Of a DNA stretch of 32,000 bases, positions 1 through 32,000 are shown one piece after another. Source of the stretch: Opitutales bacterium. GTDB lineage: Bacteria; Verrucomicrobiota; Verrucomicrobiia; Opitutales; PNEW01. Made by a program: the position numbers and the translations under genes. The notes beneath the pieces were generated by a model. That model was given only the letters and a program-made list of their open reading frames with translations, was not told where the DNA came from and did no database searches. Position 1 is the stretch's first letter. Every line of letters starts with the position of its first letter. The stretch is taken from positions 1,050,001 through 1,082,000 of the forward strand of contig CBDCNV010000002.1 in assembly GCA_965219535.1 (NCBI GenBank), written 5' to 3'.

Positions 1-1
1 T

Positions 2-535
2 AATACTAAAATTTACATATTAGATGAAAATCTGAAACCACTTCCTGCAGGATTTACCGGTCATCTCTACATTGGTGGTGACGGTCTAGCCCGAGGCTAC
101 CATCATCAACCGGAGCTTACGGATGAGTCCTTTATCGAGCTGGCTATTTCCAGGGGTAAAACTGAACGTTTATATAACACTGGAGACTTAGCGCGCTATA
201 CGATTAACGGATCCATTGAATGTATAGGACGCCGTGATTCTCAAATTAAATTACATGGTTACCGGATCGAGTTGGGCGAAATCGAGACCGTGCTTAATGC
301 CCATCCAGTAGTAAGTAAAGCGGTGTTGCTTTTGCGTGATGATATGACAGGTGGTCCCAGTCTTGCTGCTTATATACAACCGACTGAAAATCACGATAAC
401 ATCATTCCAGAATTGCGTACCTACCTTGGTGAGCGTCTGCCCCAGTACATGCAACCAGCGGCTTACATGGTCGTAGACGAGTTCCCCTATACACCTAACA
501 AGAAGATAGATCGCAAGGCGCTTCCAATCCCATCC
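2..535 (+). other. Adenylation domain, C-terminal portion (core motifs A7-A10)
   Basis: The motifs YNTGD, GRRDSQIKLHGYRIELGEIE, LPQYMQP and NKKIDRKAL are in canonical order and spacing. The GRxDxQxKxxGxRIELGEIE form is typical of NRPS A domains rather than fatty-acyl-AMP ligases. Confidence 0.85.
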
Positions 536-2086
536 CTAAAGCGTTCCGATTTAGGGTCAGAATATGTCGCACCCCAGACGCCGACGGAGAAAATACTCTG
601 TGATATTCTAAACCGGGCGTTTAAGAATGATAAGATTGGCATTCACGACAACTTTTTTGAATTAGGTGGCGATTCTCTCATGGCGGTTGAAATATTATCC
701 AGTATTACCGCTGCCTTTAACCGTGAATTACCGATCGAAGTATTCCTTCGCAATCCCACAGTGGAAAGCCTGGGGCAGTTTTATGATCTTATTCCCGAAA
801 GTATCGATGATCATTCGAACGGGTCTAACGGCAGTTCAAGTTTAGGTAAAGCTTCGGACTTAATTAAGAACAGCTATCTGGACATAGAACAGGTCAATGG
901 GAAGAATGGCGATCGCACCGACCTTCCTCAGGTGGACGCCGTTGCGCTGGCTTATATACCCGATGCTTTCCTTCCGCTCACCGGTCTATCGAAAGATGAA
1001 ATATCACGACAATGGTTTCAACATCAGCCCTTTGTCAGCAATTACTATGAGACACCATTTGGAAGAATAGCCATCGTCATGCTTCCGCGGCTGGGTGCAG
1101 AGCTATACAAGGACCAGGAGCCACTTAGCGACAATATTTTAAGTTCGTTAAAACTAGCAGCTAAAATGGGTGCGAGTACTGTTTCGCTCACTGGGCTCAT
1201 TCCATCGGCTACGGATTATGGACGAAGTATTAAGCACTGGATCAATGGTCATGATAATTTACCGGCGATAACAACGGGTCATGCGACAACAACGGCAACA
1301 ATCGTGAAGACGATTACGGGAATGCTTGAGCAAACCGATCGCGACTTTGCTGATGAAAAAGTAGCCATTGTTGGTCTAGGGTCTATCGGGTATGCAACCT
1401 TGAGGCTCATGCTTGAAGTTATGCCTCATCCGCTTGAGCTTATCCTTTGTGATCTTTATCAGAAATCGGATAGTTTAGAGGAAATTAGAAATGAACTTGT
1501 CGAAAAACTTGGCTTTAATGGATCCATTCGTGTCGTAACCACTCGCGGGCGATTACCCGATGCCATTTATGACGCTTCATTTGTACTCGGCGCGAGCAAT
1601 GTGCCAGGGATCTTAGATATTAAACGGATAAGACCGGGGACTCTCCTCGTCGATGATTCGTTCCCTCCATGTTTCCGTTTATCCGATGCCATTAGGCGCA
1701 TCGAAGAACAACAGGATATTCTTTTTACCACAGGCGGGTTACTTAGGTGTTCGAAGGAAATCAAAGAGACGATTTATTTACCGGATGGAGCGGGTGAATT
1801 ATTTGCCAGCCTGGGTGTTGATAAAGTTCAGCGACTGGCAGGGCGCGATCCACGTGAAATTACTGGTTGTATCCTTTCCAGCTTATTAACCGGGCACGGT
1901 CCAGACATTCAAACCACTATCGGTCCAGTCGAAATCGAAGATTCGCTCGCCCACTATAAACTCCTCGAGAAACTAGAGCTCGAGGCGGCTCGACCGCAGT
2001 GTGAAGGATTCTTTATCGATTCCGAGATAATCGAAAGTTTCAAGGAACGAGATGCTTCCTCGACCACACACGCCGAAACAGTTTGA
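2..2086 (+). CDS. NRPS-like protein, 5'-truncated by the window edge. It contains the C-terminal part of an adenylation domain, a peptidyl-carrier domain, and a C-terminal NAD(P)-binding, acyl-ACP-reductase-like domain.
   Basis: The frame is open from nt 2; the track ORF 272..2086 simply starts at an internal TTG. Translation from nt 2 reads NTKIYILDENLKPLPAGFTGHLYIGGDGLARGY, then YNTGDLARY (A7), GRRDSQIKLHGYRIELGEIE (A8), LPQYMQPAAY (A9) and PNKKIDRKAL (A10). This is followed by DNFFELGGDSLMAVE (carrier LGGxS motif), an S/G/N-rich linker, and ~390 aa containing VAIVGLGSIGYA. Confidence 0.85.
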   Translation, partial: NTKIYILDENLKPLPAGFTGHLYIGGDGLARGYHHQPELTDESFIELAISRGKTERLYNTGDLARYTINGSIECIGRRDSQIKLHGYRIELGEIETVLNAHPVVSKAVLLLRDDMTGGPSLAAYIQPTENHDNIIPELRTYLGERLPQYMQPAAYMVVDEFPYTPNKKIDRKALPIPSLKRSDLGSEYVAPQTPTEKILCDILNRAFKNDKIGIHDNFFELGGDSLMAVEILSSITAAFNRELPIEVFLRNPTVESLGQFYDLIPESIDDHSNGSNGSSSLGKASDLIKNSYLDIEQVNGKNGDRTDLPQVDAVALAYIPDAFLPLTGLSKDEISRQWFQHQPFVSNYYETPFGRIAIVMLPRLGAELYKDQEPLSDNILSSLKLAAKMGASTVSLTGLIPSATDYGRSIKHWINGHDNLPAITTGHATTTATIVKTITGMLEQTDRDFADEKVAIVGLGSIGYATLRLMLEVMPHPLELILCDLYQKSDSLEEIRNELVEKLGFNGSIRVVTTRGRLPDAIYDASFVLGASNVPGILDIKRIRPGTLLVDDSFPPCFRLSDAIRRIEEQQDILFTTGGLLRCSKEIKETIYLPDGAGELFASLGVDKVQRLAGRDPREITGCILSSLLTGHGPDIQTTIGPVEIEDSLAHYKLLEKLELEAARPQCEGFFIDSEIIESFKERDASSTTHAETV
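569..781 (+). other. Carrier (PCP/thiolation) domain; predicted phosphopantetheine Ser codon at 674-676
   Basis: The sequence is YVAPQTPTEKILCDILNRAFKNDKIGIHDNFFELGGDSLMAVEILSSITAAFNRELPIEVFLRNPTVESLGQF. It has the GGDSL signature in a four-helix-length segment directly after A10. Confidence 0.85.
923..2083 (+). other. Non-SDR reductase-like domain. It has a Rossmann GxGxxG motif (VAIVGLGSIGYA, nt 1361-1396) and a candidate nucleophile Cys (codon 1868-1870). By recalled sequence it resembles acyl-ACP reductase (AAR).
   Basis: Three segments resemble the remembered Synechococcus AAR sequence, in the same order. FGRIAIVMLPRLGAELY...LAAKMGASTVSLTGLIPSA resembles HGRYIESCFLPEML...AQKHGIDISALGGFTSI. 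ITTGHATTTATIV...EKVAIVGLGSIGYA resembles FTTGNTHTAYVI...ATVAVVGATGDIGSA. RDPREITGCILSSLL resembles RPERQMFACFAEAMLL, which carries the catalytic Cys. The SDR-type TGxTGFLG motif is absent. Confidence 0.5.
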
Positions 2087-2111
2087 GCCCTCTCGTTTAG
2101 GATATTAAAGC

Positions 2112-3233
2112 GTGGAGTCTTCATTGCTGCATCCGTTGGGCGGAAGCAATCTGACAACCTTGCTTCGCGCATTCTGCCGCCCCCAACCTCTTAGTTGGAG
2201 AAAGCTGCCTATGGGGTTAATCACAACCGCCTCCGTTCTGGCGCGATTTCCTTTTTATCAATTCGAACGACTTATTCACTCACGTGCAATCAATGATATT
2301 GAATTGCCTTCTGACCCCATTTTTATCATCGGACACTGGCGCAGCGGCACGACACACCTGCATAATCTCTTTAGTCAGGATCCACAGTTCGGATCGATCA
2401 ATTTCCTTCAAACTGCATTGCCATGGGATTTTATTGGACAGGTTAGATTGTCAAAAAAAATTCTCAGTCGTTCACTGCCAGAAAATCGTGGGATGGATAA
2501 TGTTAAGTTGACAATTGACACCCCGCAGGAAGAGGAAATGGCCTTGGGTAATATGGGTCCGTTGTGTTATTACTACTGTTATTATTTTCCCCAAGAAATC
2601 GAAGATCACTTCGATCGCGCAGTGTTACTTGAAGGAATTTCAGCTGACGACTTAAAGCGGTTTGAAAATAATTTTCGCTATCTATTAAAAAAACTGACGC
2701 TGTTTCATGGGTTAAATAAAAGACTGCTTTTAAAAAATCCCGCCAACACAGGTCGAATACGCTGGTTGCGGCAGCTTTACCCCAATGCAAAATTTATTCA
2801 TATCCACCGCAATTCCTATTCCGTATTTTCCTCAACCCTAAAACATTATCAAAGAACGATGTCTGCATTTGCCTGGCAGTCTTATAAGGGTATTGATTTT
2901 GAGAAGATAACACTGCGTCACTACCGGCTCCTCATGCAGCGATACTTCGATGATCGCGCTTCTATTCCCCCGGAAAATTTTTATGAATTATCTTTAGACG
3001 CGGTAGAAAATGATGCGATCAGGGAGATTGATAAAATCTATCAACATTTTTCGTTACCCAATCGGGTAAGCGCTCTCGAGTTCATTGATTCCTACAATAA
3101 AAAGCTGAGTAATTACCGAAAGAATAGTTATTCCCTGACCCAAAGCCAGATTTCAAATGTTCTTAAACACTGGGACTTTGTGTTAAAAGAATATGGCTAT
3201 GATGTGCCGGATGAAATAGAGGTGAAGGATTGA
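2112..3233 (+). CDS. PAPS-dependent sulfotransferase (Sulfotransfer_1/3-like)
   Basis: It has a 5'-PSB loop IIGHWRSGTTHLHNLF and a 3'-PB-like segment IHIHRNSYSVFSS. It lies 25 nt downstream of the NRPS-like gene on the same strand. The start is uncertain: GTG at 2112 or ATG at 2211. Confidence 0.8.
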   Translation: MESSLLHPLGGSNLTTLLRAFCRPQPLSWRKLPMGLITTASVLARFPFYQFERLIHSRAINDIELPSDPIFIIGHWRSGTTHLHNLFSQDPQFGSINFLQTALPWDFIGQVRLSKKILSRSLPENRGMDNVKLTIDTPQEEEMALGNMGPLCYYYCYYFPQEIEDHFDRAVLLEGISADDLKRFENNFRYLLKKLTLFHGLNKRLLLKNPANTGRIRWLRQLYPNAKFIHIHRNSYSVFSSTLKHYQRTMSAFAWQSYKGIDFEKITLRHYRLLMQRYFDDRASIPPENFYELSLDAVENDAIREIDKIYQHFSLPNRVSALEFIDSYNKKLSNYRKNSYSLTQSQISNVLKHWDFVLKEYGYDVPDEIEVKD

Positions 3234-3236
3234 AAA

Positions 3237-5219
3237 TTACAATCTTCCCTCAATGAGTTTATCGACCACTTGCGGATCGGCCAGTGTCGTCGTGTCACCT
3301 ATAGCTTCAGGTGCGTCTTCTGCAATCTTTCTCAGTATGCGCCGCATGATTTTACCCGAGCGCGTTTTCGGTAAAGCACTGGCGAATTGGAGTTTATCAG
3401 GAGTAGCAATGGGCCCGATCTCGGTGCGTACATGTTTTACCAGTTCCTGTCTCAACGCGTCGTTTTCTTCAATACCCTCGACGAGTGTGACAAAAGCATA
3501 GAGCGACTGCCCTTTGATATCATGGGGCATAGGAGCAACCGCCGCTTCTGCCACTTTGGCATGACTGACTAATGCGCTTTCGACTTCAGCTGTTCCTATG
3601 CGATGGCCTGAGACATTGACTACATCGTCTACGCGCCCCATGAGCCAATAATCGCCGTCTTCGTCGATACGGCATCCATCACCCGTAAAGTATTGATCCT
3701 TATACGTGTTAAAGTAGGTATCGATAAAACGTTCATGATCACCCCACATAGTGCGCATCATCCCGGGCCAGGGTTTCTTAATACAGAGTTTTCCCCCTTC
3801 ATTAGTATTACACTCACTGTTATCATCGCGCAGAATGATGGGTTCTACGCCAAAAAACGGTTGTGAGGCGCTACCGGGTTTTAAAACGTGAGCCCCGGGG
3901 AATGGAGTAAGCAAGTGACCTCCTGTTTCCGTTTGCCACCAGGTATCAACAATCGGACAACGTTCGTGACCGATATGCCGATAATACCACATCCAGGCTT
4001 CGGGGTTTATCGGTTCTCCAACTGTTCCGAGCACGCGAATCGTATTCAAATCATATTCTGCCGGCCAATTATCGCCTTGAGCAATCAAGGCGCGGATCGC
4101 GGTTGGTGCTGTATAAAATACGGTTACCTTGTACTTTTCACACACTTGCCAAAAGCGGCCGGGATCAGGGTAAGTCGGAACACCTTCAAACATGAGACTG
4201 GTCGATCCATTGGCGAGGGGGCCGTAGACAATGTAACTGTGTCCAGTCACCCAACCAATATCTGCCGTGCACCAGTAAATATCGTCATCATGGATGTCGA
4301 AAATATATTTGTAGGTAAGGCTGGTATGTAAAAGGTATCCAGCAGTGGTATGGACAACGCCCTTCGGTTTACCCGTAGAACCGGAAGTGTAGAGGATGAA
4401 TAGCATGTCCTCAGCGTTCAATGGCTCAGCGGGACAGTCCGCTTCAACTTTGTCCATTTCCTCGTGATACCAGAGGTCGCGCCCCGCGAGGACATTACAC
4501 GGTTCCTCATTGCGTTTCACCAAAATGACTTTTTCTATCGTGGATGTATTTTCTAACGCTTTGTCCGAGATATCTTTAAGATAAATCAGTTTACCCGAGC
4601 GCAATCCAACATTCGCAGTGATGAGTATTTTACAGTCTGAATCATTTATCCGGTCGGCCAATGAATCCGCGCTGAATCCACCAAAGATAACAGAATGAAT
4701 AGCCCCGATGCGGGCACAGCCAAGCATCACGATTGGCAACTCCAGAATCATTGGCATATAAATCGCAATCCGGTCACCTCTTTTTACTCCCTGAGCTTTA
4801 AGTACGTTGGCAAATTTACAGACTTCTCTATGCAATTCCTCATAAGTGAGCTGTTTAGTTTCTTCATCCGGTTCACCCTGCCAGACCAGTGCTGGCTTAG
4901 TCCGCCGATCTGTCTTTAAGTGGCGATCAAGACAATTCACGCTGACGTTTATTTCTCCGTCTTCAAACCAGGTATGTTCAATTTTTCGTGCCTTCGTATT
5001 CCATTCATACTTGCGAGCGACAGTTGGTTTCTTGAACCAATCCAACGATTCTGCCTGCTCCAACCAGAATCCATCCGAGTCATTTATGGAACGATCATAC
5101 ATCTCGCGATACTTTTGCGCGTTGATATGTGATTTGGCCACGACTTCCTCCGGCGGTGGGAAAGTGCGTTTTTCAGTCATTAAAGAATCGGTAGAAATAA
5201 TTTTATTATTTTCAGGCAT
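3237..5219 (-). CDS. acs: Acetyl-CoA synthetase (AMP-forming)
   Basis: This is a 660-aa ORF. The N-terminus YREMYDRSINDSDGFWLEQAE, the AMP-binding motif YTSGSTGKPKGV, and the segments WWQTETGG and PKTRSGKIMRR are all typical of Acs. Confidence 0.95.
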   Translation of the reverse strand: MPENNKIISTDSLMTEKRTFPPPEEVVAKSHINAQKYREMYDRSINDSDGFWLEQAESLDWFKKPTVARKYEWNTKARKIEHTWFEDGEINVSVNCLDRHLKTDRRTKPALVWQGEPDEETKQLTYEELHREVCKFANVLKAQGVKRGDRIAIYMPMILELPIVMLGCARIGAIHSVIFGGFSADSLADRINDSDCKILITANVGLRSGKLIYLKDISDKALENTSTIEKVILVKRNEEPCNVLAGRDLWYHEEMDKVEADCPAEPLNAEDMLFILYTSGSTGKPKGVVHTTAGYLLHTSLTYKYIFDIHDDDIYWCTADIGWVTGHSYIVYGPLANGSTSLMFEGVPTYPDPGRFWQVCEKYKVTVFYTAPTAIRALIAQGDNWPAEYDLNTIRVLGTVGEPINPEAWMWYYRHIGHERCPIVDTWWQTETGGHLLTPFPGAHVLKPGSASQPFFGVEPIILRDDNSECNTNEGGKLCIKKPWPGMMRTMWGDHERFIDTYFNTYKDQYFTGDGCRIDEDGDYWLMGRVDDVVNVSGHRIGTAEVESALVSHAKVAEAAVAPMPHDIKGQSLYAFVTLVEGIEENDALRQELVKHVRTEIGPIATPDKLQFASALPKTRSGKIMRRILRKIAEDAPEAIGDTTTLADPQVVDKLIEGRL

Positions 5220-5253
5220 GGTCAGCTGCTTTTTAAAGAGGGTTTAAAATTAA

Positions 5254-5283
5254 ATTTTCGTCGTAATTACTATTATCTGTCAA
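5254..5283 (-). promoter_or_regulatory. Candidate sigma-70 promoter for acs (TTGACA-18 nt-GAAAAT)
   Basis: On the minus strand there is a perfect -35 TTGACA (5283-5278), an 18-nt spacer and a GAAAAT hexamer (5259-5254). This lies ~35 nt upstream of the acs ATG. Confidence 0.3.
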
Positions 5284-5297
5284 CAATTCGTACTGCG

Positions 5298-6764
5298 TTA
5301 TAAAAATCGCTGTGGAGAAAAATATTTTTCCGGATAATAATCAGGGCCGTCAATTTTCAGGATCTTAAAGATGACAAATTGCGTCGCGAGGAAAGAGACA
5401 CCAGACCCTGAACCTGCCATACCGCCTACAATATATAAACGCTTGTCATCCTGGAGGCCAATGAGAGGAAATTCATCGGGGGTCATGCCAACCGTCCCGC
5501 TCCATTCATTAGTGACTTGTATATCTTTAATGCTGAAGAACGGTTTTAAAAAGGCGGCCACATATTTGGTTATAAAACGTGAAGGTTGATTACTACCGGC
5601 CTCGTCGTCGGGGACCACCGACATATCAGATCCCAAAAGGATTCCGTCTTTCGTGCGGCTGAAAAACATTTGTGGTGTACTGATGGCCACACCTTGTTGC
5701 ATCGTTCCACCATTACTGTTGCCAAAAGCCGCCTGGGTTTGCCCCGCTTTTAAGATGTTGTGAAATTCTTTAAACAATGAGGGAGTGTGAGATTCTGTGG
5801 CATTAATTACATAACGTGCTTTGATCATCCCGCGATTCGTATGAATTGCATAATGATCTCCTGCATCTTTCACTGCGTTTACTTTAGTGCGGGTATATAA
5901 CTCTACATAAGGCGATTTAAGCGCCAATTGAAACAGGCCCCAGATCCACTTTGCGGGGTGCCAATTGGCAGTGCCTCGCGAGTGCCCGGCATTATTATTG
6001 GTTTTTATTCCCGCCTTCTCCATAGCTTCCTCTTTGGAGATGCTTATCCAGTCGGTAAATCCCGTCTCCTCACCCATCCGCTGAGCTGCTAACGGTTTGT
6101 CTTTGCCCTCATCATCCGTGGTCCAGACCCAACCTTTTTTTACATAGTCACATTCGATCCCCTCATCTTTAATTGACTGTTCAATCATTTGATTGCTTTT
6201 AACCCCGGCGATCACATAGGGACGGGCAAATTCATGAGCATAGGCAACTCTTTTCTCTTTGCTTAAATCGGGGCGCGACTTTTCCAGATTTTTTAAAACC
6301 GTGCTGTGGACGTAGTAATAGTAACGGCCCATAGTCACGACGCCGGCATTACGGCCACCTGAACCGCTCGCCGCCTCATTCATTTCTAGAATGACCATTT
6401 TGTCCTTACCATGCTTCGACCAATGATAGGCGGCTCCTGCACCGGTAAATCCAGCTCCAATAACCACGACTTCAGCACTCTCAGGAATTTTTAAGTCAGT
6501 TGAATCTTTCCAGGGATGATTTTCCAGAGGGTTTTTATCCCTTAACCAGACAGGGGTTCTCGATACCGGGTTCTTAAACTGGACTCGATCTTTTGCATTG
6601 GGAATCGTTCTCCACATAGTCTCAACCGACCATTTAAAAAAGAGCAGCAGCCTTCGCATCAGCTTTTTCCCCGGATACATCGTGTTAATCCAGGTTCTCG
6701 CCGCACGAAATTCATGCCGGCGCATGCTAAGGAGTAATTTTAAGACAAGAAGTAGTCTTTTCAT
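5298..6764 (-). CDS. FAD-dependent oxidoreductase, DAO family (PuuB-like)
   Basis: It has the dinucleotide-binding motif VVVIGAGFTGAGAAYHW followed by ASGSGGRNAGVV, which matches GASGRNGG in PuuB-type enzymes. The first ~50 codons (MKRLLLVLKLLLSMRRHEF...) may not be translated. Alternative ATGs include one at ~6617 (MWRT). Confidence 0.8.
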   Translation of the reverse strand: MKRLLLVLKLLLSMRRHEFRAARTWINTMYPGKKLMRRLLLFFKWSVETMWRTIPNAKDRVQFKNPVSRTPVWLRDKNPLENHPWKDSTDLKIPESAEVVVIGAGFTGAGAAYHWSKHGKDKMVILEMNEAASGSGGRNAGVVTMGRYYYYVHSTVLKNLEKSRPDLSKEKRVAYAHEFARPYVIAGVKSNQMIEQSIKDEGIECDYVKKGWVWTTDDEGKDKPLAAQRMGEETGFTDWISISKEEAMEKAGIKTNNNAGHSRGTANWHPAKWIWGLFQLALKSPYVELYTRTKVNAVKDAGDHYAIHTNRGMIKARYVINATESHTPSLFKEFHNILKAGQTQAAFGNSNGGTMQQGVAISTPQMFFSRTKDGILLGSDMSVVPDDEAGSNQPSRFITKYVAAFLKPFFSIKDIQVTNEWSGTVGMTPDEFPLIGLQDDKRLYIVGGMAGSGSGVSFLATQFVIFKILKIDGPDYYPEKYFSPQRFL

Positions 6765-6959
6765 AAGTCTTTTAGAGATTAAAGAGGTATACTAAATGAC
6801 AAAACAGAAATTTTTGAGTCTACTCCGAACGCCTCTTTCTGAATCAGTTTAATGAATTCAAATTGTGAATTTATTAATGATTCCGCCAATCGGCAATTAG
6901 GCTTCTGCCTGTTAAAGCTTTTAAAGGTGGAGAAAACAGTTGAAAGGTATGCAGTATCC

Positions 6960-6989
6960 TTGTAAACGGCAATAAATAAGAATTATAAT
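6960..6989 (+). promoter_or_regulatory. Candidate sigma-70 promoter for trpS (TTGTAA-18 nt-TATAAT)
   Basis: TTGTAA lies at 6960-6965 and a perfect TATAAT at 6984-6989. This is 24 nt upstream of the trpS ATG and implies a short 5' UTR without an SD. Confidence 0.5.
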
Positions 6990-7012
6990 TCTATTTTTAT
7001 ATTGTAGGCATT

Positions 7013-8020
7013 ATGAGTTCACCCAGTAAACCTGTCGTCCTTTCCTTTATGCGTGCATCCGGGAATTTGCATTTAGGTAATTACCTGGGAGCATTGAAAA
7101 ACTGGATCGCGATGGTCGATGACTATGAGTGTTTTTTTGGAATGGCAGATATGCATGCAATCACCGAGAAGTATACACCCGCAGTTTTGCGTAAAGATAC
7201 GATAAGTATTCTGGCACAGTATATAGCCAGCGGACTTATCGCGGAAAAAAGCCACTTCTTTTTACAATCTCACATCATTGGTCACACTGAATTGGCGTGG
7301 GTGCTCGGGTGCCTTACTCCTTTGGGGCAACTGGAGCGAATGACCCAATTTAAAGAAAAAGCTAAGAAGCAGCGTTCAAATATTAATGCGGGTCTCCTCT
7401 ATTACCCCGTGCTTATGGCTTCTGATATTCTGCTTTATAACGCAGACCAGGTTCCGGTGGGGGAAGATCAGAAGCAGCATGTTGAACTCTGTCGTGATAT
7501 CGCGCAGAAATTTAACAATAATTACTCGGGAACTTTTAAGGTGCCTGATGTTTATATACCGAAAGCAGGGGCCAGGATCATGTCGCTTCAGGAGCCTGAA
7601 AATAAAATGTCTAAGTCAGATGATAATCTCAATGGGACGCTTTTTCTTCTTGATCCACCCAATCTATTGCGGAAAAAAATCATGAGCGCGGTCACCGATT
7701 CAGGAAATGAGATTGCTGCCCGTGAGGATAAACCGGGCATGACCAATCTCCTCAATATTCTCAGTTCAATCACCAATGCTTCTATTGCTGAACTTGAGAA
7801 ACGTTTTTCAGGTAAAGGTTATGCAGAGTTTAAAGATGCGGTAGCGGATGCGGTGATCGCCATTGTAGAGCCGATTCAGGAGAAGTATGCTTCTATTATC
7901 AATGATAAGCCCTATCTAGAAAGCATTATCAAAGAGGGTGCGAATGCCGCGCAAAATCGCGCCAATAAAATGTTAAGTAAAGTTTATCGTAAAGTTGGGT
8001 TTGTGGAGCGAGTCCGTTAG
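7013..8020 (+). CDS. trpS: Tryptophanyl-tRNA synthetase
   Basis: This is a 335-aa ORF. It has a class-I HIGH-type motif (GNLHLGNYLG), a KMSKS motif (NKMSKSDDN) and the TrpRS-typical segment GEDQKQHVEL. Confidence 0.95.
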   Translation: MSSPSKPVVLSFMRASGNLHLGNYLGALKNWIAMVDDYECFFGMADMHAITEKYTPAVLRKDTISILAQYIASGLIAEKSHFFLQSHIIGHTELAWVLGCLTPLGQLERMTQFKEKAKKQRSNINAGLLYYPVLMASDILLYNADQVPVGEDQKQHVELCRDIAQKFNNNYSGTFKVPDVYIPKAGARIMSLQEPENKMSKSDDNLNGTLFLLDPPNLLRKKIMSAVTDSGNEIAAREDKPGMTNLLNILSSITNASIAELEKRFSGKGYAEFKDAVADAVIAIVEPIQEKYASIINDKPYLESIIKEGANAAQNRANKMLSKVYRKVGFVERVR

Positions 8021-8120
8021 AAATTTAATTTACGGCATAACCCGAGAAAAATAAAATACACGACATTTTATTATTGAATTAAATTAACAAAGCTAGTTAA
8101 AATAAAAGCCGAACACCTAT

Positions 8121-9134
8121 ATGACAGAATCTTCGGTGAACGATAATAATCACCTCCGCTTAGTTAAATGGCCTTTCTACGCAGGCGATGGGCTCTTGGT
8201 ATTACTCGCGTTCCTTATAGTTGCGAATTCCGCTAAGCCACTCAGTTCGACTGCGATATCCTGGTGTGTAATTAGTGTTACATTTGGAGCCCTGGTTTTT
8301 GTCGCGCCCTTTATTCTTGAATACTTGAATTCCATTCGACTGGCGAAGAATCAGCTTCAGGAAGCGGTAGATAAGCAATTGCAAGGATTGGATACCATGC
8401 TCCAGGAGTTGGATGCTCTCTCGAGTACGCTGTCTGATCTTGCACAAAAATCAGCGAATTCCACTCAAAAGATGGAACATTTCAGGCCTGAATTGCAGAA
8501 TCAATTAAGGGAATCTCATGCCAGGATCGACAGCCTTCTCGAAAATGCCGAGGGGAAAGTTTCCACCCATGAGTCTTTAAGTGAGGTATTAAATCAACGC
8601 CTGGAATCACTGGAAAATAAAGTTAATGAGCTTGTTTCAATACAGACAGACAAGGCTGTGAGCGAGGTCATTGAGGACGAAAGTGAAAAGGGTGAGGTAG
8701 CGAAATCAGAAGAGAATGATAACGCCCAGAAACAGAATCCAGTAATCGAAGAGGATGCCAGCGCAGATAATACGCTTAATAAGGCGGTTGAGATTCCTGA
8801 CCCGGTAATTGAATTAGAGGACGATGGACAGGATACTGAAGAGGTGAGTAATCTCGTGCCAGAGAACAACAGCTCGATTACTCTTATCGCCCATCTTAAT
8901 CTCGATATTAGCAGCACCCCGTATGTTCGCGGTGAAGGGGCTGGATTAAGTTGGAACGAAGGTGTACCGATGGAATTTATTGAAATCGGAAAATGGGAGT
9001 GGACAGTCGAGAACGCTATAGAATCTACTGCCTGTCGGATTTTTAAAGATGACTCACTCGCTGCCAAGGGAGATGACATTGTGATCGAGGTAGGGGAGCG
9101 AGCTGAAGTCTATCCGGAATTTCCCGAGGAGTAA
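8121..9134 (+). CDS. Uncharacterised membrane-anchored coiled-coil protein with an acidic linker and a beta-rich C-terminal domain
   Basis: It has two hydrophobic helices (GLLVLLAFLIVANSA and WCVISVTFGALVFVAPFILEYL). These are followed by ~110 aa of heptad-like Q/L/E-rich sequence and an E/D-rich low-complexity segment. The C-terminus is ~85 aa: PYVRGEGAGLSWNEGVPMEFIEIGKWEWTV...EVYPEFPEE. No family was recognised. Confidence 0.6.
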   Translation: MTESSVNDNNHLRLVKWPFYAGDGLLVLLAFLIVANSAKPLSSTAISWCVISVTFGALVFVAPFILEYLNSIRLAKNQLQEAVDKQLQGLDTMLQELDALSSTLSDLAQKSANSTQKMEHFRPELQNQLRESHARIDSLLENAEGKVSTHESLSEVLNQRLESLENKVNELVSIQTDKAVSEVIEDESEKGEVAKSEENDNAQKQNPVIEEDASADNTLNKAVEIPDPVIELEDDGQDTEEVSNLVPENNSSITLIAHLNLDISSTPYVRGEGAGLSWNEGVPMEFIEIGKWEWTVENAIESTACRIFKDDSLAAKGDDIVIEVGERAEVYPEFPEE

Positions 9135-9202
9135 ATCCTGACTGCGGGTGCTGCTTTGGCTGATCGCAGGATAACAGAACTCCTGTTTACACTTTTCGCG
9201 CT

Positions 9203-9954
9203 CTAGGTATTTTCTTTAGCGGAGATATTATCAGGATCATATATAAAACCGACTCCGTGGATGGTGCGGAAAGCATCTAAACTATGATCATTACGTGCAA
9301 AAGATTCGCGTATTTTTACGATATACTGATCCAGCGATCGACTGCGTACGTCGGCATGAATTCCCCAGACCGCATGGATCAAACTGCGACGGGTAAGAAC
9401 AGTTCCTTCATTTGAAGCTAAGTAAGTGAGAATCCCCAGTTCTTTACGACCAATCTTTTCAGTATTCCCATTTGGAAATGCGATTTCCAAGCGGATAGGA
9501 TTTACATCTACACCGCAAAATTTAAAAACTTCCTGTGAGAGGGCGGCGTTCTTGGTTATGTGATAATCGTGAGCCGTTTCAGCGCGGCGAAGAACGGCGT
9601 GAATGCGAGCGATGAGTTCAGGAAAACTGAATGGTTTAGTGATATAATCATCACCACCCATATCTAATCCTTTCACCCGGTGGACTTCGGAATCACTGCC
9701 GGTTAGAAAAATGACCGGAACTTGAATGTTGTTCTTTTTGAGATCCTCAAGAAGAGTAAATCCGCTGGTGTCAGGAAGGTTTATATCGAGGAGAAGGAGG
9801 TTTGCAAAATTTCTTTTAAGAACCTCAATACATTAGTAGAACGATGATAGACCTGCGTCATCATCCCTCCCGCTTCAAGCTGCTCGGAAATCAAAGTAGC
9901 GAGTTCTTTCTCATCTTCAACGATGAGGATGAGTGGTTTTGGATTAGTGGCCAT
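9203..9954 (-). pseudogene. OmpR/PhoB-family response regulator, disrupted by one frame change (or affected by an assembly indel)
   Basis: The receiver N-terminus MATNPKPLILIVEDEKELATLISEQLEAGGMMTQVYHRSTNVLRFLK is in one frame, running from ATG 9954 to a stop at 9781-9783. The rest is in the -1 frame, open from 9832 down to 9203. It reads RNFANLLLLDINLPDTSGFTLLEDLKKNNIQVPVIFLTGSDSEVHRVKGLDMGGDDYITKPF and continues into a winged-helix domain (LTRRSLIHAVWG...RSLDQYIVKIR...RTIHGVGFIY). The total is 752 nt, and one added nt gives a 250-aa protein. Confidence 0.8.
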
Positions 9955-10155
9955 GACAATCGCGTTAATTCCGCATCTGATCTATAGGTAATTTTCCTTA
10001 ATCATCCCCCAGAATTATTATGACATTATCCTAGAGATATATAAAAATACTCCTATATTTACAATTTTTTTTTCAATATTTTGTAAAAATTCGGAAATCA
10101 GGGAGCTGAGAATAAGCTTGCGCGAATTGAGACCAAGCGTCATCTACTGCATATC

Positions 10156-11040
10156 GTGTCAGAAAATAAATCATTAATCATGCTGGGCCTGCCTAAAGGG
10201 AGCATGGAAGAGGCTACAATTAAGCTGTTTTCCAAAGCAGGTTGGAATATACAGCAGCGCGCTCGCTCGTACAAACCGCTCATCGATGATCCAGAGCTCG
10301 ATGGCCGATTTGTTCGCGCCCAGGAGGTCAGCCGTTATGTCGAGCAAGGATTTTTTGACGCCGGTTTGACCGGACATGATTGGATATTAGAAAACAAATC
10401 GGACGTCGTTGAAGTCTGTAGCCTGGTCTACAGCCGAAACTCAAATGTAAAGTCGCGCTACGTTCTCGCGGTACCGGAAACATCACCGATTAAGAAGGTT
10501 GAAGATTTACAGGGTAAACGCATCGCAACCGAGGTTGTCAATCTCACCGAACAATACCTGAAAGACCAGGGTATCGAGGCAGTTGTAGAATTTTCCTGGG
10601 GTGCCACCGAGGTGAAAGTTCCAGACCTTGTTGATGCTATTGTTGATATTACCGAAACCGGGAGTTCTCTGATCGCAAATAATCTGAGAATCATCGATAC
10701 CCTCTTTTGGACAGATATTAAATTTATAGCCAACAAGATTAGTTGGAATGACACGGATAAACGTCAGAAGATTGAAAATATTGCCTTGCTTCTTCAGAGC
10801 GCGCTTGAAGCGAAAAATAAGGTAGGTCTAAAACTTAACGTGCCGAAGCAAAAATCGGAATTAATTATCAAGGAACTTCCTTCGCTGCGAAATCCAACCG
10901 TCTCTCAGCTCAGTAAGTCAGATTGGGTTGCGATCGAAACAGTGCTTGATGAATCCGTTGTTCGGGAGATTATACCCCTGCTAAAATCGCACGGAGCAGA
11001 AGGGATCATCGAATACCCGCTGAATAAAGTGGTATTCTAA
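10156..11040 (+). CDS. hisG: ATP phosphoribosyltransferase, long form with a C-terminal regulatory domain
   Basis: It has [55 protein letters not shown] and a HisG_C-like tail. The start is either GTG 10156 or, more likely, ATG 10180 (MLGLPKG). Confidence 0.9.
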
Positions 11041-11056
11041 GCTAAGCGGTCATTTT

Positions 11057-11074
11057 AAGACACCGAAGACACCG
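11057..11074. repeat. Perfect tandem duplication of a 9-mer (AAGACACCG x2)
   Basis: Positions 11057-11065 and 11066-11074 are identical. The repeat lies 17 nt after the hisG stop. Confidence 0.9.
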
Positions 11075-11222
11075 TATAACTGATGGTGACACGTGATAAA
11101 ATATTCACTTGGTTCCAGCGCCCGGGCACAATTAATGCTACTTTTAGACTTGCACCCATAAATGTATGTATGCCAGTATCTCCGCTTCATTTCATAAATG
11201 GAGTAGACTGACGTCTATTTCA

Positions 11223-11252
11223 CTGACAATTAAACATATAGAAATATATAAA
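11223..11252 (+). promoter_or_regulatory. Candidate sigma-70 promoter for rpsA (CTGACA-18 nt-TATAAA)
   Basis: CTGACA lies at 11223-11228 and TATAAA at 11247-11252. It would give a ~70-nt leader that contains the hairpin at 11274-11304. Confidence 0.4.
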
Positions 11253-11273
11253 AATCATTTTTAACCCCTAATA

Positions 11274-11304
11274 CAACCGGAGGATCAAAGCAGATCCTCG
11301 GTTG
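11274..11304 (+). promoter_or_regulatory. Stable stem-loop in the rpsA 5' leader (12 bp, one bulged G, 6-nt loop AAAGCA)
   Basis: CAACCGGAGGATC (11274-11286) pairs with GATCCTCGGTTG (11293-11304), and G11279 is bulged. The 5' arm contains GGAGGA. The hairpin ends 23 nt before the ATG, and no T-tract follows it. Confidence 0.55.
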
Positions 11305-11327
11305 AATTAATAACCGCATAAAAGATT

Positions 11328-12986
11328 ATGAGTTCCTCCATAATGGAAGAACTACTGGCTGAGAGCCAGTTTGAAAAGCTTAAGGAAGGCGCCATTATTC
11401 CCGGCACGATTACTGAAATCAGGGATAATGAAGTGGTCATTGACATCGGTGCCAAAGCCGAAGGAACGATATCCGCCTCAGAGTTTGTCGATGTTGGAGA
11501 ACTCCAAATAGGTTCTCAGATTGAAGTTTACGTCGAGAAACTTGAGGATCGTGATGGTAATCCAATTCTTTCTTACGACAAAGCAGAGCAAAAGAAAAAT
11601 TGGGAGAATATTCTCTCTAAGTGTGCAGAGGGGACTGTAGTGTCCGGTCGAGTCAGGAGCAAAGTGAAAGGTGGCCTGATCGTAAATATCGGCGTTGATT
11701 CTTTCCTGCCCGCCTCTCAGATCGATATTCAGCCACCTAAAAATCTCGATCAATACGTTGGTCAAACTTACGACTTTAAAGTTCTTAAAATTAACCAGGA
11801 ACGCCGCAATATTGTAGTTTCACGCCGCGAACTCATAGAAGAGCAGCGTGTGCATAAGCGTCGACAGCTTCTTGAAAGTGTAAAACCCGGAGATACTCGA
11901 GAGGGTGTTGTTAAGAATATCACGGACTACGGCGCATTCATTGATCTGGACGGACTGGATGGACTTCTCCACATAACCGATATGAGTTGGGGCCGCATTT
12001 CTCACCCGAGCGAGATGCTCAAGATTGGCGAAGAGGTGAAGGTCATGATAATTGAAGTCGACCGTGATCGAGAACGTGTCTCTCTTGGATTAAAACAAAC
12101 CACGTCCAATCCTTGGGAAGGTATTGAGAATCGCTATCCGCTCGATTCTAAAGTAAATGGCAAGATAGTAAATCTCGTGCCTTACGGTGCATTCGTTGAA
12201 CTTGAAGAAGGGGTAGAGGGCTTGGTACATGTCACGGAACTTTCCTGGACAAGACGAATCAATAAACCGAACGAGGTCCTTAAAGTAGGGGACGTAATTG
12301 ATTCTGTCGTCATTGGAATCCAGAAGGAAGAACAGAAAATTTCGTTAAGTGTGCGCCAGCTTGAACCCAATCCATGGGATATGGTCAGGCATAACTACCC
12401 CGCTGGAGCGCGCGTTCGTGGCAAGGTTCGCAATCTTACAAACTACGGTGCTTTTGTTGAACTCGAAGAGGGTATTGATGGCATGATCCATGTCTCCGAT
12501 ATGTCCTGGACGCGCAAGGTGAATCATCCCAGTGAATTTGTGAAAAAAGGGGATGAGATTGATGCTATTGTTTTAGACGTCGACTCAAATAATCAGCGTA
12601 TTTCGCTGGGTATAAAGCAACTTTCTTCGGATCCCTGGAGCGAGATCGATCAACTGTTCAAAATTGGTGATGTAGTAAAAGGTAAAGTAACAAAGATTAC
12701 CACTTATGGTGCTTTCATCGATCTCGGAAATGGCATTGATGGTTTGGTACATATTAGCCAGGTTAGCGAGGATCATATTGAGAAGATTAAAGATGTTCTC
12801 GAGACTGATCAGGAGGTTACCGCTCGCGTTATTAAGATCGATATCGAGGAAAGAAGAATCGGCCTGAGCATAAAAGCGGCTAATTATGATTCTGAACAAC
12901 TCGCTGCTGAAACCGCTGCATACGAAAATATAAAGAGCGACGATTTGACGAGCCTGGGTGATATTCTCGATGAAGCTACTAAATAG
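11328..12986 (+). CDS. rpsA: 30S ribosomal protein S1 (six S1 domains)
   Basis: This is a 552-aa ORF with repeated S1/OB motifs (G.V..I..YGAF+DL.G+DGL+H+S..SW) occurring six times. Confidence 0.95.
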   Translation: MSSSIMEELLAESQFEKLKEGAIIPGTITEIRDNEVVIDIGAKAEGTISASEFVDVGELQIGSQIEVYVEKLEDRDGNPILSYDKAEQKKNWENILSKCAEGTVVSGRVRSKVKGGLIVNIGVDSFLPASQIDIQPPKNLDQYVGQTYDFKVLKINQERRNIVVSRRELIEEQRVHKRRQLLESVKPGDTREGVVKNITDYGAFIDLDGLDGLLHITDMSWGRISHPSEMLKIGEEVKVMIIEVDRDRERVSLGLKQTTSNPWEGIENRYPLDSKVNGKIVNLVPYGAFVELEEGVEGLVHVTELSWTRRINKPNEVLKVGDVIDSVVIGIQKEEQKISLSVRQLEPNPWDMVRHNYPAGARVRGKVRNLTNYGAFVELEEGIDGMIHVSDMSWTRKVNHPSEFVKKGDEIDAIVLDVDSNNQRISLGIKQLSSDPWSEIDQLFKIGDVVKGKVTKITTYGAFIDLGNGIDGLVHISQVSEDHIEKIKDVLETDQEVTARVIKIDIEERRIGLSIKAANYDSEQLAAETAAYENIKSDDLTSLGDILDEATK

Positions 12987-13059
12987 CTAATTGATTATTT
13001 AGCTTTGCAGGTTCGTATTAAAATTGTTCCCACGACAGCATTTTTTCTGGCTGAGGGTT

Positions 13060-13097
13060 GAGGGATCTTGCTAAATCAGAATGATTTACTATCCCTT
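13060..13097 (+). promoter_or_regulatory. Nested imperfect hairpin between rpsA and the MFS gene
   Basis: The outer stem pairs GAGGGAT (13060-13066) with ATCCCTT (13091-13097), including one G-U pair. The inner stem pairs AAATCA (13073-13078) with TGATTT (13082-13087) around a GAA loop. There is no trailing T-tract. Confidence 0.3.
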
Positions 13098-13149
13098 CTA
13101 TCGGGTTCGCATGAAGCTGCGCTCTAGGATCTGAATAAAATCATAGATA

Positions 13150-14658
13150 ATGATGAAGCAAAATCGGTTGTTTATCGCTTGTATTGTATCTTTGGTCACA
13201 ACTTCATTTGGATTTATAATTCGCGCATTTTTGCTCACTGAATGGGGTGCAGAATTTAATCTGTCCGAGTCGCAATTAGGATCTATTCAGGGGGCGGGGT
13301 TATACCCATTTGCTTTGAGTATCATATTATTCAGCCTGATAATTGATAAATTAAGTTACGGGCGCACGATGGCTCTCGCTTGGATATGCCATATGGCATC
13401 CGCGGTTATCACGATCACCGCTACTAATTATACTGCCCTCTATTTGGGGACATTTATATTTGCTCTTGCCAATGGCGCGATTGAAGCCGCGATCAATCCG
13501 GTTATTGCGACTCTATATTCAGATAAGAAAACACATTATCTCAATATTCTCCATGCCGGTTGGCCGGGCGGATTGGTCGTCGGGGGCGTCCTGGCTATTT
13601 CCATGAGTGGGATTGATGTGAGTTGGGCGTGGCGATTGAAAATTGGACTCTTCATTATTCCCACGCTTATATATGGGTTTCTACTATTAGGTCAGAAGTT
13701 TCCTGTTCAAGAGCGAGTCACAGCTGGTGTTACCTATAAAGAAATGCTTTCCGAATTCGGCTGGATCGGGTGTCTCATATGCTGCTTCTTCATCGCCTAT
13801 GCAATAGACGAAGTTATGCTGGTCTTTCAATCGCGATTAAGCGGTGGGTGGATAGCGGGGATAACGATTATTCCCACGCTCGTTTTTGTTTCTAAAATAA
13901 AAAGCCCGGGGCGACCGGTTTTTGTTTTTCTCTTATTGGTGATGATCCTGGGCGCAACTACTGAAGTTGGGACTGACAGTTGGATTGCCGCTCTTTTGAC
14001 ACCGCTCCTTTCTGAATTGAGCCAGAATGCCGGGAATTGGGTCCTTGTTTATACCTCGCTTATTATGTTTGTCCTTAGATTTTTTGCTGGACCGATAGTC
14101 CAAAGGATATCCCCTCTCGGTCTTCTAACCGTATGTGCGGCTATCGCTTGTTTGGGTCTCTACTGTTTATCGGCTTCGACTTCCGCGCTCGTAATATTTG
14201 TCGCTGCCTCTTTTTATGGGGTGGGTAAAACCTTTTTCTGGCCGACGATGCTTGGTGTAGTATCTGAACAATTCCCAAAGGGTGGTGCTCTAACCCTCAA
14301 TGCTATTGCGGGAGTCGGCATGCTTGCCGTGGGTGTTATTGGCGGCCCACTCCTCGGCACTATTCAGGATAAATATTTAGACGCGCATCTTAAAGAAGAA
14401 CATCCATCACTTCATTCTGAAATTGCTGAAGACGAACAATCCAAGTATGGGATGTCCTATCAACCGTTAAATAAATCTAAGATAAGCCTATTAGTTGAGG
14501 CTGATAAAAAAGCGGTTGAAAAGATACGCAAAAAAAATAATCAAAGTACCCTGGCTAAAGTTGCGGTGCTGCCCCTGATGATGTTTCTTTGCTATCTGGG
14601 TCTGATCTTTTACTACAAGAAAATAGGAGGTTATAAAGTAAGAAGTTTAGACGAATAA
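13150..14658 (+). CDS. MFS-type transporter with a hydrophilic C-terminal insert and an extra terminal helix
   Basis: The protein is multi-TM throughout. It has an MFS motif-A-like loop IIDKLSYGRTMAL between TM2 and TM3. The C-terminus has a ~70-aa charged segment (DKYLDAHLKEEHPSLHSEIAEDEQ...KKNNQS) followed by a final hydrophobic helix. Confidence 0.7.
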   Translation: MMKQNRLFIACIVSLVTTSFGFIIRAFLLTEWGAEFNLSESQLGSIQGAGLYPFALSIILFSLIIDKLSYGRTMALAWICHMASAVITITATNYTALYLGTFIFALANGAIEAAINPVIATLYSDKKTHYLNILHAGWPGGLVVGGVLAISMSGIDVSWAWRLKIGLFIIPTLIYGFLLLGQKFPVQERVTAGVTYKEMLSEFGWIGCLICCFFIAYAIDEVMLVFQSRLSGGWIAGITIIPTLVFVSKIKSPGRPVFVFLLLVMILGATTEVGTDSWIAALLTPLLSELSQNAGNWVLVYTSLIMFVLRFFAGPIVQRISPLGLLTVCAAIACLGLYCLSASTSALVIFVAASFYGVGKTFFWPTMLGVVSEQFPKGGALTLNAIAGVGMLAVGVIGGPLLGTIQDKYLDAHLKEEHPSLHSEIAEDEQSKYGMSYQPLNKSKISLLVEADKKAVEKIRKKNNQSTLAKVAVLPLMMFLCYLGLIFYYKKIGGYKVRSLDE

Positions 14659-14722
14659 AAGCATCAATCGCATTCGTTATTGATACTCATCTAAGAGGAT
14701 CTGACCGAGCGTCTGTCTGCGG

Positions 14723-15745
14723 TTAATCGTTTTTCTCTTCAATTTTGGACTTGATGAACTCCTGCAATACTTCCATCTTTTGCATCTCTAAATTTTCCTC
14801 ACGTATTTCCTCTGCATTGCGTTGATGCTCTTTTTTTGTCATTGATTTCCGCATTTTTGAAAGCGCCATATTTTGAAGCTGCCGTACGCGTTCTCGCGTA
14901 ATACTGAAAATCAAGCCCACTTCCTCGAGGGTTTTTGGTTTTTCGTTATTTAAACCAAACCGCATTCGTATGATTTTAGCTTCACGCTCGTCGAGATTAT
15001 CCACCATCTTGTTAATGTCATGAATGAGCGATTTATTACGGAGATTTTCGAAGGGATTAATCGCGTTTTCATCACCGACTAAATCCCCAAATTCTGTATT
15101 ATCACCATCACCTATCGGGGCATCCAATGAGGCCGGCCTTGCACTTACAGTTTTAAGATGGGCGATTTTGTTAGCGGGCATTCCCAATTCCATCGCCAGT
15201 TCATCATCCGTAGGTTCACGTCCAAGTTCTTCCGTCAGTTCAAGAGTCATTTTCCGCATTTTCGCAATCTTGTCTACCAGGTGGACGGGCAGGCGTATCG
15301 TCTTGCTCTGATTAGCCAGCGCACGTTTAATTGACTGTTTTATCCACCATGCGGCATAGGTGCTGAGCTTGCCTCCTTTATCCGGATCGAAACGCTCGAC
15401 TGCCTTGATTAATCCAATATTACCTTCACTTATCAGGTCAAGGAGAGGGAGACCGAAGTTTGTATAATCATGTGCAATTTTTACCACCAGTCTAAGATTG
15501 GCGTGAATCATACTTTTACGTGCGGCCGCATCACCTTTTTGAATGCGTCGAGCAAGCTTAACTTCTTCCGCTGGTTTTAAAAGAGGGACTCTTCCGATTT
15601 CCTGTAAATAAAGTTTGATCGCGCTTGTATCAGATGCTGGCAACTTATCTTTAACCTCTGCCTTATCGAGTGCCGACCCCAGCTGTCTCGATACTACAAT
15701 ACTTATGTCCTCGGTATTAGGTTTATTGTTTTTTTTAATACCCAT
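14723..15745 (-). CDS. RNA polymerase sigma factor, sigma-70 family group 1/2 (RpoD/RpoS-like, compact, 340 aa)
   Basis: Region 1.2 is YLQEIGRVPLL. Region 2 is ANLRLVVKIAHDY...DLISEGNIGLIKAVERFDPDKGGKLSTYAAWWIKQSIKRA. Regions 3 and 4 include TLEEVGLIFSITRERVRQLQNMAL. There is no long region 1.1. Confidence 0.9.
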   Translation of the reverse strand: MGIKKNNKPNTEDISIVVSRQLGSALDKAEVKDKLPASDTSAIKLYLQEIGRVPLLKPAEEVKLARRIQKGDAAARKSMIHANLRLVVKIAHDYTNFGLPLLDLISEGNIGLIKAVERFDPDKGGKLSTYAAWWIKQSIKRALANQSKTIRLPVHLVDKIAKMRKMTLELTEELGREPTDDELAMELGMPANKIAHLKTVSARPASLDAPIGDGDNTEFGDLVGDENAINPFENLRNKSLIHDINKMVDNLDEREAKIIRMRFGLNNEKPKTLEEVGLIFSITRERVRQLQNMALSKMRKSMTKKEHQRNAEEIREENLEMQKMEVLQEFIKSKIEEKND

Positions 15746-15800
15746 AATCGTATTAGGACACCGTCTATTGTATTTCGTTCTTTTTTATTAATACACTTGA

Positions 15801-15830
15801 ATTATAACCGAATTGACCACTTCTTGGCAA
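15801..15830 (-). promoter_or_regulatory. Candidate sigma-70 promoter for the sigma-factor gene (TTGCCA-18 nt-TATAAT)
   Basis: On the minus strand, TTGCCA lies at 15830-15825 and a perfect TATAAT at 15806-15801. This is ~55 nt upstream of the ATG at 15745. Confidence 0.5.
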
Positions 15831-15972
15831 TGGGTATTAAAATCCGTGCTAAACGATCGGTCACGATAGCATAATACGTTGGTCATCAACATATATGAAC
15901 GTTAGGGAGATTTTCAGGTAGCTTTTGCGCAATGGCTTTTTAAGGGAAAACCTATCCCTTCACACTACTCTT

Positions 15973-17463
15973 CTAAACGGGAGACATGCCTTCAGCTCTA
16001 GCAACCGCACGGAGCATACCCTTGGCTTTATTAATCGTTTCTTCGTACTCTTTTTCGGGTTGTGAATCAGCAACTAAGCCGGCACCTGATTGAATATAAA
16101 TCTTATTATCTTGGAGCAGAGCCGTGCGAATTGCGATACAAGTATCAAGATTACCATCGTAACTGAAATAACCAAGTACACCTGCATAGGGTCCACGCTG
16201 TTCACCTTCCATTTCTTCGATTATCTGCATCGCGCGAACCTTAGGTGCTCCTGAGACGGTTCCCGCGGGAAAAGTGGCGCGCATGAGATCGAAAGCATTG
16301 TAGTCTGGAGAGAGAATCCCCTCTACTTGTGATACGAGATGCATCACGTCTGAATAACGTTCAACCACCATGAACTCAGGAACCTTGACACTTCCATACT
16401 GGCAGACGCGACCGATGTCGTTTCGGGCAAGATCGACCAACATAAGGTGTTCCGCTTTTTCCTTTTCATCGGACAGTATCTCTTGCTCAAACGCGCTGTC
16501 TTCACGGTCAGTTTTACCCCTTGGCCGCGTTCCTGCGATGGGACGAACTTCGACAAGCTCTCCGGTCAATTTTACATGTACTTCCGGTGAGGCACCAACG
16601 AGGGCAAAATCATTTGTTTCATAAAGAAACATGTAGGGCGAAGGGTTAATAGTGCGCAAAGCGCGATATAATTCGAGTGGTGGCAGCGAAAATTCTCTTT
16701 CAAATCGCTGAGATCCTACGACTTGAATAATATCTCCGGCGCGAATATATTTTTTACTCTCGCTAACCATCGTTTCAAATTCCTTTTGAGTGTAATTACC
16801 CGATGGGACTTCAATCTTTTCGTGCTCAACAACCGGGATGGGTGCTAAATTTCGACTCTCTTGAAGGGTATTGTAAAGTGCTTGAACGCCTCTAACCGCT
16901 TCATTATAAGCAGATTCAGGGTCATCTTCGATGTGCGCATTGACTAATAACCGCAGTGTTTGTCGAGCGCGATCAAAGATAACGACCGTATCGCTTATCA
17001 TGAAATAAATCAGGGGAAATTTAAGTGGGTCATTCGTGGCAACGGGGACCGTCGATTCGAAATTGTGGACATATTCATAACTTATAATGCCCACGGCTCC
17101 TCCGATGAATGTCGGCATACCGTCCAGTTTAACCGGGTGATAGGCTGACATTTCTTCCTCGATTATATCCAGCGGGTCCTCAGCAGCAGGGAGGGTTAAA
17201 GTTTCACCATTGCGGTCGACGACAACGACCTTATCATGAAACGCTTTAATTATCTTGCGGGGTTGGCACCCGATAAACGAATAGCGAGCTAACCTTTCAC
17301 CTCCCTCGATAGATTCCAAAAGAAAAGCAAAACCTGTACGATTCAATTTAGAATATACGGATACGGGTGTCTCAAAATCTGCCATTAAATCCGCGTAAAC
17401 CGGAATTAAGTTACCATCTTTGGCGAGCTTTAAAAAATCGGGTAAAGGAGGGAAAATGTTCAT
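15973..17463 (-). CDS. trpE: Anthranilate synthase component I
   Basis: This is a 496-aa ORF. It has the TrpE signature [19 protein letters not shown] (LLES...RYS) and chorismate-binding C-terminal motifs [15 protein letters not shown] and [10 protein letters not shown]. Confidence 0.9.
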
Positions 17464-17650
17464 AACAACCTGGATTGAATCCTATCTGAAGGTGTTGAAT
17501 TTCCGCCAGGGAACAAGCAAAAACAAGGTGCCAACCTTTACCCTTGACTTTTTAACAGCCTTTAAAATCAATCATGGAAAACGGCTTCTCTATTTATCTT
17601 AAAACTTTAATTCAGTTTTTAATCCTCTAGCTTCGAAAATAGAAATTATC

Positions 17651-18964
17651 ATGAAAAGTTCACTCTCCCACATTTCCCTTCGCGGTGTGCAACTATTATT
17701 TGCCATTGCTGTGTTACCGGCAACCTTACTGGCTGGTGAAAATGATGTTATAAATACAGGTGACACCGCGTGGATGCTTACAGCCACAGTCCTCGTTCTT
17801 TTCATGACTATACCGGGACTCTCTCTCTTTTACGGTGGTTTGGTGCGTAATAAAAACGTCCTCTCAGTGTTAATGCAATGTTTTGCCACAGTGGGTATAA
17901 TAACTGTCCTTTGGGTTCTCTATGGCTACAGTATGGCTTTCACTGATGGCGGTGGGCTGAATAAATTTGTTGGAGGTTTATCTAAAGCATTATTAAACGA
18001 TCTAACGCCTGATTCTGTCAGCGGAACTATCCCTGAATCGGTTTTTCTCTGTTTCCAATTGACCTTCGCGATCATCACGCCAGCCCTCATTGTCGGAGCA
18101 TTTGCTGAGCGCATGAAATTCAGCGCCGTGCTTTGGTTCAGCGTCCTTTGGTTTACGCTTTCCTACCTGCCGATTTGCCATATGGCATGGGGCGGCGGCA
18201 TATTAGGAGACTGGGGAGTATTGGATTTTGCCGGCGGGACAGTTGTTCATATTAACGCGGGTATTGCTGGCTTGGTGGCCTGTGTAATGATTGGCAAACG
18301 TCAAGGATATCCCAAACAGCCGATGAAACCTCACAGTTTACCCTTAACGGTAATTGGGGCCTCTATGCTTTGGGTTGGCTGGTTCGGTTTTAATGCCGGC
18401 AGCCAGTTGGCAGCTGACGGCACCGCGGGTATGGCGATGCTCGTAACCCAGGTAGCTACTGCGGCCGCGGCCATTACCTGGATGTTCATCGAGTGGATTC
18501 GTCACGGTAAACCGAGTGTCCTCGGTATTGCTACGGGTGCAGTAGGTGGTTTAGTCGCTATTACCCCCGCCTCTGGGACCGCAGGCCCCATGGGGGCGCT
18601 GTTGATCGGATTTTCAGCCGGCCTTCTCTGCTATTTCTTCTCAACATCTGTGAAAAGGAAATTGGGTTATGATGATAGTCTCGATGTATTTGGGATTCAT
18701 GGCATCGGTGGTATTATCGGTGCTCTCCTGACCGGTTTATGCGCGGCAGAGTTTATGGGTGGTTCAGGATTGGCACATGATACGGTTGGTGCTCAGCTTT
18801 GGAATCAACTTCTCGGGGTCCTTTTAACTATTGTCTGGTGTGGTGTGGTTTCCGTCGTATCGCTTTTTGTGATCGATAAAGTTATCGGATTGCGTGTTAC
18901 GGATGAAGAGGAGGTCGTAGGGTTGGACATCAGCCTTCATGACGAACAAGGCTACGAGATTTAA
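17651..18964 (+). CDS. amtB: Ammonium transporter (Amt family) with an N-terminal signal peptide
   Basis: It has DTAWMLTATVLVLFMTIPGLSLFYGGLVR, DFAGGTVVHINAGIAGL, WFGFNAGS and HGIGGIIGALLTG. The C-terminal tail GLDISLHDEQGYE is also typical. Confidence 0.95.
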   Translation: MKSSLSHISLRGVQLLFAIAVLPATLLAGENDVINTGDTAWMLTATVLVLFMTIPGLSLFYGGLVRNKNVLSVLMQCFATVGIITVLWVLYGYSMAFTDGGGLNKFVGGLSKALLNDLTPDSVSGTIPESVFLCFQLTFAIITPALIVGAFAERMKFSAVLWFSVLWFTLSYLPICHMAWGGGILGDWGVLDFAGGTVVHINAGIAGLVACVMIGKRQGYPKQPMKPHSLPLTVIGASMLWVGWFGFNAGSQLAADGTAGMAMLVTQVATAAAAITWMFIEWIRHGKPSVLGIATGAVGGLVAITPASGTAGPMGALLIGFSAGLLCYFFSTSVKRKLGYDDSLDVFGIHGIGGIIGALLTGLCAAEFMGGSGLAHDTVGAQLWNQLLGVLLTIVWCGVVSVVSLFVIDKVIGLRVTDEEEVVGLDISLHDEQGYEI

Positions 18965-18984
18965 AGAATAGAAACCCTATTATT

Positions 18985-19035
18985 ATTCTGACTGGAGTTT
19001 AATTAAGCCGTATTTTACCGGGCTAATTCTGACTG
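18985..19035. repeat. 10-nt exact direct repeat ATTCTGACTG, two copies 41 bp apart
   Basis: Positions 18985-18994 and 19026-19035 are identical. Both lie just downstream of the amtB stop. Confidence 0.8.
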
Positions 19036-19212
19036 TTGAAAGTATCGGTTCTATTCCCAATAATAGGCATACTATTTTATCTTGATCAGCTTGTTCACTC
19101 ATCTCGGTGTCATTCCGTTAAGGGCGTTTAAAAACAGGTCTTAATAATCATTTCGTGACACCTTATTTCAGTCACATAGAATGAGGGTCGTCGATGACGG
19201 AATTACCCGTTA

Positions 19213-19236
19213 GACCGTTTACACTCGTGACCGTTT
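19213..19236. repeat. 8-nt exact direct repeat GACCGTTT, two copies 16 bp apart
   Basis: Positions 19213-19220 and 19229-19236 are identical. Further CCGTT cores lie at ~19115 and ~19207. Confidence 0.8.
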
Positions 19237-19361
19237 TTTCAGGTTCAGCAATTATGCCAGTATCCCCTTTGCTGACCTGTTTAATCAGCTTTATATGGCG
19301 AAAAAGGAGGAAATGTGGTTTGATATTAAACTATAATCGAACATATTATAAGTAGAGGTTT

Positions 19362-20645
19362 ATGAAGTCCAAAATCATTTCTGTGGTTATGGGTGGGGGT
19401 AGAGGAAAACGGCTGCATCCACTGACAAAAATGCGCTGCAAACCCGCAGTTCCCCTTGCCGGTAAATATCGTCTGGTGGATATTCCTATAAGTAACTGTC
19501 TGAACGCCGGACTGAATCAAATATATGTTCTCACTCAATTCAATACGGCTTCACTACACCGGCATATTCAGGAGTCATATAATTTTGATCCCTTTGGAGG
19601 TGGATTTGTCGATATTCTTTCCGCCGAGCAGACGGAAGCGGGAGAAAGTTGGTACCAAGGTACTGCCGATGCGGTGCGCCAGAATTTGCATCATTATAAT
19701 GCAAATGATGGCGATCTCTTCCTCATCCTATCGGGTGATCAACTCTATAACATGGATTTTCGTCGTATCATTGACCAACATCGAGAAACGGGAGCGGATG
19801 TCACGATCGCTGCTAAGGCTATGCCCATCTCTCATATCGAAGGGTTGGGGCTAATGCGAGTGGAGGACAACCTGGAGATAAAAGAATTTGTTGAAAAGCC
19901 AAACGATGAAAATACAATAAATGAGCTTACGATCAGTGATAAGCTCATGACCGAGATCAGTAATCCTCAAGGGGATAAATATTGTCTCGCCTCGATGGGC
20001 ATCTATGTCTTTGGAAAAGCAACACTTTACGACGCACTGCATCATGTAAATGCAGCTGATTTTGGGCGTGAAGTGATTCCTCAACTATTAGGTAAGGTGG
20101 GCCTTTATAGTTATATCTTTGATGGTTATTGGGAGGACATTGGAAGTGTCCGCTCATTCTTTGAAGCGAATCTCCGTTTAACTGAACCTCTTCCTCCATT
20201 TAATTTTTTCGATCAGGATCATGTTATCTATACCCATCCCCGTTACTTACCTGCGAGTAAAATAAATGGCGGATCTATTGAAAACGCGATCATTGCCGAT
20301 GGGTGTATTATATCTGGCGCCTCCATTAAACGCAGTGTTATTGGTGTTCGTTCAGTTATTGGAGAGGGTGCCAAATTGGATAATGTAGTCATGATGGGGC
20401 AGGATCATTTTGAAAGGAGCGACGAAAGAGATAGCCGTCCGGATATGAAGCTACCGAAAATCGGAATCGGTAAAAATTGTCATATTTCTAATGCTATTAT
20501 CGACAAAAACGCACGCATTGGGGACAATGTCCGCATATCTCCTCAAGACAAACCGGAACATTATGAAAATGGAGACATATTGGTACGCGATGGTGTAGTC
20601 ATTGTTTCAAAAGATGCAATTGTCCCTCAAGATACTGTTTTCTGA
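19362..20645 (+). CDS. glgC: Glucose-1-phosphate adenylyltransferase
   Basis: It has GGGRGKRLHPLTKMRCKPAVPLAGKYRLVDIPISNCLN and WYQGTADAV, plus left-handed beta-helix repeats at the C-terminus. It is one of the few genes here with an SD-like AGAGG 5 nt upstream. Confidence 0.95.
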   Translation: MKSKIISVVMGGGRGKRLHPLTKMRCKPAVPLAGKYRLVDIPISNCLNAGLNQIYVLTQFNTASLHRHIQESYNFDPFGGGFVDILSAEQTEAGESWYQGTADAVRQNLHHYNANDGDLFLILSGDQLYNMDFRRIIDQHRETGADVTIAAKAMPISHIEGLGLMRVEDNLEIKEFVEKPNDENTINELTISDKLMTEISNPQGDKYCLASMGIYVFGKATLYDALHHVNAADFGREVIPQLLGKVGLYSYIFDGYWEDIGSVRSFFEANLRLTEPLPPFNFFDQDHVIYTHPRYLPASKINGGSIENAIIADGCIISGASIKRSVIGVRSVIGEGAKLDNVVMMGQDHFERSDERDSRPDMKLPKIGIGKNCHISNAIIDKNARIGDNVRISPQDKPEHYENGDILVRDGVVIVSKDAIVPQDTVF

Positions 20646-20696
20646 TACTGACATAAGTTATTATGAATAGTTAAATGTTAATCTCGTAAAAACAGG

Positions 20697-21560
20697 ATGA
20701 CTATGGATCAATCTATAGAAAAACTGCTCGTTTGCACCGATGGTTCTGATTATTCACAAATATGTTGTCGTTACGCTGCTTGGATAGCAGAACGCACCGG
20801 CGCATCTATCGAGCTTCTCTATCTAACTGATTTACGGCAATTTGAAGTTCCCCTTGTCGCTGACTTAAGCGGGAGCCTGGGCATCCAGCCCTACCAGGAT
20901 GTGCTGACGCATCTTCAAGAAATGGAAAAACGTAAAGCCATAGTTATCGAAAAAAATGCACGTGAGATTTTCGATAAGGAGGGAATGAAAAATCCGATTC
21001 GATTTCATCACCATACCGGTTTACTTGTCGATTGCCTGGAGGATTTTGAAAAGGATGTCGATTTAGTGTTGCTGGGTAAACGTGGGGAAAACGCCGATTA
21101 TGCTACCGCTCACTTGGGTTCAAATATGGAACGTGTGATTCGAGCCAGTAGTAAACCGACTCTCACAACTTCAAGAAAATTTATTCCGATTGCTAAAATT
21201 CTCCTCGCTTATGATGGCGGAGAAAGTTGTCAGAAAGCACTCCAGTTTCTCTGCGAGAATGAAGCCTTAAGTGATCAGGAGCTTCACGTTGTTACGGTAT
21301 CTGAAAATGAAAATGACAAAGCTGCCTTCGAAAATGTGGAACAAGCGAAATCGATAGCCAAGGGAAGGAAAGGGACCAATGTTTTTAAAATTCTCAATGG
21401 TAATGTTGAAGATCAAATTGCCCGCTATGTAGACAATGAAGAAATGAATCTGTTAGTGATGGGCGTTTATGGGCACCGTCGGATCCGCTATCTGCTTATC
21501 GGAAGTACTACTACGACTGTAATTCGTGCTTGTCGTATTCCTGTTCTTTGCTTTCCGTAA
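20697..21560 (+). CDS. Universal stress protein, tandem USP domains
   Basis: There are two ~140-aa halves. The second carries the ATP-type motif G-x2-G-x9-G-S (GVYGHRRIRYLLIGST), and the first carries a near-copy (GKRGENADYATAHLGS). Confidence 0.85.
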   Translation: MTMDQSIEKLLVCTDGSDYSQICCRYAAWIAERTGASIELLYLTDLRQFEVPLVADLSGSLGIQPYQDVLTHLQEMEKRKAIVIEKNAREIFDKEGMKNPIRFHHHTGLLVDCLEDFEKDVDLVLLGKRGENADYATAHLGSNMERVIRASSKPTLTTSRKFIPIAKILLAYDGGESCQKALQFLCENEALSDQELHVVTVSENENDKAAFENVEQAKSIAKGRKGTNVFKILNGNVEDQIARYVDNEEMNLLVMGVYGHRRIRYLLIGSTTTTVIRACRIPVLCFP

Positions 21561-21757
21561 AAATATTACATTTTGTTTCCAGAAAAGTGGATATGATGTA
21601 TGTGGCGTTTTAAATATCAGGGCGTTAGATTATCAGCTCTATTTTTCGACTTTAATTCATTGGAAACTTAGGAAGACCTTGTCTTCCGGGATACTATCCA
21701 GTGAGAGTCGTTATTTCGAAATTGCAGAAATCGATAGTGTTTATCTCTATTTAATCC

Positions 21758-22816
21758 ATGCGGAAGATCATCCATATCGACATGGATTGTTTTTACGCGG
21801 CAATTGAAGTGCGTGATCGACCCGAGCTGGCAGAGAAACCGGTTGCTGTGGGTGGTACCTCGGGTCGTGGTGTCCTTACCACTTGCAATTATCTGGCACG
21901 TAAATTTGGCTGCCACTCGGCAATGCCCACTTTCAAGGCTCAGGAGCTTTGTCCGGAATTAATTATCATTCGACCAAACTTTGAGCGCTATCAAAAAGAG
22001 TCCCGTAATATTCGTAAGATTCTTTTTAATTATACACCTCTAGTGGAACCGCTTTCCCTCGATGAGGCATTTCTTGATATTTCCAGTCGAGAGGAAAGTG
22101 GGACGGAAATTGCCTCGGAAATCCGTAGAAAAATATTGGAAGATTCATATCTTACTGCCTCAGCGGGAATTGCTCCAAACAAGCTTCTTGCAAAAATCGC
22201 AAGTGAGTGGAAAAAACCCGATGGTCAATTTGAAATAGAACCTGAAGCGGTCTACGCGTTCATGAAACCTTTGCTCGTAAACAATATATGGGGTGTGGGA
22301 CCGAAGAGTGTTGTAAAATTGAACGCGTTGGGAATCGAAAATTGCGGTCAATTGCAACGCTTGTCGGTTCTTGAGTTAGAGCGTTTATTTGGGAAGTTCG
22401 GTGAAGAGCTTTATCAGCTCTGTCGCGGTTTAGACAATCGGCCGGTCGAACCTGATCGCGTGCGAAAGTCAATGAGCACGGAACGAACTTTTAGTGTCGA
22501 CCTCAAGACACTCGGCCAGTGCGAGGGAGAATTAATGAAGTTATACACGGAACTTCACAACGATCTACGGTCTAAAGCTTCAGACCGGCAGATTGAGAAA
22601 CTCTTTGTAAAATTAAAGTTTACTGATTTTAAGCGCACGACAGCTGAATGTTCAGAGACTAAACTTGATTGGGATGTATTTAAGGAATTACTGGGTGAAG
22701 CTTATGGGCGCAGCCGATTGAATGTGCGCTTGATCGGTGCTGGAGTAAGATTCCAGGAAAAAGATAACAGCCGCTGGTCTCAGCTTGAACTTGAACTCAG
22801 AAATGAAAAAGACTGA
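21758..22816 (+). CDS. dinB: DNA polymerase IV (Y-family)
   Basis: It has MRKIIHIDMDCFYAAIE, EPLSLDEAFLDIS, SAGIAPNKLLAKIAS and GVGPKS. Confidence 0.95.
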   Translation: MRKIIHIDMDCFYAAIEVRDRPELAEKPVAVGGTSGRGVLTTCNYLARKFGCHSAMPTFKAQELCPELIIIRPNFERYQKESRNIRKILFNYTPLVEPLSLDEAFLDISSREESGTEIASEIRRKILEDSYLTASAGIAPNKLLAKIASEWKKPDGQFEIEPEAVYAFMKPLLVNNIWGVGPKSVVKLNALGIENCGQLQRLSVLELERLFGKFGEELYQLCRGLDNRPVEPDRVRKSMSTERTFSVDLKTLGQCEGELMKLYTELHNDLRSKASDRQIEKLFVKLKFTDFKRTTAECSETKLDWDVFKELLGEAYGRSRLNVRLIGAGVRFQEKDNSRWSQLELELRNEKD

Positions 22817-22904
22817 TCCTTCATTATCCAGGTAATTATCACCCGGGTTTTGAATTGAATGATGCTTGACCCACTGAGGTAAAAAAACAACCTTTAGCGC
22901 TCTT

Positions 22905-24416
22905 ATGTCTGAGCAGATTGAATCTAAAGTGAACATGGAAACGCTTGTGGGCCTCTGTAAGCGTCGTGGATTTATTTATCAATCTTCCGAAATTTTTGGT
23001 GGTATTAATGGCTTTTTTGATTATGCCCCATTGGGTGTAGAAATGCGCCGAAATATTAAAGAAGCCTGGTGGCGCGATATGGTCCACCGTCGCGAAGACA
23101 TCGTAGGCATTGATGCATCCATTATCATGCACCCTGATGTCTGGAAAGCATCGGGTCACATCGAAAATTTCACAGACCCGATGGTCGACTGTAAAGAGTC
23201 GAAAATGCGCTACCGGGCCGATCAATTATTTTATGCATCCGTTATCGTCGATGGGGATACCATCGGTTATGTCTCGGTCCTCGAATCGCCAGATATGGAG
23301 GAAAAGGCAACAGAGCAGGCCGAAGGGTTAAAGCGTAAGTTGGCGAAACAGGGTGCGCTGAATAAGATTGAACTTAAAGAATACATAGAGGCAGGAAAAG
23401 ATGAGTTTGAACTTATACCTTCACCAGCTACGGGTAAACCCGGTTCATTAACTGAACCACGCAATTTCAATCTCATGTTTCAAACCTATGTAGGTGCTCT
23501 GCGCGATGAGTCGGCAATTGCTTACTTGAGGCCGGAGACTGCACAAGGGATTTTTACCAATTTTAAAAATGTCGTTGATACGGGACGCGTAAAAGTTCCC
23601 TTTGGTATTGCGCAGATCGGAAAGGCCTTTCGCAATGAAATCACACCGCGTAATTTTATTTTTCGTTCCCGCGAATTTGAAGCGATGGAAATTGAATATT
23701 TCATCCCACCGGATGATGATATCTGGCAAAAATATCACCGTGATTGGATTGATACTCGCTTAGATTGGTTTGAGAGTATCGGGATTAGTCGTGATTTACT
23801 TGGTGAAGATGTTCACCCGAAAGAAAAGCTTTCTCATTACTCTCGGGCTACAACGGATATTACTTTTCATTATCCCTTCGGTCTGCACGAGCTCGAAGGA
23901 ATTGCGGCTCGGGGAGACTATGATCTGCGCCAGCACCAGGAGCACTCCGGTAAATCGATGGAATACTTTGATGAATCGCGTAAGGAGCGTTATATCCCTC
24001 ATGTTATCGAGCCCGCTCTCGGCGTTGACCGCACCTTCCTCGCGTTACTTTGCGCAGCCTATGACGAAGATGAAATCGATGGTGAAAAACGCGTTGCCTT
24101 ACGCTTTCACCCACGGATTGCCCCGATTAAGGCAGCGGTGTTTCCACTTGTAAAAAACAAACCCGATCTAGTTGTGAAAGCGCGTGAAATATTTAAGAAC
24201 CTCCAACGCCGCTGGAATGTATTTTATGACGAATCCGGTGCTATTGGCCGTCGTTACCGACGTATGGATGAAATCGGTACTCCCTATGGGATAACTATTG
24301 ATTTTGATACGCTTGATGACGGTACAATTACCCTTCGTGATCGCGATACAACGAAGCAAGTAAGGCTAAATGAGAATGAACTCATTGCCCACCTGAGTGA
24401 GAAAATAGAGGGCTGA
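22905..24416 (+). CDS. glyQS: Glycyl-tRNA synthetase, class II alpha2-dimer type
   Basis: This is a 503-aa ORF. It has [53 protein letters not shown] and [10 protein letters not shown]. Confidence 0.95.
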
Positions 24417-24533
24417 ATTTGAATTCTATCGCAGATTCGTCAAGTCCCGCAATCGCCGGAGAACTGCGAAGTTACAATCGACGATGAAGATTAATTTCAA
24501 TCTAATACCCCATTCGGAATTAGGTGGGTTTCT

Positions 24534-24564
24534 TGACATATAAACCGGTCCATTGTTTAATAAT
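24534..24564 (+). promoter_or_regulatory. Candidate promoter for the PhyH gene (TTGACA-19 nt-AATAAT), implying a very short leader
   Basis: A perfect TTGACA lies at 24534-24539 and AATAAT at 24559-24564. The ATG at 24576 is only 11 nt after the -10 hexamer. Confidence 0.3.
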
Positions 24565-24575
24565 ATTTTCAACTG

Positions 24576-25373
24576 ATGCAGGATTTCGACTCCAGGCGAC
24601 ATACAGATTGTTTTGATTATCATACGCTTTCCGATGATCAATTAAATTTTTATAATGAGAAGGGCTATCTTCTTCTCGGGCGCACCCTTACGGACCAGGG
24701 CCTTGAACTGATGCTCAACCAGTGCATGCAGGCTTGGGCCGCGGAAAAGGGGAAATTTGATCCCGAAAAAAACTGGCTCCAGAATGCACTGCTCACAAAT
24801 ATTCATCAAAAGTCTAAGATCGTCAGGGATTATTATTTTGAAGGGCCTCTTGTCGATGTTGCGGAGCAGATTATAGGTCCAAATATTAAAGGGGTTACCA
24901 CCCAGCTTACCTTTAAAATGCGCGGGAACACTATGCCTTTCAACTGGCATCAGGATAATGGTTATGGTGAGCTCGAACCATACAATGCGATTTCTTGTCT
25001 AACTGCATTGGAAGACAATGACGAAAATAGCGGATGCATCAGAATTGTCCCTGGCAGTCATAAAGAGGGGCAGGTAAAAGTTGAGCATTCATCTGAGGAT
25101 AAAGAAAAATATACGGATATCAGACTCGATGTTGATGATACGCTTTCGATCCCCGTTCCCTTGAAAGCAGGGGAGTGCCTTTTTTTTAATTGTTGGATGC
25201 TCCATAAGTCAGAGGGAAATTTTTCAAAAGATCGCGATCGTAGGATTCTCTTTATGCGCTATGCCGATGCCGATGCGGTAGAAGTCTATAACGATCGCAT
25301 ACCGCGTCTGGGGCGTCTAGTTAGAGGTCAGACTCAGTTTCCTGAAGTCGCGGCTTATGAAGCCGATCTCTAA
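24576..25373 (+). CDS. Phytanoyl-CoA dioxygenase (PhyH) family Fe(II)/2-oxoglutarate oxygenase
   Basis: The N-terminal segment LSDDQLNFYNEKGYLLLGRTL is typical of PhyH. It has the HxD iron motif in FNWHQDNGY, a distal His in WMLHKSEGN, and an Arg shortly after. Confidence 0.8.
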   Translation: MQDFDSRRHTDCFDYHTLSDDQLNFYNEKGYLLLGRTLTDQGLELMLNQCMQAWAAEKGKFDPEKNWLQNALLTNIHQKSKIVRDYYFEGPLVDVAEQIIGPNIKGVTTQLTFKMRGNTMPFNWHQDNGYGELEPYNAISCLTALEDNDENSGCIRIVPGSHKEGQVKVEHSSEDKEKYTDIRLDVDDTLSIPVPLKAGECLFFNCWMLHKSEGNFSKDRDRRILFMRYADADAVEVYNDRIPRLGRLVRGQTQFPEVAAYEADL

Positions 25374-25444
25374 AGTTTTCCGCTACCCTATTAAGTGTCG
25401 GGATAAGCTGTAGGGAGGAATTGGCGTTGTCAGCTTACACCTCA

Positions 25445-26398
25445 TCAATATTCAATTTTACCGACAATTTCTTTTTCATACCAATTTACCATGCGTTCAA
25501 GACCTTCGCGCGGCGATACCTTAGGTTCGTAACTTAGTAAATTACGTGCTTTCGTAATATCTGCACAGGTCGCTAACTGGTCGCCGGGGCGATGGGGCAG
25601 TTCTTTGATTTTCACTTTCTTATTCATAATCTCTTCGATCGTACGCAGTCCTTCACCGGTGCTGATTGCGGCACTGTTACCCAGATTAAAGATTTCTCCT
25701 TTAGCAAGGTCCCACTTATCGACTACCGCGATCATCCCATCTATAATGTCGCTCACATAGGTGTAGCTGCGTTGATGATCCATACTGCCCTTAAAAAGGG
25801 GGAATGCGGTATTATCAGTGATTGCCTTCATGAGTTTAGGATAGAGTTTATCCGGACGGTCACGCTCCCCATAAACGGAGTAAAGACGCAAAGAGCAAGC
25901 GGGGAAATCCATAATTCGCTGGCGGGCGAATACCAACTGTTCAGCCGCTAGCTTAGTTACACCATAGATAGAGGCGGGTTTGGGTACAGCTTCTTCGCTC
26001 TCTGTGGCGTAAATTCCATAGACAGAGGATGTCGAGACATTAATAAAAGACCGTAGGGTGGAAGAGCGCTCAAGTCCATCCAGGAGGCGTTGGGTTGCGA
26101 GTAAATTGTTTCTGAAATAGGAATCAAACGTTGTAAGGGGATCATTGCCCGGCTGTGCTGCGAGATGAAATACCACTTCGATTTCTTCGAGCTCCGTGGA
26201 CAATTCATCTTTGGTCAAATCTAACACCGTCATTGCCGCTCCGAGATCAGAAAGCATTTTAAAACTATTCTGTTTCAAGGCAACGGAATAAAAGCTATCG
26301 AGGGAATCAATACCTCTAACTTTGTGCCCTTGTTCTAACAGTCTTTTCGCGAGGTGTGAACCGATAAACCCTGCCGCCCCGGTAATTAATATATTCAT
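25445..26398 (-). CDS. NAD-dependent epimerase/dehydratase (extended SDR)
   Basis: It has ILITGAAGFIGSHL, STSSVYG and the catalytic YGVTKLAAE (YxxxK) motif. Confidence 0.85.
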   Translation of the reverse strand: MNILITGAAGFIGSHLAKRLLEQGHKVRGIDSLDSFYSVALKQNSFKMLSDLGAAMTVLDLTKDELSTELEEIEVVFHLAAQPGNDPLTTFDSYFRNNLLATQRLLDGLERSSTLRSFINVSTSSVYGIYATESEEAVPKPASIYGVTKLAAEQLVFARQRIMDFPACSLRLYSVYGERDRPDKLYPKLMKAITDNTAFPLFKGSMDHQRSYTYVSDIIDGMIAVVDKWDLAKGEIFNLGNSAAISTGEGLRTIEEIMNKKVKIKELPHRPGDQLATCADITKARNLLSYEPKVSPREGLERMVNWYEKEIVGKIEY

Positions 26399-26442
26399 TG
26401 TCAGGATAGTGTGTATTTAGGAATCCCGAATTTATTTATCCA

Positions 26443-28161
26443 TTAACTGTTCATTGTAGATCGCCACTCAACCAGTGCGACCTGCGGATATTTTCGACCG
26501 TTCCAAATATTCCAATTGGGTTTAACCGCTAAATCTATAGGTTGATTTCGAGGGGGCATTTTATCTCCTTGATTCCATGCCACCCCGAATAGACGTTTAC
26601 CTTTATTAGGATGGAGCATGAATCGAAAGTGATTCTGTCCGAAAGGTTCGGGTGATGACTGAAGAATTATATTTCGCAGCCCAAATACCGGTTCAGCGTT
26701 CTCCTGTCCGAAAGGATGAAGCATGTCTAATTCATTGAGAAGATGTTCATTGATCGACTCTACTGTAATCCAGTTTGCGATTTCTATTTCAGGTTCTGGC
26801 TGGATTCCTTTCATGTTCTCGTCAACCGCATGGTGAAATGCTTTTTGAAATTCTTTTACCTGATCGGGGTGAACAGATACACCGACAGCCATTGGATGTC
26901 CTCCCCATTGTCCAAGCATACCTTGGCAGTTTTTTAACACCTCGACAAGATTGACGCCCTTGATGCTGCGTCCAGAACCTTTGGCCATATCACCTACGGT
27001 CCCTAATACAATAGCGGGTCGGTTGAATTTTTGTGTGATGCGACTGGCGACAATTCCGACCACGCCCGGATGCCAATTATCGCCATAAAGGACTATACCT
27101 GCTGCATCTAAATGAAATTCTTCTACTAATTTTTCAGCTTCTAAAAAGATAGAACGTTCAATTGCGCGTCTCTCCTCGTTGAAGTTGTTGAGCGTACGCG
27201 CCGCTTCCATGCAAAGTTTACGATCATCGCTTAAGAGCATTTTAATGGGGAGTACTGCGTCAGCTAATCGCCCACTCGCATTGATTCGCGGACTTAAACG
27301 ATAAGATATATCAAAAGTTGATACATCATCGCCGAGCGTCATGCCACTGATTTCGAAGAGGGCGTTTAATCCTAATCGACTAGTATTTTTCAGGCAATTC
27401 AATCCCGCTTTAGTTAAAATTCGGTTTTCATCCCGAAGAGGTACGAGGTCGGCAATGGTACCAATCGCAACCAGATCAAGATAGTCTTTTATTTCGATTT
27501 CATTGGCCAATGTATCATCACGGTTGCGAAATTCTTTGATTAAACCATGGACCAGTTTGAATACCAGGCCGACACTGCAGAGATTTCTCCAAGGCTCTGC
27601 TTCATCGTCATAAATATGAGGGTTGATAATGATACAGTCATTGGGCAGTGGTTTCGTCGTTGTATGATGGTCAATGATAATTACATCGATCCCTTGATCG
27701 CAAAGAAACGAAACTTCCTCCTGTGAATTAGTTCCACAATCGATAGCGATAAAAAGCTTTGCATCACCCCCCTCTAGAGACCGTTCGATCGCGATCTGAG
27801 ATAGTCCATAGCCTTCTTCCTTGCGCCTGGGCACGAGATAGCGCGGGTATACATTAAAATATTGGAGGATACTAACGAGAAATACAGTGCTCGTGATGCC
27901 ATCGACATCATAATCTCCAAATACAATAATCTCTTCGCTCTTTGCGATGGCTTCACCTATCCGCCCAACCGCACGTCTGAGGTTAGTGATGCGAAAGGGG
28001 TCGTCGAGAACGCGGAGGCGGGGTTTTATAAAATCGCTGGCAGCTTTTGGATCAATCAATCCCTTCCTAACGAGTTGGCCCGCAATGATCTCACTGACGC
28101 CGAGTTGACTGCTTATCGCATAAACATCATCCTTGGATATCGGCGTATTTACCCAGCGCAT
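26443..28161 (-). CDS. recJ: Single-stranded-DNA-specific exonuclease RecJ
   Basis: It has the DHH-family motifs IIVFGDYDVDGITS, IAIDCG and VIIIDHH, and the DHHA1 segment GGHPMAVG. The start is 5 nt after the secDF stop. Confidence 0.92.
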   Translation of the reverse strand: MRWVNTPISKDDVYAISSQLGVSEIIAGQLVRKGLIDPKAASDFIKPRLRVLDDPFRITNLRRAVGRIGEAIAKSEEIIVFGDYDVDGITSTVFLVSILQYFNVYPRYLVPRRKEEGYGLSQIAIERSLEGGDAKLFIAIDCGTNSQEEVSFLCDQGIDVIIIDHHTTTKPLPNDCIIINPHIYDDEAEPWRNLCSVGLVFKLVHGLIKEFRNRDDTLANEIEIKDYLDLVAIGTIADLVPLRDENRILTKAGLNCLKNTSRLGLNALFEISGMTLGDDVSTFDISYRLSPRINASGRLADAVLPIKMLLSDDRKLCMEAARTLNNFNEERRAIERSIFLEAEKLVEEFHLDAAGIVLYGDNWHPGVVGIVASRITQKFNRPAIVLGTVGDMAKGSGRSIKGVNLVEVLKNCQGMLGQWGGHPMAVGVSVHPDQVKEFQKAFHHAVDENMKGIQPEPEIEIANWITVESINEHLLNELDMLHPFGQENAEPVFGLRNIILQSSPEPFGQNHFRFMLHPNKGKRLFGVAWNQGDKMPPRNQPIDLAVKPNWNIWNGRKYPQVALVEWRSTMNS

Positions 28162-28166
28162 CGTGC

Positions 28167-30731
28167 TTAAACTGTCTTCCCGGAAGATTCCCAGTCTCTT
28201 TTTGGGACAATATCATGTTGCTCTTCTACATGCCTGCGATCTCCTTTATGCCACCAGAAGAAAACAGGACTGGCGATAAAGATAGAAGAAAACGTTCCGG
28301 TAATTATTCCGATGAGAAAAACGAGAGCAAAATCGATGATTACTCCGGCGGCGAAGATATAAAGCGCAAGTGATGCCAGCATCGTTGTTAAGCTGGTCAA
28401 GATGGTACGTGCGAGGGTACGATTGATCGCATTGTTAACAATCTTTTTGAGATTCATACCCGGGTTGAGCGTCAACTCTTCGCGAATGCGGTCGAAAACA
28501 ACAATGCTGTCATTGATGGAATAGCCAATGACCATGAGAATGGCAGCGACCATAGGTGCTGTAAATTGACCACTTCCGATACCAGCCAATCCTAATAGGA
28601 CATAGAGACCGATCGTCATTAACACATCATGGATTGTAGCAACTACGGCACCTACCCCATAGCCGAACTCGAATCGTAAAGCCACGTAGAGGAGAATTCC
28701 TATTAAGGCAACGGCGAATGATATAAGAGCGCTATACTGGACTTCCTTTCCTACCGATGCTCCAACATACGTTGTGCCCACTAAATTTAATCCCGCATTG
28801 GGATAGGTTTCCTGTAGGGAGGCAAAAAAACTTTGTCCGACCTCACTCTCGGTCTGAATTTTTAAAACTTCACCTCCCTCTCCGATGATGCTTTGGTAGA
28901 GGGGATTAACCTCACCAAAACTTCCATCATCAGCGACCCGCTGAATTTCTTCATACTTGAGCTTCTGCTTGTAGTGGAGAGTTATTTCGTCACCTCCCGT
29001 GAAATCGTTACCGAGAATGTTTTTAAAATTAGCGAACATGGTGATCACTCCGATGAGGACAATAATCCATGAGGTGATAAAAGCCGTTCGGCGATAATCG
29101 AGAAATTTAATCTCTCTATCCTTGTGAATACTTAATCGCATTACTTTCTTGATCAGCCCGGCATTAATGAGAAATTCAAGCATGAAACGGCTCACGATTA
29201 GGGCGCAGAACATGGAAGCCCCTATGCCAATCGCGAGAGTGACACCGAAGCCCTTGACCGGACCGGTGCCCAGCCAGATGAGGATCCCTGCAGTTATCAG
29301 AGTCGTAACATTGGCGTCAATGATTGTTGAAAGCGCTTTGTCGTACCCTGAAATAAGCGCAGTCATCAGTTTTTTCCCAACTTTTAACTCTTCACGAATG
29401 CGTTCAAAAATAAGGATGTTCGCATCGACAGCCATACCTAAGGTGAGGATAAGCGCAGCTATCCCGGGAAGACTGACCGTTGCGCCAAAACTGGCTAATG
29501 TCCCTATGACGATAAATATATTCAAGGTCACTGAAATCATAGCTACGAAGCCAATTGATTGGTAGTAGATGATCATAAAGAGAATAACAAGAGCAGCACC
29601 GAGTAATGCGGCTTCAATACTCGCTAAACGTGCATCTTTAGCTAGTGAGGGGCCCACCTCGTACATTTCCACTATACTTAATCCGACTTTCAATGGATTA
29701 TTTAAAACGTTAGCTAATTCCATTGCTTCTCTTTGTGTATAACGCCCGGAGATCTCGGCACCTCCTTTAATTTCCTCTTTCACCGATGGAGCTGAATAAA
29801 GTCTGTCATCCAAAATGATCGCAAGTTGCCCTAGAGAATTGGTGCGTGCGTTTTCTTCGGCGATGCGTCGTGTGACATTGGCAAATGTTTTTCCTCCTTC
29901 ATCCGTAAAGTTCAAGAGGACGCGATAACCACCAAAGTCATTGGGTGCCGCATAAGCACTTTCAATTATCTCCCCCGTCATTTCCGGGACTTTCTTGATA
30001 TAGTAGGATTGCTCGACTATTTCACCTGTACGCGGGTTTTCACTTTCCTCAATCATGAGGACATAGCCGGGCGGTGTCAGACCGGTCTGAGTCGTGCGCG
30101 GATCTGCGGTGCGATGTACAAGGCTAAACTCAAGCAGTGCCGGAGCTTGGAGTGAATCAACAGCATCGGGGTTATCGCGCGTGGAAAGTCCGGGCATTTG
30201 AACCTCGATTGCATTTTCTCCGCGTATACGAATCACGGGTTCAGCTACTCCCAGGCCATCAACTCGACGTGCGATTATACTTTTTGCCTGTGACAGCTGC
30301 TCGGTGCGCTCCCAATCTTCTTCCGATAGATCCTCTTCTTTTACTTTAAAGGTGAAAGCCACGCCACCTTTTAAATCGAGGCCTAATTTTACTTTCCCAT
30401 GAGATTCGCTTAAAAGATAACGCATGAGCGTATTATTGCGCTTCTTTATATTCTTTATATCATGGGCGTCGATTTCAGGAAAATATTGCTGGAGGTCGAT
30501 ATTTTCCTCATCGACGATTCTTTTAAGCGCGATAAAAGTCGTGGGGTCCTGTCCCGTATCGCTGCGTTCCTGGGCGCGTTGAACAAGAGCGCTGAGTTCC
30601 GGTTCTTTGAATGTGGCTTTTCCCTGTATATAATCCTTAAAGGGGGTGTCTTCTACAGGGATTATATTAAGGATCGCCCAGGCCAGAACAAAGGCTGAGA
30701 CTACACTTTTCCAAAGGATGCTACCTGTCAT
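28167..30731 (-). CDS. secDF: Protein translocase subunit SecDF (fused SecD and SecF)
   Basis: This is an 854-aa ORF with two RND-like 6-TM halves. The SecD periplasmic segment is IEVQMPGLS. The segment GMAVDANILIFERIREE in the first half is repeated as GYSINDSIVVFDRIREE in the SecF half. Confidence 0.93.
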   Translation of the reverse strand: MTGSILWKSVVSAFVLAWAILNIIPVEDTPFKDYIQGKATFKEPELSALVQRAQERSDTGQDPTTFIALKRIVDEENIDLQQYFPEIDAHDIKNIKKRNNTLMRYLLSESHGKVKLGLDLKGGVAFTFKVKEEDLSEEDWERTEQLSQAKSIIARRVDGLGVAEPVIRIRGENAIEVQMPGLSTRDNPDAVDSLQAPALLEFSLVHRTADPRTTQTGLTPPGYVLMIEESENPRTGEIVEQSYYIKKVPEMTGEIIESAYAAPNDFGGYRVLLNFTDEGGKTFANVTRRIAEENARTNSLGQLAIILDDRLYSAPSVKEEIKGGAEISGRYTQREAMELANVLNNPLKVGLSIVEMYEVGPSLAKDARLASIEAALLGAALVILFMIIYYQSIGFVAMISVTLNIFIVIGTLASFGATVSLPGIAALILTLGMAVDANILIFERIREELKVGKKLMTALISGYDKALSTIIDANVTTLITAGILIWLGTGPVKGFGVTLAIGIGASMFCALIVSRFMLEFLINAGLIKKVMRLSIHKDREIKFLDYRRTAFITSWIIVLIGVITMFANFKNILGNDFTGGDEITLHYKQKLKYEEIQRVADDGSFGEVNPLYQSIIGEGGEVLKIQTESEVGQSFFASLQETYPNAGLNLVGTTYVGASVGKEVQYSALISFAVALIGILLYVALRFEFGYGVGAVVATIHDVLMTIGLYVLLGLAGIGSGQFTAPMVAAILMVIGYSINDSIVVFDRIREELTLNPGMNLKKIVNNAINRTLARTILTSLTTMLASLALYIFAAGVIIDFALVFLIGIITGTFSSIFIASPVFFWWHKGDRRHVEEQHDIVPKRDWESSGKTV

Positions 30732-30764
30732 GAGAGGATAAGCTAAATCTTAGGTAAGCAACGA

Positions 30765-31106
30765 TCAGGATTCTGATTTATCCGTTTTTTCCGTTTTGCT
30801 TTGGACGAAACTTTTACTCAGTTCGATTTTAGTATTATCGGCTATTTTTAATACAAAACAATCGCTTTTAACATTTGTGATAATACCGATGATTCCACCA
30901 TTTGTGATAATCTCATCTCCCGTACCTAATGAACGTATCATCTTATCGTGTTGCTTTTGTTTCTTACGCTGAGGGGCGATGATAAGAAACCACATTCCCG
31001 CAAAAAGGAGGCCAAAAATTAATATCTGAAAAGTAGGATCCGGCCCACCTTGTTGTGCTTGGACAATGGGGGCGAATAAGAGTTTAAATATTAGTATCTG
31101 ATGCAT
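30765..31106 (-). CDS. yajC: Preprotein translocase subunit YajC
   Basis: This is a 113-aa ORF. A TM helix is followed by IIAPQRKKQKQHDKMIRSLGTGDEIITNGGIIGIITNV, which is the YajC signature. It lies 33 nt upstream of secDF. Confidence 0.88.
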   Translation of the reverse strand: MHQILIFKLLFAPIVQAQQGGPDPTFQILIFGLLFAGMWFLIIAPQRKKQKQHDKMIRSLGTGDEIITNGGIIGIITNVKSDCFVLKIADNTKIELSKSFVQSKTEKTDKSES

Positions 31107-31211
31107 AATGAAATTGGGTTTCTAAAAATGCTCAATCAAGTTTACTGTCATCCAAAAGGCAAGTCATTTCATTTTACATTTCACCCCTGCAGATGTTTTT
31201 GCGATCAATTA

Positions 31212-32000
31212 TTAAGCGGGAACTTTGTTCGCAACTTTTTTAAATGCATTATCAGCGATATTAATCGCTTCATCGATATCTGATTCCTGATGGGCAGCGT
31301 TAATGAACCAGTTGTGGTGGGGATGAAAAAAAACACCGTTTTCCATGCAGTAACGACAAAATGCCTGCATCCGCATTAAATTTGTTTCTTCAGCAAAACT
31401 CATGTAGGGAAGCGCAGGTGGTCCGGAACAAGTGACTCGTAACCCGTATTTCGCCGCGGCATTTTCCAGGCCCCGGGTGAGACGTTTACCCATTGCTTGC
31501 AAGTGTTCAACAACGTTGTCCCGCTTGAGTATATGAAGGCAGGTAAGAGCTGCGGCCATTGGCATGGCACTAAACCAATAGCTACCGGTCATGAAAACTT
31601 TACTTGCGGCCTGCTTGAATTCATCCCGTCCCACGGCGGCAGATAAGGGATAACCGTTGGCGATCGCCTTACAAAAACAGGAAATATCGGGGGTAAAATT
31701 AAACGCCTGGTGCGAACCTCCGTGGTGGAGTCGAAATCCGGCTCTGATATCATCGAGAATAAAGACGATGCCTTTATTTTTACAGACGTTTTCGATCTCC
31801 TGCAAAAACCCTTCCGCCGGTAAAACGGAATCTGCCCCTCCCGGGTGGTGATAAGGGGTAGTAATGATCGCAGCAATCTGCCCCTTGTGTTGATTAACCA
31901 ACGTGTGGACGCTATGAATATCATTCCATAAAAAAGTATGACTATGAACGTTGTCTTCTGGGATGGACCCATTGGGACCGCGAGTGGGACACCAGTAACC
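31212..32000 (-). CDS. Class-III (PLP-dependent) aminotransferase, HemL-like; the N-terminus lies outside the window
   Basis: The frame stays open up to nt 32000 (GYWCPTRGPNGSIPEDNVHSHTFLWNDIHSV...). It has FILDDIRAGFRL (matching DEVxTGFR) and the PLP-Lys segment CFCKAIANGYPLSA. Confidence 0.8.
   Translation of the reverse strand, partial: GYWCPTRGPNGSIPEDNVHSHTFLWNDIHSVHTLVNQHKGQIAAIITTPYHHPGGADSVLPAEGFLQEIENVCKNKGIVFILDDIRAGFRLHHGGSHQAFNFTPDISCFCKAIANGYPLSAAVGRDEFKQAASKVFMTGSYWFSAMPMAAALTCLHILKRDNVVEHLQAMGKRLTRGLENAAAKYGLRVTCSGPPALPYMSFAEETNLMRMQAFCRYCMENGVFFHPHHNWFINAAHQESDIDEAINIADNAFKKVANKVPA

What the first reader, a model, noticed from the sequence alone, without database searches (positions are those of the whole stretch)
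2..2086. NRPS-like A-PCP protein ends in an AAR-like (non-SDR) thioester reductase domain instead of a canonical R domain
**What the sequence shows.** The canonical A7-A10 motifs and a GGDSL carrier domain are followed by ~390 aa.
- That region lacks the SDR terminal-reductase signature (TGxTGFLG / YxxxK).
- It has a shikimate-DH/HemA-type Rossmann motif, VAIVGLGSIGYA.
- About 165 residues later it has a Cys in REITGCILSSLL.

**Comparison with AAR.** From memory of the cyanobacterial acyl-ACP reductase (AAR) sequence, three blocks line up in the same order.
- LPRLGAELY...GASTVSLTGLIPSA matches CFLPEML...GIDISALGGFTSI.
- TTGHATTTA...VAIVGLGSIG matches TTGNTHTAY...VAVVGATGDIG.
- ITGCILSSLL matches FACFAEAMLL, which carries the acyl-accepting Cys.

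**Inference.** AAR takes an acyl group from a carrier protein onto its Cys and reduces it to an aldehyde with NADPH. A covalent fusion to an A-PCP loading module would make a self-contained carboxylic-acid-to-aldehyde reductase built on a different fold from known CAR/NRPS R domains. I do not recall this architecture being characterised. The gene is cut by the window edge, so any N-terminal domains and upstream cluster partners are unseen.
Basis: partly seen in the sequence, partly recalled or inferred. Interest (0 to 1): 0.75.

Follow-up and report, generated by a model that had tools for sequence, protein, structure and literature searches.

The report
Terminal amidation domain on a PKS-NRPS
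The odd AAR-like domain after the carrier domain is real. It belongs to the "terminal amidation domain" family, described and crystallised in 2024-25, and here it ends a 4026-residue polyketide/peptide synthetase from a verrucomicrobium, so it is a new member of a known kind rather than a new architecture.

Summary
ORF 2-2086 encodes the end of an adenylation domain, a PCP, a linker and a ~385-aa non-SDR domain. That domain carries a GxGxxG motif and a Cys at nt 1868-1870.

**The AAR likeness is real.**
- Foldseek to AAR: TM 0.6-0.7.
- hhalign to AAR: E 7.7e-7.

**The domain is already known.** It is a clear member of the terminal amidation domain (TAD) family.
- It is about 50% identical to the CarI TAD, with phmmer E 6e-91.
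- Foldseek to PDB 9E4S gives TM 0.9.
- Every TAD hallmark is present: TTG, Asp484, the DDSxP loop, and Cys623 (invariant in 114/114 homologs).
- The family is large, with 630 50%-identity clusters at E<=1e-30.

**The protein is not a self-contained acid reductase.** In 97%-identical contigs the gene encodes KS-AT-DH-cMT-ER-KR-ACP-C-A(Gly)-PCP-TAD. A sulfotransferase gene follows, and it is conserved within this clade.

**Function.** Known TAD pathways yield primary amides, and TAD binds NAD(H), not NADP(H). The most likely reaction is therefore transfer of acyl-glycyl from the PCP to Cys623, followed by release as a primary amide. TAD activity has never been reconstituted, so reductive release to an aldehyde is disfavoured but not excluded.

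**Verdict.** New member of a known kind; moderate-to-low interest.

The parts
2..517 (+). C-terminal part of the NRPS adenylation domain (motifs A6-A10). It is cut by the window edge. The A10 Lys lies in PNKKIDRK at nt 494-517.
   Evidence: Pfam finds AMP-binding at aa 1-34 and AMP-binding_C at aa 93-168. NCBIfam finds the amino-acid adenylation domain at 1.8e-41. The full A domain in L001 (97.4% nt identity) has the specificity code DILQLGLIW+K, obtained by alignment to verified GrsA residues 234-337.
593..781 (+). Peptidyl carrier protein domain. GGDSL is at nt 665-679 and the phosphopantetheine-accepting Ser225 at nt 674-676.
   Evidence: Pfam PP-binding, E 5.8e-15, aa 198-260. Motif position.
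782..916 (+). PCP-TAD linker, Ser/Gly/Asn-rich (SNGSNGSSS). Its last ~15 residues may already form the first strand of the TAD.
   Evidence: Sequence. The AF2 model has lower pLDDT (72-75) over the first 20 modelled residues and a strand at model residues 3-7. The CarI PCP-TAD linker is 26 residues.
917..2086 (+). Terminal amidation domain (TAD; AAR-like two-lobe NAD(H)-binding domain), including the stop codon at 2084-2086. Hallmark residues: TTG at nt 1271-1279; GxGxxG (GLGSIG) at 1373-1390; Asp484 at 1451-1453; the D551-D552-S553-F554-P555 loop at 1652-1666; Cys623 at 1868-1870.
   Evidence: phmmer to CarI TAD chains 9e4s/9e4x gives E 6e-91 over the full length, and the family profile gives 3e-162. 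The AF2 model has pLDDT 91.4. Foldseek gives 9e4s_A at TM 0.91/0.88, E 2e-49, and AAR 6jzu at TM 0.61/0.71, E 9e-16. Invariant residues were counted in 114 homologs. The TAD HMM matches ORF aa 306-689.
2211..3233 (+). Sulfotransferase (Sulfotransfer_3, with WRSGTT as the PAPS 5'-phosphosulfate-binding loop). It lies just downstream of the TAD gene and is a likely tailoring enzyme of the same cluster. The mechanical ORF starts at GTG 2112; the start called elsewhere is ATG 2211.
   Evidence: Pfam PF13469, E 5.4e-32. The exact 340-aa product is on record next to the 4026-aa PKS-NRPS. It is conserved right after the TAD gene in L001-L003 and in the 64%-identical cluster L029, where the further neighbours differ. 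It is absent from other TAD loci, L030-L032. The best PDB relative is 2zq5 at 1.2e-8.

Best explanation
nt 917-2083 encode a terminal amidation domain (TAD). This is the AAR-related, NAD(H)-binding, Cys-dependent chain-release domain found at the C-terminus of many terminal NRPS modules.

Here it ends a single 4026-aa hybrid synthase, KS-AT-DH-cMT-ER-KR-ACP-C-A(Gly)-PCP-TAD, from an Opitutales (Verrucomicrobiota) bacterium.

**Proposed course**
1. The A domain loads glycine on Ser225 of the PCP. This is inferred from the specificity code.
2. The C domain couples the reduced, methylated polyketide acyl chain to it. This is inferred from the domain order.
3. The acyl-glycyl-phosphopantetheine arm enters the NAD tunnel of the TAD and the acyl-glycyl group moves to Cys623. 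This is inferred by homology: shown for AAR, and supported for CarI by cross-linking and a dephospho-CoA-Cys disulfide structure.
4. The enzyme thioester is released with a nitrogen nucleophile as a primary amide, an N-acyl-glycinamide, in an NAD(H)-dependent but probably redox-neutral way. This rests only on the products of characterised TAD pathways. The nitrogen source and the role of NAD are unknown.
5. The adjacent sulfotransferase probably modifies the product. This is inferred from conserved synteny.

Membership of the TAD family is near certain (~0.95). Amide-forming release is only the best current guess (~0.5).
For: **Family membership**
- CarI TAD chains are the top sequence match: E 6e-91 for the single sequence and 3e-162 for the profile.
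- They are also the top fold match: TM ~0.9, E 2e-49.
- All published TAD hallmarks are present and conserved in 114 homologs: T425 and G426, GxGxxG, Asp484 (114/114), D551, D552 (102 Asp, 11 Tyr), S553 (114/114), P555, Cys623 (114/114).
- The position right after the PCP of a terminal module matches the family's usual context.

**Function**
- Carmabin A, vatiamides E/F and hectoramide B come from TAD-terminated pathways and are primary amides.
[quoted passage not shown] Its Cys2238 is reached by the PCP phosphopantetheine arm.
- The D-D-S loop residues are TAD-specific. They are G-G in AAR and V-A in PigE, which argues for chemistry beyond simple reduction.

**Context**
- Full architecture.
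- No other megasynthase gene lies upstream.
- Gly code.
- Sulfotransferase synteny.
Against: - No TAD has ever shown activity in vitro. CarI and VatR TADs released nothing with NAD(H), metals, ammonia or any of the 20 amino acids.
- The amide assignment rests on three pathways whose TADs are 85-95% identical to each other. That is effectively one data point, and this domain is only about 45-50% identical to them.
- The fold and the Cys/NAD geometry are those of a thioester reductase.
- A fully reducing PKS module plus a glycinamide terminus offers no obvious hydroxyl for the conserved sulfotransferase.
- Reading the code as Gly relies on my memory of the Stachelhaus table. It was not found in the searchable literature.
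Confidence: 0.6

Rival explanations
1. In this clade the domain acts as a true AAR/TamH-type thioester reductase. Acyl-glycyl moves to Cys623 and is reduced by NADH to N-acyl-aminoacetaldehyde, possibly on to N-acyl-ethanolamine. The adjacent sulfotransferase then O-sulfates the alcohol.
For: - The fold is AAR-like and the Cys is equivalent.
- Bona fide AAR-family reductases that take acyl groups from A-ACP proteins exist and use NADH: TamA/TamH and PigE.
- The TAD profile links to PigE at 3.9e-10.
- CarI TAD binds NADH slightly better than NAD+.
- The authors themselves consider a reduction step possible.
- A clade-specific sulfotransferase would have a ready substrate in a primary alcohol.
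- This clade forms its own subgroup with a DDSFPP loop.
Against: - Known TAD pathway products are amides, not aldehydes or alcohols.
- All TAD-specific invariants that AAR and PigE lack (Asp552, Ser553) are retained here.
- No reduction was detected with CarI or VatR TAD plus NADH.
- The sulfotransferase argument is circumstantial. An iterative PKS or a hydroxylated starter could supply a hydroxyl.
Confidence: 0.17
2. The domain releases the chain by other chemistry. Options are hydrolysis, transfer to a non-ammonia nucleophile such as an amine or amino acid supplied by a partner, or a mainly non-catalytic or regulatory role with release done elsewhere.
For: - Activity has not been reconstituted despite broad screening.
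- No consistently co-occurring nitrogen-donor gene was found.
- Some family members are fused to, or sit next to, a thioesterase (P0011/L032).
- Stand-alone members exist outside BGCs.
Against: - Cys, the NAD-binding residues and the D-D-S loop are strictly conserved across 114 homologs. This indicates a conserved NAD-linked catalytic function.
- No TE or other release domain exists in this 4026-aa protein or its neighbours.
Confidence: 0.2
3. The domain is a canonical or degenerate SDR-type NRPS reductase (R) domain, or an unrelated Rossmann enzyme such as ornithine cyclodeaminase/SbnB or shikimate dehydrogenase, fused by chance.
For: There is a weak NCBIfam hit to the SbnB family (E 0.0093). 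Generic Rossmann dehydrogenases appear far down the Foldseek list.
Against: - No Pfam NAD_binding_4 or Epimerase hit.
- TM is 0.9 to TAD and 0.6-0.7 to AAR, against less than 0.5 for all other folds.
- E to CarI TAD is 6e-91.
Confidence: 0.01

Closest known systems
Terminal amidation domain (TAD) of CarI (carmabin), VatR (vatiamide) and HcaD (hectoramide). PDB 9E4S/9E4U/9E4X/9E50/9E56; Rankin et al., bioRxiv 10.1101/2024.10.28.620694
   Same: - Same position, after the PCP of the last NRPS module.
- Same ~400-aa two-lobe fold (TM ~0.9).
- Same hallmarks: TTG, GxGxxG, NAD-selecting Asp, D-D-S-x-P loop and invariant Cys.
   Different: - Only about 45-50% identical. It comes from Opitutales (Verrucomicrobiota), not marine cyanobacteria.
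- It sits in its own small subgroup: a DDSFPP loop with Phe where CarI has Gly2172. It retains Asp where most verrucomicrobial relatives have Tyr.
- The terminal residue is predicted to be Gly rather than N-methylated Tyr or Val.
- The host protein is a one-polypeptide KS-first PKS-NRPS with a conserved downstream sulfotransferase.
Cyanobacterial acyl-ACP reductase AAR (PDB 6JZQ/6JZU/6JZY; TIGR04058)
   Same: - Same overall fold (Foldseek E ~1e-15, TM 0.6-0.7).
- Homologous TTG and GxGxxG blocks (hhalign E 7.7e-7).
- A Cys at the equivalent site, which accepts the acyl group from a phosphopantetheine carrier.
   Different: - AAR is a free-standing protein that uses NADPH, makes fatty aldehydes and hands them to ADO.
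- The window domain scores 18.5 bits against the TIGR04058 cutoff of 449.7.
- It has Asp484, which predicts NAD(H).
- It has D-D-S where AAR has D-G-G.
- It has extra N-terminal elements and is fused to an NRPS.
AAR-type thioester reductase domains of PigE (prodigiosin) and TamH (tambjamine)
   Same: - AAR-superfamily domains used in secondary metabolism.
- TamH takes its acyl group from an A-ACP di-domain (TamA) and is NADH-specific.
- PigE's N-terminal domain is the nearest non-TAD sequence relative: NCBIfam 1e-13, and the TAD profile against 4ppm gives 3.9e-10.
   Different: - Those domains are fused to a PLP transaminase, not to a PCP.
- They demonstrably give aldehydes that are then transaminated.
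- They lack the TAD D-D-S loop (PigE has D-V-A).
SDR-type terminal reductase (R) domains of NRPSs and carboxylic acid reductases (CAR, Lys2, MxcG; Pfam NAD_binding_4)
   Same: Same place in the assembly line (after the last carrier domain), and nicotinamide cofactor dependence.
   Different: - An unrelated fold and mechanism. SDR R domains reduce the carrier-bound thioester directly, without a Cys acyl-enzyme.
- No NAD_binding_4 hit here.
Glycine-dependent amidative release (myxothiazol MtaG-type C-A(Gly)-MOX-PCP-TE)
   Same: A terminal Gly-activating NRPS module associated with formation of a terminal amide.
   Different: - That route needs an embedded monooxygenase and a TE, and it sacrifices the glycine. 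Neither domain is present here.
- TAD-preceding A domains in general have diverse codes, so Gly is not a family feature.

Membership tests
Terminal amidation domain (TAD) family | Full-length sequence homology to the CarI/VatR/HcaD terminal domain | tested here: met
   phmmer E 6e-91 over query residues 1-377 of the 387-aa query. The family profile against 9e4s gives E 3e-162.
Terminal amidation domain (TAD) family | Two-lobe fold: macrodomain-like N-terminal lobe plus Rossmann C-terminal lobe, superposable on the CarI TAD crystal structure | tested here: met
   The AF2 model has pLDDT 91.4 and pTM 0.92. Foldseek to 9e4s_A gives TM 0.91/0.88, rmsd 2.2 A and E 2e-49. All ten top hits are CarI TAD chains.
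Terminal amidation domain (TAD) family | Invariant cysteine equivalent to CarI Cys2238 | tested here: met
   Cys623 (nt 1868-1870) aligns to the Cys of CarI IMGCAFSA. It is Cys in 114/114 homologs.
Terminal amidation domain (TAD) family | Invariant Thr-Thr-Gly motif at the lobe junction (CarI 2042-2044) | tested here: met
   T424-T425-G426. T425 is conserved in 112/114 and G426 in 113/114. The spacing to GxGxxG is identical to CarI.
Terminal amidation domain (TAD) family | GxGxxG plus the Asp that selects NAD(H) over NADP(H) (CarI Asp2102) | tested here: met
   G458-L-G460-S-I-G463, with Asp484 exactly 26 residues after the first Gly, as in CarI. Asp is present in 114/114. Cofactor preference itself is not testable here.
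Terminal amidation domain (TAD) family | Asp-Asp-Ser-Gly-cisPro loop next to the nicotinamide (CarI 2169-2173) | tested here: met
   The loop is D551-D552-S553-F554-P555. D551, S553 and P555 are essentially invariant. D552 is Asp in 102 homologs and Tyr in 11. The fourth position (Gly in CarI, Phe here) is variable in the family (A/G/Y/F/D/S), so the Gly is not defining.
Terminal amidation domain (TAD) family | Located C-terminal to the carrier domain of the last module of an NRPS or PKS-NRPS | tested here: met
   PCP at aa 198-260, then the TAD, then the stop. The full protein is KS-AT-DH-cMT-ER-KR-ACP-C-A-PCP-TAD.
Terminal amidation domain (TAD) family | The pathway product carries a C-terminal primary amide; the domain catalyses amidative release | not testable with these tools
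   The product of this cluster is unknown. Even for CarI and VatR the activity was not reconstituted.
Cyanobacterial acyl-ACP reductase (AAR, TIGR04058) | Sequence score above the curated family cutoff | tested here: not met
   18.5 bits against a cutoff of 449.7, E 0.001, partial match only. The TAD profile against 6jzu gives E 0.079.
Cyanobacterial acyl-ACP reductase (AAR, TIGR04058) | Shared fold and active-site Cys (superfamily-level relationship) | tested here: met
   Foldseek to 6jzu/6jzy/6jzq gives E 9e-16 to 5e-14, TM 0.58-0.71. hhalign gives probability 91.7% and E 7.7e-7. Cys equivalence goes through CarI Cys2238 and AAR Cys294.
Cyanobacterial acyl-ACP reductase (AAR, TIGR04058) | Free-standing enzyme, NADPH-dependent, paired with aldehyde-deformylating oxygenase | tested here: not met
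   The domain is fused to an NRPS. Asp484 predicts NAD(H). No ferritin-like ADO gene was found among the annotated window ORFs.
SDR-type NRPS/CAR terminal reductase (R) domain (Pfam NAD_binding_4) | Match to NAD_binding_4/Epimerase with the TGxTGFLG and YxxxK motifs | tested here: not met
   No such Pfam hit in aa 261-694 even at E<=0.1. The fold search places it elsewhere.

The most novel reading that the evidence does not exclude
In this Opitutales subgroup the TAD-like domain is not an amidating enzyme but a genuine NADH-dependent, Cys623-mediated thioester reductase covalently attached to its PCP.

- It would release N-acyl-aminoacetaldehyde or N-acyl-ethanolamine.
- The clade-specific sulfotransferase would convert that into a sulfated lipid.
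- This would be the first proven cis-acting AAR-fold reductive release domain in an assembly line.
- It would show that "TAD" family members differ in chemistry.
Probability: 0.15. Interest if true: 0.6.

Novelty: new member of a known kind. Interest (0 to 1): 0.35.

Why it matters
**The architecture is not new.** It is an uncharacterised verrucomicrobial member of a family whose structure is known but whose chemistry is still unsolved.

**Its practical value lies in the substrate.**
- The published attempts to reconstitute TAD activity were limited by lack of authentic substrates, which were complex N-methylated peptidyl chains.
- This member is predicted to act on a simple acyl-glycyl thioester.
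- Such a substrate is easy to make as an N-acyl-glycyl-CoA and to load with Sfp.
- The whole pathway is one synthase gene plus one sulfotransferase gene, so heterologous expression is realistic.
- It could therefore help settle how terminal amides are made, or whether some TADs are reductases.

**Use in annotation.** Pfam has no model for this domain.

Tried and rejected
1. **Upstream gene overlap.** An ATGA overlap at L001:5-8 suggested an upstream megasynthase gene.
   - Rejected. Contigs L033 and L034 show ~770 bp without a sizeable ORF, then a divergent AcrB-type transporter.
2. **Sulfotransferase look-up.** An exact look-up from the GTG start at nt 2112 found nothing. Using ATG 2211 worked.
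3. **Literature searches.** Searches for the PDB codes 9E4S and its siblings returned nothing. The paper was found through AAR/NRPS keywords. The entry titles, together with residue spacing, tie the entries to CarI.
4. **Stachelhaus string.** A search for DILQLGLIWK in the literature library returned nothing. Reading the code as Gly therefore rests on memory, although its extraction is computed.
5. **Is glycine a general feature of TAD-terminated modules?** This would hint at a Gly-cleaving route to amides.
   - Rejected. Codes before TADs in ~80 representatives are diverse.
6. **Does the sulfotransferase resemble the ACP-substrate sulfotransferase of curacin CurM?**
   - Not supported. The only PDB relatives are 2zq5 and 2z6v, deposited as "putative uncharacterized protein".
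7. **Are Acs and the DAO-family oxidoreductase (3237-6764) part of the cluster?**
   - Rejected. They are absent from the 64%-identical cluster L029, whose only shared neighbour is the sulfotransferase.
8. **Do the KS-related metagenome loci L036-L100 also end in a TAD?**
   - Could not be tested. The 10-kb flank stops before the terminus.
9. **Direct sequence link of the TAD profile to AAR.** It is only marginal (E 0.079). Profile-profile and fold comparison were needed.


Full report
**1. What is in the sequence**

The window's first ORF is open from nt 2 to the stop at 2084-2086. It contains:
- Adenylation motifs A6-A10 at nt 59-517. Pfam finds AMP-binding and AMP-binding_C.
- A PP-binding domain at aa 198-260 (E 5.8e-15), with GGDSL at nt 665-679.
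- A Ser/Gly/Asn-rich linker.
- About 390 further residues that match no Pfam family. In particular there is no match to the SDR reductase families NAD_binding_4 or Epimerase.

VAIVGLGSIGYA lies at nt 1361-1396.

**2. Is it AAR-like?**

Yes, at superfamily level.
- NCBIfam gives a sub-threshold partial hit to the acyl-ACP reductase model TIGR04058: E 0.001, 18.5 bits against a cutoff of 449.7.
- PigE's N-terminal domain and the C-terminal domain of TamH are AAR homologs. They reduce thioesters to aldehydes (PMC8341465; PMC9594044).
- I checked my recalled AAR sequence against the PDB. It is identical to 6jzu_A and also hits PigE at 4e-17.
- A 42-sequence profile of the window domain's family (A1) aligns to AAR by hhalign with probability 91.7% and E 7.7e-7. 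TTGH pairs with TTGN, GLGSIG with GATGDIG, and VDDSFP with IDGGYP.
- An AlphaFold2 model built from A1 has pLDDT 91.4 and pTM 0.92.
- That model finds AAR chains at Foldseek E 9e-16 to 5e-14, TM 0.58-0.71. Generic amino-acid, shikimate and formate dehydrogenases come far behind, at TM below 0.5.

**3. What it really is**

The best matches by far are PDB 9E4S, 9E4U, 9E4X, 9E50 and 9E56.
- phmmer gives E 6e-91 over the whole domain, and the profile gives 3e-162.
- Foldseek gives TM ~0.9, rmsd 2.1-2.7 A and E 2e-49.
- The entries are titled "TAD from Carmabin Biosynthetic Pathway" and were released 2025-02-26.

[quoted passage not shown] It describes:
- A ~400-aa domain at the C-terminus of the last NRPS module of the carmabin (CarI), vatiamide (VatR) and hectoramide (HcaD) pathways. 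The products of these pathways are primary amides.
- A structure with a macrodomain-like N-lobe and a Rossmann C-lobe, resembling AAR.
- NAD(H) binding, but no NADP(H) or CoA binding, because of Asp2102.
- An invariant Cys2238, 4 A from nicotinamide C4 and spatially equivalent to AAR Cys294.
- An invariant TTG motif and a D-D-S-G-cisPro loop.
- Cross-linking and a dephospho-CoA disulfide structure showing that the PCP arm reaches Cys2238 through the NAD tunnel.
- No detectable product release with NAD(H), metals, ammonia or any amino acid.
- 757 RefSeq homologs across bacterial phyla, mostly at NRPS C-termini.

**4. Membership test**

Aligned to CarI and to 113 homologs, the window domain has every hallmark:

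| Feature | Window residue(s) | Conservation among 114 sequences |
|---|---|---|
| TTG motif | T424-T425-G426 | T425 112, G426 113 |
| GxGxxG | G458-x-G460-x-x-G463 | 114, 112, 113 |
| NAD-selecting Asp | Asp484, 26 residues after the first Gly as in CarI | 114 |
| Loop | D551-D552-S553-F554-P555 | D551 113; D552 102 Asp, 11 Tyr; S553 114; P555 113 |
| Catalytic Cys | Cys623 | 114 |

- The one departure from CarI is Phe554 in place of Gly2172. That position is variable in the family (A, G, Y, F, D, S), so it is not a defining feature.
- The paper notes that a mostly verrucomicrobial cluster has Tyr instead of Asp2170.
- The window protein is verrucomicrobial but keeps Asp. It shares "SFPP" with those Tyr-type relatives.
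- It therefore forms a small separate subgroup with P0001 and P0002.
- An exhaustive profile search finds 1671 representatives at E<=1e-3 and 630 at E<=1e-30. Most match at the extreme C-terminus of 1000-4900-aa proteins. The architecture is common.

**5. Context beyond the window edge**

- The window is 97.4% identical over nt 1-12088 to an Opitutales MAG chromosome, OY829953.1 (locus L001).
- There the gene encodes 4026 aa: KS-AT-DH-cMT-ER-KR-ACP-C-A-PCP-TAD.
- Independent gene calls on ENA contig ctg834844 give the same 4026-aa product.
- Metagenome contigs at 98-99% identity (L033, L034) show no further PKS or NRPS gene upstream. There is a ~770-bp gap, then a divergent AcrB-family transporter.
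- So the A-PCP pair is the last module of a KS-first hybrid synthase that includes a condensation domain. It is not a stand-alone acid-activating reductase.
- Aligning the L001 A domain to GrsA residues 234-337 gives the specificity code D-I-L-Q-L-G-L-I-W, plus the A10 Lys. The GrsA fragment was verified against 1amu.
- From my memory of the Stachelhaus table this is the canonical glycine code. The string was not found in the searchable literature.
- Across ~80 other TAD-terminated proteins the preceding A-domain codes are diverse. Glycine is a feature of this clade, not of the family.

**6. The neighbour**

- A Sulfotransfer_3 gene (nt 2211-3233; E 5.4e-32, with a WRSGTT PAPS loop) follows the stop codon.
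- It holds the same position in L001-L003 and in a cluster whose TAD is only 64% identical (L029). In L029 all further neighbours differ.
- Other TAD loci lack it.
- It is therefore probably a tailoring enzyme of this cluster.
- The rest of the window is housekeeping: Acs, a DAO-family oxidoreductase, TrpRS, HisG, ribosomal protein S1, sigma-70, TrpE, Amt, GlgC, DinB, ProRS, RecJ, SecDF and YajC.

**7. How it most likely works**

What the sequence, homology or published work shows:
- The domain order.
- The carrier Ser.
- An NAD-type binding site with Asp484.
- The invariant Cys623 in a CarI-like fold.

What is inferred:
- Gly is loaded on the PCP.
- The polyketide acyl chain is condensed onto it.
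- The acyl-glycyl unit passes to Cys623, as in AAR. For CarI this is supported by cross-linking.
- The unit is released as a primary amide.

Reasons for favouring the amide:
- It is what known TAD pathways produce.
- The D-D-S residues next to the nicotinamide are absent from the proven reductases: AAR has D-G-G and PigE has D-V-A.

My estimates:
- About 0.95 for TAD membership.
- About 0.5 for amidative release.
- The remainder for other or unknown chemistry.

The reductive reading gains a little here. A fully reducing PKS module plus a glycinamide terminus leaves no obvious hydroxyl for the conserved sulfotransferase, whereas an N-acyl-ethanolamine would provide one. This is circumstantial: an iterative PKS programme or a hydroxylated starter could also supply a hydroxyl.

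**8. Verdict**

In effect it rediscovered a family published in late 2024.
- The claims of novelty, of a self-contained acid-to-aldehyde enzyme and of NADPH use do not hold.
- An AAR-type reductase acting on an A-ACP-loaded acyl chain was also already demonstrated for TamA/TamH.
- This is a new, uncharacterised member of a known kind.
- Its main value is practical. It offers a simple acyl-glycyl substrate and a two-gene cluster for working out what TADs actually do.

Noticed in passing
window 2112-3233 (+); also L001:12111-13232, L003:12113-13234, L029:11528-12553: A Sulfotransfer_3 gene sits immediately after the TAD-terminated synthase gene. It is conserved there even in a cluster whose TAD is only 64% identical and whose other neighbours differ. 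It is absent from three unrelated TAD loci. This suggests a sulfated product specific to this Opitutales clade.
   Followed up: partly
L001:5-12085; L033:9229-10000 and L033:6145-9228 (-): The full synthase starts directly with a KS and has no loading module. Its domain order, KS-AT-DH-cMT-ER-KR-ACP-C-A-PCP-X, resembles fungal highly reducing PKS-NRPS hybrids. Upstream there is only a ~770-bp ORF-free gap and a divergent AcrB/RND transporter. Whether the PKS is iterative, or what primes it, is unknown.
   Followed up: partly
L002:6-12085 (PNEW01000019.1): In this 91%-identical relative the synthase reading frame is split into three ORFs: 6-1667, 1674-8192 and 8168-12085. These are either frameshifts from assembly errors or a decaying gene.
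   Followed up: no
window 9203-9953 (-): The OmpR-type response regulator is frameshifted near codon 49 relative to the intact 250-aa gene in L001 and L101. Only the Trans_reg_C part remains as a 157-aa ORF. Contig L102 shows the same split, so it may be a real strain feature or a recurrent sequencing error.
   Followed up: partly
L032:231-2462 (protein P0011): This family member is a thioesterase-TAD fusion encoded just upstream of a separate C-A-PCP gene. It is an unusual arrangement in which two candidate release enzymes are joined.
   Followed up: no
proteins P0026, P0032/P0036, P0068: Other TAD contexts appear: a TubC_N docking domain plus TAD (a stand-alone, docking-type TAD), PilZ plus PCP plus TAD, and KR-ACP-TAD (a PKS terminus rather than an NRPS terminus).
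   Followed up: no
protein P0075: A 463-aa TAD homolog (39% identity) comes from a eukaryotic transcriptome collection (EukProt), whereas the TAD paper found no eukaryotic members. This may be bacterial contamination.
   Followed up: no
alignment (P0003-P0010, P0045, P0054, P0062): The relatives with Tyr in place of Asp552 also co-vary at other active-site motifs (TTGD-ATR instead of TTGH-ATT). Several of them also have LCDP/F in place of LCDL/V. This hints at a functionally distinct subfamily.
   Followed up: no
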